64,000 nt of DNA, taken from contig CATNEN010000032.1 of NCBI GenBank assembly GCA_950097015.1, positions 930,001 to 994,000 of the forward strand. The letters run 5' to 3'. This document shows, one piece after another, positions 1 to 64,000 of the stretch. Under the pieces are notes generated by a model. That model saw nothing but the letters and a program-made list of their open reading frames with translations. It made no database searches and was not told where the DNA came from. The stretch is from Macrostomum hystrix. Taxonomy: Eukaryota; Animalia; Platyhelminthes. The position numbers were made by a program, and so were the translations under genes. Position 1 is the first letter of the stretch. Each line of letters starts with the position of its first letter.

Positions 1-429
1 CTGCTTGCTTAACAGAAATTGATTACCTCAATTTGTACTTTTATTAAGTATTTCTTTCTTTAGAATGCTGACTTTGCTATAATTAATTTGCCAGCATCTG
101 TTAATCTTCTTACTGTGTGTGCTCAAACAGTTGAGAAACGTTTTTAATGCTCCATATATATGCTTAACTGATCAATGTTAAAATGGCTCACAACTAGATG
201 GCAAAAATAAGCTTTGAAAATGCACAGAACACTTAATAAATATGCAATTTAAGTGAATTAGTTGATTTCGAGTCTCGATGCAATTGTTTTGTAAATGCAG
301 AGGTACTTGCCACTTTGCCTTCATAGTCTTCAATTAATTTACTTTCTAAATCCACAGAAACTTAAACTTGGTCCCCAATCCCATAAAACCTAAAATCGAT
401 TCTGAATCCCAATGAATCTTATTTTAACC

Positions 430-1752
430 CCAAATCCCAAGAAGCCTTATCTAACTTGGATCCAAATTCCAAGAAACAATATCTAAGCTTGTATCCGAAT
501 CCCAAAGAAACCCAAAATCTAACTCAGATCCAAATCCCAAGAAACCCTTCTAGCTTGACCCAAATCCCAAGAAACCCTATCTAACTGGGATCCAAATCCC
601 AAGATACCCTATCTAACTGGGATCCAAATCCCAAGAAACCCTATCTAACTTGGATCCAAGTCCCAAGAAACCCTGTCTAACTTGGATCCAAGTCCCAAGA
701 AACCCTGTCTAACTTGGATCCAAGTCCCAAGAAACCCTGTCTAACTTGGATCCACGTCCCAAGAAACCCTGTCTAACTTGGATCCAAGTCCCAAGAAACC
801 CTATCTAACTGGGATCCAAATCCCAAGATACCCTATCTAACTTGGATCCAAGTCCCAAGAAACCCTATCTAACTTGGATCCAAATCCCAAGATACCCTAT
901 CTAACTGGGATCCAAGTCCCAAGAAACCCTATCTAACTTGGATCCAAACCCCAAGAAACCCTATCTAACTTGGATCCAAATCCCAAGAAACCCTATCTAA
1001 CTGGGATCCAAATCCCAAGAAACCCTATCTAACTTGGATCCAAATCCCAAGAAACCCTATCTAACTTGGATCCAAATTCCAAGAAACAATATCTAAGCTT
1101 GTATCCGAATCCCAAAGAAACCCAAAATCTAACTCAGATCCAAATCCCAAGAAACCCTTCTAGCTTGACCCAAATCCCAAGAAACCCTATAATCTAACTT
1201 GGATCCAAATCCCAAGATACCCTATCTAACTGGGATCCAAACCCCAAGAAACCCTATCTAACTTGGATCCAAATCCCAAGATACCCTATCTAACTTGGAT
1301 CCAAGTCCCAAGAAACCCTATCTAACTTGGATCCAAGTCCCAAGAAACCCTATCTAACTGGGATCCAAGTCCCAAGAAACCCTATCTAACTTGGATCCAA
1401 ACCCCAAGAAACCCTATCTAACTGGGATCCAAATCCCAAGATACCCTATCTAACTGGGATCCAAACCCCAAGAAACCCTATCTAACTTGGATCCAAATCC
1501 CAAGATACCCTATCTAACTTGGATCCAAATCCCAAGATACCCTATCTAACTGGGATCCAAATCCCAAGATACCCTATCTAACTTGGATCCAAATCCCAAG
1601 ATACCCTATCTAACTTGGATCCAAATCCCAAGAAACCCTATCTAACTGGGATCCAAATCCCAAGATACCCTATCTAACTGGGATCCAAATCCCAAGATAC
1701 CCTATCTAACTTGGATCCAAATCCCAAGATACCCTATCTAACTTGGATCCTA
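430..1752. repeat. 32-bp minisatellite (AACTTGGATCCAAATCCCAAGAAACCCTATCT)
   Basis: About 40 tandem copies read directly. A divergent block at ~471-590 recurs at ~1081-1190 (higher-order duplication). Confidence 0.95.
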
Positions 1753-3440
1753 TTCTTAAGAAACTGGAAAAGCATAAATCAAAATTCTAATAAACCATGC
1801 AGAGATCTTAAAGCTACAATATATGGTTGCTAAAATCCAAAATATGATTATACATTTTACTAAGCTTTGAGCCAACACTTTTCAACACTTGATTCCCTAA
1901 CTGCATTCTGAATTTGAGACTGCGTTCTTTGTCAAGCATTTCGCAGCTAAATTAGTTTGAAGCTGGCCTAGACAGCGCAAGGCAGGAAGGACTGCCCACC
2001 CCAGCCCTAGTCACGTGCTGTAGCGCATGTTCGTGCATGTTAGTGCGCGTGCACTAGTGAAGAGGCAGAGTTAAATTAAAGTTCATTGACTGCTCCCTTC
2101 AAGGCATTTGCAAGATAACGAGGTGGTTACTAGCAGTGATATGAAAGGCTATAAAAAAACTACTAGATTTACAATGATGTTGGTTCAACATTACTCGTAT
2201 TCACAAAAAGAGAAAAATCTGCTTTTCTTTCTCGATCTTTGTTCGAAGCCAGAAAAGGCACAGACGGAACATGAATGCAGTTTCAGTTTCCATATTTCAA
2301 AAGAGAAAGTTTCGTACTAAGTTAAAAGCACAGAAAATCCACAGAATGCTCAATCGTTTATTTTGTCCTGTGTAGTTATGAGAAAAATAACATCAAGTTC
2401 ATTGTCAAATTGTCAAATTGTCAAATTCAAATTGTCAAATTGTCATATTTTTTCTTAAGTTGCTAACAATCTTAAGTTGCTCGTAACTCTTAAGAAACGA
2501 ATAGTTGTAAGTGCATTTGTTCCCTGAAAATCTGCCTTTCATAAACTTTCCAAGAAACGAAGTGTCCCGTCCTTGGGTTTATTGCAGTTCACAAGTATAG
2601 CCATAGAGTTTGTCCGAATATGAATGCAGTTTTATTGAACTTGATTGCAGAAATGACGAATTTGAGTGCGAGAAGGTGTAGTACTCCATTCTATTCTTTC
2701 CTCCATGTCCATCACACGCCAACAAATCGCGTCGACAATGTGCTGCTAACGACTGCAAGTCCTATGCTTCAGACTGTCCAACTGGGACGCGATTTCATTC
2801 CTTCCCGCATGGAAGGAATGAAATTTCCGTCTGTAGTGCACATGCCATCGTCTGTGATCAAGAAGCAACGCGATGGTAGACAATGAAGACGTTATTGCGG
2901 GCTTGCTCTGACTAATCTAAAATCACAGTGAAGTTAAATGATGGATCCGAAGAAATATTCTATTGAATTTGATGATTTAAACAGGAGAATGACTGCCAGT
3001 AGGAGCGATATTCTCGCCGTTGCCGATATTGAGGTGAAAAAGCCAGAACAGTTTAGATTGGTTCCAAAACTACAGTTTTGCCCCGGTGGCTCTCACGATT
3101 GGGAAGACAAGCGTTAGACTATGTCTGTGTACACTGTGCTATGCTCAACTATATTTTGTATTAAGCCTGAATCTACGAAGATATAAACTCGTAAATCAAT
3201 TTGCTGATATTTCTACTTAGTTGTTTCACCTAAAGAGTAGGATACTGAGAATTTTAATTCTGCATCACATCCCATAGACGATTGAGCATTCTGTGGATTT
3301 TTGAAAGCAAAAAATGTGTATAATTTATGAAATCGAAGCCAAATCGATTGAGGCTGTCAACCCAGCAGCCGCATAATTTTTCAGCAAGCGAGGAAAAGAT
3401 CGTTTGCTAAAGCTAATTCGGCATTCGGCAGCATCTCGAA

Positions 3441-4191
3441 ATGCCGCCAGTATCGAGGCGCCACTTGGCGTATCAGAACGATGGCGCCATCAATAACCAA
3501 TTTAAACAGCAGCCGACGATTCAGTACGTAGAAACTCAGAACCAGCTAAATCAGCATCATCACCGAGTCAACCAGGGAAGTCTATCAAGAAGGCGCCTGG
3601 AGCTGCTGCAGCCGCCGTCGCTGCAAGAGCATCATCACCATCTGCGCAGCTACCACAGCAACGCCAAGTCCAGCTCAGCTTCATCTAATGCTGCGGAGGC
3701 CGACTGGCAGTTTCAGCAGCCGCAGCCCTACCAGACCAATAGCAACGACCCGGAGGAGGAGGTCGACTACGACGAAAATGACTACGCGACAGCCGGAGCG
3801 AATAACAACGATGCCTGCTGCCGGTACACGTCGCGGTCGCCGCCGCGCCACTTTGGCCGACGCTATTCAGGCTCCGACCGCGAGTTTCCAGGCTCTATTC
3901 TGGAAACAGCGGGGGCGGCTGCGTCTCGTCAAGGCGCTGCACCGCTCCGAGTAAAAGCGCCTGCGGATTCGGCGGTAGCGGCGGCGGCGGCGGCGCCTGC
4001 ACAGTTGCGAGTGGTGGAAGCGCAGAAAGCAAAAATGGCAAGTCCCCGAAGGTGCACTTAGTCATTCAGGTTCTCGGCTGCTGCTGCAATGCCACAGGCA
4101 GCGCCGCTTCTGCTGGCGATCAGCCAAACGCGTGGGGACCACCAGCGCCTCCTTCGCAGTCAGCACCGCTGCTGCTGCCGCTGCTGCCGCC

Positions 4192-4222
<31 letters not shown>

Positions 4223-4453
4223 CCTCAGCCGCCGCCACAGCTAGCACCAATTCTGCACCACGCCACGCTCAGAAGAAACAAATGCCGGCTAAACTGGGGC
4301 GAGGTCAACAATTCGATCGGCAGCTTGGTCGGCGACGGCGGCTTCGAAGGCGGCAGCAGTAACGGCAGCCAGGTGTACCGGTTGAATCTTCCGTGCTGTT
4401 GTCAAGTAAACCCCAGTCGCAATGCCGAGTTAGAGAACGCTTTTAAGCGTTGA
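3441..4453 (+). CDS. Putative low-complexity (Q/H/P/G-rich) protein of unknown function, split across two overlapping frames
   Basis: ATG at 3441 opens a frame to 4061. A second frame is stop-free from 3806 to 4453 (GSGGGGACTVASGG...VHLVIQVLGCCC...poly-Pro...HHATLRRNK). GC-rich codon style resembles the other genes in the window, but no domain was recognised. Confidence 0.45.
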
Positions 4454-5717
4454 GTTGCTTGGCATAGTTTCTGCCCCAGACTCTCTATTTAAAAGAACTC
4501 AGCTGGCCATTTCGAGCGAATTCAGTTTTTTGCTATCCTCGACTGGGCCATGACGAACCGGCCGTGAAAACAAAAAGGCAGCAAGCAACAGTTCGCAAAG
4601 CAGCGAACTGCTTCTCCTGTTGCATAATATATATCTCTAGTTATCAATCAATATTTTACTGACCGTGAGAAGCTTGTTTGTTGGCTTTGGCTTTTTTGCC
4701 TTGACCCAAATAGAGGGGAAAATAGTACGACTGTATGTAGCTCAAGCTACTAAGAAATAAAAATGTTTAATGAGCATCCTGTCTTGTTTAGACAGTGGAC
4801 TAGCAGTGCCTTAGCTCGCTAAAAAAGTAAAGGACAAAATGTTATTGATCTGTGCTGGAGCTAGAGAATGGATGAATTAAATGCATAAAGCCCTGGAGAC
4901 AGAGTTGACGAACTGGGATCGGGAGAGAAACGGATGAGTTGATTGCGGAAAAATTGAGTAGCACGACCTCCTGTAAATCTAATAGCAAAAATGCCATCCT
5001 AATTAAGGCATTCGCTCGGGTTCTTTTTCATGAGATTAGTGAGTCGATGATTTCACTGGTCATGAATATGCAGTCAGTCAGATTCTTCTGAAACTCTACA
5101 TGGCCTGAAGGCTCCGTTCTATTAGACGATGCTTCCATGGTTAAAAGCCAGAAAGCTGACTGACACGGGACAGAAAAAGCAATGCCCCGCCCGGACGAAG
5201 CTCGCATGCACTACGCGGCTGTTAACAAATTTGTCCTGTCTCCACTGTTTCGCGTAGGATTGCCTTTCGATCACAAATGGATTTTGACAGACCCCGGGGA
5301 ATTCAGAGAGTTGTGATGGGCAGGTGGAATGGTCCAGGGAAAAACATAGACAATGGCAGAAGAACCAAACGGTCGCATCCAATCTCAGTTGCTGTCTTTC
5401 ACTGTTCGGCAGAGCTCTCGCGTGTGTCTGTATGTATTAGAAAAATGTATTGTTTGCACTATAGCCTTCAACTTGGCAAGTACGAACTCCTGGTGCTTGC
5501 TCTGTCTCATCTCTAGCTATTTCTCTTTCTCTTCTGCTATAATATGACTTCTCCGCGAGAACCTAGAGTCCTAGACGGAACCTGATTGGACAATCAGGCT
5601 CCGTATAACAGAATCAGCATACTTATGATGCCCTATTGAACCAGTAGCTCATACAACCAAAAGTAGATTTGCTAATCAATCGCAAACCAGAGCTCCGAAG
5701 TGGCAGCAGCAGCACAG

Positions 5718-8700
5718 ATGGAATTATCCCAGCTCTTGTCGCCGAGGGTTGTCGGTTCCGGCTACGACAACGGCAGTTCGGGCAGCACTGGCGGCAGTGG
5801 GCCATTTCTGGCTCTGCTGTATCCGGGTGAGAATGAAGTACAGAGTATTTTGAATATCATCAGAGTCCAGTGTCGTAGCCAGGATTTTTGTCTAGGGGGG
5901 CCGCGCCTTTTGGGGACGCCATGCTACCAGGGGGGGCGCCACTACTGGGGGGCGAAACTACTGGAGGGGGCGAAACTACTGGGGGGCGAAACTACTGGGG
6001 GGGGGCGAAACTACTGGAGGGGGGCGAAACTACTGGGGGGCGAAACTACTGGAGGGGGGGCGAAACTACTGGGGGGCGCCACTACTGGGGGGCGAAACTA
6101 CTGGGGGGGGCGAAACTACTGGGGGGGGCGAAACTACTGGGGGGCGAAACTACTGGGGGGCGAAACTACTGGGGGGCGAAACTACTGGGGGGCGAAACTA
6201 CTGGGGGGCGAAACTACTGGGGGGCGAAACTACTGGGGGGGGGCGAAACTACTGGGGGGCGAAAATACTGGGGGGCGAAAATACTGGGGGCGAAACTACT
6301 GGGGGGCGAAACTACTGGGGGGCGAAACTACTGGGGGCGGCGAAACTACTGGGGGGGGGCGAAACTACTGGGGGCGAAACTACTGGGGGCGCCACTACTG
6401 GGGGAGAGGCGCCACTACTGGGGGGCGCCACTACTGGGGGCGCCACTGCTCGTACTAATGGGGCACCACATAGTTTCGTCAGCCGATGGGGGTGCAGCGG
6501 CCTCCTTGCCCCCCGCCCCAGCCTGAGTCTGTGGGAAGTCCAGTCCTAATGCATCCGTTTTATTCCATTCAGAGATCGCAGTGCCCGGACTATCAATCCT
6601 AGTGCTGGGCTGCGTGTTTGGCTCCATCGGCAATGTCCTGGTCATCCTGGCTGTTGCATTGTGGAAGGTTTGCACGGACATTGATAAGCAGTGTTATAGA
6701 TTGTTATAAATGTTAACACTAGTTTATATCGTTTCTAGACTTAAATCTCGTCTGCTTTAGTATCAAGTTTAAAAGCTGCTAGTGCTGGCACAGGTACTCG
6801 TAGATGCTGGTGTTGGCACAGGTACTCGTAGATGCTGGTGTTGGCACAGGTACTCGTAGATGCTGGTGTTGGCACAGGTAGATGCTGGTGTTGGCACAGG
6901 TAGATGCTGGTGTTGGCACAGGTAGATGCTGGTGTTGGCACAGGTAGATGCTGGTGTTGGCATAGGTGGATGCTGGTGTTGGCACATGTAGATGCTGGTG
7001 TTGGCATAGGTGGATGCTGGTGTTGGCACAGGTAGATGCTGGTGTTGGCACATGTAGATGCTGGTGTTGGCACAGGTAGATGCTGGTGTTGGCACAGGTG
7101 GATGCTGGTGTTGGCACATGTAGATGCTGGTGTTGGCACATGTAGATGCTGGTGTTGGCATAGGTGGATGCTGGTGTTGGCACAGGTAGATGCTGGTGTT
7201 GGCATAGGTGGATGCTGGTGTTGGCACAGGTAGATGCTGGTGTTGGCACAGGTAGATGCTGGTGTTGGCACAGGTGGATGCTGGTGTTGGCACAGGTAGA
7301 TGCTGGTGTTGGCACAGGTGGATGCTGGTGTTGGCAAAGGTTGCATGAATGTCGCCCACCTGTTGATTGCAGCCGCTGCACACTGTTGGCAATGTTTTCG
7401 TTGTCAACCTCGCCATAGCCGATTTGCTAATCAAGATTTTCTCCGATCCGTTCGGAATAGTAGGTGAGCAGTGATTTATCATTTGCACTCTTTGCCAGCT
7501 CAAGGTGTGCTCGATTATCTACATACTTCTGTCTCACATTCTCCTATTTTTCTTCACATTTCACCTCACTAATTATCAACCGGGACACCATGAGTACACA
7601 CTCGTGAATGCCTGTCGGAATACTAATTTGGGACGAGTAGACAATTGTTATAATGTGTGCTTAAACACGATCGATAAGGCATTCCCTTCAGTTTTCGTAG
7701 AAATTAATTAATTAATTCACAACGACACCTAATTATGCAAGTTCATACGCTCGAAAGAAATGAATTATGGACCGCACAACCTTCTTCCATCACTAGTGTC
7801 TCGCTATCATCCCAATTACTGATTTCTCCCCACTCTGATTTCTCCCCACTCTGATTCCTCCCCACTCTGATTCCTCCCCACTCTGCTATCTCCCCACTCT
7901 GCTATCTCCCTACTCTGATTTCTCCCCACTCAGATTTCTCCCCACTCTGATTTCTCCCCACTCAGAGTTCTCCCCACTCAGAGTTCTCCTAAATCTGACC
8001 TATCTGTAGCAAAGTAAAATTGCAGCCTATCTGTAGCAAAGCGTCTAATTACGAGCATGTTACGAAACGACACCTAATTATGCAAGTTCATACGCTCGAA
8101 AGAACTGAATTATGGACCGCACAACCTTCTTCCATCACTAGTGTCTCGCTATCATCCCAATTACTGATTTCTCCCCACTCTGATTTCTCCCCACTCTGAT
8201 TCCTCCCCACTCTGATTCCTCCCCACTCTGCTATCTCCCTACTCTGATTTCTCCCCACTCTGATTTCTCCCCACTCTGCTATCTCCCCACTCTGATTTCT
8301 CCCCACTCAGAGTTCTCCTAAATCTGACCTATCTGTAGCAAAGTAAAATTGCAGCCTATCTGTAGCAAAGCGTCTAATTACGAGCATGTAAAATGCATTC
8401 AGGAAACTCATTCGCATGATAAAGATGCAGCAGACCAATATTCATTAGCAAATGCTTTTCGTTTCATCAGAGTGCTCAAGAGAGGCTGTAAGCTGTTCGT
8501 CAAGTCTCGACATCTCGTCATCTAGAGGTACAGTTATTAACTTGCACCGAAATATGGAATTAAATAAAGTGCAGCTGAACTAAAACACTTGCAATAGACA
8601 GGACTGACATTTTTACTGATGCAGAAATCAAATGCTAAATAAATATGAAAAGTGCTAGATTTGCTAAATCTGCATCATTGTTTCATTGTAAATTTACTAA

Positions 8701-10938
8701 ATAAATTTGAATGACGACTTAAACCCATGTCTGAGTGAGTCAGACACTAACTGAGTGAGTCTGACACTAACTGAGTGAGTCTGACACTAACTGAGTGAGT
8801 CAGACACTAACTGAGTGAGTCAGACACTAACTGAGTGAGTCAGACACTAACTGAGTGAGTCAGACACTAAATGAGTGAGTCTGACACTAACTGAGTGAGT
8901 CAGACACTATTTGAATGCATCTGACACTAGCTGAATGCATCTGACACTAGCTGAATGCATCTGACACTAGCTGAATGCATCTGACACTAGCTGAATGCAT
9001 CTGACACTAGCTGAATGAATCTGACACAAGCTGAATGAATCTCACACTGGCTGAATGCATCTGACACTAGCTGAATGCATCTGACACTAGCTGAATGCAT
9101 CTGACACTAGCTGAATGCATCTGACACTAGCTGAATGCATCTGACACTAGCTGAATGCATCTGACACTGACTGAATGAACATTAATCAAGGTGCAACAAG
9201 CAACAAATGTTCACCAATGCAGGCATCACCGTCGGTCGCAGCTATTTCCTGGACAGGCCAGCCCTGTGCACATTCATCGCCTCAATCTGCCTGATATGCT
9301 GCTTCTGCTCCCTGCTGAGCATCGGGTTCATCGCGGTGAATCGCTACATATTCATCTGCCGGCACAGCCTGTACGCCAGGGTCTACAACCGCTGCTCCCT
9401 GGGCCCAATGCTGGCGGCACTCTGGCTGGCTAGCTGCATTATGGAGCTGCCTAACTACCTGGGGCGGGGCAGGCACATCTTCGACCCGAAAAACTTGGCC
9501 TGCCTGTGGGACCGCATGGCCGACCGGGGCTACACCTTCTTCGTCAGCGTGGCCGCTATCGGCTCGCCCTGCCTGCTCATAGCTGTCTGCTACCTGGCCA
9601 TCTTCTTGCACGTGCGCGGGCGATCGAGACGGGTCGCCCAGTCTGTTAAGGGCGAGCAGGTGACGGCATTCCGCTTTTCGCTTGACATGTTACCACAAAT
9701 TAGCCTGCAACAACACCCACAACCCCAGCATCAACACTCGCAACCCCAGGTAGAACACCCACAACCCCAGCTTCAACAATCGCAATCCCAGGTAGAACAC
9801 CCACAACCCCAGCTTAAACACTCGCAACCCCAGGTAGAACACCCACAACCCCAGCATCAACACTCGCAACCCCAGGTAGAACACCCACAACCCCAGCATC
9901 AACACTCGCAACCCCAGGTAGAACACCCACAACCCCAGCTTCAACACTCGCAACCCCAGGTAGAACACCCACAGCCCCAGCTTCAACACTCGCAACCCCA
10001 GGTAGAACACCCACAACCCCAGCATCAACACTCGCAACCCCAGGTAGAACACCCACAACCCCAGCATCAACACTCGCAACCCCAGGTAGAACACCCACAG
10101 CCCCAGCTTCAACACTCGCAACCCCAGGTAGAACACCCACAACCCCAGCATCAACACTCGCAACCCCAGGTAGAACACCCACAACCCCAGCATCAACACT
10201 CGCAACCCCAGGTAGAACACCCACAACCCCAGCTTCAACACTCGCAACCCCAGGTAGAACACCCACAACCCCAGCATCAACACTCGCAACCCCAGGTAGA
10301 ACACCCACAACCCCAGCTTCAACACTCGCAACCCCAGGTAGAACACCCACGACCCTAGCTTCAACAATCGCAACCCCAGGTAGAACAGTCGCAATCCCAG
10401 GCAGAACAGCCGCAATCCCAGGCAGAACAGTCGCAATCCCAGGCAGAACAGCCGCAATCCCAGGTAGAACAGCCGCAATCCCAGGCAGAACAGTTCTACC
10501 TGAGCTCCAAGAGTCATTAGCAGCCTGAACAACCCGCAGGCGGTGCAGCAGTCTCGCAGTTCGATTCGCCTGGCTCGCACGCTGTTCCTGGTTTTCGCCA
10601 TCCTGGTCCTCTGCTGGACGCCCTACGCCTTCCTGGTGCTGTTCGATCACGATGATCGCCTGCCGGTTCACGCCCACGCCTACGCCATAATTCTGGCCCA
10701 CTTCAACTCCACCGTTAATCCGGTGATCTACGGCGTCTCCAACCAGGAGTTCCGGCGCGGCTATCGCTACGTCTGGCGCCGGTGCTGCCTGCAGCCGGTG
10801 ACTTTGGCTGCGGCCCGAATGCGGCCCGAGTCAGCGGTTCGGGCTGGCGACCAAGGCACTGCAATTAGGGGAACTACGACGATGGCGGCGGAAGTGACGC
10901 TGGCCTCGCACGACCAGCTGGAGCTGCAGGCAGCCTGA
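5718..10938 (+). CDS. Class A GPCR, melatonin-receptor-like (invertebrate type), ~376 aa, 5 exons
   Basis: Exons 5718-5826, 6573-6667, 7373-7463, 9223-9659, 10540-10938; all introns GT-AG, phases compatible, total 1131 nt. Motifs: N-terminal NGS sequon, TM1 GSIGNVLVILAV, TM2 VNLAIADLL, TM3 NRY(IFIC) (NRY is typical of melatonin receptors), TM6 CWTPY, TM7 HFNSTVNPVIYG..NQEFR. The exon 5 acceptor is the least certain junction. Confidence 0.88.
5920..6448. repeat. G-rich ~15-bp minisatellite (GGGGGCGAAACTACT, variable G runs) in GPCR intron 1
   Basis: Tandem units with G4-G8 runs, lying between donor 5827 and acceptor 6572. Confidence 0.93.
6785..7337. repeat. 22-bp minisatellite (GATGCTGGTGTTGGCACAGGTA) in GPCR intron 2
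   Basis: About 24 tandem copies; source of the repetitive ORFs at 6741-7503. Confidence 0.95.
7721..8389. repeat. ~345-bp tandem duplication, each copy containing a 16-bp (CTGATTTCTCCCCACT) array, in GPCR intron 3
   Basis: Copy 1 is 7721-8060 and copy 2 is 8066-8389. Both start AACGACACCTAATTATGCAAG and end GCGTCTAATTACGAGCATGT; the number of 16-mers differs. Confidence 0.92.
8731..9178. repeat. 20-bp minisatellite with two variant blocks (CTGAGTGAGTCAGACACTAA, then CTGAATGCATCTGACACTAG)
   Basis: Read directly; the variant switches at ~8910. Confidence 0.93.
9712..10495. repeat. 42-bp minisatellite (CAACACTCGCAACCCCAGGTAGAACACCCACAACCCCAGCAT) grading into 21-bp units, in predicted GPCR intron 4
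   Basis: About 15 copies of the 42-mer followed by ~6 of a 21-mer. The frame of exon 4 stays open (HPQPQHQHSQPQVE) until TAG at 10356-10358. Confidence 0.93.
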
Positions 10939-11417
10939 TGAACTTCACTCTGGTTGCACTATACTTGAAGTAAAACTAGAGCGAAAAAATGTATATTTAA
11001 ACACGAGCTTTAATGCAAAAGGCGGCATTAAATTATTAAACAAGAGTCTGGTTCGTGTAGCGAAATTGTAGGAAGCAGCAGCCGCAGCCAGACAGGCCCG
11101 CAGGTTGCGTGCAGCAAGCCAGAACTGTTTCTGTTCTGAGACAGATCGTGTCGAGCAGTCATTTAAAGAGGCTGCCTTATGAGAGCTATGTTTACAGATC
11201 AAAGCAAAAGCGGGCTTATCGCTGCAACCTTTTTTCATAATTTATCTGACTGCACGCGATTAGCGTCTAATCTGCGCTAGTAGAATTAGCCCCACCATTT
11301 ACCGCGTGACGTGTGAGCTGGCCTCTGTTACAAATAGAATAATCCTTCGTTTAAGGTGTACCCGAAAGTATTTATTCCAGTTTTAGGGATGAAACATCCC
11401 TAACTTTGGACATGGTC

Positions 11418-13060
11418 CAGATTATCAGGTAGATTATGAATTATCAGGTAGATTATGGATTATCAGGTAGAATCTGGATTATCAAGTAGATTCTAGATTA
11501 TCAGGTAGATTCTGGATTATCAGGTAGATTCTGGATTATCAGGTAGATTCTAGATTATCAGTTAGATTCTGGATTATCAGGTAGAACTGGATAATCTGGA
11601 AGATTCTGGATTATCAGGTAGAATCTGGATTATCAAGTAGATTCTAGATTATCAGGTAGATTCTGGATTATCAGGCAGAACTGGATAATCTGGAAGATTC
11701 TGGATTATCAGGTAGAATCTGGATTATCAAGTAGATTCTAGATTATCAGGTAGATTCTGGATTATCAGGTAGAACTGGATAATCTGGAAGATTCTGGATT
11801 ATCAGGTAGAATCTGGATTATCAGGTAGATTCTGGATTATCAGGTAGATTCTAGATTATCAGGTAGATTATGGATTATCAGGTAGAATCTGGATTATCAA
11901 GTAGATTCTAGATTATCAGGTAGATTCTGGATTATAAGGTAGATTCTAGATTATCAGTTAGATTCTGGATTATCAGGTAGATCTGGATAATCTGGAAGAT
12001 TCTGGATTATCAGGTAGAATCAGGATTATCAAGTAGATTCTAGATTATCAGGTAGATTCAGGATTATCAGGTAGATTCTAGATTATCAGGTAGATTCTGG
12101 ATTATCAGGTAGATTCTGGATTATCTGGAAGATTCTGGATTATCAGGTAGATTCTGGATTATCAGGAAGATTCTGGATTATCAGGTAGATTCTGGATTAT
12201 CAGGTAGATTCTAGATTATCAGGTAGATTCTAGATTATCAGGTAGAATCTAGATTATCATGTAAAATCTAGATTATCAGGTAGATTCTGGATTATCAGGT
12301 AGATTCTGGATTATCTGGAAGATTCTGGATTATCAGGTAGATTCTGGATTATCAGGTAGAATCTGGATTATCAGGTAGATTCTGGATTATCAGGTAGATT
12401 CTGGATTATTAGGTAGAATCTAAATTATCATGTAAAATCTAGATTATCAGATAGATTCTGGATTATCAGGTAGATTCTGGATTATTAGGTAGATTCTAGA
12501 TTATCAGGTAGAATCTGGATTAACAGGTAAGTTCTGGATTATCAGATAGATTCTGGATTATCAGGTAGATTCTGGATTATCTGGAAGATTCTGGATTATC
12601 AGGTAGATTCTGGATTATCTGGTAGAATCTGGATTATCAGGTAGAATCTAGCTTATCAGGTAGAATCTGGATTATAAGGTAGAATCTGGATTGTCAGGTA
12701 GAATCTGGATTATCTGGAAGATTCTGGATTATCAGGTAGAATCTGGATTAACAGGTAAGTTCTGGATTATCAGATAGATTCTGGATTATCAGGTAGATTC
12801 TGGATTATCTGGAAGATTCTGGATTATCAGGTAGATTCTGGATTATCTGGTAGAATCTGGAATATCAGGTAGAATCTAGCTTATCAGGTAGAATCTGGAT
12901 TATAAGGTAGAATCTAGCTTATCAGGTAGAATCTAGCTTATCAGGTAGATTCCGGATTATCAGGTAGAATCTGGATTAACAGGTAAGTTCTGGATTATCG
13001 GGTTGGTTCTGGATTATCAAGTATGTTCTGGATTATCAGGTAGGTTTTATTATCAGGTGG
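11418..13060. repeat. 19-bp minisatellite (TCTGGATTATCAGGTAGAT)
   Basis: More than 80 tandem copies over ~1.65 kb. Confidence 0.96.
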
Positions 13061-13147
13061 GTTCTTGTTTGTAGGGTAGGTACCTTAATTACACCAGTCC
13101 AATTCGGCCAGATGTGGCCGAAAACGCAGCCGCAGCTGTTGCGCGGC

Positions 13148-15928
13148 CACAGTGCTCATGGGAAGTCAAAATGACACAAAAAATTGCCCAAGAAAATGAT
13201 TTTGTAAACCATATACCAGAGCACCTCGTATACCCAGAACAGGTTTTTTTTAAATCGTAAGTGCTTGTCCTAGCGTACAACAGACTTTTTATTTTGTTCG
13301 GCCAAAACAGGCTCTTAATTGCGACGTTGCTATGGGAAAAAACTTATTAAAATTGAATTAGTAAAAGCTTATGCATAGTAGTCTGTTTTAACAGCGTATT
13401 TTTTCAGAAAAAAATTGTCACTTATAACCTTAAAACATAAATGTGAGCTACACATGAAAGCCATTGTAAGCAACAACAGCTCGGAGCAGTTCGTTTGGGA
13501 AAGTGCTGTGCTGCATGGGCACAGCATATCGCTGCCATGTTAGAGCGAAATCCCGGTGCACGCTCTCGAAGGCTTGCTCGCTAAACGTGCCTAGTGGTCT
13601 CCCAGTGACGGCGCAGAATGTTCCCACGTGGTACAACAGCACATGCACTTTTGGGGAAATTGGCAAACCGATCAGCTCGTATGTGGCCTTGAACTGCGCG
13701 ATTCGGTCCTGGAAATCCGCGTGCAGTTCGGAGCCAAAGCAGCTGCTGACTACTGCATCAAAGCTCACCAGACAGGAGCCGTAGTGCTTCAGTTGCCGCG
13801 GCAGGCAATTCTGAAGCTCGGCAGATCGTCGAAGCAGAGTGCGACACGCGTTTCCCTCCATGCTGCCGCCGCGGTATCCTACACGCACAATGCTACGATC
13901 ATGCGCCCACTGATAAGCGCAGTTGTCACCCCACGCCGTGTTCAAAGCATCGAAAATGCGATTTGTGATGCCAAGCATCAGGTGCAGCTCTGGTGGAGGC
14001 AGAATGAAGAGAATTTCTGCGTCATCATCTGCCTGAAGCAGAGGAGCCTCGACGCAGTTGAAAAAATCCTTTGCAGTGTTTCGCACCTTGCCACTGCTGG
14101 CGAAATCCAGCGCCAGCTGCCGAATTCTGCCGATTGTCCGCACTGGACCGCAAGTGTCTAGCGGAACTGGAGTCTCGCAGTAGCAGCATGGATGCCTGGA
14201 CGCATGCGATTGCAGTCCACAGATGAGATTGGCAACTTTCATATCGGCGGCTACTGCATTCACTGTGATGCCTCCAAGGCTCAAGAGCTGGAAGAGTGCC
14301 TTTATATTGTCGTAAGACTCGGCCATGTCGGGCACAGCAGCAAGCAGCAGCAGCTTCTTGACTCCAGAATCGGCAAAAAATTTGTGCTTGGTCGACTGAT
14401 TTGGTTCGCTCTCACTTCGAGGTAGTAAGCTGACACAGATCTTGAAGAACTCGCCACCTCCGTCAAGTCCAAGCTTCACATCGATATTGTCGTGACCTCT
14501 TTCAAAAGCAACCTTTTCGATTAAGCCTTGAACATCATTGCAAACGACAGCAATTTTTGAACCTTCGCTATCCACTTTCAGCAGACTGTGCACAAAAAAT
14601 CTTCCAGATGCCGACTTCTTACTGCGAGACTCGCTCCCAAGTTCGATTGTACAGCCTTTACTGTGCCGGCTCCCATCCGCAAGATGCTAGCCGCTCGTAG
14701 AGTTTGCCTGTTGCTCAGATTGAGTGCGACTTTCAGTTGAAGCATCGTGGCTGTGGTCGCTTGAGCCAATTGTCCTGAGCTGCTGGCTGCTTCCACACAG
14801 TGACCCACAGTGACAGCCAGAGGCCTGCCTCCATGTGGTCTTTTCAAAGTCACTGTGCTAGATCCGGCTGCTTGCAGCTTGGCAGCGATTTCGGTGCTGG
14901 CCACTTGCTCTGTCGTTCCAGGGCTCAGCTGGGTGCTCAAGTTAATCAGCCGCGTCGCCTTGTTGCAGCGATGAGTCTTTCCTTTACCAATGGGCGAGTG
15001 GCAGCCAGAACACAGCCGTTCAGGAGTCTGAGGTGCATCGCCGCAAGATGATGGTCGGCCCCTCGTACAGTTTGGCGAACTAGTTGCATAGATACTGCAT
15101 GGATCTGAGTTTTTGTGCAGGTTGCTGCGAGCAATCCTGCAGATCTCACATGGGCAGTCGGGCTGTGATCTTCTGCTGACTGGGATGCTGCTCAAGTCTT
15201 TAAGCATTTGCTCGTAGAGAAGTCTTGGCGGCAAAGGACGAGGCGATGGGCCAGCTAGCGAAGACACGATTCGGCGACAGCCCTCACACACTCCAGCAGG
15301 AAGAAAATGCTGCACAGATGAGAAGTTTGGCAGGATGTAGTGCTCAATCGCTGCTGCATCGTTTACACAGCGCTCAGCCTTGCGTAGGCAAAGCAGGCAC
15401 ACACTACGAAGGCACTCATCGTGGCTCTTTGGGCTGTTGGGCATTTTTCTGAATTCGAATAGAACGTTTGAGCTATGCATAGATGCAAGGAACAATTTAT
15501 GTCACAGGACTGACAATATCAGACTTTATTTTCAAGTGAGGTGACTAGCCGCATATGTACAGTGCTTTCTACAACTTTGTACACTGCCATATCACATCTG
15601 TGATGCATCACACAAAAGTCATGATACAATCTCAGCAGTCAATATTTATTGTACTTTTTCCTGCCGTCCCTAATCAAAACTAAATACTCTGTGCATTGCA
15701 GGATCAGCATAAAATACTAAAAAGATGGGAATGCTTCATTTTTCGTTGCAACTTCACAATAAAGGACCTGTTTAAGCTGAATAAAATAAAAAGTCTGTTG
15801 TACGCTAGGACAAGCACTTACGATTAAAAAAACCTGTTCTGGGTATACGAGATGCTCTGGTATATGGTTTACAAAATCATTTTCTTGGGCAATTTTTTGT
15901 GTCATTTTGACTTCCCATGAGCACTGTG
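13148..15928 (-). mobile_element. Chapaev/Transib-related (RAG1-like) DNA transposon, 2781 bp
   Basis: TIRs of ~145 bp are near-identical (13148-~13294 and ~15785-15928) with ~45 bp of further degenerate similarity. Both begin CACAGTGCTCATGGGAAGTCAAAATGACACAAAAAAT. CGCGGC flanks both sides (13142-13147, 15929-15934). Contains the transposase ORFs. Confidence 0.92.
13448..15444 (-). CDS. Chapaev/RAG1-like DDE transposase, interrupted by one -1 frameshift at ~14594-14599
   Basis: N-terminal Chapa/RAG1-N-like zinc motifs: H-x7-CLLC, P-x3-CEGC, CPCEIC. Core motifs: KLGLDGGG (D), AADMK (D), HPCCYC, PELHLMLG, MEGNACRTLL (cf. RAG1 MNGNFARKLM), KVHVLLYH (H-x4-H), SEQAFESVH (E). One extra T in the T6 run would give an uninterrupted frame (EDFFVHSL). 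The start Met (15444 or 15480) is uncertain. Confidence 0.88.
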
Positions 15929-17706
15929 CGCGGCGCATCTGAAGGCTGCTTACAGCTTAACCGCTTCACAGCTGGGTGAACTCAAGTAGCCCAGAGTTGA
16001 TTGCCTTTTTAAGGGACACAAATTGTTGCAGTGGAGTCGGGAATCGAACCGCAGATGTATGTTCAGAAAAGACCATAGACAGGATCAGAAAGTTAGCGCC
16101 AGACTCAAGTCTTACTGAGCAAGAAGCCTTCTAAGAGGCTGGGAATGCCGAATCACATTACGGCCCGCAGCTGTATCGGTTTTCATAGTAGATATTATCC
16201 GATTGCTGCTTACACGGATCGATAAGTCTGCAGACCGCGCTTTTTTCAGACTCAAACTTCAAACAGAACCCCAGGGAAATGCTCGTCTGATCATTCCCGC
16301 TAGTCAGAGGTAACGTAGAGCTATGCTAGAGAAAGATAATACGCTGGTAATAAAAAAATGACCAAGCAAATCAACGATAAATTTCTCCCAATATTACTTA
16401 TTATCTCATCATTGCACCTGAATAGAAAAATAATGAATTCGAGGCAATAAACAATGTTCACCATGGCAGCACATGTTTATTAAAAAAAACGAACAAGCTT
16501 TTGTTAAACTTTTGCTACCTAGACATATTTATTGACTCCGGCCAGGTAAGCAGGTAGCAGACACACAAACACGCAGAGACAGAGAAAAAACATGATTTGA
16601 CAAACACTAAGCACTGCTCCGCATTGTAAATGCAGGTGCGCTGACACGTAGAAATATGGCTGCATGGCGGTAACTGCCTTCAATCAAACAGCCTTCAATG
16701 CCAATTCAAGTTGAATTATAGAACTGATAACTGCTCCACTGAACAGTAGAATGACAGACGACAAGCAAGCGAATTTCTATTATTATAACTATTATTAATT
16801 GCCAGAAAAAAATTATTAACAGTTTAACTGCGGCGACAGCTGCCATTGCGGGTGCGAGGTTGAGAGATAAAGCATCATAAGTTTGTTGTTGGGTGAACCT
16901 TTAGAAACATTTACAACAATGCAACCAAATTACTGGGCTGGGACTAATGATATACCATCAGAATTGCTGAAATAGATAGCCGATTGATTGCACAGATGTG
17001 ATCATACTACTTACAGAATTTGTAAGTAGTATTTCAAGGCTGTTGTGATCATTGAATAAATATTAACAGCGTACTGGCAACCTTAGAAACACGAATTCAC
17101 ACCTTTGGTGGTGCAAAACACACAATATCCACTTTAACGGGGGGGAATCTAAAAAAAATCAGAACGTGAATAATTTATTATAATTAAACAATACCCAGAA
17201 TTCGGAATCCCATCCGTAAAAGTACAAGTGATAAATATTACCCTAAAATAGGAATTTTAATCCAACATAGACAGTACGAGTTAATTATTTGCCAAATAAG
17301 TAGTACAAAATTAAAATTATGCTCCTAACCTAGGGCTTATACCCCAGAAGTATAAATATATATGTAAAGGTTCTATTGTACATCTCCATTAAGAAGCTTG
17401 AATTAAAAATGTAGATTTTTTCATACTATATATACAATTTTCCCTTCTATGTGGAGTTTTTCAATTCTAACATTCTACTGATCCAGTGAGTAATATGGTC
17501 ACAGATTTTATACAGACACAAGGTGATGGTAAAAACGTACAGCCTGGTAATAAGGTGCCACCTCTTTTGTTTAAAACACGTTAAAACCGACAGTTAAAAC
17601 AGACAGAAACGATTTCAAGACAAGCCGGCACGACAACTGGGACGGGACATAAAAAAATAACTAAAACATATGCTATCTAGCCAATCAAGATCTTGTCGAA
17701 ATCATT

Positions 17707-20700
17707 CTAGATTTTCCTCTCGGTCAGGTACTTGATGAGTGCCCGATCCACCAGAGGACTGTGCGTATCCGCTCCCATCTCCAGGTGTCCAGCGGCCATC
17801 AGCAGTCGGCCAACGGCCGACCGGAGCGCCATCAGCTCCTTCTCCTTCTCTTCTTCTTTCTCGCGTAGAAGCTGAAATAGCCGGTAGTTCGTATTGGGCA
17901 TTAGTTCGACAGAAATATTTGGGGACTCAGGACTCCATAGACAATAAAGGATTAACAAACCATGAGATGGCACTGCTGCTTATAAATTGCTGATTCAATT
18001 TGGGATAAATTGCAGTTTTATAAGAGATAAATTGCTGGTTTTGTAAGGGATAAATGGTAAGTTCTTTATGGGATAAATTGCAGGTTCTTTAAGGGATAAA
18101 TTGCATGTTCTTTAAGGGATAAATTACAGATTCATTATGAGATAAATCGCTGGTATTACTGAGAACAAACTGCTTAATCTATAAGGGATAAATTGCAGGT
18201 TCTTTGAGGGCTAAATTGCAGGTTCTACTGAGAACAAACAGCTTATTCTATCAGGGAATAAGTTGCACATTCTGTTAAGGGATAAATAGGTAATTATGAG
18301 GTAAAATGCAGAATAACACGACAGAGATAAAATCCACTACTAATGTAACGATAACGGATCTCACCTGTCTAATACCTTCCTCGTAAGTCTTAAAGTAGGC
18401 TTCAGTTGGAAAAGTCTCTAACTCGGCCACCGGCATGGCAGCAAAGTCGGCGTCAGCCCGGGAGAAGTTCGGCGGACAGAAATACTTCAGCACCTCGCGC
18501 AGTTTGTCCGAGACGCAGGACAGCTGCCGGCTAGTGGATTGCAGCTCGGCGGTCAGCTGATGGATACACGGGTGGGAGCTCGGATGCACAAATTAGCAGG
18601 CCAATCTGCCCTTTTGACAGCCAGAATCTCCGCTTCTGACAGTGAGCATCTCCCCTTCTGACAGTCAGCATCTCCCTTTCTGACAGTCAGCATCTCCCTT
18701 TCTGACAGTCAGCATCTCCCCTTCTGACAGTCAGCATCTCCCTTTCTGACAGTCAGCATCTCCCTTTCTGACAGTCAGCATGTAACTAAGGACTAAAATG
18801 AGCATTTTCTATTCTGACATTTAGCGTCTGACCTATCATTTTTATTGTACAAAATACTGTATTCTACAACTTATCTAAATTAAATTAAGCAATGCAGTGA
18901 CAGTCACGACTTCAGAAAACTAATCTCACCGATTTTACAGCGGCTTGCGCTGAACTCGACGATGAATTAACCCCGTCGGCTGGCGCCTCTGCCTGCTTCT
19001 TCTGCTGCAGCTGCTGCTGAGGCACAGGCGGCAATCGGGCTTTTTCGGCGTCGCCACTGCCAATTGCAATGAGTCCCGGATTGCGCGACACCCGGACAGT
19101 TGGCGGCGGAGGCGGAGCCGGCGCCGGTGGCTTCGCTGCGGCGGCTGCAGGCGGAGGGACTGTCGGCAGTGCGGAGGACCGCTTGGCCATAGGCGGCTTT
19201 GGTGGTGCTTTCTTGGCAACCTCTTCTTCCTCTTCCTCCTCGTCTTCTTCGCTCGAGTCCTCTTCTTCTTCGTCATCCTCGTCGCTGGAGCCGGGCGGTT
19301 TTCTGCCACCGCGCGACGGCGGAGGCTGCGGCTTTTTCTGCGGCGGGGTGGGCACTGAGCGACGCTGCTGCTGCTGCTGCTGTTGCTTCTGATGCTGCTG
19401 CTGTTTCGCTGCCGCAACAGCTTGCGGAGTGGCGAGCTTGCGAGCTGGGGCGGGCGGAGGCGGCTTGTTCTTTTGCTGCTGCTGCTGCGGCTGCGAATTC
19501 CGCCGCTTTGCCGGCGGCTCCTCTTCCTCCTCCTCTTCGGACTCCTCCTCGTCCTCGTCATCTTCCTCCTCCTCATCGCGCTGCTTGACCGGCTGCCGGC
19601 CCCGCACAGCCTGGCCACCGGTGAGCTTCTCCAGCTCGGCCTGCCGACGCTTGATCATGTCCTCCAGCTCCTGCTGCCGCTGCTCCTTGGTCTTGATCTT
19701 GCGCTTCAGCACGCGCACCGGCACGGCCAGGATCTGCTCTGGCTCCGAGCAGCGCTTGTGCCCGTTGTCCGGATTGTCCTTGCACTCCCAGTTGTCCGGC
19801 ACCGACTTGCCAACCTGGAGGCGAGAGATTCATACTTTATGATCACACAAGCTTTTAATATTGACGGATTGCCGGTTTCCTAAAGCACTGGAGTGAGTGG
19901 CAGAGCGGTCCAAGTTTTCCTCTCGCACCAATGTCCCTGAGCTCGAATTTGAAGCAAGGCCGTTAATTTGGGGCGCAGTCGAGATTAGGGGAGAAGGCAT
20001 TCGGGGCTTGTCATAAAATTTACGCCATAGAGGGACAACCTCGAAGGCACGGTGAGAGTGTACACTGGCTGACAATGTGAAATTTGGGAAAGATGTATAC
20101 ACACGTGTGCGTGTGCGCCCCAAAATATTGTACCAACGGCATTACTATTGTTACAGAGTTGATCCAACGAAACCCTAAACCTCCACATAAAAAATGCCTT
20201 AATTTGCGCAGACTCGCCTGATTGGACTGAAACGGCAGAATTCGCCACTTCAGGCAGCGATTGCACTGCACGTGAGTCTGCAGGCTGATGGCCCGCTTCT
20301 TGGCGTACTTCGGCTCCTGCGATGGCGGCTCGCTCCACTTGGCCTTCAGATAGCCGAACTCGGCCCAGAAGGCGTCGACGCCGCCGGGTCGCTTCTCGAT
20401 GCCGATGTCGTCCCAGTACTGCATGAGGTGGTCCGACATGGCGCGCAGCAGAGCCCGGTACTCCTTGGCGTCCGCAAAGTCCTGCTTACTGTGCGTTGGC
20501 ATCAAGAGAATGTAGGGCACATTGACTATGCCGACTACACCGCGGCAAGTCTGGCCGCTGTCCATCTGGGGCCCAATTCGCTCGTACATCTTGATTAGGC
20601 GGGAGCAGTTGTACACAAACATGCCGTACATGTTGCGCTGCTCGAGGTTGACGCCAAAGTAGAAGGTTAGGGTCTTGGGGTCCTTCAGCGCCTTCTGCTT

Positions 20701-23700
20701 CTTCTGGGCTATTACCTGGTGTTAAAGCAGGGAGAGATGAGATTAAGTCCACCGTATGGATCACATTTTCCACACTTTACGATCAACTAACTTTCAACTA
20801 GTTGATTCTATCAACTTTCAACTACGATCAACTAACTAAGCTGTTCGACGTCAGCATCGTCGGGATATTCAGCGGTTATTGTCGAATACCCTGGTGACAA
20901 GGAAAAATAAAACTTGCGCTGTTTAAACCTGTATGGCGAACCCCATTGGTTCAATAATGTAATAAATGACAATATAGTCAATACAGTATAATAAACACAA
21001 TGGTTACATGCAGTGGCGCAACCAGGTTTTGCCTTAGGGGGGGCGGTCTTTGCGTACATTGCCCTTTGCGTACATTGCCCCGCGGGTCGAAGGGGGGCGG
21101 CCGCCAGGTGGAGCGCGCTCTATTTCGCGGTTTTCGCCCACCATTCCTGGGCTAATTTCAAGGGCCGGTAGGGTAGGGCCCAGACGATTTAAAAGGTTTA
21201 AAAAATCCGAACGCACGCACGATTATAATGAAAGCTTGAAAATTAATATATGACCAATGGTCTTGGACTTGGTCTTTGGTCTATGTACGTTGGACTTGGG
21301 GGACAGGGAATGAGATAAGGTAATAATTATTAAGAAGCGTCTTGGCTTGCCCTTTGCGTACATTGCCCCCGCGGGCCGAAGGGGGCGGCCGCCCCCCCTG
21401 GTTGCGCCACTGGTTACATGATAACATTTTGTGATCAGAAAATGCATGCCTATATTGGTGGCTTTTGCCACTAAACACCCCGACGAGAATTTTACGTCGA
21501 ATCTTTGAATATGTCGACGATGCTGATGTTTCGAGACTCTGTAAGTTGTTTCAAACAATAGAGCAGAAAATATTAGCTCGCAGTCTGTGTTCTGGATTTT
21601 CATGGCAATTGGTTGAATATTTTAAGAGCTACAGAAAAAGAAAAAAATGTGCGTATTTTAAATACCCCGTTGTTTTTCTACTGTTAAAAATCTCAAATCA
21701 ATGAGATAAAATTTGCAGATCAATAGTTCCATATCTACGGGAAGACAATTTTTAAATTATTAGGAAATAGAAAAGATAGTATATAAAAATAACACTTAGC
21801 GTAGATGGGTCAGATCTACAGTGGCACTGCCGCAGCTATTGCAGTGGAGGTTTCCACACCTAATCGAGATTTCTACCCCAGCTAATGTTGCTACGCATGT
21901 TAGCAACAGCTGTGTGAAAAAAGCTTAAAAAGGATTTCCTTAGGCTCAGATTCGAACTTAGGACCTCTCGTTCTGAAGTCTGAAGCTCTAAAAACAGGGT
22001 CTGTCTGCGATTTTCATTCCCAAATTTATAGGGGAACAAAGTTACCATAGAAGAGATTCTATCCCAAGTAGGGAGGATGTCACAAATTGTCACTTACCTT
22101 CTTCATCTGGGCCTCCCGCTTGCTAGTTGCCAGGGCGTCCCTGGCCTTCCTGAGCGCGATACGGTCGGCCGATTCTACTGGCGCCTCGCCTAAACGCTGC
22201 TCCAAATCTCTTAGGCGGGATTCGAACTCGCGCACTCTCAAATCGGCCTGCTTAGTCTCCTCTTTGGATTTGACAGCTTCGGCTTCGGCTCGATTGCGAA
22301 ACGTCCTGGAAGCGTAGTTGTACTGCAGCGGCTTGTACAGGCAGGACAGCAGCATGCGGGTCTGCACCTTCTTGCCCTGGATGTACACCTTCATGCGCGG
22401 ATCGATGTACATTATTGAGACGTAGTGGCGCAGCGACTTGCGCTCCGGCGGCTGGCTGAGGAGTTACAATGACGGAAGCAGCGATTGTACTACCCTTAGT
22501 AGCCATGATTGAGAAATTTTATATTTGGGGCTGTTTAGCAATAGGCAGCTAAAACAAGAAGTGAAATTCTGCCCATTACACTAACCCTTAAGCACACAAA
22601 TGTGTGTCCATCTACCCCGAAATTTTCTTTGTCAGGCAGTGTACAATCTCACTAGATCATGGAGGTTGGTCTTCGCGGATGCAAATCGCACGACAAGCCA
22701 TCAAGCCTTCTCCGCTGCTGCGCCGCGAATAAAATAGCTTAGCGGGTACCTGCCTATGAAACCTTTCTCCCCACTCCCTGCCTGAGTCTCATAACTACTA
22801 GTCTGAATATAAAATCTGTGGTTCCCAATCTCACTCAGTCTCCGAGTAGATGCCCAGCTCGGCTTCGTCCTCATATTCCGGACTGGCCAGCAGGACGTCG
22901 GTGGCATCAGTTGTGACATCCAACTCGGGCTGGCCATTGTCCAACAGTTTGATATTGTAGATCATTAGCAGAGTTCCGCTGCTGCCCTCCGCAATCTTAT
23001 CGAATTGGGCCAAGAACTCCGCCTCGGTTTTGAACGGCGAGTATTTATAAATGACAGACATTTCAGTCTGGTGCCGCTCAGCCGCCGTGGGATCTTCGGC
23101 TAGGTCGTAGAGTGGCTGCTTGGTGTCCGCCCTGAAGCAGGGCAGTGGCACAATCACTTCGTCTAGGCTCTCGGCTTCGTGGAATGTTCTAGACAGGAAT
23201 AGAGCGCTCATGGTGTCCTCCTTTTTAGTGAACAGGATGAGGTCATTGCCAATGCGCATGGAGCCAGATTTCAGTCCGTTGCCGTACATGCCGATGGCGC
23301 TGCTGTCGTCTGAGCGCTTGGCCGAGCGACCAAACGTAATGATGTCCTTGGTCTCCTGGGGATCCATGCCGCAGCCGTTGTCCCGCAGGCAGAGCATGTA
23401 GCCGCCGCGCAGTTCCGTATTGTTCACTGTTGAACATTTCAATATTGGTCTTGTCAAACACTACACTCACTACTCGCAGTAGGATACGACGGAACAGTCA
23501 GAGAAACCCGCTAGGAATGAGAAACAACCCATAGAACAACATGGAAACCCATTATGATAATGAGAAATAACCCATAGAATAACATGGAAACCCATTATGA
23601 TAATGAGAAATAACCCATAGAATAACAGGGAAGCGCATTATGATAATGAGAAAAAACCCATAGAACAACATGGAAACCGATTATGATAATGAGAAACAAC

Positions 23701-24283
23701 CCATAGAACAACATGGAAACCCATTATGATAATGAGAAACAACCCTTAGAATAACATGGAAACCCATTATGATAATGAGAAACAACCCTTAGAATAACAT
23801 GGAAACCCATTATGATAATGAGAAACAACCCATAGAACAACATGCAAAACCATATGATAATGAGAAATAAACCATAGAAAAACAGGGAAACGCAAGACGC
23901 TTGCAAACAGCAAAAACACAAGCATTATAGAATTTGCATGTAAGAAGACAAATTTTAAAGCCAAATCATATTAAACATACCCGTATATATGTCCAACTCT
24001 GTGGCTCGAGCATCTCTAAAGTGATAAATGTATTGTATAGATGCTTTCGTATATAAGGGAGTCCATTTAATTTCTAATGTGTAATACTCTCTTACCTGGC
24101 ATTGTCAATTAGCTCAGCAATGGCACCAAATAGAAATTCATGAGTAGTTCTGCAAATTATCATAATTAGGAGCAATTTTATGAAATAGCCAAGAAGTTTT
24201 AATCAATAGAAATAAAATACTTACGAATTTGTATGCAAATACTCAAAGCTCAGCTGTGCTTTATTTAGCGATGAGTAGCTCAT
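17707..24283 (-). CDS. MORC2: MORC family CW-type zinc finger ATPase, MORC2-like, ~945 aa, 9 exons
   Basis: Exons (- strand) 24283-24225, 24149-24096, 24015-23981, 23426-22835, 22455-22098, 20715-20218, 19814-18930, 18556-18365, 17871-17707; total 2838 nt, in frame. N-terminus [43 protein letters not shown] motifs DNGCGM and [17 protein letters not shown]1, S5 fold ([10 protein letters not shown]...[10 protein letters not shown]), zf-CW ([19 protein letters not shown]), C-terminal LKYFCPPNF. All closely match recalled human MORC2. Confidence 0.95.
17990..18290. repeat. Degenerate ~23-bp repeat (GGGATAAATTGCAGGTTCTTTAA) in MORC2 intron 8
   Basis: GGGATAAATTGC motif recurs about 10 times. Confidence 0.75.
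18625..18781. repeat. 22-bp minisatellite (CAGCATCTCCCTTTCTGACAGT) in MORC2 intron 7
   Basis: About 7 tandem copies. Confidence 0.92.
21011..21412. mobile_element. hAT-type MITE (402 bp) in MORC2 intron 5
   Basis: Perfect 16-bp TIRs CAGTGGCGCAACCAGG / CCTGGTTGCGCCACTG. 8-bp TSD GTTACATG (21003-21010, 21413-21420). An internal block (TTTGCGTACATTGCCCC..GCGGG.CGAAGGGGG..CGGCCGCC) is directly duplicated near both ends. Confidence 0.9.
21940..22005 (-). pseudogene. Degenerate tRNA-like fragment (tRNA pseudogene or SINE head)
   Basis: Minus strand AGAGC-T-TCAGA-CTTCAGA-ACGAG-AGGTC-CTAAG-TTCGAAT-CTGAG is in tRNA register and carries a B-box, but the anticodon stem does not pair and the D-arm is degraded. 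Confidence 0.4.
23510..23890. repeat. 43-bp minisatellite in MORC2 intron 3
   Basis: Unit GAAACAACCCATAGAACAACATGGAAACCCATTATGATAATGA, about 9 copies. Confidence 0.93.
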
Positions 24284-26320
24284 TGCAATGCCAATTGGGG
24301 ATTATTAATCAAGGCTGGAATATGATCAGAAAGGCTTGGAGAAGAAACTATGAAATACATACAATACTATTGATTTGAAGAAAAAAGAACAAAATATAGT
24401 AACAAAATATGAAAATAATTGAGAAGTTAAAACAAAGGACAAACTCAGAAATCAAAATGCTAAAAAATTATAATTATGTTAAAAGTATTCTGCATCTCTT
24501 TTGTTCTTTTGCATACATTATAACATTAACTTTACAGAGATTTGCCTAGGTAATATTTGTAGAACTTATGATGCCTGGATATATAAGAACTAAAGTATTT
24601 ATTATTTCATTGAACTGCAATGTACATTATCTTTCTGAGTTAAAATTAGTATGAAGTTTGCACTAGTTGCACTATTAACAGACAAGAAGCCTGATTGGTC
24701 AATACAGAATTTGAATTAAGATAAATAATATTATGATTTACTAAAATGTATATTTCAATTAAAAAAAATGCATTTTTTATCCATACATAGTTTACAAGTG
24801 TTGGCCTAACATAATGAATTTAAATTCGAAAAAAATATTTTGTTTGATTTTCTCATATCTGCTTTAGAGATTAAGGCAATATTCTAGTTTTTTACATTTA
24901 ATAAATTCATACAAGACAAAAATGTTGTTTTCAGTCAACAAACAACTAACAAAAAACCAAAAAGCCACTTGATGTCAGAGTGATATTTATATTTCAGATT
25001 ACATATTAGTGTGCCAACGAGAAAAACATACTCTGATTGCACTCCACTATCAGATTGAAGGGTTTAAGTTGTATAGATCCTCAGCATTGTAGGCCTGTAA
25101 CAAGAATGATAGTAGTCAGTGCCATAGGACATCTAGCCTGATTGCTAAGAATAATTAATCATCTAACTTTCTGTCTTTCCTACACCTATTATTTCTTTCT
25201 TAGGGTCTTGCCATAGACAAAACCATACACTGACATATCCACCACTACTTGGCAATAGACAGCAATGGCACATCATAAAAAACTTATGCAAATTATTTAC
25301 TTTGTTAAACCTTGAGAAAGTCATTACATTGGTTAAAATATTAATTTTGTTTTGCACAACTATTGGTTTATTTTCAAACACATGCAAAAGCCAATTTATA
25401 GATCTATATATTTATTGGCAATGCTTATCCCCATGGTACTGTAGAAATAATTTTTGTCTTATTCCTACGGTACCGTGGGAATAATTTCCTGCTTATCCGC
25501 ATGGCACACTGACGAGATAGCTGTCCTATCTTCAAAATATTCCGTGGGAATAATTTCCTGCTTATCCACATGGCACACTGATGAGATAGCTGTCCTATCA
25601 TCTATCTTTTTATCATGATTGCAATTTTCCTTTTTTCTTCTGGTTTTTAAAAGCAAGTAAACAAATTAAAGTTTTCTGCTTTTTTCACAAGTAGTTACCC
25701 AATACGGCGGTCCGTGGAAATGCCGAAACTGACGAAACGGGCCGAAACAAACCGAAACGGACCGAAACGGACCGAAACGGACCGAAACGGACCGAAACAA
25801 ACCGAAACGGACCGAAACGGACCGAAACAAACCGAAACGGACCGAAACGGACCGAAACAAACCGAAACGGACCAACTGGAACCTGAAAATGACAAAATTA
25901 TTGATCGAGGGCAAACTATGGCTGATTAAAGCATCCGCCGTGCAAAGTGAAGCAACATCGGTGTGAGGGAGTGCGATCAATAGCTACCGTACGTGCGATA
26001 TTAGGGTGTGTGTTTTCTGTATTTTGTAATGCCGTTGCAGTTGCATATATCGAGTCGTCATTGCCTTTGTGCTTAGAATAGAATTTCAACCCTTGCTTAT
26101 TGTATACTATTACGGGTCGTTTTAAAAGAAGCTTCAGTTTACATACCATACGCTTTTTCAAATCAATCGTGAGTTCTTTGTGCAACACTTTGTTTAAACT
26201 AACTTACAGGAGCAGTTAACAAATTAAACTTACAGTATTCGATTTTGGACCGCCACGTGCAGACTATCAAATCACCAAGCCACATTTCAATCAAGACGGT
26301 AAAGATCCTAGCAGTGTGCT

Positions 26321-29300
26321 ATGAGGATTCGGAGTCCTATGTACCCCTGCACTGGGTGTGGTCTTGAATGCGCTGACGATACAATCTATTGTTGTGGATG
26401 CCAGTGTTGGAGCCATCGAACATGTCTTGCAATGAGCGAAGTGTTGTTTGCTAAGTGGGATTCCTCAAATGCAGACTTCCTTTGTCCCACGTGTGTCCAC
26501 ATCAACGATGGAGGATATGACATTCAGGGTGCTCTCTCTAGGTGAGTAAATGCTGTAGTGTGGTCTTCATATTAAATTCACAAAATTCTATTGCTGCAGG
26601 GGCCTCGTGGCCTAATCACAGTGCTGTGCCCCACCAGATGTATATAAAATTATACATTTTGTCTATCTTAAGATTCTTCCCTTATGACTTATGCTAGTCC
26701 CTAGGCCTATGACTTGCATCTTGATTAGAATCAAATTGATGTTCTTTGTGGTAGTGCTAGAGAGAGTAGACCTTACAAATGGTGGGCTTTAGAGTTCTGC
26801 CATAGCTATGGATATGTCTATGAGAAGTTACAGATATGGATTTTTTCATAAAAGATATGGATATGGATAGGCTATGGGAAAATTAAGAGGTTATGGATAT
26901 AGATATGGATATGGGAAAATTTTAGTTATGGTGGAACTGAACTCTAGTGGGCTTCTTCATCAACAGTGATATAAAATGGTGGAAAGCATATTCTATAAAA
27001 ATAGAGAATGGGGTAAAAGTCATCAACCAAACAAGAAATCAATGATTTTATATATTCAACCTTTTATTAAACTTTCAGTATGCTTCATATCAAAGTGAAG
27101 CTAACCCAAAGTTGCAGAAAGTTAATATTTTTCTTTTGAAGAATATTGTTTTATCCAAAGCAGTTAATTAAGTTGAAAGAGGTAATAGACCACTTTCTAT
27201 CAAAACCAAGCAACAATTTTCATGCATTGTCAAGCTGAACAAAGAATCCGATGTTCTGTTTTTCATTTTGGCATAGTAAAGGCATCATAGAACTTGAAAT
27301 ATCATAACAAATGAATAAAATAGTTAGGAAGAATCACATGAAAGATAAATATGACTTTCATTTCTCTTGAATGGTTTGGTTGATGTTTTACCCTAAGGGC
27401 TTTTGATAAAAAAATGGGAAAAAAATATATACTGTACTTAGTAGTATAGTAGTAAGCAGTAAGTAGTTGCAAAGGAAAACTAAAACTTCAACTTCACTGT
27501 CATATGACATATTCAAGGAATTACTCATATCTGGATCATTTTTCTACATTCTCTTAATAGATTACATGCAATTCTAAATGTATCATAAAGCTCAGATTGA
27601 GAACTGCTACAGTCTGCTATAGTGCATGATAGAAATCTTGATAAACTTGTATAAAGCATTTCCAGTGGATTTTGCAAGTCAGCTAGCTCAAATTCAACAT
27701 AAAAGTTGCTACTTTCTTTTGTTTCAACAATTTCAGGCTACAGACTTCAGTGGCTATGTCTGCTAGTGAGCGCGAACAACTTCTGCTGGCGACATACTTT
27801 GTAGAACCACAACTTCAAGAGGTCATCTTTGGAAATGCTGGCACCGATAAGACTGGTACTGATGATATTGCCAAGAAGATTTTGCTGCTGTTCCAGCCAT
27901 GTGTACTCAATTTGTACCACCCTGCAGCTGTTGCTGGGGATGGCAACTGTTTTTATCGTGCAGCCTCCCTGGCTCTCTATGGCACACAGGAGCACCATCT
28001 GTACCTTCGTTTGCGAATTGGGCTAGAGTTGATTGACAACAGATCATTCTATGATTTGGAAGCAGCAAACTTTACTGATCTAATAAATGACTGTCGGATC
28101 TATACACCACCATTTCTAGATGTAATGATGAGTGCTGTTACTCCTGGCTCCTATGCAGAGATGATTCACTTCTTTGCACTGAGTGCTGCCATTGGTAAAG
28201 CGATTCAGTCATATCATCCACCAAATGCTCTTATTTCTTGTGACCAGCATCCATACACACGCCTTGTGTGTGGTCGTGGTGTCCGCCGTCCATGCAGTCC
28301 GGTAATCACATTAATGTGGTCTCACTTTTCGCACGTTCCAGCCAAGGCAACTGCACTCGTTGCGAACCATGTCATTCCACTCATACGAATAGTCGATGCA
28401 ACACATGAGTCACCAACAAGTGTTGAGATGGATGAGGAGGGGGCAGAGGACTATAGTGAGAACTCACGAGTTGACGACTCGAGGAATGATGGCGAAAAGG
28501 ATGGTGAAGTTGGGAGTGACGAAGGTGAGTCGCATGCGAGGAGGGCTGAAGAGAAGAATGCGCAGGAAAGTGAAGAGGCAGCGAATGACAATGGTGCTGG
28601 AGTGGGGGACAAGGACAAGACGCGTTCGCAGAAGTCAAAGAAGAAGAAAGGCACAAAGAGAGAGAATGAAGCTGCAGGCGATGATGCTGGGGTGGAGGAG
28701 AGTGGCGCTTCAAGTTCGCAGAAGTCAAAGAAGAAGAAAGGCACAAAGAGAGAGAATGAAGCTGCAGGCGATGATGCTGGGGTGGAGGAGAGTGGCGCTT
28801 CAAGTTCGCAGAAGTCAAAGAAGAAGAAAGGCACAAAGAGAGAGAATGAAGCTGCAGGCGATGATGCTGGGGTGGAGGAGAGTGGCGCTTCAAGTTCGCA
28901 GAAGTCAAAGAAGAAGAAAGGCACAAAGAGAGAGAATGAAGCTGCAGGCGATGATGCTGGGGTGGAGGAGAATGGCACTTCAAGTTCGCAGAAGTCAAAA
29001 AGAAAGAAGTACAAGGACACAAGAAGAAGAGCGGACGAATCAATGAGCACCGATGATGAGAAGCAATCCAATTCTGACTCAGATCCAAAGAATGCAAAGA
29101 GGAAGAATGATTACATCGCCGACGAGTCAAACCTGTTTACTGATTATGGAACTGATTCTAGTCTACCAGGAGGAAAATTCATGTCTGGCCAAAAAGTTTA
29201 TGAGGTTTTGACTACAACCGGGATAGAGAATGCCCTAAAATCAGTTCCGACTGGAAAAAAGGACAATGTATACTTCGTGGTTGACAACACTGACAATATA

Positions 29301-30962
29301 CAGCGTCGACTGGGTGGCAAGAAAAGCCTTTTTTGGGATGACTGTGGAGCGTGGGTCTCATCAAATTCGCCTACTATTAGAGTTCCATATTTATGTGCAA
29401 GTAATCGTCTTGGATCTCGATTGCATCGTAAAGAAGAAAAATACTGCACTGAATTTCAGTGCAGTAACAAACGCTACTATGTTCCACTATCTCCACAGCC
29501 ATTGAAGGAAGACGTTGTTACTTTTGTGCACCATTATTCAAGTTTGAAATTTGGCTCACAATCTGCTTCGAGCTATCGTCGCCGGATTACTTGGATTGAG
29601 AGTGCAGCACACTCAATTGCCATTTTTGAATACGCAGGTACATTCCCAGGACACAAGCAGCATGGGAACGATAGTGCAGAAGATTCACACTTCATTCGAA
29701 CACCAGAAGAAACTATACAGAAAATGAAGGAGATGCTGAAGTCGCTTCCACCTAGAGAAGTTTATGCTAAGTTAGTGAAGGACAATTTGGAAGAGAGTGA
29801 GAAGTCTCCTCGTAATCTTCAACAAGTAAGAGATGCAAATCGTAAAAATGCTTCGGGGCACAGGGTGCCATTCGCAAACCCTGCAGACGAGTGGTTGGCT
29901 GTCGTTGAAATGCTTCAAATGAATGAATTTGTACGACATGTAATTCACCCACATGGAAGGCCGCCTTGCGCTGTTCTGTACACAGATAAGCAACTGCGAG
30001 ACGTTAAAGAATTCTGCTGCGGTTCCAACGCAAGTGTACTGTCATTCGACAAAACATACAATCTGGGCTCTGTTTTTGTTACCCCTAGTTCGTATCAGAA
30101 CTTGGCTTTGTATCGCAAATCAACAGGAGATACCCCCATTTTTATGGGGCCAATCTTTTTACATGGCAATTCTGATGCCACGACATATAACTACTTCTTC
30201 AGCCATTTATCTTTGATGCTGGAACATTCACCTCAAAAGAAGATTATTCTTGGATCGGATGCTGAGCTGGGGATGCGTAAGGCAATGATGCATTCCTTTC
30301 CATACGCGTTTACAGTGGCATGTACAAAGCATTTGAAGGACAATGCCAAAAGGCAGCTATCAGACACATGTGGTGTTGATAAGTACGAACGAAAGAAAAT
30401 TATTTCACAAATTTTCGGTACACATGGACTTGCCAACTCTAATACAGTGACTGTTTTTGATGCTGCTGTGGCACAGCTTATACATGAAATGCGAAGTGCA
30501 ATCCCAGCATTTGCGAAATACTGTGCCTCACACGTGCTACCACTGTTGCGAGAAAGCATTGTCTGCGAGCGTCACTTGTGGACGACCAACAATGCTGAGT
30601 CGCTGAATCACGTTTTGAAGATGAAAATAAGTTGGACACCAAGAAACCTTCCTGACTTGATTTTTCGCTTGGAGGAGCTATCGAGGCAGCAGCATTTAGA
30701 AGCAGAAAGAGCTCTCATCGGCTTTGGCGAGTTTCGACTGTCCTGTATGTATGTACATCATCAAATCACTCTCGATGCTTGGAAGAAAATGTCAAAAAAA
30801 CAAAGAGATGCAGCTTTCCAAAAGTGCTTTCGAATGATTAAGGATGAAGGAGTGTTCACATCTACCAATGGCAGGTTCAAAACTATGAGGAAACCATCTG
30901 CTGGTAAGAAGCCCCACCAGAAGCGACGACAGAAGGCAGAGCGAGCGACTCAGTTTCGATAA
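26321..30962 (+). CDS. PHD finger - OTU-like cysteine protease - MULE DDE transposase fusion, ~1148 aa, 2 exons
   Basis: Exon 26321-26541 (C4HC3: CTGC..CCGC-x4-HRTC..CPTC) ends at GTGAGT, phase 2. The acceptor TTTCAG leads into exon 27737-30962 in matching phase. OTU-like GDGNCFYRAASLALYG and distal NH. MULE motifs: LSFDKTYNL (D), LGSDAE (D), CTKH (CxxH), WTTNNAESLN (E). No internal stops. Confidence 0.9.
28625..29000 (+). repeat. Coding 90-bp repeat x4 (SQKSKKKKGTKRENEAAGDDAGVEESGASS) inside the MULE transposase
   Basis: Period of 90 nt measured between TTCGCAGAAGTC at 28625 and 28715; frame-preserving. Confidence 0.93.
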
Positions 30963-32709
30963 ATGTGTCAGCTAATTTGACAATGACAGGAATAAGTGCA
31001 GCGCTGCATTTCTAGCTATATATTTGTGTGCTTAGTTCGAATATTCGTTTTTATCCCGATAGAAATCCCATGCACATGCCAGTGCCAGTGACCATCACAG
31101 TCTAAACCATATGACCATTTTTATAGACAGCGACGGTAATCCTACGACTGACTATCTAGTGTGCTTTGTATTTCCAATTATTGTTCATTTACTTACCCCT
31201 GCCTAACCATATTTCTACTGCACCAGCCACTTTTTGTTTACCATCTCATATGCAACTGTCTGACTGTTACAGTAAGTACATATAGGAATTTTTAAGTGTG
31301 CAAATAATTTTTTTGCCAGCTGTGTTTCCTACTATACATGTACTACTTACTAGCTGTATGATGCTGTCGTGGAAAGCTGTTTGCATTTGCATTTTATTTT
31401 ATCCTGCTTATTATGAATGTGATGTACTTCACATAAGGACCATTAGTCTTCAACTGCAACCTCAACTTCTATTTCATGCTAAACAACGTCTACCAGCCCA
31501 CCAGTGTCAACATGTTTTTTTGCTAAAGATGAATTTCAAAGCATTGGGCCAACATGATTCCAAACCACCCTTGCATTCATGCACTGTATCTTAAGTCCAT
31601 CAATTCAGATTCCCTTGCTGAGTGAACGGAGTCAAGTATAGTAAAACGCTAATTGATTACTTTACTGAGTAAGAAGTAAAGATTTTAGCTGCTGCAATTT
31701 AAGAGAGAGAGAGAGAGAGAAGTGCACAAGCACCGGAGCCTATCGGTTCTGGGTGGGCTATTCCCCTGGGTGGCTGCCACATTGAGAAGCACCTGACATT
31801 CTCTCAATAGCTTCATGGAAATTAATTTCTTCCTTTGGGATAAGTTTCCCAACCTACCTTACTTTCGTTCTGATTATTTTTGTATTGCTATCTGCTGCTT
31901 TTAGTTGTCGATTTTGCCTGACATTTCCTGCTGAAGAAACGCGTGAAAGATTTTTTACCATCTTTTGGATCGTCAGTTTTGCTTTATATACTGTAAGTCT
32001 TGCTGTCGGGTCGCACACTTTATTTTGCACCGCTGGCTTCCATGTGTACATTTTGGCGCTCACTGCATTTTTACATTATTCTTGCTTATAAGTTTTGCTT
32101 TTTCTGCTGTCGTTCTGCTGCTTTTAATCAATTTTTGCTATTCTCACTTGACTTGCCGATTTGTGCCGCTTTTAAATTGTGCCAGTAACGTTTTGTCAGC
32201 CCAACGGAATTGACTTTATAGATTCGTACTACCTGTCAGTGTCTTCACCTCGCTTTTATCAACCACAACCAAATTTATCAACCACATTGACTTTTATGTC
32301 TATGAAAGATGCTTTTTGCAAAAAAGGTTTTTGTTTGCCTTTTTCTTACCATCTCTTTGAGTCTCTTTGACTTGCTGAAATTAAACTGCTCTTAACTAAA
32401 CCGTTTTTCGAAAAAAACTTTCAATAATTTTATCTTACATTTTTTCGTTCCAAATTATTTTTAAAACGTATATCGGAGCGCAATGAGTAAAATCGATTAA
32501 CTACAGTATAAACATTCTATTACATGTACTTCAGCATCGTTGAAATTCTAGTGGAGTCGACCTTCGGCGGTATATAAATTTTCATCAATTCAGATACATG
32601 TATAGTTACTGCAAGCCTTGTGCCTTCGTGTTTTGAATTCGATTATGCTGTAAGATAGGCTTGTGCGGCCAATTCGCTACAGAGTATTAGCAATTCAATG
32701 CGCGCAATG

Positions 32710-33352
32710 TTAATGTACTACGAGTACAACAATGTTTGGCTCTAGTTCGGATTTGATAGTTTCAAGAAGGTCATCGGCAAGAGAAGAGAAAGCGTTTGGG
32801 TAGTAGTCGACCAGACAGCGATCATTGACAAAGGATGTGGAGGTAAGACCCGAGGTGTTGATGGGCACTAGACCAAGTGGGCTTGGAGCGGCAGAAACAG
32901 CTTCCCCACTCACTACTCTCAAGATTGCCGGTACCGGTGCCAGAAGTTGAAGGCGAGGTCGGAGGAGTCGCAAATTCAGGTCTCGCGCCGTCGGCTCCAA
33001 CGGTACTGTCAGCCGAAGCGATGTCGGTGTCTATCTCGATCGGGGAGTCGTCTCGGAGGGTCGTCTCGGCGGTCTCAGCAGACTCGGCCGGGTGCTCAAC
33101 GATCTTCTCGTGACCGGAGTCGCTTGCACAGTTGGAATCGCTGGGACGGCCGGGGATCGAGGATCGCCCTGGTACGGCCTTAGGCTTCTTGGCGGCCGCT
33201 GCTGCTGCCGACTCTAGACTGGCACGGGAGTTCGACGGCCGCTGGCGCTTGGATGAAGTGGCTGGAGGGCCGGGGATGAGCTCTGCACCTGGCTTCTTCG
33301 ACGCCGATGCCGCTGAAGACCTGGCCGGAGGTCGACTGCCGTTGCTGCTCAT
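32710..33352 (-). pseudogene. Frameshifted S/A/P-rich ORF inside the MULE; possibly a retroelement ORF1 fragment or captured host sequence
   Basis: ATG at 33352 opens 176 aa, and an overlapping frame continues to 32710. No recognisable domain. A GA-rich upstream block lies at 33500-33830 and an (AG)n tract at ~31701-31718. Confidence 0.3.
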
Positions 33353-36168
33353 GCCCGAGCGAGATTTGCTAATGTGGAGACTTTCTATTCTATGCTTGCT
33401 ATGTAAATATGTTATAATAATAAAATAAATAAATGTAAAAGTTGCTATTTACCGTCAAAATAGACAGAAAGACTAAAGTCTAAGTGCAATGAAAGCTATT
33501 TGGTGTCTAAAGTTCACTATGACTAGCTAAGCTAAGCTAAGGGACACAGTGAGCCTGCTAGCGCAGGGAGGGGGAGGTGCCAACCGACAGACAACAGGTG
33601 AGTACACGCCTAGCCGGGGGGAACCGGGCGCTCACTCACAAGCTGAGAGACGGAAGGCAGATGGAAAGGATCTAGGCAGGTGAGAAAGGGGCGATCGGCA
33701 CTGCCAGTGGAAAGGGTAGTAAAGCTATAGCTGGCGTGCGCACGTGGCGGCAAAGCGGAGAAAGCGAAATAGGCAAAAGGCACGGCCGGGGCGCGAAAGC
33801 TGGACTGGACAAGGGAGGCAAGCTTATACCAACAAGCTTAGCTTATAGCAAGCTTATACCAAAGGGATGAAGCGATGAATTTTCTTGCGATAGAATTGGC
33901 TCGTATATATAGCACGGGGGAGTGAGGTTGCTGCACAAAGATGTTACGAGGTTTAAACGTAAAACCCGGAAATTTACACCGGAAAATAGTTACATGAATA
34001 GCTAGAAGAAATACCTATATCATATGCTTTATGCTGAAAATGTACACCAATTTCCGCCTAATTGATGCACATTTTCAGCATTAAGCATAGAGAATACTTT
34101 CATAAGAAACCCCCCAGGAGTCAGCGGAATGGGCAGAATTGCCTCCCCGCTGGCTGTGGGACGATGACGCCAAACGTGCTGCGCCAGTGAGCCCACTGCC
34201 CTCCTGCAATTATTGTTATTATTCGCCCCCCCCCGACTTTGTTAATCAGGCTTCAGTTCCCAGTCCCCAATCAGGCGCGAGTTTGAAAGGGAAAAAATCC
34301 GACATCAACATCAGGTACACGTTACATATATGCATATAGATTCTGAAGTTAAGTCTCCCGATTCGTCCATTTCGGTTGGTTTCGGTCCGTTTCGGTCCGC
34401 TTTGGTTGGTTTCGGTTCGTTTCGGTCCGTTTCGGTTCGTTTCGGTCCGTTTCGGTCCGTTTCGGCCCGTTTCGGTTCGTTTCGGTCCGTTTCGGTCCGT
34501 TTCGGCCCGTTTCGGTCCGTTTCGTCCGTTTCGGCATTTCCACGGACCCCCCAATACGGTGGCTTTTTGAGGTATATAAAATATATATTTCTATTATTTA
34601 TATATTTAAAAGAATACAACTGAAGTGTGTATTTTTCTAATCTTATAGCTCAAGCCTTTTAAGTCTATAATCCCACGGAATATGTTGAAGATAGGACAGC
34701 TATCTCGTCAGTGTGCCATGCGGATAAGCAGGAAATTATTCCAACGGAATATGTTGAAGATAGGACAGCTATCTCGTCAGTGTGCCATGCCAATAAGCAG
34801 GAAATTATTCCCACGGTACCGTAGGAATAAGACAAAAATTATTTCTATGGTACCGTGGGGATAAGCACTGCCATATTTATTATTTATATAATAAATAGGT
34901 ATTTTACCACACAGGGGTATATTCCTACATACATCAAGATAGGATCCTACATCAAGATAGACTAAAAAATATAATGATCAAGTTAGCAGAAACAAAGCTA
35001 AAAGCCAACCAATGAAGCACAAAAATACAGACAACATATACAAAAGACATTTTAGCTGCTTCCAATCAATTACAAAAATAATTTTATAAAAAAATCTGCA
35101 CTTTACAAAAATCTCAATTGGATGGTAAAGCATATAAGTTCTAAATCTGCTAAGCTTATTGACATATAGAAATATGCTCTGAAAACAAAATAATTAATTT
35201 ACTATTTTTCTAATGCCTTTTAGTACATCGAAAATGACTAACACGCATGAGGATGTTTAGTTATTTTCACTGGTGGCTAGCTTGGCTATTATGTGTGATA
35301 TAGCTTTTGAGGTATTTAGCTATTACAAAAGTGCACACCAAATTTGGTGTATCTTTGTTATCACGCTCAAAGTGCACAGTGCATCAATGTTGATCGTAAT
35401 AACAATTCATCGGACAGACAGGATCATTTGAACTTGACGCCAAAAAAATTTAAAGTTGAAAATTTTAACTTGATCCTAACAAAATGTAACCTTTATGAGG
35501 TTTTAAAAGTATTTTTTATAAACTTGCTTTTAATTTCCGTAACAGATATGCAAACTTGTAGCGTTTTTAGCTACTTTTTAAGCGTTAAATTGAAGCTTAA
35601 AATTTAGAAATTTGTTTCCTCGAAACATTTGGTAAAAATCAGGAATAAAAAAATGTTTTTGGTTCTGAACTACTGGTAGGCCTATTATAAATTTCTCACA
35701 TAACAGCAGTGCTTTTAAGTTTAAAGTCAATCTAAAATAATGGTTTCAAGTAAAAATTATGTTATGCCTCTGTAGCAGCTTTAACGTTAAATAATTGACT
35801 ATGTATTTGAATTCGACTATGTAAATGAACACGTTTTTAATTGAAATCCGTCAAAGTATGTTATCAAATATAGTTTGCCTATGCCTTGTTGTTCTTTGAC
35901 TATTTGATACTTGTAGTATAGCTATAAAATTTAACTATCAAGTGAAATAGCACTTCAACATCTCTTAAAATAGTCTTAGCTTTCCCTCTGTTGAACTTAG
36001 GCCTAGCTTGTAATTTATTTGCTTTTTACTTCTTGAGCAAAAACTGTTTTTGCCTGAGACAATATCTTCAGCCCAAATCACATGCTTTAATTTGATACAT
36101 TTGATACTTTTTCCAGTGATTCCTTGTGTATTTGATGGACCTTGATAGACAAAATGAATATAGGTTAA

Positions 36169-36394
36169 TATGAGTATAACTTGCGCCGACAGTTTCACCA
36201 ACAGTTTCACCAACAGTTTCACCAACAGTTTTCTAAACTCAAATGCTAAATTTACTTGTGGTGAAACTGTCGGTAAACATTTGCAGACAGTTTTCACAGA
36301 CAGTTTTGGAAAAAATTCAGAAAACTGTTTAGAAAATTTAGAAAGCTGTCGGTGGAAACTGTTGGTGAAACTGTCGGCGCAAGTTGTACTCGTA
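36169..36394. mobile_element. Small MITE (~225 bp) with ~40-bp TIRs
   Basis: TA(T/C)GAGTA(T/C)AACTTGCGCCGACAGTTTCACCAACAGTTTC is inverted at both ends, with internal 12-bp CAGTTTCACCAA repeats. The flanking duplication reads GGTTAA (6 bp) or AGGTTAAT (8 bp) depending on end assignment. Confidence 0.82.
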
Positions 36395-39300
36395 GGTTAA
36401 TTCATTATATAATTAACACTCAACTTTTTTTACTGGACACTTTGATCAATCATATAAAATATAAAGTTTCAATTACATTTTGACGTAAGAGTTAGCTTGA
36501 CATCCCTAACTGTCGTGCACATACTTAAACCACTGGGTGAATGGCTGCATGCATGCAAGTTCTCCAAACTATACAAAATCTAAACCTATATTTTAGCTAT
36601 AATTTTAGCATAATACAATTTAAAACTTTAGTATTTAAACAGAAAATACTATGATACTAATTATTCAATTCAATTTTCTTCAAATAATACTTTTAATATG
36701 TTAATTTAAATGGTCAGAAAAATGTTAACTATTTTGAACACAACAGGAGGGGATCATAACCCAAAAGTGACAATATCTATGTTTCTTCATTTTCTTGCCC
36801 ATTGTTGCTTTCATTGTTTATGTTCTAGCTTTCATCTGGTATGTTGTAGAGTTTTAATGATGATAGTAAAAACAACACTTCTAGATCTGCATGGCTTTTT
36901 GTTTATTTCAATAGGGATCATATACTAATTACTATATAGGGACCAAATAGTACAAAATTTATAATATTGAATGGAAAGAATGCCTAAAATTATATATTGC
37001 TTAGTATCAAGTTCTTTACTTGGTTATTTTAGAGTGTTTGTTTTACTTGCAAGTAATTGTTTATAAAAAATAAAATAATTAAGATAAACTTTTTTATCAC
37101 TTTATATTTTCTTATTAGCTAATGGTTAGTTTTTTAGCTTAGTTTGGCAAGTATAGGCCTATTTGGATCTAGTTTTGAAAAAAAGGGAAATATAAACAAA
37201 TTATGCATGTTTCTTAATATTTAATGTTAATATGTTAATAATGTTAATAAATAAAGTATATTTATGTCTCCGAGAAGTAAAGCCCTTGTATCTAAAGTAT
37301 CTATATATACAAAGTGTCTATAAGTGCATGAGATGACCCAGGCCACCACATTTCTATATACCAAGCCTACTAGAGCTGATAGTGACTTGCTCCAATGATA
37401 AAAAGAGGTTTACTCATTTTAAAATGCTGTCCATTCTAGTTAATGATCTTATGTGATAAATAATTAGCTCTGGCCATTATTGATGTAGGGTATTGACTTT
37501 CACAAGGGTATTCACTTATGAAAGAGAGCAAGGATTGCTGACTAACTATTATTTTCTGTCTATACTCATGTCTCGCAAAAATTTTGCTCACTTCAAAAAA
37601 GTGATGTTTACTATATAGGTGGTTAGCTACTTAGCAATGATGCTCAAAACATATGTATCAGTTAGTTTGAAGTCATTTTAACAAAACTAAAGCTTTTGTA
37701 ACACAATGCAATTGTAGGTTACGCTAGTTAAATAAAATGCCAGGGACTCTATTGAAAGATGATAAAATATTATGGATTTGGGAAATGGTTCAGCTCAAAT
37801 AGAGTAAAAATTACATATTTTCTTAAGTAATAGTATTTGACTATAACTTACCTGATTCATCTTTATTAATGTATATATCAAATACTGCATGTTGATTTTA
37901 AAATTTATATTAATCTTATTTATCTATATAAATTCTCTAGTTAGTTTGTCTCTTTAGCCTATATCCATCCCACTTGTCTTCTCTATCTTTTTGTCTTTCT
38001 TTGTCCTGTAAACACCTGGAAACCTGAGGAAAAAAACTTTTTTCATTTCAAATTTAAAATGGAATTGCTCCAATATAAACAAGCCACTTGTCCTAATCCC
38101 CCACCAACCTCTAATCTACCAACCCAAGTTATCTAGCAGTAGACCATCTGTTATTCTCCCTGGCCCTGACTCCAGCATGTGGTGGTCTTTGTCATGCACC
38201 ATATATATATATATATGAATGAAAAATAAAGATAACTATTGTATACAATTAGTATAATATTATGTCTAAAGCAAAATTGTATAGTGTAACATTTGTTCTA
38301 GTTTAATTTATTTAATCTAGTTTAATAAAATTTATTATAAATTTATTTTTTATTAATTTATTTAATTTATCTAAGTAACATAGTAGTAAATTTTCAGTCT
38401 TAAAATGCTATCTACTTAATAGTTAACATGATATCTACTTGCTAGCTATGCTAGTGTTCATTCTTCTAATGAATATAATATATATATATGTATTCCTAAA
38501 CATGGTTAGATATTCTATGTTATTCTATTGCTTGGTTCATATGGTGGCAGGGCTAGAAAATTTGCACAAATTTTAGTTTGCACATTGTATGTATTTAATT
38601 AAAAACATGCATTTTGAGGGAGTTATTATTATAAAGCACAATAACAAAGCCCAAGAAATAAAAAAATGCACATTTTATACAACATAAATTATTGATAAAA
38701 ACTATGAGGTTTTTTTTGTCTATGATCACAACCCACAGAGGAATAGAAAATCGACTAAAAATAAATCCCTGTAAAACTTGACTATTGTATCATATAAAAT
38801 CTTGCTATCACAAATATAGTAATAGAAGGCAAATCATATTTGTTTATATTCACACATGGTATCCTTATGCTACTTCCAATTTTATCATCAGCTTAAGCAA
38901 CCATTTAATAGAACTGCTAGTACAAGAAATTTGTTTATAAATTATCTAATTTTCATTATTTGCTATGTCAAGAACTATATTCATAAGTTTTTGTTGTAGC
39001 CTAAATAGAGTAAACTAGACCACACACCCACACACCCTTAATTTTTTCTAACTAGATCTCATAATCATATTAGCTAGTGACAGTACCCAGTGCAAATAAA
39101 TTAATAAAATAATTTCTGTTGAAATCTATTGAGGGTTGTACATTGTTTTATAATTAAATATAATGGCCATTATAACTAGGTAGATGTACTTAAAATTTAT
39201 AGTTTATTTATGGTTAATGGTTGAATTTGACACCCCAAAAGTGTATCTAAAGTTAGTAGGATGTCAGAATTTCTGGTGGGTGTCAGAATTGTTAGTGGGT

Positions 39301-41496
39301 GTCAAAATAGTTGACCTGTGCATGTCAGATAAATAATTGGGTGTCAAATAGGTAGCAGGGTTTTAGAAATGATATTTAAGGTAATTATTGTAAAGACACT
39401 CCAATCATTGCCAGAACAGGTGATGAGTTGCCAAGAGAGGAAGCCATTATTGTCAATTGAATTTCATTGTTTTACTATTAGAAATACGCATATCACTTTG
39501 TATAAGTCTGTATACAGTGTGTGAATTTCCTTATGGTTTATTACGCATTTGTGACTGCCAAGCTGAAGCTTGAGAAGACAGTAGGGCATTTTCGTGTGCA
39601 ATGGATTAGGCAGTATTTTTCCCTATATTAATTTATACGCTTCTCAGTTTCCATTTGCTATTGGAACGCGCACAGCAAGGATTGAGATTTCTTTATAAGG
39701 GCCGGGTGAGAGTAGGTTTGAGCACAGCGATAATGATAGAGAGTGCGTGTCTGCATGCCGGATATTCCTATTCAGACTAGGGACTAAATGGGGGGCCTAC
39801 TAAGTAAGAGAGTGAGGCCTACTAAGTGAGAGAGTGAATGTGAAGAAAAAGTGAGAGACCCTAACCATCATGCCTAAGAGAGGTGCAGGAGGTAAGAATT
39901 GTCGGGGGGATTTTTTTCGGTGTAGAGCCGCGCCGCAGGGGCTTGGGAAATGCTGCCGGCCTGCGGTCTGCCAGGGGAACGGCTTGGAGAGAGGCGGGGA
40001 GAGGAAAAAATGAGAAGAAAGAATGGGAAGAGAAAAAAATGTGAACCAAATAGAGGGGTAGCTGGGAGTCGCGGAGTTGCAGCGGAAGGCGGCGGTGGCA
40101 GCGGCGGCGGCTGACACCAAACTCGACGCAAAAAGGGGAGGGGAAAATAGTCAGGAGGAGTAAAGACTGGCTGAGAATAAGGAAGAAAGCAGGATAGGGA
40201 AGAGAGGACTAACTGGGAAGGGGAGGGGACTAAGTCTAGGAGGCCTTCGCCTACTTTACTCACTGCGCCACCGCCTGGACTTTGGACTAGACCACACACC
40301 CAGCCTCACCGATTCAGTGGTCTCGCATGTAATTTGATGGACCCCGCTTGATAAGGCGAGAGGCTTTTTTGGGAGAGAGAGAGAAAAGGATGAAGGGTAG
40401 GCCAGCTCAGCGGGTTAGTGAGAGGGTTTGAGTTGCGTAGACTGGGATCTGCGAGTGTGGACGAGGGCTAGCTAGGAGAGATGCTTGCCGTCAGGGCGAG
40501 GCAAAGCCAAGTTCGCAGTTTTTTGGGCGGCCCGAATCGGCGGGCATTGGCTGGAGGACGTCGGGAAGTCCAGAAAGGCTCAGAGAGGTAGGGAGAGAGA
40601 GAGAAAGCAAGCGGGAGCAGAAAAAAAATACTGCGGCGGCGGGTGGAGGCTGGAGACCGCGGGAGTAAAGGTCCGGGGTTGAAGGGAGGTTGGGAGCCGG
40701 AGGATGCTTAGGAAGAGTTCTAGAAAAAAGGGCCCAGAGGCGGTCTGCTAGCCCCCCTCCTCTTTCTCTGTCCCGTCTCCTCCTCACCTCCCCTTCCTCA
40801 GACTTTGGGTGACAGGCGAGCGCGCTTGACTTAACCTAGCAGCGGCTTCCCTCTTTTCCTTTCCCTCTTCATACTTACCTCGATTCACCAATTTTCCTTG
40901 AAGTTAAGCTAAAGTAGTTCTCTTGTCTATCTTTCTCCTATGTCTAGTTAAGCAGCTTTTTTGTTCTACTTTGATTTTTGGTAATGCCATCACGTGCAAA
41001 GGGGACGCGGCATTTAGTGAGACATCTAGGCCCGGCCTGGCACTAGAGCAAACCGTTCGAAATTGGCCACGCATTAAAAGTGCAGACTAAGGCTGCTGCT
41101 AAAGCAAAGCAAACAAAGCCGTACATGACTCTGGCTCCGCTGGCTTCGGCTAAATTTGCCGCCACCGCCGTCGCTTTTCAGCGACTGAGCGCCAGCCGCC
41201 TAAAGCAGCTGCCGGCGCCAGCGGCTGCAAGATTAGCGGCCAAAGACCAGCAGCAGCCGATGCCGCGGTCTGCGGCGCCCAATGCAGCGCCCGAGATCCT
41301 CCGCGTCAGCAGCAGGCACCACCGCAGCCGGCGCCGCCGCCACTGCCGCCGCCTCCTCCATTCCGCCCTAGTCGATTTGTTTTGACGCAGTCGCGGTCCC
41401 GAATTCTCTGACCTTCTCTAGCCTTTTTCTCGGCCCCAAATCGGTCCTCAGTTTTGCTTCCCACCCCAGCCGGTGGGAAGGGCGGCCGCGGTCGGT

Positions 41497-44400
41497 ATGC
41501 GGCGCAGTCGTCGATTCAATTCGTCGTCTTTGTCTTCGAGATCCGTTGCCGTTCGGCTCTGTCTACTAGCCTGCGCGTTTGCCGCCACTGCGGCCGCCGT
41601 GGCCGCCGCATCCCCGGGTCCTGGCCCGGCCGCCGACGCCTTCTTAGCCGCCGTGCTCTCCCTCGGCCCGTCGACAAATAGTCGAAATCGTCGAAGCGCC
41701 GTCGTCCAGCAGGTTGGCCGGAAAAATCCCGTCGAACTGACGCATCGATTCATCAACAGCCTGGGCCTCTGTCCGAGCGGTAGCAACAGCAGCAGCAGCT
41801 CGGCAGACTTTTCCGCTATCGCCTCCCGCCTCGAAGCGCTCTCGTCCGCTTGGCTTCGCCTGCCCCACTGCGGCCACCTGTCCTTAGCCAGCGTCCTGCC
41901 AATGTTCCCCAGGCCGGCGGACGGCCGGGACGCCGATCAACTGCCCGGCCTGTCTGGCAGCGCCGACCCGTCCGCTCGGTTCGATTCGTGGGTGCCGGCT
42001 GGCGGCTGTTCCGCGCTTCTTCTTGAACCGGCGGCTGCCATTCAAGCCCTGCTGTCGGCTGCCTCCGCCACCTCCTCCGTTACAACTGCAACTAGCCACA
42101 GTTCGACTGCGACACCTCCGACATTAGTTGCTTCTACTGCTGCTGCTGCCACTCAACCTACAATGGCCTTCAATGCCACCGGCAGCGCCAACCCCGGCTC
42201 CTTCATCAACGAGGATAGTCCGCTGCAGCCGCCGCCACCCTCCTCTTCGTTGTCGTCGTCCCCTTTGATTTTCTGGTCCGCCTCCGATCAGCCGGCGGAG
42301 CAGTCGGCAGCCGCTGCGGCAGCTAATCTATCCCGCCTGGCGTGCCAGTGCGCCCAGGCAGTCCTGGCCAGGGCCGCCCGGCTCGGCTCCGTGTCCGCTC
42401 ATTTCAACGGCCTGCTCAGCCAGATGTACTTCAAGGCGCGCTCAGCCGAGACTCCGGAACACCTGGAAGGATTGAAGCTCTGTCGGGTAAGTGTGTTTTG
42501 TTACATACTATTGCTATGTCTGTCTGATGCAGGCAGGAAGTTAGCAAATCTTAACCCGTCAACAACAGGATGGGTCAATTTGTGTTAAAATATTATAAAT
42601 GCAGTGACTGAGATGGTTCTGACTTGCAGCGGATATTGTATTAAGTATTAAGTATTAATATTATGTATCTGTCTCTCTAAGTCATTCGATAAATAGCGGT
42701 TGACACACCCAGGCCTCTCCCGTTGCTAATAGCAACCATACAACGCTTAACCTCTTATCCTTCCGAGCATCTTTCCCTCCTCTGTCATTAGATGCCTTTT
42801 TCATTGAAGTTCAACTGTTTCAACGGCGTCCTAAAATTTCTTTTGGCGTTAATTAAAAGCCCATTAACCTTCTCGACTTCTGATAGTTTGGCTGGTAATT
42901 AAGAGAGACGTGGCTTTAAATCTCATTCCAATACCCTCAGAGGCCGCAAGTTGTGAACCCAAATTTTTGTTTTGCTATAAATGGCAGACGAACGAACTTA
43001 ACACGAAACGGCACCAACTAAAAGCGGCTGCAGTTAATTCGCATTAATTGCAAATCTCGTTTGTGGAATCGCAGCATTGATCGGAAATGGCAGTTGTGAA
43101 ATGGCAGCATTGATCGGAAATGGCAGTTGTGAAATGGCAGCATTGATCGGAAATGGCAGTTGTGAAATGGCAGCATTGATCGAAAATGGCAGCATTGATC
43201 GGAAATGGCAGCATTGATCGGAAATGGCAGTATTGATCGAAAATGGCAGCATTGATCGGAAATGGCAGTTGTGAAATTGCAGCATTGATCGGAAATGGCA
43301 GTTGTGAAATTGCAGTATTGATCAGAAATGGCAGTTGTGAAATGGCAGTATTGATCGGAAATGGCAGTTGTGAAATGGCAGCATTGATCGGAAATGGCAG
43401 TTGTGAAATGGCAGTATTGATCGGAAATGGCAGTTGTGAAATGGTAGTATTGATCGGAAATGGCAGTATTGATCGGAAATTGCAGAATTGATCGGAAATG
43501 GCAGCACTGATCGGAAATGGCAGCATTGATCGGAAATGGCAGCATTGATCGGAAATGGCAGTATTGATCGGAAATGGCAGCACTGATCGGAAATGGCAGC
43601 ACTGATCGGAAATGGCAGCATTGATCGGAAATGGCAGCATTGATCGGAAATGGCAGTATTGATCGGAAATGGCAGCATTGATCGGAAATGGCAGTTGTGA
43701 AATGGCAGTATTGATCGGAAATGGCAGTATTGATCGGAAATTGCAGAATTGATCGGAAATGGCAGCACTGATCGGAAATGGCAGCATTGATCGTAAATGG
43801 CAGCATTGATCGGAAATGGCAGCATTGATCGGAAATGGCAGTATTGATCGGAAATGGCAGCATTGGTCGGAAATGGCAGTTGTGAAATGGCAGTATTGAT
43901 CGGAAATGGCAGTATTGATCGGAAATTGCAGCATTGATCGGAAATAGCAGTTGTGAAATGGCATTAACTAAAAATGGCAGTTCAGGATTGGCATTGATTG
44001 AAACTATCATTGGTGTGAAGTAAGCATAGAAAGCATTAAGCAAAAAATGGCGCTTTTAATGTTTACTATTTTCGTAGAATTACGGACCCGTATAAGTTGA
44101 GAATTTGCTACTCAGCTCGCAAGTGTTTCCAGTGATGAGTCATTCAGTAAATGATTCTCTCGCGGCCCAGCTTAAGTAACTAAGTGAAAGTGAAAGTAAG
44201 AGGAGGCAGCGGCGGCGGCTTCTATGGAGGTGCCGCTGTTTGAGCTTTTCAATCAAGAATTGTCGGCCAAGGAAGGAGTGTGCGAGAGAAAAGGCAGACA
44301 GACAGACAGGGAGGGCGGTCCTTTGCTCAACTGATGGAGATGAGCGGGCGGATGGGATGCTAGTGTAGGAACTTTTCTCTAACCCAAAATTCTCATCTCG

Positions 44401-47400
44401 CGTTTTCGCTTCTTCAACTTCTCTTTTATTATTCTATAGAGAGGAAGAGGGGGTTGGACGGTGAAGAAGGGATGAGTGAGGGACCAGAGATGGATAAGGG
44501 TGGCGTGCAACCGAGCTAGAAGGGGCCGCGGGTTGCGGCTTGGACTGCGAAACGAAAAAGGAGACGAAGCGAATGAGTAATTGACGCGCACTGCCACCCG
44601 CTTATTCTCTTGGTGGACGGGATCGTAGGCAAAATAACTGCATCGCTTCACTCTCTTTTTGGGGGCTGGTACTGCGGTTGGAGGAGATAATCCCACACTC
44701 CGCTAGGCCCTTCTATATCCTCTCCTTTCTATCCTCAGAATCTCCGCTTTTCTATATTTCATCTTCCTAGTTTTATAATAAAATGCCTCAGTGTGTGTGT
44801 GTGTGTGTCTGTGTGTGTAGAATCTTTCTATCCACCTTGTCCACCGCAATGTCTGGCATTTGGCATGCATTCTGGCAAGTTTGTCCGACAGAAACAGATG
44901 AGGTGTTGGCTATCTCTGCTAGCATGCCGGCATTGAGCACACTGAGGACACAGGCATTGAGGTCTCTAGGTGGTCCTCTGCTCAGCCTGTCCGGGTCCTG
45001 TGGTCTATGTGACATTGTGCTGTGTGTAAGAGTTGTGAATTGTACTCTACTGCTTTGGATCTCGTCATATCGTCAGAGATTGTGTTATCATATAAAAAAT
45101 GATAGCGTTGTCCTCATTCGCAATGATCCACTTATTGGGTTTGCCCTCTGGATCGCTTAGTCTGATTAATCCTGGACTAGCTCCTAGCCTCATTTGGGCG
45201 CCAATCTTTTTCATCGCTAGCGCTGGTCCTCCTTGTTTGCTTGTACTATTAATGCGACTTTCCGCTTCGTGAACTGCCTTTAGTGAGCCCACTTAGGTCT
45301 GCGGTTGCGGGGGAGTTAGAAGAAAGCCTATGAAGAAAGCCTGTGACAGAATATGCTGGGTTGGGTGGGTTGGCAGTGAGGCAAGGAACTTTTTAAAGTC
45401 TAAATTTCTCTCTCAAGCATATCTCGCCATGCGTGAGAATTCTCATTGGACTACGTTGTTGAGTGAGAGTGCGTGTGCGCGCCTGTGTGGCGTGGCGAAA
45501 TGAGAAAACGTCAAACGAAAAGCTGACGAATTGGAAGGTGATGATAAAAATAAATTGCTTGACTGTTTCAATTAGCTTTTCCATTGCGCTGCTATTTCTT
45601 GTTTAGCTGTGTTCTGCATTTAACACCTCGGTGTGTAGTATAACTCTTGACAAGCTTTCCATTGCTGCAATGATTGACAGCCGACTCAAGCAAATGAAGC
45701 TGAGGGTGACAGTAGCAGCCAACTAAAGCATCTGAGGGTGACAATAGCAGCCAACTGAAGCATCTGAGGGTGACAGTAGCAGCCAACTAAAGCATCTGAG
45801 GGTGACAATAGCAGCCAACTGAAGCATCTGAGGGTGACAATAGCAGCCAACTAAAGCATCTGAGGGTGACAATAGCAGCCAACTGAAGCATCTGAGTGTG
45901 ACAATAGCAGCCAACTGAAGCATCTGAGGGTGACAGTAGCAGCCAACTAAAGCATCTGAGGGTGACGATTGCAGCCAACTGAAGCATCTGAGGGTGACAA
46001 TAGCAGCCAACTGATGCATCTGAGGGTGACAGTAGCAGCCAACTGAAGCATCTGAGGGTGACAATAGCAGCCAACTGAAGCATCTGAGGGTGACAGTAGC
46101 AGCCAACTGAAGCATATGAGGGTGACAATGGCAGCCAACTGAAGCATCTGAGGGTGACAGTAGCAGCCAACTAAAGCATCTGAGGGTGACAATAGCAGCC
46201 AACTGAAGCATCTGAGGGTGACAGTAGCAGCCAACTAAAGCATCTGAGGGTGACAATAGCAGCCAACTGAAGCATCTGAGGGTGACAATAGCAGCCAACT
46301 AAAGCATCTGAGGGTGACAATAGCAGCCAACTGAAGCATCTGAGGGTGACAATAGCAGCCAACTGAAGCATCTGAGGGTGACAGTAGCAGCCAACTAAAG
46401 CATCTGAGGGTGACGATTGCAGCCAACTGAAGCATCTGAGGGTGACAATAGCAGCCAACTGATGCATCTGAGGGTGACAGTAGCAGCCAACTGAAGCATC
46501 TGAGGGTGACAATAGCAGCCAACTGAAGCATCTGAGGGTGACAGTAGCAGCCAACTGATGCATATGAGGGTGACAATAGCAGCCAACTGATGCATCTGAG
46601 GGTGACAGTAGCAGCCAACTGAAGCATCTGAGGGTGACAGTAGCTGCCAACTGAAGCATCTGAGGGTGACAGTAGCTGCCAACTGAAGCATCTGAGGGTG
46701 ACAATTGTAGCCAACTGATGCATCTGAGGGTGGCAATTGTAGCCAACTGAAGCATCTGAGGGTGACGATTGCAGCCAACTGAAGCATCTGAGGGTGACAA
46801 TTGCAGCCAACTGAAGCATATGAGGGTGACAATAGCAGCCAACTGAAGCATCTGAGGGTGACAATTGCAGCCAACTGAAGCATATGAGGGTGACAATAGC
46901 AGCCAACTGAAGCATCTGAGGGTGACGATTGCAGCCAACTGAAGCATATGAGGGTGACAATAGCAGCCAACTGAAGCATCTGAGGGTGACAGTAGCAGCC
47001 AACTGAAGCATCTGAGGGTGACGATTGCAGCCAACTGAAGCATATGAGGGTGACAATGGCAGCCAACTGAAGCATCTGAGGGTGACATTTGCAGCCAACT
47101 GAAGCATATGAGGGTGACGATTGCAGCCAACTGAAGCATATGAGGGTGACAATAGCAGCCAACTGAAGCATCTGAGGGTGACGATTGCAGCCAACTGAAG
47201 CATATGAGGGTGACAATGGCAGCCAACTGAAGCATCTGATGGCAAAGGTAATTGGCTGACCTGTTAAGGTAGCAGCAGCAAGAGCAGCAAGCTGAACAAC
47301 AAAAAATGGTGATGCTACGAGTTCGCTAATTGTCCCTTTATTGACTTTTGATTTGACTTTTGTCATTAGGATCTCAATAAAACTGTGGGGAACACTAAGC

Positions 47401-50400
47401 GGCTTAAGATGTGAACTGTGTGGTTGGAATCTGAGCAGGTCCCCTCGCCCAATTCGTGCGCTCCTCTAACCCTAATAGCCTCCCCCTCCCGCCCTGCTCT
47501 CCGGCCTGCGCTGACTACTGAGCCTACTACTGCCTATCCCATTAGGCCTTAATGCGGATTGAATTAGTAGCGGCCGCAAGTTTAGTTCACTGCACTCTAA
47601 GCCCGCCTCTTGCTTATTCGGCAGTCCTACTGCTGGCTAAGCAAACTGCATCATAAAGAGAACCACGAGCTTAATGATATTCGTATGCAAGCAAGTATTG
47701 GAGGATCTCAGAGCTCTGTACCAACACACAACTGCAGAGCTCTGTACCAACACACAACTGCAGAGCTCTGTACCAACACAACTGCAGAGCTCTGTACCAA
47801 CACAACTGCAGAGCTCTGTACCAACACACAACTGCAGAGCTCTGTACCAACACAACTGCAGAGCTCTGTACCAACACAACTACAGAGCTCTGTACCAACA
47901 CAACTGCAGAGCTCTGTACCAACACACAACTGCAGAGCTCTGTACCAACACACAGCTGCAGAGCTCTGTACCAACACAACTGCAGAGCTCTGTACCAACA
48001 CACAACTGCAGAGCTCTGTACCAACACAACTGCAGAGCTCTGTACCAACACACAACTGCAGAGCTCTGTATCAACACACAGCTGCACAATTCAACTATAA
48101 TTTTTTGCCTGGCCGCGTACTCAATTCAACACTTTGCCATGTTAATGGGGCGCCCATTTGTTAACATCAGCTCATCATGAGTCTTGTAGCTACATCTCTG
48201 GCACATTTCTATACTTTTCACCCACTTTCAGCAGCCCAGACCTGCTCCAGTAATTGCTTTAGGTTGGAACTTTCTCCTAGCGCAGATCTGACCTTCACCT
48301 TGACCTTGAGTGTCCGTCCAGCAGACACGTATTTGGGATAGACTATTTGGAATTTAAGCTCCAGCTCCTCCCATCCCTGCCCTGCGCTGAGCTGGCTGGC
48401 CTGCAAGCTAGAGTGAAGTCGTTAGCTTAAGCCTCGGTTGGCGTTCCCGATTTCCTTATTTTTCATTCGAGCAGAGCCAACTCTTTAAGCTCCACTGAGT
48501 CCTTCGCTCGCTCTCTGCCCTCCTGCTCTGCTCTCTCTCCTGTGTCCTATTTGCTTTTGTGTTGCTAAAAGCCTGAAGCAGGCCACTCCAGACCCGCAAC
48601 CACCCGCCGGCCTACTGATGTCCGCCGCTGTGTTTGGATTAAAACTTTTATCCAACTATTGGCCTTCCTTGTTTTTGGCTTATGAACCTTTTCATTTACC
48701 GATAATTTTATTTATGTGTAGTGTGTAGTGACCATTAAATAAATTACGGGTTATCACTGAACCAGGCGCTTGGTCGCTCTGGCACTGGTGGCGTTACTCG
48801 GTGAATGCGATTTCATGCAATAAATTGAGTCTTCGCAGTAAAAGACCGACTGAATTTGGCTCGAATCGTAAGTCATATGCGATCGCAGGAGCGCAGGCGG
48901 GTGCCCTGGCACAGGCAGTTAAAAAACAGCTACCTGGGGTAGTGGGGCAGGTGTACAAACCACCAAAGTCAAGCCAACAGCGCGTAGGGAGGGGTAGGGT
49001 TGTACGCACTGGCCGGATTGACGGGAAAAGCAACACTGAGCTGATTGGCGAGAGGGGCAAAGCCACGCAGGGCTGGGGTAAGGGTTAACAGACAACGCCA
49101 GCGCCCAGCCAATCAGGTGGCGGCACAGGGCACAAAGAGCAGGGGCTGGGGAGGAGGGTGAGAGAGGGCGAGGCCAAGGCCGAGCCAACCAAACCGGCCT
49201 GAAACACCGGCTTTGTCGGGCAGTCGACAATGTCCAACCGCCTCAGGAACACAGACACTACTCGTACATGTGGTTAAAATGTAGCCTCTGTAGTTAAAAT
49301 GTCGTGGAAAATTATTGGTTGTGTAATAGCTAATAAGTTCAGCGGAAAAATGTGATTTTTCAACATTGCCTTCAGGCCGCCTACTCCGGCTGGCTATGCT
49401 CGGTGTACTTCTCAGTGCACAACACCTCTAGAGAGGCCTGGCAGCTGGAGGCCATCAAAGGTCGCTTCGCCGAGGCGGCCAAAGTGGCTCTCATGAAGCC
49501 CTGTCCGGACTGGTGCCAGGCGGTGGAGACCGAGTGTCCCTATGTGGCGCCGTCAGAGGACGTGTCAAATTCTGGCGAGCCGCTCTTCCTGTGTCACGGT
49601 GAGTTCGGCTAGTGCTCACTGCCTGCTAGTGCTCCCTGCCTGCTAGTGCTCCCTGCCTGCTAGTGCTCACTGCCTGCTAGTGCTCACTGCCTGCTAGTGC
49701 TCACTGCCTGCTAGTGCTCCCTGCCTGCTAGTGCTCCCTGCCTGCTAGTGCTCACTGCCTGCTAGTGCTCCCTGCCTGCTAGTGCTCACTGCCTGCTAGT
49801 TCTCACTGCCTGCTAGTGCTCACTGCCTGCTAGTGCTCCCTGCCTGCTAGTGCTCACTGCCTGCTAGTGCTCACTGCCTGCTAGTGCTCACTGCCTGCTA
49901 GTGCTCACTGCCTGCTAGTGCTCCCTGCCTGCTAGTGCTCCCTGCCTGCTAGTGCTCACCGCCCGTGACTTGATCGTCACTTGCAATATGCTTTTCTCAT
50001 CCCTTTCTGTCTCATTGTCTCACCCTTCTGTCTCATATTCTCACCCTTCTGTCTCATAGTCTCACCCTTCTGTCTCATTGTCTCACCCTTCTGTCTCATA
50101 TTCTCACCCTTCTGTCTCATAGTCTCACCCTTCTGTCTCATTGTCTCACCCTTCTGTCTCATAGACTCACCCTTCTGTCTCATTGTCTCACTCTTCTGTC
50201 TCATAGTCTCACCCTTCTTTCTCATAGTCTCACCCTTCTCTCTCATAGTCTCAGCCTTCTTTCTAGAGTCTCACCCTTCTGTCTCATGATTTCTCTTTTA
50301 TTTCTAACCAGCAATCATTCATCTCACCCTGTAATTGTCTCAGATCTTACTGCTCTCAATCCCCTATTTGTCTAAGCTTCTAGTAATCGCTTCTCGCAGT

Positions 50401-53400
50401 TGAGTTTGCTTCTCAGCCAATTCCCCCCATGAAATTTCCCACTGTTGAATCCGCTTGTGCCACCCACAGTGAGCATGCACATTTCTGTCCGCTTTTGTTT
50501 CCTGTATTTCTGGCGTCACTTCCTACTATACTAGTTTCCCCTCAGTCCTTCCCAATATGGCTCTTTCCCCATCTCCCAATCCTTCTTCCCTCCCACGCGC
50601 GCCTGTCGCTAAGATTTAGCGTAAATCTCGTCTCACACATGCCGTTAATCCAAATCTGGCGTTAAATGCTTGAAATAAATGAGCCCAACGCCTCAGTCCC
50701 ACTCAAACGCAGGCGTATGCGTTGGATAAGTTTGTGGTCGGGGCTGAGGCCGTGCTGTGCTAACTGTTGCTAGCGGATATTAATCCTGACGCTTTGAGCC
50801 AACAGAAAAAATGCTAGCGGATGAAAAGAGAGAGATAGACGAGCCGAACCGAATGGGATCAGGACTTAGAAAGGTGACTCAGTGCACGACTGAGAGACAT
50901 GGGTTTACACGCTAAAGGGATTGCAGGGCATTGCTGCTGCTGCTGCTTCCGCAGTTGTGCCAATATGTTAATCTATCTAGAATTTCGTGTTTGGATTAGA
51001 TAATATTTATCAGTATCTAATGTCAATATCTACTTTTTATCAAGGTTTCCTGTTGAAATCAGTTTAAACGTTCAAAAACTTTCTTTAATGTTGATATTTT
51101 TCTTTGCATGCAGTGGGATTTTTAAGGTCGAATATTATGTTTAGAATATGATTTTTATGTCAGGAATGATGGTAAGAATGGGATTTTAATGTCAGGGATG
51201 ATGGCAAGAATGGGATTTTATTGTCAGGAATGGTGGCAAGAATGGGATTTCAATGTCAGGAATGGTGGCAAGAATGGGATTTTATTGTCATGGATGGTGG
51301 CGAGAATGGGATTTCAATGTCAGGGATGATGGCAAGAATGGGATTTCAATGTCAGGAATGGTGTCAAGAATGGGATTTCAATGTCAGGGATGATGGCAAG
51401 AATGGGATTTCAATGTCAGGAATGGTGGCAAGAATGGGATTTCAATGTCAGGGATGATGGCAAGAATGGGATTTCAATGTCAGGAATGGTGTCAAGAATG
51501 GGATTTCAATGTCAGGGATGGTGGCAAGAATGGGATTTCAATGTCAGGGATGATGGCAAGAATGGGATTTCAATGTCAGGGATGATGGCAAGAATGGGAT
51601 TTCAATGTCAGGGATGATGGCAAGAATTGGATTTCAATGTCAGGGATGATGGCAAGAATGGGATTTCAATGTCAGGGATGGTGGCAAGAATGGGATTTCA
51701 ATGTCAGGGATGGTGGCAAGAATGGGATTTCAATGTCAGGAATGGTGGCAAGAATGGGATTTTATTGTCAGGGATGATAGCAACAATGGGATTTTAATGT
51801 CAGTGATGATGGCAAGAATGGGATTTCAATGTCAGGGATGATAGCAACAATGGGATTTCAATGTCAGGGATGATGGCAAGAATGGGATTTCAATGTCAGG
51901 GATGGTGGCAAGAATGGGATTTCAATGTCAGGAATGGTGGCAAGAATGGGATTTCAATGTCAGGAATGGTGGCAAGAATGGTATTTTATTGTCAGGGATG
52001 ATGGCAAGAATGGGATTTCAATGTCAGGGATGATGGCAAGAATGGGATTTCAATGTCAGGGATGATGGCAAGAATTGGATTTCAATGTCAGGGATGATGG
52101 CAAGAATGGGATTTCAATGTCAGGGATGGTGGCAAGAATGGGATTTCAATGTCAGGAATGGTGGCAAGAATGGGATTTTATTGTCAGGGATGATAGCAAC
52201 AATGGGATTTTAATGTCAGTGATGATGGCAAGAATGGGATTTCAATGTCAGGGATGATAGCAACAATGGGATTTCAATGTCAGGGATGATGGCAAGAATG
52301 GGATTTCAATGTCAGGGATGGTGGCAAGAATGGGATTTCAATGTCAGGAATGGTGGCAAGAATGGGATTTCAATGTCAGGAATGGTGGCAAGAATGGTAT
52401 TTTATTGTCAGGAATGGTGGCAAGAATGGGATTTCAATGTCAGGGATGATGGCAAGAATGGGATTTTATTGTCAGGGATGATAGCAACAATGGGATTTCA
52501 ATGTCAGGGATGATGGCAAGAATGAGATTTCAATGTCAGGGATGGTGGCAAGAATGGGATTTCAATGTCAGGAATGGTGGCAAGAATGGTATTTTATTGT
52601 CAGGAATGGTGGCAAGAATGGGATTTCAATGTCAGGGATGATGGCAACAATGGGATTTCAATGTCAGGGATGATGGCAAGAATGGGATTTCAATGTCAGG
52701 GATGATAGAAACAATGGGATTTCAATGTCAGGAATGGTGGCAAGAATGGGATTTCAATGTCAGGAATGGTGGCAAGAATGGTATTTTATTGTCAGGAATG
52801 GTGGCAAGAATGGGATTTCAATGTCAGGGATGATAGCAACAATGGGATTTCAATGTCAGGGATGATGGCAAGAATGGGATTTCAATGTCAGGGATGATGG
52901 CAACAATGGGATTTCAATGTCAGGGATGATGGCAAGAATGGGATTTCAATGTCAGGGATGGTGGCAAGAATGGGATTTCAATGTCAGGAATGGTGGCAAG
53001 AATGGGATTTCAATGTCAGGGATGATGGCAAGAATGGGATTTTATTGTCAGGGATGATAGCAACAATGGGATTTCAATGTCAGGGATGATGGCAAGAATG
53101 GGATTTCAATGTCAGGGATGGTGGCAAGAATTGGATTTCAATGTCAGGAATGGTGGCAAGAATGGTATTTTATTGTCAGGAATGGTGGCAAGAATGGGAT
53201 TTCAATGTCAGGGATGATGGCAACAATGGGATTTCAATGTCAGGGATGATGGCAAGAATGGGATTTCAATGTCAGGGATGGTGGCAAGAATGGGATTTCA
53301 ATGTCAGGAATGGTGGCAAGAATGGGATTTCAATGTCAGGGATGATGGCAAGAATGGGATTTTAATTGACCGCTATTTGAACAAAAATCCAACCTTGGCG

Positions 53401-53726
53401 ACATTTGATCCCACCGCCGCCCGCTGCTCATAGAGGACAGCTACAAGGGCCCCGGCTTCACCGACCGCTGTCGCGAGGCCGGCCTGTGCTGTTGCTACCA
53501 GCCCGTTGGCGCCAAGCGTGGCGACATTAACTTTACCTGCCCTGCCGAGGCTACCAAACTGAATCAGCGCTATCCGCCAGATCAGTCCTGGAATTCCACG
53601 GCCGGCAACGCCACGGACCAAGCCTCCAGCGGCGGCGGCGGCAGCGGCGCTGTCTGCAAGGCTAGCATTTCCCGCCTGTTGTTGCTCAGCGCATTATTGA
53701 CGGCCGTGCTAATCCGCATCTGTTAA
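41497..53726 (+). CDS. NALF1: NALCN auxiliary factor (NALF/FAM155/NLF-1)-like protein, ~501 aa, 3 exons
   Basis: Exons 41497-42486, 49376-49598, 53434-53726 (GT-AG, phases 0 and 1, total 1506 nt). N-terminal hydrophobic signal. Cys-rich domain CR-AAYSGWLCSVYF...KPCPDWCQAVETECPYVAPSEDVSNSGEPLFLCH parallels FAM155 CKIVYKAWLCSQYF...PCKQYCLEVQTRCPF..D....GGLSSFIC. Hydrophobic C-terminal tail (LLLLSALLTAVLIRIC). The symbol denotes the family, not a specific vertebrate paralog. Confidence 0.82.
43070..43965. repeat. Compound 19-bp/13-bp minisatellite (TGATCGGAAATGGCAGCAT / GTGAAATGGCAGT) in NALF intron 1
   Basis: Read directly; source of the repetitive ORFs at 43018-44043. Confidence 0.94.
44791..44818. 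repeat. (GT)n microsatellite
   Basis: GTGTGTGTGTGTGTGTGTCTGTGTGTGT. Confidence 0.85.
45690..47240. repeat. 32-bp minisatellite (GCAGCCAACTGAAGCATCTGAGGGTGACAATA) in NALF intron 1
   Basis: About 48 tandem copies. Confidence 0.96.
47710..48085. repeat. 24/26-bp minisatellite (GAGCTCTGTACCAACAC[AC]AACTGCA)
   Basis: About 15 copies that alternate in length by one AC dinucleotide. Confidence 0.94.
49609..49960. repeat. 17-bp minisatellite (CTAGTGCTCACTGCCTG) starting just after the NALF exon 2 donor
   Basis: About 20 copies. Confidence 0.94.
49995..50290. repeat. 21-bp minisatellite (TCTCACCCTTCTGTCTCATAG)
   Basis: About 14 copies. Confidence 0.93.
51150..53362. repeat. 32-bp minisatellite (GGCAAGAATGGGATTTCAATGTCAGGGATGAT) in NALF intron 2
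   Basis: About 69 copies, ending ~70 bp before the exon 3 acceptor. Confidence 0.96.
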
Positions 53727-54254
53727 TCCAGAATGTACAGCAGGCCTGGCTTCCGCCCCTGCTCTACCTGCCCATTGTTGTCTAGCGAGTCGATGCTTGT
53801 CAGTTCTCTCATTCTCCTATCTGCTGCGTAAAGCATGGATCGTATTTTGATAATTTATTATTTAATTTATTAATATTTTTAAAGCTACCGCACTCAGCTT
53901 TAAGCCACTGCAACCATTTTTCTCTCGACTGATTTTGGTATTTTAATTACGAATGTTATAAAATGCGAGACAATATAAAACGAAATGATAATATAATACC
54001 TATTTATGCTAGTCTCTGATATCCAATCAAAGATAATTTGTTATTCCCCCCGTCAAGTGTTTGGCTGTGCATTTAACGGCTTGCTTTAGTCCGCTTCAAA
54101 GACTTCACATAATCAATAGAAGGGGCGCGATAGTGTCTGTTAGTCCCAGTTCAAATATGTCTCCATTTTTTCAGTTTGAATTGAATTTCCACCAACGAGT
54201 AATCTTTTTATTCCTACTGTATTTGGCACTAGAAATCTTTAATAAATCTTCCTA

Positions 54255-54510
54255 CCCGATGATCCCTCTCTATCCACTGATTATCCGTCTCTATCCACTA
54301 ATTATCCTTCTCTATCTACTGATTATCCCTCTCTATCCACAGATTATCCCTCTCTATCCACTGATTATCCCTCTCTATCCACTAGTTATCCCTCTCTATC
54401 CATAGATTATCCTTCCCTATCCACTGATTGTTCCTCTCTATCCACTGATTGTCCTTCTCTATCCATTGATTATCCCTCTTTAACATATAATTTTCTCTCT
54501 ATCCACTGCT
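54255..54510. repeat. 21-bp minisatellite (TATCCACTGATTATCCCTCTC)
   Basis: About 11 copies. Confidence 0.9.
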
Positions 54511-55224
54511 ATCTCTCTACACCTTCGAGTTATCCCAGTTCCTCTCGTTTTATATTAGGTCCCAAATGCTTCCTTCTTGTTTATGTTCAGAAGTTTTGGC
54601 TCCAATAAAGTTAGCGGAAATCATATTGATCAAACAAGACATTTCCCATAACCCTTGCCTGCTTGCTGTACATGCAAACCCTGCTCACTGCACCCCAGAA
54701 CCAATGTCACTGCATTGCTGCTGCTGCCGCTATTGCTGCTTCAGCCGCCGCGAGTTTATCTTCAGCTTGTCCGCTAGTCAAAAAGTTGTGTCATCCACCA
54801 GCATTGGGTTCAGCTGGCCTTCTTAGTACCTCATTGTCTGTTTATTTTCATTTCTTAAAGTGATTTTTGTGTAGCAGCAAATCATGCGCTGCTTTATTAG
54901 ATATTTTTGTTAGCTAGCGAATTCTTTGCACGATTTGTTCACCTGGTTTTTACCCCCCCCACCTACCCCTACGAGTAACTGAACATTGACTTTTAGCTAG
55001 TTTGTCTCTGTTTAAATAATTATGTTTTCACACCTTTCTATTTGGTGAATTGTTAGCAGCTGTATTTAATAGCAGTCTAGTCTAACACTGCTCTGTCTCT
55101 CTTGTGCGTACCGCTTCGTTATTGTCTGATTCTCTCACCTGCGACTGCCTGCCGCCCTTATTTCACACTCGCTACATCTGCACCTCTCCGCTGCTGCATC
55201 CTTCTTTTTACTGTTTTCGAGTTC

Positions 55225-55945
55225 ATCTGTCTGTTCTGGGTATCTGTCTGTTCTGGGTATCTGTCTGTTCTGCGTATCTGTCTGTTCTGGATGTCTGTCT
55301 GTTCTGGATGTCTGTCTGTTCTGGGTGTCTGTCTGTTCTGGGTGTCTGTCTGTTCTGGCTGACTGTCTGTTCTGGGTGTCTGTCTGTTCTGGGTGTCTGT
55401 CTGTTCTGGGTGTCTGTCTGTTCTGGCTGACTGTCTGTTCTGGGTGTCTGTCTGTTCTGGCTGACTGTCTGTTCTGGGTGTCTGTCTGTTCTGGTTGTCT
55501 GTCTGTTCTGGGTGTCTGTCTGTTCTGGGTGTCTGTCTGTTCTGGGTGTCTGTCTGTTCTGGGTGTCTGTCTGTTCTGGCTGACTGTCTGTTCTGGGTGT
55601 CTGTCTGTTCTGGGTGTCTGTCTGTTCTGGCTGACTGTCTGTTCTGGGTGTCTGTCTGTTCTGGCTGACTGTCTGTTCTGGGTGTCTGTCTGTTCTGGTT
55701 GTCTGTCTGTTCTGGGTGTCTGTCTGTTCTGGCTGACTGTCTGTTCTGGGTGTCTGTCTGTTCTGGGTGTCTGTCTGTTCTGGGTGTCTGTCTGTTCTGG
55801 CTGACTGTCTGTTCTGGGTGTCTGTCTGTTCTGGCTGACTGTCTGTTCTGGGTGTCTGTCTGTTCTGGTTGTCTGTCTGTTCTGGGTGTCTGTCTGTTCT
55901 GGGTGTCTGTCTGTTCTGGGTGTCTGTCTGTTCTGGCTGACTGTT
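55225..55945. repeat. 17-bp minisatellite (TGTCTGTCTGTTCTGGG)
   Basis: About 42 copies. Confidence 0.95.
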
Positions 55946-56585
55946 TCTGCCCGCCTTGAGATGGTCAGAGCTTGACGCCTAAGCTAAAAATAAATTGCGC
56001 CAAGTATCCAGCAGACTCGCGGGCATTGTGAAGCTTTGGGCGGGCCTGTGGCTTCCGCTTCCCTCCTCGTTTAGTACACTTTAACAAATAATAAATTGTC
56101 AAAGCGTGTCATTGTACTGTGCTCTTTGCCTCACCCCCTCTTGTCTTCAGGCCTTGCTTGCGTGACCTCCTTGTGTACCTCTCAGTCGAAGCTAAGCAGT
56201 GGCTGCTATTTTTTACAAGGGCAATATCCCCACATTTCTGACTTAATCCCGAGCTGGGAGAGTTTGCGAATCAGTTTTCCTGGACAATTCAGTCAGTCAT
56301 TTAAAATTGAAATCAAATCAAAGCAGTTTTCTGTTTAAAAAAATAAATTCTACACTTCGCTAGTGTCCATGGATTGATTGTTTTACCAAGCCACGCTTAT
56401 CATTGTGTTAGTTTTATTTCTTCCAGCTTATGGTGAAAGTTTAGGATATAAATTACTAATTTTAGTAGCTGAAGATTCTTGTGCTTTATCAAATAAAACT
56501 GCAAAGCTTCAAGCACTCTGTGTCCGAAATAATGTTACTTCAATATAGGCAGAAATACAGAGTATAGTGTAGAATATTAAATTAA

Positions 56586-56664
56586 ATGTCGGCGGATTCG
56601 AACTTCGGATCGCACTTTATAGAGATTAATGGACTAGAAATGACACCCTACCCAGCTGGGCCAG
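56586..56664 (-). other. tRNA-derived Pol III promoter-like segment (probable SINE head or tRNA pseudogene)
   Basis: The minus strand has an A-box-like TGGCCCAGCTGG and a B-box GTTCGAATCC about 50 nt apart, with a D-stem-like GCCC..GGGT. The cloverleaf is incomplete. Confidence 0.4.
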
Positions 56665-56893
56665 ATGTACAGCCAGTGGTACAGCCAATCAGCTCTTCAG
56701 TCCACGGACTGGGAGTGAAGCCTACGTAGCCCTTAGTTAGCCAAAAACTTAAAGCGAGTGACCGGGGTACTATCTAAGAATGCTGCCTGGAACTTTACTT
56801 TATAGGACCTAGGACACGGCTGAGTGCAAATTCAAATAATCTGATAATCCTTTCGACTCATTCCATTGCAATATCTGTTCATTTATATTCCAG

Positions 56894-59800
56894 TACTCAA
56901 ACGTAAGCCGAGAGCAGCTGCTCCAGGCGCTGTTTCGCGCCAAGGGCATTGTGCTGGAGTGCAACGAAATCCTGCACGCCTACAGGTAATGCTGGCCGCT
57001 TAAAGTAACAGTTGTAGTTTTTTTGTTCGGATAAAATATAGATTTGCATTTGGTCGTGAGTTCGAGTTCCGATCGATGCAAGCAGTAGGTCATAAGTTCG
57101 AGTCCCAATCGATGCTAGCAGTAGGTCGTGAGTTCGACTCCCGTTCGATACTAGCAGTAGGTCGTGAGTTCGAGTTCCGAACAGTGCAAGCAGTAGGTCT
57201 TGAGTTCGAGTCTTGTCATTTCTCCATGCGTTCGAGTCTTGATTGCTGCAAATATTATATAGGCATTGTATAGGGTCTGGTCACCAATATTCCAGCATAG
57301 AAAGTGATTTAATAGATAAAAAAGTAAAGTATCTCAATATCTGTCTCACTGCCTCGCGTTCGCCCGCAGAGAAAAATGCGATCGAGTGTCCAAGCTCGAG
57401 TGCGAGGTTGCCCGACTTCGCCGTGGCGATTCGTCGTCTGCGGCGGACCCGGCCGCGGCAGCCCCGCGCGGCCAGCACCTGAGCGCCGCCTTGGCCAACG
57501 CCCAGTTCGAGGCCGAGAAGCGCCAGCTGCAGCTGGAGCTGCGCGCTGCTGGCGAAGAATTGCTCGAGCTGCGGCTGGCCAATCGGGACCTTCGGCTGGC
57601 GCTGGAGAAGCGGTGCGACTGTCGAACTGTTGGCGTCCAGACGCGGATGAAGCTATTAAAGAGGACCGCGCGAACGCCTTCGCCGCCTAAGACACAGCGG
57701 CGCGGTCGAAAACCGAAAACGGCTTTGCCTCCCCCGTCGTCAGCATCTTCTTGCTCTTCTACATCTTCGTGCTCTTCTACGTCTTCTTCAGATGAAGAAT
57801 TCGAGACTGTACAACAGCGCCCTGCGTCGCCTTCGCCGTCATCGCTGCCGCGGCCCCCCGCTAAACAACAGCAGCAGCAGCAGAGGGGCAAGCCAGCCTT
57901 TGGAGCATCCAGGTTGACTCCGACAGCGGCGGAGCCACAAATTCTCGAAGCCGCCGAGGTTGCTGCGCCGTTAGAAACTAATAATAATAGCGACGAGTCG
58001 TTGGTCGTGTCCACTAGAAGGCGGAGTCTGCGAAGCTACAGTCAGCGAGCAGTGCCCGCTGTGATTTCATCATCTCCTGTCAAATCGCTGCCTTCGCCAA
58101 AGTCGCAGCCAGCGCCGCCGCTAGCGCCGCAGCCAGCGCCGTCGCTAGCGCCGCAGCCAGCTCAGCCGCCTGTGGAGAAGGACGCGCCACCAGCCGCTGA
58201 GCAGGAGCCCGCAGACCTGTCCGATTTCGGCTTCGATCCGGACGCTTTGGCGGCCGAGTCGGCGCTATTCGCCGATATTCCGGCCATGGCCCAGTCTCTG
58301 CTGCGCGAGTTGAACTCGTCTAATTTTATTTCGCCACCACCACAGCAGGCGGCCATGGATGAGGAGGATGACGATGCTGAGCCGGCTGAGAAGCGGCAGA
58401 AACTGGACGCCCAGACTGACGAAGCCCAAGCTTCTAGGCAGGAAGAAAAAGCCGAGTTAGTGGCAACCGCAGCCAGCCAGCCGCTAGTGCTTGACGAATT
58501 GGAGCAGTCCATTGCTTATCGAGCAGTTTCAGCTAAGCTGGGCCCAGAGTGGCGCCCCGATGCGCTAGCCGCTTGGGTGGTCTTCTTGACCAAGGCGTTG
58601 CCACCTGCTCCTTTGGAGCCCATCGACGACTTTGTTGATCATCATCAGACAATCTCAGATTTGGCTGCCAAAAGTGAGTCTGAAAACCGACAGAGATCCG
58701 ATTTAGAGGATGTGACTAACTCAACTCCAGGAGAAGACACTAGAAAGAAAGCTGATGAAGCTGAAAATACAGTCGCAGAGGATGCTGATGACAAAAGGAA
58801 TGCGAAGACAAAAGCAGAACCAAATAAAAGCAAGGCGGAAGAAAATTATGCAGTGAAAGCGCTAACAGAAGCTGATGCTCAGAGAGAAGCAGAGGCGGAA
58901 CCGGAGGCTGCAGTCATAAAGAAATCAGAAACGGAAGCCAGGAAGAAAGCGGAAGCGGAAGCCAGGAAGAAAGCGGAAACGGAAGCCAGGAAGAAAGCGG
59001 AAGCGGAGGCCAGGAAGGAAGCGGAAGCGGAGGCCAGGAAGGAAGCGGAAGCGGAAGCCAGGAAGAAAGCGGAAGCGGAAGCCATCAAGAAAGCGGAAGC
59101 GGAAGCCAGGAAGAAAGCGGAAGCGGAAGCCAGGAAGAAAGCGGAAACGGAAGCCATCAAGAAAGCGGAAGCGGAAGCCAGGAAGAAAGCGGAAGCGGAA
59201 GCCAGGAAGAAAGCGGAAACGGAAGCCAGGAAGAAAGCGGAAGCGGAAGCCAGGAAGAAAGCGGAAACGGAAGCCAGGAAGAAAGCGGAAGCGGAGGCCA
59301 GGAAGGAAGCGGAAGCGGAGGCCAGGAAGGAAGCGGAAGCGGAGGCCAGGAAGGAAGCGGAAGCGGAAGCCAGGAAGAAATCGGAAGCGGAAGCCAGAAA
59401 GAAAGCGGAAGCGGAAGCCAGGAAGAAAGCGGAAGCGGAGGCCAGGAAGGAAGCGGAAGCGGAAGCCAGGAAGAAAGCGGAAGCGGAGGCCAGGAAGGAA
59501 GCGGAAGCCAGGAAGAAGGCGGAAGCGGAGGCCAGGAAGAAAGCGGAAGCGGAAGCCAGGAAGAAAGCGGAAGCGGAATCGGAAGCAATAAAAAATGCGG
59601 AGGCGGAAATGGAATCCGACGCCAAGATGACAGCAGTAGCTGAGAGGCAAGGAAAAACACGTGCTAAGAGAAAAGCGAAAACAGAAGCAAGCGCCAAGAA
59701 GACAGTGGAAGCAGAAGTAGGTGCTAATCACAAAGAAGAAGCGGAGTCTCTGGAGTCCAGGCTAGCCCGGCTTGCAAGTTGCAAGCCACTCGACTCTGAG

Positions 59801-60157
59801 CAGCTGCTGGCCATCCTACCAGAAGTGCAACGCCGTTTCGAATCTGGCAGCTCAGACGCCGAAACCAGCAGCCAAAACTTGACGCTGATGTCGACGCTCA
59901 GTCAGCTCGTCGTTGGCGAAGGCGACCACTCGGCAGGCATGGACAAGGTACGCAGGTCGGCCCTGCTCTGCCTGCTCTCGGCTGGCTGGCTGGACCCCAG
60001 GCTGTGCGTGCAGACCGCCCTCCGCTGGGCAGACATTTGGGAGCCGCGGTCGGACGATCCAGCGCTGGTTCCTGTGCAACAATTTCTAATGCTGCACCCG
60101 CTTGTGCTGTCAGACCTGCTGCAAACCCAGCCGTTCCCTCCGGCACTGTTCAGCTGA
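56894..60157 (+). CDS. Large coiled-coil/low-complexity protein (>=959 aa, 5' exon not identified); weak resemblance to ICE1
   Basis: Exons 56894-56985 (CAG acceptor, GTAATG donor) and 57370-60157 join in phase 2 (…LHAYR|EKCDRVSKLE…). No in-frame ATG upstream of 56894 before a stop at 56837. Contains ~27 AEAEARKK repeats and a helical C-terminal domain. Confidence 0.8.
57052..57240 (+). repeat. 36-bp tandem repeat x5, each unit containing a Pol III B-box-like GTTCGA(G/C)TY motif, intronic
   Basis: GGTC starts at 57052, 57088, 57124, 57160 and 57196; consensus GCAGTAGGTCGTGAGTTCGAGTTCCGATCGATGCTA. Confidence 0.85.
58925..59585 (+). repeat. Coding 24-bp repeat (AEAEARKK/E)n
   Basis: GCGGAAGCGGAAGCCAGGAAGAAA repeated about 27 times in frame. 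Confidence 0.95.
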
Positions 60158-60294
60158 TGCTTGCAACTTCATCTAGACTTTTAACTAAACCTTTTGCGAG
60201 TGCTCCTTCAGATTTCCTTGATTGTTTCCTTCTTAATGGTCCTAATTCGATGTTATAATTCTATTTAAATCTGCAATATTGCAGTCCAAATCCC

Positions 60295-60760
60295 TAAATA
60301 TACTAACGAAGTCCCTTATAATCCTATTTAAATCCCTTAAATTCGATCTAAATCCCTTAAAATCCTACTTAAATCACTTAATATCCTATTTAAATCCCTT
60401 AAAATCCTACTTAAATCCCTTAAAATCCTACTTAAATCCCTTAAAATCCTACTTAAATCACTTAATATCCTATTTAAATCCCTTAAAATCCTACTTAAAT
60501 CACTTAATATCCTATTTAAATCCCTTAAAATCCTACTTAAATCCCTTAAAATCCTACTTAAATCCCTTAAAATCCTACTTAAATCCCTTAAAATCCTACT
60601 TAAATCCCTTAAAATCCTACTTAAATCCCTTAAAATCCTACTTAAATCCCTTAAAATCCTATTGAATTCTCTTAAAATCCAATTTAAATCCCTTGTAATT
60701 TGATCTAAATCCCTTAAAATCTAATTCAAATCCCTTACAATTCGATCTAAATCCCATATA
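60295..60760. repeat. 21-bp minisatellite (AAATCCCTTAAAATCCTACTT)
   Basis: About 21 copies. Confidence 0.94.
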
Positions 60761-61241
60761 ATCCCTTATTTTTCGAATCTTTAGATTCGATACAAAACTC
60801 AAAATCCCACCCCAAATCCTACTGTACTGTGCTCCTGCTGCATTTTCTACGTGTTAAATTATTTTCATTCCTGCGCTATTTTATATATCAAAATTCTACA
60901 ATCAACAATGAGTTCTACTCGTATTTTGTCATTCGTGTAAAAATCCACGTAAAAAGTAAGAAAACAGCAGGCATGACCTTCATAATGCGCAGTTGCGCAC
61001 TGATTTGACTTTCGATCATGGAGGACATAAAACGTTTTTTTGAATAAACTTTTCAAGCTGTCATTTTCTTTCTTGTCTTTAGACTTGTTGTATTTCTTGT
61101 ATTTCTTGTATTTCTTGTATTTCTTGTTTTTAATTTTTATCACAAAAATGATATTCAATGTTCGAGTATTATTTATAATCTTACTAAATATATCTTCAAC
61201 TGCTTTATAATTGCAGTAGACCTTCATTGCTGAGATTCGCT

Positions 61242-63570
61242 ATGCTCAACTGCTGGCCAGACAATGACCAGCAGCAGCAGCCGTCAGCGTCCACTTCATC
61301 GTCGCCAGCTTCGGCTTTGACCGTCTCCTTAGTCGGCAGTCCACTGGGCCGAGTTCAACGCCACCTGGAGTGCAGCGTCTGCCTCGAGCTGCTCTCCGAC
61401 CCTCGCCAGCTGCCCTGTCAGCACACCTTCTGTCACGGATGCCTGCTCAGGCTGGCCGCGGCCGCCGCTTCCGACGCTGCCGCGGCCGCTGCAGCCGCCG
61501 GTGTCAGCCGGCTGACTGGCGGCGTCGCCATCCGCTGTCCGGTGTGCCGTCGGGCTCACCCGGTTCAACAGTCGAGCTCGGCTGCCATCGGCTTTCCTAG
61601 AAACCTGCTGGCCGGCTGCTTGCTGGACAGTCTGGCCCAGTGCTGCTCGTGCGACTCGGACACTCTTGCCAGCAATGCCTGCCCGGGCTGCGGCCGCACT
61701 CTATGCCAGGCGCACTTTCTCAGGCATATCGACTTTGTCGGCGATAGCCTAAAATGTGGCTTGAAGAGCTCTTCCACTTCCGTTGCTCCCGATGCTCATT
61801 CTGCTGCTTCTATGCCGAATGCGCCGAATCTGCGAGCTCTGCTGACAGAGTTGGAGAGTGAGTGCCGCAGTTTGTCTTTGGGCGGTGGAGGCGGCAGTTT
61901 AGTTATGTCCGATCCCTCCGATCAGCAGCTGGTGTCCAGGTGCGCCAAGCAGCTATTGGCTCTTCTAGGTGGGCAGGCTGGTTCCACCGGTGGATTTCTT
62001 GGTGTCAACGGAACTCTGCTCAACGGCCTGCCATCGCCGCTACCCGGTCAATTGCAGATGGGTATCAGGCGCAAGGACTGGCTGGCTGTGCGGCAGGTGA
62101 GAGAGAAGAACCCAATGAAAAGAATGTTCGCTTCTAAATCTTCGCGTACCTCAGTACTTGTGTACCTAAAAGTGTGCCAGTACGTAGGTACGTAGGTGCT
62201 TGCGTAACCAAGTACTTGTGTACCTAAAAGTGCGCCAGTACGTAGGTGCTTGCGTACCTAAGTACTTGTGTACCTAAAAGTGTGCCAGTACGTACGTGCT
62301 TGCGTACCCAAGTACGAGTACTTGTGTACCTTAAAGTGTGCCAGTACGTAGGTGCTTGCCTACCCAAGTACTTGCGTACCTAAAAGTGTGCGAGTACGTA
62401 GGTGCTTGCGTACCTAAGTACTTGTGTACGTAAAAGTGCGCTAATACGTAGTAGCTCGCTTACCCATCTACTCTTGAAGTTGATTCGGAATTCGACATAA
62501 TACTTGCCAATTTAACTAGTCCTGTACTACTACATTTATTTCTTGCATTCTCACTAAATTGCTAGAAAAAAATCTTCCCAATAAATACTTCAATTTATCA
62601 AAGACAGGCGGGCTTAGCGCTTTTATGCATAGTTGCTTACCCATCTCACGCTTATCCGCAGTCCGGTCCCAGTCAGCCACTGATGCACCCATGCCACTCG
62701 GAGCCCTGGGACGTGGCCCTGGTGCGCCACACCCAGACTCTGTACTATTGCCCGTCGGCGTCTGTGTGCAACGCCCTCCGGCGTCACCGACCAGATCACA
62801 GCTGGCGCCGCTTGCCCCGCACCCTGCTTTACTGTTCCCATGACAACGGTGAGCTCGAACTCCTCGCCTGCGGTGTCGGCGGCGACTCAGATTCAACTGT
62901 CGCTCCGTTGACCCGAGTCCAGCTTGGCCATCGTCAGCGCCTGGCTCTGCACTATCAGGAGCGGGGCGAGCTGCTGCTGCTGGCTAACTGGCAGCACAGC
63001 CGCGTGCACGTCTGCAACCTGGCCCTGGACTGCGTGCGCCTCATCACCGGCCTGCTGCACCCGCGCGGCCTCTGCGTTGATCCGCTGAGAGCCTTGCTCT
63101 ACGTCACCAACTCTTGCGTGTGCAACCTGGACGTCTACTGCTGCGACACCTATCGGCACTGTCGGACTCTGCGTCACGCCGAATTTCGCGATCTTCACTC
63201 CGTCTGTTGCCATGGCGACCGATTGTTTGTTAGCGACACCGGCGCCAATTGCGTCTTCGCTTTCTCGGCCGGCGATCCAACCAGGGTCATGCAGCGCTAC
63301 CGGCTTGACTGCCCCGGCTTCCTCTGCGTTGACTGGGAGGGCTGCCTCTACGTTGCCTGCGGCCCGGGACAGCACACCGTGGCCGTGATCGACTCGGCCG
63401 CCGAACAGCAGCAGCAGCAGCAGCTGCCTCTGCTTGCCATGCTGGGCTGCGAAAAGAGCTCCGAGCTTGGCCGCTTCCGGCTGGTTCGAGGCCTCGCCTG
63501 CCTTGACCATTGGAACTGCCTCTGTGTGTGCGACTTTGGCAATCGGCGTCTGCAGTTTTTTTATTTTTGA
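61242..63570 (+). CDS. RING - B-box - NHL repeat protein (TRIM-NHL-like), ~587 aa, 2 exons
   Basis: Exons 61242-62096 and 62662-63570 (CAG|GTGAGA, CCGCAG|TCC, phase 0). RING CSVC..LPCQHTFCHGC..CPVC; B-box-like CCSC..CPGC..LCQAH..H; NHL blades (GLLHPRGLCVD, DRLFVSDTGANCV, PGFLCVDWEGCLYV, VCDFGNRRLQFF). Confidence 0.88.
62150..62450. repeat. 50-bp minisatellite in the TRIM-NHL intron
   Basis: AGTACTTGTG recurs at 62211 and 62261; about 6 copies. Confidence 0.9.
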
Positions 63571-64000
63571 CCTACTATACAAATGCAAAAGTTCATTTTT
63601 CTAGCAATTATGCATGCATAACTTAAGCCCTTCGATACTAAAATTCGCGCGACCGAAGTTAAACTGTGTTAATGTCCTCCTGTACCCAAATATTTCTGTA
63701 CCAAAATTGTATTAAAGTAAAACCTACACAAGAACGCCCGCACCCAGGTGCGCGCGAACCCAGCTACACCCGTACCTAAATTTGTCCATACCTAAGTACA
63801 CCCGTAATTAAGTTCGCTCGTACATGAGTGCGCCCGTACGTAAGTACGCCCGTACTTAAGTGCGCCCGTACTCATAATTTTTTGGGTACTTTTGCCTTCA
63901 GGGGCGCCAACTTTTAGCCCAGTAATGCAGAGACCAGCATGGATCAAAGTGAGCAAATAAAAAAGGCACGCGTTTTATTTTCGTGTCCTGGAATTTTTTT

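Follow-up and report, generated by a model that had tools for sequence, protein, structure and literature searches.

The element at positions 13148-15928 of the window (the whole stretch of 64,000 nucleotides analyzed here) is best read, with a probability of roughly 80%, as an autonomous cut-and-paste transposon of the Chapaev type (CMC), a group remotely related to RAG1, the recombinase of antibody genes. In this reading it represents a family that is uncatalogued above 54% protein identity, the insertion is recent, and the family is multi-copy and probably belongs to a lineage that is still active. The element is 2,781 bp long, has inverted ends of ∼190 nt that open with CACAGTG, and carries a single gene on the minus strand. 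Its features are listed below by window position and strand.

13142-13147, no strand: left CGCGGC repeat, an apparent 6-bp target-site duplication, read from the sequence
13148-13339, plus: left terminal inverted repeat (TIR), ∼190 nt, of which the outer 103 nt are near-perfect and the inner 94 nt match at 85%
13148-13154, plus: terminal heptamer CACAGTG, with a mirror copy at 15922-15928
13176-13190, plus: A-tract block ACAAAAAATTGCCCA, nonamer-like, at positions 29-43 counted from the end, with a mirror copy at 15886-15900; its conserved bases keep their distance from the end in six families
13448-15444, minus: transposase gene, with ATG at 15444-15442 and stop at 13450-13448; the frame breaks at ∼14593-14600 in the window copy
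13451-14595, minus: DDE catalytic core with a RAG1-like fold, from invariant or nearly invariant residues and from AF2 plus Foldseek
14965-15012, minus: C2HC zinc finger, C145/C148/H158/C160, invariant in 34/34 members
15052-15063, minus: RGRP AT-hook-like motif, residues 128-131; of 34 members, 26 have the G, 23 the R, and 24 the P
15130-15444, minus: Chapa domain, a two-zinc module of residues 1 to ∼105, with ligands H8 + C97/C99/C102 and C16/C19/C53/C56 (type I pattern)
15739-15928, minus: right terminal inverted repeat, from the complementarity of the arms
15929-15934, no strand: right CGCGGC repeat, read from the sequence

Ends, gene, and age of the element

The arms of the inverted repeats consist of an outer portion of 103 nt (13148-13250 and 15826-15928; 99% complementary) and an inner portion of 94 nt (13246-13339 and 15739-15832; 85% complementary). 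The outermost 42 nt have two exact occurrences in the window, one per end, where none would be expected, and the contigs of run X1 stop exactly at 13147/13148, the left edge of the element. The termini, CACAGTG...CACTGTG, have the CAC...GTG form that characterizes Chapaev elements. At both ends the heptamer is followed by a 21-nt spacer and then, at positions 29-37, by ACAAAAAAT, which matches the RSS nonamer in seven of nine bases. The ends are symmetrical, with no 12/23 asymmetry.

In the window copy, the transposase gene is split over two frames of the minus strand (14581-15495 and 13451-14686), and it is collinear with homologs of 660-700 aa. All contigs of runs X1 and X2 have an extra A after 14593, which joins both frames into a single frame of 665 codons, and run X8 has the shorter form that lacks the base near 14593. 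The frameshift is more likely to be a real 1-bp deletion; a homopolymer error was rejected as its cause, given that the missing base lies just outside an A6 run and that the shorter form also occurs in X8. Because of this one lost base, the window copy, as judged from its reading frames, cannot make full-length transposase. There is no room for a second gene within the element, and exact-protein look-ups of both window ORFs returned no record.

The window copy differs from the multi-copy consensus by ∼5 private substitutions and the 1-bp deletion. Depth in run X1 is 360-430 over the element and 71 over the unique flank (∼6x; contig word depth is a poor measure of copy number), and run X8 contains TIR variants beside other flanks, plus a possible TIR-to-TIR joint. 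The insertion is recent and lies in a multi-copy lineage that is probably still active. The original prediction of a complete single-gene transposon is borne out in these respects, including CACAGTG at both ends with a 21-nt spacer and a 7/9 nonamer match, symmetric ends, a lack of RAG2 (the 2.78-kb element has one gene only), and a young insertion.

Transposase domains and the relation to RAG1 and Transib

Chapaev elements are defined by a Chapa domain, CAC..GTG ends, and a C(2)C/H(4)H core common to Transib and RAG1 (PMC4411706; PMC4079192; PMC12730594; bioRxiv 10.64898/2026.01.24.700457). Membership of the window element would follow from these defining features rather than from a tree, with named Chapaev families compared by description. 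The N-terminus has the two interdigitated zinc fingers of a Chapa domain, similar to the NZD of RAG1, and its eight ligand columns (H + 3C and 4C) are kept in 28-33 of 34 family members. Among named Atlas clusters, those closest to residues 1-112 have PF12560 (RAG1_imp_bd; score 0.92), and 10 of the 34 members have a weak Pfam match to zf-AD. Foldseek searches of PDB and Swiss-Prot with the N-terminal model gave no significant match, and the hits to RAG1 (residues ∼103-260, ranked first in Swiss-Prot at E 0.45) and to ZAD are individually non-significant, if suggestive by their top rank.

The core residues, numbered in the frame 13451-14686, are D75 (14462-14464), D148 (14243-14245), C167/C170, L234-H235, H348/H353, and E374 (13565-13567); across 42 members, these and E370 are either fully invariant or conserved to 90% or more, and they reproduce the core motifs by which Chapaev is defined (PMC4079192; PMC12730594). 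A profile search of PDB returned RAG1L/RAG1 at marginal E-values (0.045-0.4) with the motifs in register: they line up with the D708 region, C727/C730, H937/H942, and the E962 region of RAG1, and the spacing from D to CxxC is 19 residues in both the transposase and RAG1L/RAG1. A single-sequence search of PDB returned PARP14 alone, and these matches were set aside as spurious. The RAG1 core Pfam model is matched neither by the window protein (both frames) nor by the 42 relatives, and Pfam searches of both frames and of the 42 and 34 relatives found no core family, only weak zf-AD and DUF1280 matches and one RAG1_imp_bd. The detectable sequence similarity to the RAG1 core that is expected of Transib is therefore missing.

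The AF2 model of the core (pLDDT 89.3) has the RAG-like fold, an RNase H domain with ZnC2 and ZnH2 modules, according to Foldseek. RAG1 is the best match among solved structures (6cg0_A; E 4.6e-10, TM 0.67), BbRAGL (6b40_A) matches at E 1.2e-6 and HzTransib at E 1.7e-6 (TM 0.56), and every one of the 49 best solved-structure matches is RAG1, BbRAGL, or HzTransib. In AFDB, the neighbors of the model are mostly unnamed eukaryotic proteins, and RAG1 first appears at rank 28.

The motifs noted beforehand (CxxC, LH..LG, MEGNACR, H-x4-H, and the catalytic E) are thus present, conserved in the family, and aligned with RAG1/RAG1L, and the RAG1-like zinc N-terminus and DDE core fold stand, the predicted fold matching RAG1, BbRAGL, and HzTransib. 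Two claims do not survive. The label of Transib type is at odds with the lack of a RAG1 Pfam match, the E-values of 0.045-0.4, the 4-bp duplications of relatives, and the closer, unnamed CMC-like proteins; and what had been taken for an unusual mix of Chapaev and Transib traits, marking an informative new branch, is the published Chapaev definition itself. The element is a new family of a known kind and no new branch of RAG1.

End layout, target-site duplication, and alternative readings

The family numbers 11,737 cluster representatives at E≤1e-3; of those catalogued, the closest comes from the flatworm Macrostomum lignano, with 54% identity. Six related families begin with CAC, and the heptamers found among relatives are CACGGTT, CACAGTG (exact in relative L043), CACACTG, and CACGGGT, with variation at positions 4-7. 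Many contigs of the metagenome loci end within the TIRs, and usable ends were obtained from L031, L043, and L044 only. The relatives share an end layout composed of a CAC-GT terminus, a variable spacer, and, over positions 33-43, an A-tract block that is conserved; the A-run (33-36), T38, and CCA (41-43) hold their distance to the terminus in six families with transposases of only 40-55% identity, and the sequence between heptamer and block is not conserved. The A-tract block, ACAAAAAATTGCCCA, is probably a binding site for the transposase. The original prediction had staked its reading on conservation of the nonamer-like block, and the block is indeed kept in position in relatives. It is this conservation that gives the 7/9 nonamer match its weight, since 1.2% of random positions in the window also show a match of 7/9 or better with an RSS-like spacing.

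That chance rate, the variable heptamer positions 4-7, and the recurrence of AAAATGA-type motifs at arm positions 21 and 46 would agree with a coincidental likeness to the RSS, in which function constrains only the terminal CAC and the A-rich block is AT-rich sequence of the usual subterminal kind, with no specific role. We regard this as unlikely, because the block is held equidistant from the end across six families of such divergent transposases, and because it is conserved where the stretch leading to it is not.

The element is adjoined on both sides by CGCGGC, a 6-bp direct repeat, and only a length of six gives identical bases; a 4-bp reading was rejected on the mismatch of CGGC and CGCG. 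In related families, seven insertions from four families fit 4-bp duplications (GAGC, ATCT, TTGC, AACC, CTCG, TGAA, and, with a mismatch, TGCC/TGCT). Published duplication ranges are 2-4 bp for CMC and 2-5 bp for CMCT, and for Chapaev itself 3-4 bp is expected. The window copy, a single insertion, apparently has a duplication of 6 bp, outside the literature ranges and unlike the 4 bp of its relatives; if confirmed, this would join recent findings that duplications in the CMC/Transib clade are labile in length. As to an empty site, there is no paralogous copy of the flanks within the window and no contig joining 13147 to 15935 in four runs. Two joints (13147 to 16010 and 13147 to 16014) were rejected as empty sites, since both run into a hyper-abundant repeat; the abundant repeat to the right of the element had no match in tRNA and Rfam searches.

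The element could also be placed in a distinct lineage intermediate between Chapaev and Transib/RAG, with ends homologous to those of the RSS and Transib, and hence be informative for the origin of RAG1. The GGRPR motif sits in the nonamer-binding domain of RAG1, and the conserved AT-hook resembles it; the exact CACAGTG at both ends and in L043, the conserved A-tract block that follows a spacer of variable length (∼23-25 nt), the better score of RAG1 than of HzTransib among solved structures, and the likeness of the N-terminus to the RAG1 N-terminal zinc domain point in the same direction. However, the protein traits in this list already belong to the published description of Chapaev, the RAG1 Pfam model is not matched and the sequence E-value is marginal, and RAG1 is the best PDB match by default, because to our knowledge no CMC structure has been solved, while many unnamed AFDB proteins are closer. 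Further, the duplications of relatives are 4 bp and not 5 bp, the symmetrical ends lack 12/23 asymmetry, and an A-tract beside an AT-hook protein can evolve convergently. We consider an intermediate lineage distinctly improbable. A domesticated or dead single-copy relic, suggested by the broken frame of the window copy, has next to no probability in view of the near-perfect TIRs and flanking duplication, the ∼6x depth, the frame-intact copies in X1 and X2, and the TIR variants by other flanks and possible TIR-to-TIR joint in X8.

Proposed mechanism and comparison with known systems

In the Chapaev reading, intact copies would encode one 665-aa transposase in four parts. The first is an N-terminal two-zinc Chapa domain, homologous to the zinc domain at the N-terminus of RAG1, and the second is an AT-hook; the third is a C2HC finger that leads into a helical region, and the last is an RNase-H-like DDE core that, like those of RAG1 and Transib, contains C(2)C and H(4)H insertions that bind zinc. 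A dimer of this transposase may bind each ∼190-nt inverted end via two elements: the terminal heptamer CAC(A/G)GT, where cleavage would take place, and the conserved A-tract block AAAA-T-NN-CCA, which lies ∼25 nt inward and is probably read by the AT-hook and the N-terminal fingers. The D-D-E triad would then excise the element, and reinsertion would proceed with a short staggered cut, of 4 bp in relatives and apparently 6 bp at the window copy, whose intact ends could be mobilized by the transposase of a sister copy.

More tentatively, and with considerable doubt, the bipartite end (CAC(A/G)GT, a ∼23-25-nt spacer, and an A-tract read by the AT-hook) may descend from the same ancestor as the TIRs of Transib and the signals of V(D)J recombination, and the family may make 6-bp duplications. 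Were the end ancestral, the grammar of heptamer, spacer, and nonamer would be older than the split of Chapaev from Transib/RAG, and 6-bp duplications would extend the lengths recorded for the CMC/Transib clade. In other respects, the element is an unremarkable member of a large and widespread group of transposons. The conserved heptamer-spacer-A-tract arrangement, together with the AT-hook, offers a test of whether RSS-like architecture is older than RAG/Transib or convergent. We know of no Chapaev or other CMC transposase that has been characterized biochemically or structurally, and such work could practicably begin with this family, which is young and multi-copy, includes copies with an intact frame, and has long ends that are well defined.

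Chapaev transposons of the CMC superfamily (e.g., Chapaev-2_BF) were reportedly described by Kapitonov and Jurka in 2007. The window element resembles them in its one transposase gene, its CAC..GTG termini, its DDE core with C(2)C, LH, and H(4)H, and the 4-bp duplications seen in its closest relatives; it differs in its identity of at most 54% to any catalogued protein and in its 6-bp flanking repeat, and the literature examined does not describe Chapaev ends as bipartite, with a heptamer separated by a spacer from a conserved A-tract block. Chapaev3, including N-RAG-TP of Aplysia, likewise has a Chapa domain and CAC ends, but its TIRs of 11-19 nt are much shorter than the ∼190 nt found here. 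Chapaev3 inserts between A and T with a duplication of 3 bp, TWA (PMC4079192; PMC3014272), which is seen neither in the CGCGGC flanks nor in the 4-bp duplications of relatives, which vary in sequence.

With Transib (HzTransib; PDB 6pqn, 6pqx), the element shares the core fold, a DDE core with CxxC and H-x-H zinc modules, a single gene, and TIRs with a CAC-type heptamer, spacer, and A-rich nonamer-like block, the last being an RSS-like likeness of layout alone. Transib differs in having no Chapa/NZD domain, in a typical duplication of 5 bp (here 6 bp at the window copy and 4 bp in relatives), and in showing no significant sequence similarity to the element. With RAG1 and the RAG1-like protein of ProtoRAG (PDB 6cg0, 4wwx, 6b40), it shares the register of the catalytic and zinc motifs, the type of zinc domain at the N-terminus, and CACAGTG, which is the RSS heptamer; sequence identity is 12-15%. 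Unlike RAG1, it has no RAG2 partner, RING/ZDD, or recognizable nonamer-binding domain; the adjacent RAG2-like gene of ProtoRAG/RAGL is absent from the one-gene element; its ends are symmetrical and form no 12/23 pair; and it is a mobile element, not a host gene.

Among catalogued proteins, the greatest likeness is to M. lignano. Two uncharacterized 680-aa proteins of this flatworm (P0001 and P0002) have 50-54% core identity and the same full-length architecture, and its elements L001-L006 have the same end layout, with CACGGTT followed, over positions 30-44, by an A-run and TGCC(C)A. These elements differ from the window element in their heptamer (CACGGTT versus CACAGTG) and in their 4-bp duplications, and, like the window family, they are multi-copy with intact frames.

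Identity, boundaries and copies of the element

By every defining feature tested, the element is a Chapaev-group (CMC) autonomous transposon, an assignment that follows from the motifs of its transposase, its CAC..GTG ends, its Chapa domain and its possession of a single gene. The features of the locus are as follows:

13148-15928: whole element, 2,781 bp, with inverted repeats at both bounds
14581-15495, minus strand: first frame of the transposase gene, with the ATG at 15444 as the likely start codon
14686 to the stop at 13448, minus strand: second open frame of the same gene
15052-15063, minus strand: GRP AT-hook-like motif
11420-13058: 19-bp satellite (consensus GATTATCAGGTAGATTCTG, 86.6 copies, 86% match), ending ~90 bp to the left of where the element inserted
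~15950-16174: probably a very abundant SINE-like repeat, right of the element

Both ends start with CACAGTG, as the original prediction held. The 64-kb window contains exactly two copies of the first 42 nt (one per end, with none expected by chance), and the arms of the terminal inverted repeat (TIR) are 99% complementary over the outer 103 nt and 85% over a further 94 nt, giving ends of ~190 nt. At the junctions with the flanks (...TGCGCGGC/CACAGTG...CACTGTG/CGCGGCGC..., slashes marking the boundaries), a 6-bp direct repeat, CGCGGC, adjoins both ends; at 2-5 and 7 bp the bases next to the two boundaries are not identical, so that 6 is the only length that fits. Contigs of X1, a public sequencing run of the same organism, stop exactly at the element boundary. 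Chapaev elements have published duplications of 3-4 bp, CMC elements of 2-4 bp and the wider CMCT clade of 2-5 bp (PMC4079192; bioRxiv 10.64898/2026.08.26.747230; PMC12730594). The apparent 6-bp duplication of this one insertion lies outside these ranges, and the duplications of its relatives are of 4 bp. Duplication length is labile in close Transib relatives (bioRxiv 10.64898/2026.08.26.747230). A search of the window flanks, the run contigs and exact-protein look-ups found no empty site or second readable insertion of this family, and a 6-bp duplication was not found in the literature searched.

The two gene pieces are collinear with homologs of ~660-700 aa, the frame switching between ...RHLEDF and HSLLKV.... 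In all contigs of X1 and of a second run, X2, and in part of those of a metagenome run, X5, there is an additional A following 14593 (plus strand), which joins the two frames into one of 665 codons. There are ~5 further substitutions between the window copy and these contigs (including 13633, 13672, 14891, and 15511). Contig word depth, which reflects copy number only roughly, is 360-430 over the element in X1, where the unique right flank has 71; in X2 the two values are ~8-9 and 4.6-4.9. The frame-joining contigs and this excess over the flank therefore identify the window copy as a young, slightly damaged member of a multi-copy family that includes frame-intact members; the predicted youth of the insertion thus agrees with a divergence of ~5 substitutions and one missing base.

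Variant copies also occur. An X1 contig (record 5, window 13878-14203) represents a second, ~7%-diverged subfamily copy, with 22 differences over 324 nt plus a 2-bp deletion, and its depth is about one fifth of the main one. A further run, X8, adds two observations over 13148-13285 and 15783-15928. A TIR variant (9 differences in 129 nt) is six times as deep as the full element and has a flank different from that of the window (...AATCGCATCG/CACAGTG), and one contig joins 13285 to 15783, a TIR-to-TIR joint possibly representing an internally deleted derivative of the element. Together, the variant and the joint hint at non-autonomous, internally deleted derivatives.

The repeat at ~15950-16174 has a contig word depth of 58,000-104,000 in X1 and 1,800-4,300 in X5, with many loose contig ends at 16010-16050, and its minus strand carries a tRNA-3'-end-like GGTTCGATTCCCGACTCCACTGCA; ARAGORN and Rfam returned no match to it. 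The insertion site of the element may lie within or beside a copy of this repeat.

Transposase core and N-terminal region

A Pfam search recognized no family in either gene piece. In a search of 5.8 billion proteins, 65 relatives were recovered, the nearest being 680-aa hypothetical proteins of the flatworm Macrostomum lignano (50-54% identity). The cluster representatives matched by a profile of 42 members number 11,737 at E<=1e-3 and 1,761 at E<=1e-30, which makes the family a very large one. The (nearly) invariant core residues, numbered in the 13451-14686 frame, are D75, D148, C167/C170, L234-H235, H348/H353, and E370/E374. They constitute the D-D-C(2)C-LH-H(4)H-E signature of Chapaev and the CMC group, common to Transib and RAG1 (PMC4079192; PMC12730594). 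The best PDB matches of the profile are amphioxus RAG1L (6b40, E 0.045) and RAG1 (3jbw, 0.17; 6dbi, 0.41). All signature motifs are in register in these alignments, including MEGNACR against MNGNYAR, and the second D lies 19 residues from the CxxC in both the window family and RAG1L/RAG1, so that the RAG1-style motifs originally proposed are upheld.

The AlphaFold2 model of the core (pLDDT 89.3, pTM 0.87) matches both RAG1 and HzTransib: among solved structures, all 49 of the 49 best Foldseek matches are RAG1, BbRAGL, or HzTransib (6cg0_A, E 4.6e-10, TM 0.67; 6b40_A, E 1.2e-6; 6pqx_A, E 1.7e-6), followed by Hermes (E 3e-3). To our knowledge no CMC transposase structure has been solved, and this RAG1-first ranking thus arises partly by default. 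Among AlphaFold DB clusters, the M. lignano kin rank first (TM 0.9), followed by about two dozen unnamed proteins from nematodes, cnidarians, a sea urchin, a red alga, and fungi, with RAG1 at rank 28; an Atlas search agrees (cnidarian hypotheticals, DUF1280, RAG1_RNase_H, and Transposase_21).

In 34 aligned N-termini, the conserved columns (counted from the ATG at 15444) are H8, C16, C19, C53, C56, C97, C99, and C102, that is, a four-ligand CxxC...CxxC module flanked by one His on its N-terminal side and three Cys on its C-terminal side. The same layout has been described as the type I scheme of the Chapa domain, for Chapaev and for the N-terminal zinc domain of RAG1, and ZAD has been linked to the first zinc module of the Chapa domain (bioRxiv 10.64898/2026.01.24.700457). 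This assignment is supported independently: for residues 1-112, the nearest named Atlas clusters carry PF12560 RAG1_imp_bd (scores 0.91-0.92, 184-191 shared features), and zf-AD was matched in 10 of the 34 members. With the N-terminal model (pLDDT 87.5), the top Swiss-Prot match in Foldseek is RAG1 residues ~103-260 and ZAD domains rank high in the PDB, in both cases with E-values that are not significant. Downstream of the Chapa domain are a helical region and a C2HC finger invariant in 34/34 members; between domain and finger, across the family, sits the AT-hook motif (G in 26/34, R in 23/34, P in 24/34).

Ends of related elements and comparison with RAG1

Both ends were read for elements encoding relatives, in M. 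lignano (L001-L006) and at three metagenome loci (L031, L043, and L044).

Termini and flanking duplications of related elements
L001: CACGGTTAGG...; GAGC
L002-L006: CACGGTTGGG...; ATCT, TTGC, AACC, CTCG, and one mismatched pair
L043: CACAGTGCTC...; TGAA
L044: CACACTGCC...; TGCC/TGCT
L031: CACGGGT..., with AAAAAAATTGCCCA

At L043, the related element is followed, ~450 bp past its right end, by a Tc1/mariner-type transposase gene (5326-6354; DDE_3, HTH_Tnp_Tc3_2).

Aligned on their CAC, the ends of six families have CAC-GT (positions 1-6), an A-run (33-36), T38, and CCA (41-43) in common, and positions 8 to ~30 show no conservation. A 7/9 nonamer match arises at 1.2% of random positions and is weak taken alone; because the A-run, T38, and CCA keep their positions in all six families, the nonamer-like block is part of a positionally conserved subterminal element. 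The arrangement is the same at both ends, without 12/23 asymmetry, and the ends are symmetric as predicted.

The original prediction also regarded this mix of traits as unusual, but a zinc region resembling the RAG1 N-terminus, a RAG1-style core and CAC ends all belong to the published picture of Chapaev, and Kapitonov and Koonin even drew this group as one clade within a broad Transib superfamily (PMC4411706). What is new relative to the literature searched is the family itself, with <=54% identity to anything catalogued. The conserved heptamer-spacer-A-tract layout of Chapaev ends was absent from that literature, outside which the original Repbase Reports fall, and was possibly described before; in the sole paper found with both "Chapaev" and "heptamer", the heptamer is that of Transib termini and Chapaev ends are not mentioned.

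The element offers an experimental entry point of moderate interest. Cleavage at the CAC end would be the work of the DDE core; the A-tract block would serve as a binding site, with the conserved AT-hook as a candidate, and likely, reader of that block. In the nonamer-binding domain of RAG1, GGRPR contacts the A-tract of the nonamer, a contact that such a reading by the AT-hook would parallel.

What the first reader, a model, noticed from the sequence alone, without database searches (positions are those of the whole stretch)
26321..30962. Mutator transposase fused to a PHD finger and an OTU-like protease: a possible self-contained anti-silencing module
A phase-matched GT-AG intron joins a C4HC3 PHD exon to a long exon carrying an OTU-like catalytic signature (GDGNC…H) and an intact MULE DDE core. 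Known: some Mutators carry Ulp1 proteases, and vertebrate vertnin is an OTU-like, transposon-derived protein. Inference: a histone reader, a putative deubiquitinase and a transposase in one polypeptide could target or de-repress chromatin, for example by removing ubiquitin marks. This lineage may also relate to the origin of vertnin. The ORF is uninterrupted, so the element may be active.
Basis: partly seen in the sequence, partly recalled or inferred. Interest (0 to 1): 0.8.

Follow-up and report, generated by a model that had tools for sequence, protein, structure and literature searches.

The report
Mutator transposon carrying PHD and OTU
This is a complete, apparently intact 8.8-kb Mutator-like jumping gene whose transposase also carries a chromatin-reader-type zinc finger and a ubiquitin-protease-type domain; the layout recurs in amphioxus and in environmental DNA, but I found no paper describing it.

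Summary
Exon 1 (26321-26541) encodes a C4HC3 PHD finger. A GT-AG intron in matching phase leads to a 1070-codon open frame (27750-30962). That frame holds an OTU protease domain, a repetitive charged linker, a beta-rich domain that may bind DNA, and an intact Mutator-type DDE core.

New here: the element's ends. It spans 25708-34549, with about 180-nt terminal inverted repeats made of 10-bp units and a perfect 10-bp target duplication. It sits nested inside a separate, roughly 600-bp MITE-like element.

The OTU fold is recovered, and its Cys67 and His207 are invariant in 45 relatives. The usual third triad residue, two after the His, is absent.

No RNA run was found, so the splice junction rests on homology: relatives encode PHD, OTU and transposase in one unbroken frame.

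The architecture is not rare. A profile search found 4655 related OTU domains, and 15 of 33 long hits carry a Mutator domain.

Mutator elements with Ulp1 and PHD, and OTU in Helitrons and Ginger1, are published. I found no paper on OTU in Mutator.

The vertnin link has fold-level support only. The anti-silencing idea is untested.

The scan noted an apparent second copy elsewhere in this genome (s1-405154).

The parts
25698..25707 (.). Left target-site duplication, CCCAATACGG
   Evidence: Identical 10-mer at 34550-34559, directly outside both TIR ends
25708..25883 (+). Left terminal inverted repeat: terminus CGGTCCGTGGAAATGCCGAAAC, then about 15 copies of a 10-bp unit (CCGAAACGGA or CCGAAACAAA)
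   Evidence: Inverted-repeat pairs; tandem repeat of period 10; 88% identity to the right arm; the same (C/G)GGTCC terminus in the related element L004
26321..26541 (+). Exon 1: start codon and C4HC3 PHD finger (73 codons plus 2 nt)
   Evidence: family profile hits solved PHD fingers; homologous N-termini in P0042, P0112 and P0040
26542..27736 (+). Intron, 1195 nt, GTGAGT...TTTCAG. If it were retained, a TGA at 26543-26545 would end the frame
   Evidence: Not seen in RNA; inferred from phase and homology
27737..30962 (+). Exon 2: OTU domain, charged linker, beta-rich pre-DDE domain, DDE transposase, stop codon
27867..28394 (+). OTU-like cysteine protease domain (ORF residues about 40-215). Cys67 is at 27948-27950 and His207 at 28368-28370
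   Evidence: Invariant G65, C67, E93, W190 and H207 in 45 sequences; profile hit to OTUD1 at 9e-10; model pLDDT 88.6 with top 50 Foldseek hits all OTU deubiquitinases; Atlas features
28624..29004 (+). In-frame 90-bp tandem repeat, 4.2 copies at 98% identity, encoding a 30-residue acidic/basic unit with KSKKKKGTKR (looks like a nuclear localisation signal)
   Evidence: The NLS reading is inference
29157..29699 (+). Conserved beta-rich domain ahead of the DDE core (ORF residues 470-650; motifs KxNVYFxVDN and DDCGAW). Tentatively a WRKY/GCM1-like DNA-binding domain
   Evidence: Alignment A9; model pLDDT 92.5; VIA-align hits to GCM-DNA Z 7.0, NAC 6.5, WRKY33 5.8, WRKY1 4.2 and AFT2 3.7, with SSR4 top at 7.8; no Foldseek or PDB sequence match
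29967..30629 (+). Mutator-type DDE catalytic core: D767 (30048-30050), D837 (30258-30260), C858-x2-H861, E950 (30597-30599)
   Evidence: homologues at E down to 7e-134, several above the Pfam MULE cut-off
30963..34361 (.). 3.4-kb internal region after the stop codon, content unknown. Includes a 176-codon low-complexity frame on the minus strand (32822-33352)
   Evidence: no Pfam match
34362..34549 (-). Right terminal inverted repeat (the reverse complement starts GGGTCCGTGGAAATGCCGAAAC)
34550..34559 (.). Right target-site duplication, CCCAATACGG
25416..25697 (.). Left half of a separate MITE-like host element, split by the Mutator insertion
   Evidence: 187-nt inverted repeat 25416-25602 / 34687-34873 at 94%; 7-bp TATTTAT on both outer flanks
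34560..34873 (.). Right half of the same MITE-like host element

Best explanation
What it is. This is an autonomous Mutator-like (MULE) cut-and-paste DNA transposon of 8,842 bp (25708-34549). It has roughly 180-nt terminal inverted repeats built from 10-bp units and a perfect 10-bp target-site duplication, and it inserted into an older MITE-like element.

What it encodes. Its single two-exon gene gives a protein of about 1,148 residues. In order, the domains are: a PHD finger, an OTU-type cysteine protease, a disordered charged linker with lysine-rich motifs, a beta-rich domain that may be WRKY/GCM1-like, a DDE (RNase H-like) catalytic core with the Mutator CxxH motif, and a basic tail.

Shown: the anatomy, the domain identities, the conservation of the catalytic residues, and the recurrence of this architecture in other animals.

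Inferred mechanism:
- The beta-rich domain binds the 10-bp subterminal repeats, and the DDE core excises and reinserts the element, producing 10-bp duplications.
- The PHD finger is of the Pygopus/BPTF type, with the conserved Y-P-C and W-x-H aromatic residues. It would tether the transposase to histone H3 tails, probably at active chromatin, much as the RAG2 PHD finger does for RAG.
- The OTU domain would act as a ubiquitin or ubiquitin-like isopeptidase. In the same transposase clade a Ulp1 (SUMO-type) protease occupies the same N-terminal slot, so the shared job is most likely deconjugation of ubiquitin-like modifiers. That could protect the transposase itself, or strip marks from chromatin or repair proteins at the transposition site.

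My odds: identity and anatomy about 0.9. OTU being an active Ub/Ubl isopeptidase about 0.55. PHD guiding targeting about 0.4. The confidence figure given for this explanation is for the statement as a whole.
For: Ends:
- Inverted repeats.
- 10/10 TSD CCCAATACGG.
- The related element L004 has the same (C/G)GGTCC termini, subterminal repeats and an 11-bp TSD.

Transposase:
- Homologues at E 7e-134 to 5e-53, named 'MULE transposase domain-containing' in Pinctada.
- Pfam MULE above its cut-off in relatives.
- D/D/CxxH/E invariant or nearly so.

OTU:
-.

PHD:
-.

One polypeptide:
- P0004 runs from the PHD tail into the OTU region without a break.
- P0042, P0112 and P0040 hold PHD + OTU + MULE in one frame.

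Recurrence:
- 4655 profile hits. Of 33 long hits, 29 carry OTU, 15 MULE and 3 PHD. They include Branchiostoma floridae RefSeq proteins.

Protease swap:
- Ulp1 in P0012 and P0013 at the same N-terminal position.
- These two form a small clade nested among OTU-bearing members.

Published precedent:
- Ulp1 and PHD in Mutator transposases, and OTU in Ginger1 and Helitrons (PMC2836005).
Against: - No transcript evidence for the junction or for expression.
- An in-frame ATG at 27756 could give an OTU-transposase protein without the PHD finger.
- For this copy, every Pfam hit is below its curated cut-off.
- The classical third OTU triad residue (Asp/Asn at His+2) is absent (A-N-H207-V-I), and the alternative residue was not identified.
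- The fold match for the DNA-binding domain is middling (Z 7.0, in a range the tool calls common).
- No activity, histone binding or transposition was tested.
- The TIR arms are only about 88% alike, and only one copy was examined directly.
Confidence: 0.7

Rival explanations
1. One reading: the PHD-OTU pair is an anti-silencing module. PHD would read silenced or marked chromatin at the element, and OTU would remove histone ubiquitin (or a related mark) to de-repress it.
For: - PHD and OTU are both real and conserved.
- OTU and Ulp1 alternate in the same slot, which fits interference with Ub/SUMO-dependent host control.
- From general knowledge, SUMO and ubiquitin pathways take part in transposon silencing.
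Against: - No data here bear on silencing.
- The closest solved PHD fingers (Pygopus, DIDO1, BPTF, PHF2, MLL PHD3) read H3K4 methylation, which marks active rather than silenced chromatin.
- The only published suggestion I found is a role in transposition or repair (PMC2836005).
Confidence: 0.2
2. The OTU domain is a self-processing protease, as in some RNA-virus polyproteins. It would cut the precursor to release the transposase from the PHD-OTU part.
For: - OTU and papain-like domains process viral polyproteins (general knowledge); viral OTU domains are among the fold matches.
- A long disordered linker separates OTU from the transposase.
Against: - No conserved Gly-Gly-like cleavage motif was noticed in the highly variable linker.
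- Replacement by Ulp1 in sister elements points to deconjugation of ubiquitin-like modifiers rather than a sequence-specific self-cut.
Confidence: 0.12
3. The OTU domain is catalytically dead and serves only as a ubiquitin-binding or scaffolding module, as proposed for vertnin.
For: - The canonical His+2 Asp/Asn is missing.
- Vertnin, a close structural neighbour, is reported to be inactive.
Against: - Cys67 and His207 are invariant, and Asp64 and Asn66 nearly invariant, across 45 diverged family members.
- Several active OTU enzymes place the third residue elsewhere (general knowledge, for example A20).
Confidence: 0.12
4. It is not a mobile element but a domesticated host gene derived from a Mutator transposase.
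For: Intact long frame. Branchiostoma relatives are annotated as ordinary, uncharacterised genes.
Against: - The gene is bracketed by matching TIRs and a perfect 10-bp TSD.
- It is nested in another repeat.
- A second copy was noted in the same genome (unchecked).
- The DDE residues are intact.
Confidence: 0.04
5. The PHD exon belongs to a separate small transcript, or is not used. The transposase would start at the ATG at 27756.
For: No RNA evidence for the junction. There is an in-frame ATG three codons into the long frame.
Against: - Consensus donor and acceptor in matching phase.
- Several relatives have the PHD finger, the bridging segment (...YDFxxALxRL...ExLLLxTY...) and OTU in one frame.
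Confidence: 0.1

Closest known systems
Mutator-like elements encoding a Ulp1 (C48) protease, some with a PHD finger (hydra, lancelet, Arabidopsis KI-MULE/VANDAL, melon, rice, maize; Bao et al. 2010, PMC2836005, and references therein)
   Same: - Mutator DDE transposase with an accessory ubiquitin-like-specific cysteine protease and a PHD finger, long TIRs and a 9-11-bp TSD.
- Two members of this very transposase clade (P0012, P0013) carry Ulp1 in the same N-terminal slot.
   Different: Here the protease is OTU (clan CA, C85-type fold), not Ulp1 (clan CE). I found no paper reporting OTU in Mutator elements. Repbase itself could not be searched.
OTU domains in other transposons: Ginger1 transposases and animal Helitron/Helentron proteins (PMC2836005; PMC6431247)
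   Same: An OTU-like cysteine protease fused to the element's main enzyme. OTU and Ulp1 also alternate among Ginger1 families.
   Different: - The transposition enzymes differ: a Gypsy-integrase-like DDE, or Rep/helicase.
- In Ginger1 the OTU domain is C-terminal; here it is N-terminal.
Vertnin (VRTN), a vertebrate inactive OTU homologue with transposase-type HTH domains (PMC10318531; PMC3024977)
   Same: - The predicted OTU-like fold, including the N-terminal helical extension: TM 0.70, 188 residues aligned, rmsd 3.2 Å. This ties with the best OTU cluster and is above the generic OTU clusters at 0.55-0.59.
- With OTU-annotated clusters left out, vertnin clusters are the top named ones by language-model features, at score 0.80, which is a lead only.
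   Different: - Vertnin is reported to lack catalytic residues, whereas this family keeps Cys and His.
- Vertnin has HTH_Tnp_1/HTH_23 domains and no MULE DDE; this protein has neither HTH hit.
- A sequence-level comparison could not be run.
Rehavkus (a PHD-finger-bearing group within or next to Mutator; PMC6446971)
   Same: PHD finger in the transposase, long TIRs, short tandem repeats near the ends, 9-bp-class TSD.
   Different: - The 10-bp arrays lie inside both TIRs rather than as a minisatellite before the 3' TIR only.
- No OTU domain is described for Rehavkus.
- No Rehavkus reference sequence was available for comparison.
RAG2 PHD finger with the RAG1 recombinase (functional analogy only)
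   Same: A PHD finger attached to a DDE transposase-type machine could steer it to H3K4-methylated chromatin. RAG2 PHD appears as a weak profile hit (E 0.04).
   Different: Different transposase superfamily, and separate polypeptides in RAG. Histone binding by this PHD finger is untested.

Membership tests
Mutator/MULE superfamily | DDE catalytic triad with the C/D-x2-H motif after the second Asp | tested here: met
   D767, D837, C858-x2-H861 and E950 are present and invariant or nearly invariant in 16 homologues
Mutator/MULE superfamily | Target-site duplication of 8-11 bp (PMC6446971) | tested here: met
   Perfect 10-bp CCCAATACGG on both sides; 11 bp in the related element L004
Mutator/MULE superfamily | Long terminal inverted repeats (tens to hundreds of bp) | tested here: met
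   About 176-188 nt, 88% identity
Mutator/MULE superfamily | Match to the Pfam MULE (PF10551) or Transposase_mut (PF00872) models at the curated cut-off | tested here: inconclusive
   This copy scores 16.5 and 19 bits, below the cut-offs of 27.6 and 21. Close homologues pass: P0002 32.3, P0006 30.1 and 24.0, P0042 32.9, P0044 29.4
Mutator/MULE superfamily | WRKY/GCM1-type zinc DNA-binding domain ahead of the DDE core (PMC1702500) | tested here: inconclusive
   Confident model (pLDDT 92.5). GCM Z 7.0, NAC 6.5, WRKY 5.8/4.2/3.9 and AFT2 3.7 are among the top hits, but the Z range is one the tool calls common, and Foldseek finds nothing
OTU cysteine proteases (Pfam PF02338; MEROPS C85-like) | OTU fold | tested here: met
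   All of the top 50 Foldseek PDB matches are OTU deubiquitinases (OTUD3 E 7.6e-7, TM 0.75 by target). Profile hits to OTUD1 at 9e-10, OTUD7B and OTUD5
OTU cysteine proteases (Pfam PF02338; MEROPS C85-like) | Catalytic Cys in the D-G-N-C motif and catalytic His in the last strand | tested here: met
   C67 and H207 are invariant, D64 and N66 nearly invariant, in 45 sequences
OTU cysteine proteases (Pfam PF02338; MEROPS C85-like) | Third triad residue (Asp/Asn, classically two residues after the His) | tested here: not met
   The sequence is A-N-H207-V-I-P and the family consensus is P-N-H-F-V. An alternative residue elsewhere (as in A20-type OTUs) could not be assigned, because the model coordinates are not readable
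OTU cysteine proteases (Pfam PF02338; MEROPS C85-like) | Pfam gathering score | tested here: inconclusive
   This copy scores 16.7 bits against 23.3. Relatives pass: P0107 35.0, P0112 31.7, and a best E of 8e-28 among 33
OTU cysteine proteases (Pfam PF02338; MEROPS C85-like) | Isopeptidase activity on ubiquitin or ubiquitin-like conjugates | not testable with these tools
   Needs an enzyme assay
PHD finger | C4HC3 ligand pattern with canonical spacing and Trp two residues before the His | tested here: met
   C10, C13, C24, C27, H32, C35, C55, C58 and W30. C24, C27, W30, H32, C35, C55 and C58 are invariant in 5 family members
PHD finger | Significant similarity to known PHD fingers | tested here: met
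   Family profile against PDB: Pygopus 1.2e-8, DIDO1 2e-6, MLL PHD3 4e-4. Pfam on the single sequence is below its cut-off (16 against 24)
PHD finger | Binding to histone H3 tails | not testable with these tools
   Needs peptide arrays or ITC
Vertnin family | HTH_Tnp_1/HTH_23 and Vertnin_mid domains; loss of OTU catalytic residues | tested here: not met
   No HTH hit in this protein, and the catalytic Cys and His are retained. Only the OTU-like fold is shared. It is not a member of the vertnin family
Ulp1-encoding MULEs (KI-MULE type) | Peptidase_C48 domain | tested here: not met
   No C48 hit here. C48 is present in clade members P0012 and P0013
Rehavkus | Sequence relatedness of the transposase to Rehavkus references; minisatellite before the 3' TIR | not tested
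   No reference sequence could be obtained. The short-repeat arrays here lie in both TIRs

The most novel reading that the evidence does not exclude
The OTU module carried by this Mutator clade belongs to a transposon-borne OTU lineage, one that has moved between transposon superfamilies and has been swapped with Ulp1. That lineage would be the source of the catalytically dead OTU-like domain of vertebrate vertnin. If so, vertnin is a domesticated transposon protein whose protease ancestor was active.
Probability: 0.3. Interest if true: 0.6.

Novelty: new variant of a known kind. Interest (0 to 1): 0.4.

Why it matters
Transposons that carry their own ubiquitin-like-modifier proteases are known, but nobody has shown what the protease does. 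This family offers a clean test system:
- an apparently intact element with defined ends;
- a conserved Cys/His pair to mutate;
- a PHD finger of a reader type;
- sister elements in which Ulp1 replaces OTU in the same position.

The OTU/Ulp1 swap argues that the selected function is deconjugation of ubiquitin-like modifiers as such. That makes it possible to test whether the purpose is self-protection of the transposase, chromatin access or repair.

The fold-level closeness to vertnin also gives a concrete lead on the origin of a vertebrate developmental regulator.

Against this, both accessory domains are already described in other transposons, and the architecture is common in sequence databases. 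A specialist would find it useful rather than startling.

Tried and rejected
- My first reading took the outer 187-nt inverted repeat (25416-25602 / 34687-34873), with its 7-bp TATTTAT flanks, as the element's ends. I rejected this once the inner TIRs turned out to be flanked by a perfect 10-bp duplication and to share their (C/G)GGTCC terminus with the related element in L004. The outer repeat is a separate host element.
- RNA support: the run search found no RNA holder. Three runs of unknown kind held about 0.75 of the words, which matches the share expected for spliced RNA. When laid, they proved to be fragmentary, DNA-like contigs that run across the donor into the intron. This gives no evidence either way on splicing.
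- A word-index search with the OTU part (residues 1-225) found nothing at E <= 0.01. The exhaustive profile search was needed.
- A word-index search with the 33-protein alignment, run in the hope of pulling in vertnin and named relatives, returned only 4 close proteins.
- Vertnin sequence comparison: no tool returned a vertnin sequence, and I did not type one from memory.
- Contigs for P0136 and P0180 had no DNA available. In L003 the gene lies at a contig end, so no ends could be read there.
- The 3' internal frames (31298-31594, 31965-32213, 32710-33000, 32822-33352, 33132-33428) have no Pfam match.
- The pre-DDE domain has no match by PDB sequence profile or by Foldseek.
- A whole-window repeat scan found no further copy of the element in the window.

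Full report
**The observation**

The window holds a 1070-codon open frame at 27750-30962 (+) and, upstream, a 74-codon frame at 26321-26545 (+). The upstream frame ends in AG|GTGAGT, so the exon ends at 26541. The long frame is preceded by a pyrimidine tract and tttcag|G, so the exon starts at 27737. Exon 1 is 221 nt. Its last two bases plus G27737 make an Arg codon, and the frame runs on (L-Q-T-S-V-A-M...).

I did not build or search the joined protein. By arithmetic the joined product would be 74 + 4 + 1070 = 1148 residues.

**Domain identities**

On the single sequence, every Pfam hit is below its curated cut-off:
- PHD: 16 bits against a cut-off of 24.
- OTU: 16.7 against 23.3.
- MULE: 16.5 against 27.6.
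- Transposase_mut: 19 against 21.

NCBIfam IS256 scores E 1.4e-4. Taken alone these would be weak, so I tested each domain through its family.

*Transposase.* The C-terminal 600 residues find 19 proteins at E 7e-134 to 5e-53 and 27-41% identity. One is named 'MULE transposase domain-containing' in Pinctada, and several pass the Pfam MULE cut-off. In a 16-sequence alignment, D837, C858, H861 and E950 are invariant and D767 is nearly so. This is the Mutator DDE signature with its CxxH motif.

*OTU.* An alignment of 45 family members has G65, C67, E93, W190 and H207 invariant, and D64 and N66 nearly invariant. Its profile hits the solved OTU domains of OTUD1 (9e-10), OTUD7B, OTUD5, OTUD3, A20 and viral OTUs. 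The AlphaFold model (pLDDT 88.6) returns only OTU deubiquitinases in its top 50 Foldseek matches, and language-model features agree. One caveat: the classical third triad residue, two positions after the His, is Ile here (A-N-H-V-I), and I could not assign an alternative.

*PHD.* The ligand pattern is C4HC3, with Trp two residues before the His. A 5-member profile hits the Pygopus PHD finger at 1.2e-8, then DIDO1, MLL PHD3, PHF2 and BPTF. All of these are readers of the H3 tail.

*Linker.* A 90-bp unit repeated 4.2 times at 98% identity encodes an acidic/basic 30-mer containing KSKKKKGTKR.

*Pre-DDE domain.* A conserved domain (residues 470-650; motifs KxNVYFxVDN and DDCGAW) lies between the linker and the DDE core. 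It folds confidently (pLDDT 92.5) into a beta-rich structure. Foldseek finds nothing for it. The exhaustive aligner places GCM bound to DNA (Z 7.0), NAC (6.5), WRKY33 (5.8), WRKY1 and AFT2 among the top hits, with SSR4 first at 7.8. This fits the published WRKY/GCM1-type DNA-binding domains of MULEs (PMC1702500). The Z values are in a range the tool itself calls common, so I treat this as tentative.

**Is it one protein?**

No RNA run holding the stretch was found. Three runs of unknown type held about 0.75 of the sampled words. When laid, they gave short, DNA-like contigs that cross the donor site into the intron, with no joints. The junction is therefore unconfirmed in RNA.

Homology supports it:
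- P0004, from Tara Oceans metagenome contigs, starts inside the PHD finger. It aligns to exon 1 residues 38-74 (38% identity) and continues without a break into the segment homologous to the start of exon 2.
- P0042, P0112 and P0040 hold a complete PHD finger, the same bridging segment, OTU and MULE in a single frame.

**The element**

I first took a 187-nt inverted repeat (25416-25602 / 34687-34873, 94%) with 7-bp TATTTAT flanks to be the ends. That was wrong.

A second, inner pair of inverted repeats starts at 25708 and ends at 34549. Each consists of the terminus (C/G)GGTCCGTGGAAATGCCGAAAC followed by about 15 copies of a 10-bp unit. This pair is flanked directly by a perfect 10-bp duplication, CCCAATACGG.

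A related element around P0006 (locus L004) has the same (C/G)GGTCC termini, 19-bp subterminal repeats and an 11-bp duplication.

The Mutator element is therefore 25708-34549 (8,842 bp). It inserted into a separate MITE-like element of about 600 bp. A 10-bp TSD and TIRs of about 180 nt meet the Mutator definition (PMC6446971).

The 3.4 kb between the stop codon and the right TIR has no recognisable gene.

**How common is the architecture?**

A profile of the OTU part, run against 1.84 billion cluster representatives, gave 4655 hits at E <= 1e-3 and 258 at E <= 1e-30. Of 33 long hits, 29 score for OTU, 15 for MULE and 3 for PHD.

Named members are 'uncharacterized' RefSeq proteins of Branchiostoma floridae, of a B. 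floridae x B. belcheri hybrid, and of Dreissena polymorpha. The best Branchiostoma match is 35-38% identical across both OTU and transposase.

In the same transposase clade, P0012 and P0013 carry a Ulp1 (C48) protease at the N-terminus instead of OTU. On a tree of the DNA-binding plus DDE part of 31 members, these two form one small, well-supported clade nested among OTU-bearing members. The caveats are midpoint rooting, a quick search, and one long-branch row (P0063) of doubtful placement. Rows labelled 'none' may simply be incomplete gene calls.

**Literature**

Bao, Kapitonov and Jurka 2010 (PMC2836005) report three things:
- Ulp1 in Mutator elements of hydra, lancelet and plants.
- An alignment of Ulp1 and PHD domains from Ginger1 and Mutator transposases.
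- OTU in Ginger1 and in Helitrons.

They propose a role for the ubiquitin pathway in transposition or repair.

Surveys of MULE diversity (PMC6446971; PMC13359780; bioRxiv 2021.09.26.461848) do not mention OTU. Four searches found no paper reporting OTU in a Mutator element. Repbase Reports are not in the searchable library, so prior cataloguing there cannot be excluded.

**Vertnin**

Vertnin is published as an inactive OTU homologue (PMC10318531). It was earlier noted to contain a transposase-type HTH (PMC3024977).

In a shape search of ESM Atlas representatives, a vertnin cluster matched the OTU model at TM 0.70 (188 residues, rmsd 3.2 Å, query residues 12-220). This equals the best OTU cluster (0.71) and exceeds the generic OTU clusters (0.55-0.59). 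With OTU-annotated clusters excluded, the three best named clusters by features were all vertnin, at 0.80, a score the tool calls a lead only. That second result may only reflect vertnin being an OTU-like family outside PF02338.

No vertnin sequence could be obtained from a tool, so no alignment, E-value or tree exists. Vertnin's HTH domains are absent here. At most the OTU module is shared.

**Mechanism**

Shown: the anatomy, the domain families, the conserved catalytic residues, and the recurrence.

Inferred:
- The beta-rich domain recognises the 10-bp arrays.
- The DDE core cuts and pastes the element.
- The PHD finger tethers the protein to H3 tails, most likely at active chromatin given its nearest solved relatives.
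- The OTU domain removes ubiquitin or a ubiquitin-like modifier.

The OTU/Ulp1 alternation in one slot is the best clue. It favours deconjugation in trans, or self-protection of the transposase, over a sequence-specific self-cleavage.

**Other points**

- The scan has a note of what looks like another copy on another piece of this genome (s1-405154). It also has notes of OTU fused to pogo and Helitron proteins in this genome. I could not check any of these.

**Verdict**

This is a real, well-formed and possibly active Mutator element with a PHD-OTU front end. It is a new variant of a known kind rather than a new kind. Its moderate interest comes from the protease swap and the vertnin lead.

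Noticed in passing
window 25416-25697 and 34560-34873: A MITE-like element of about 600 bp, with 187-nt inverted repeats (94%), internal 34-bp repeats and 7-bp TATTTAT flanks. The Mutator insertion splits it in the middle. Its family was not identified.
   Followed up: partly
window 30963-34361 (especially 32710-33352, minus strand): 3.4 kb of the element after the stop codon has no recognisable gene. A 176-codon Ser/Ala/Pro-rich frame and an overlapping 96-codon frame on the minus strand have no Pfam match. This could be a second gene, captured host sequence, or filler.
   Followed up: partly
window 28624-29004: A 90-bp coding tandem repeat (4.2 copies, 98% identical) in the linker, which suggests a recent in-frame expansion of a lysine-rich motif.
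   Followed up: partly
P0005 (1474 aa, 181 member sequences): A relative carries four tandem copies of the pre-DDE 'DDCGxW' domain before a single DDE core. This is an unusual multiplication of the putative DNA-binding module.
   Followed up: no
window 29702-29967: A run guessed to be RNA, from a differently labelled organism (X10, organism D), holds a 267-nt contig identical to this part of the transposase. This could reflect expression, contamination or a close relative.
   Followed up: no
window about 51000-53300: A long satellite array of 32-bp units (68 or more registered copies, 87-90% alike).
   Followed up: no
window 13148-15928: A 103-nt inverted repeat at 99% identity brackets the Chapaev-type element already reported by the scan (s1-268086).
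   Followed up: no
L004 9842-14901: A related 5.1-kb Mutator element around P0006, with 103-nt TIRs, 19-bp subterminal repeats (AAATACCGGAAAGCAACC), the same (C/G)GGTCC termini and an 11-bp TSD, CTGTTAAGTGG. No protease domain was detected in its called protein.
   Followed up: partly
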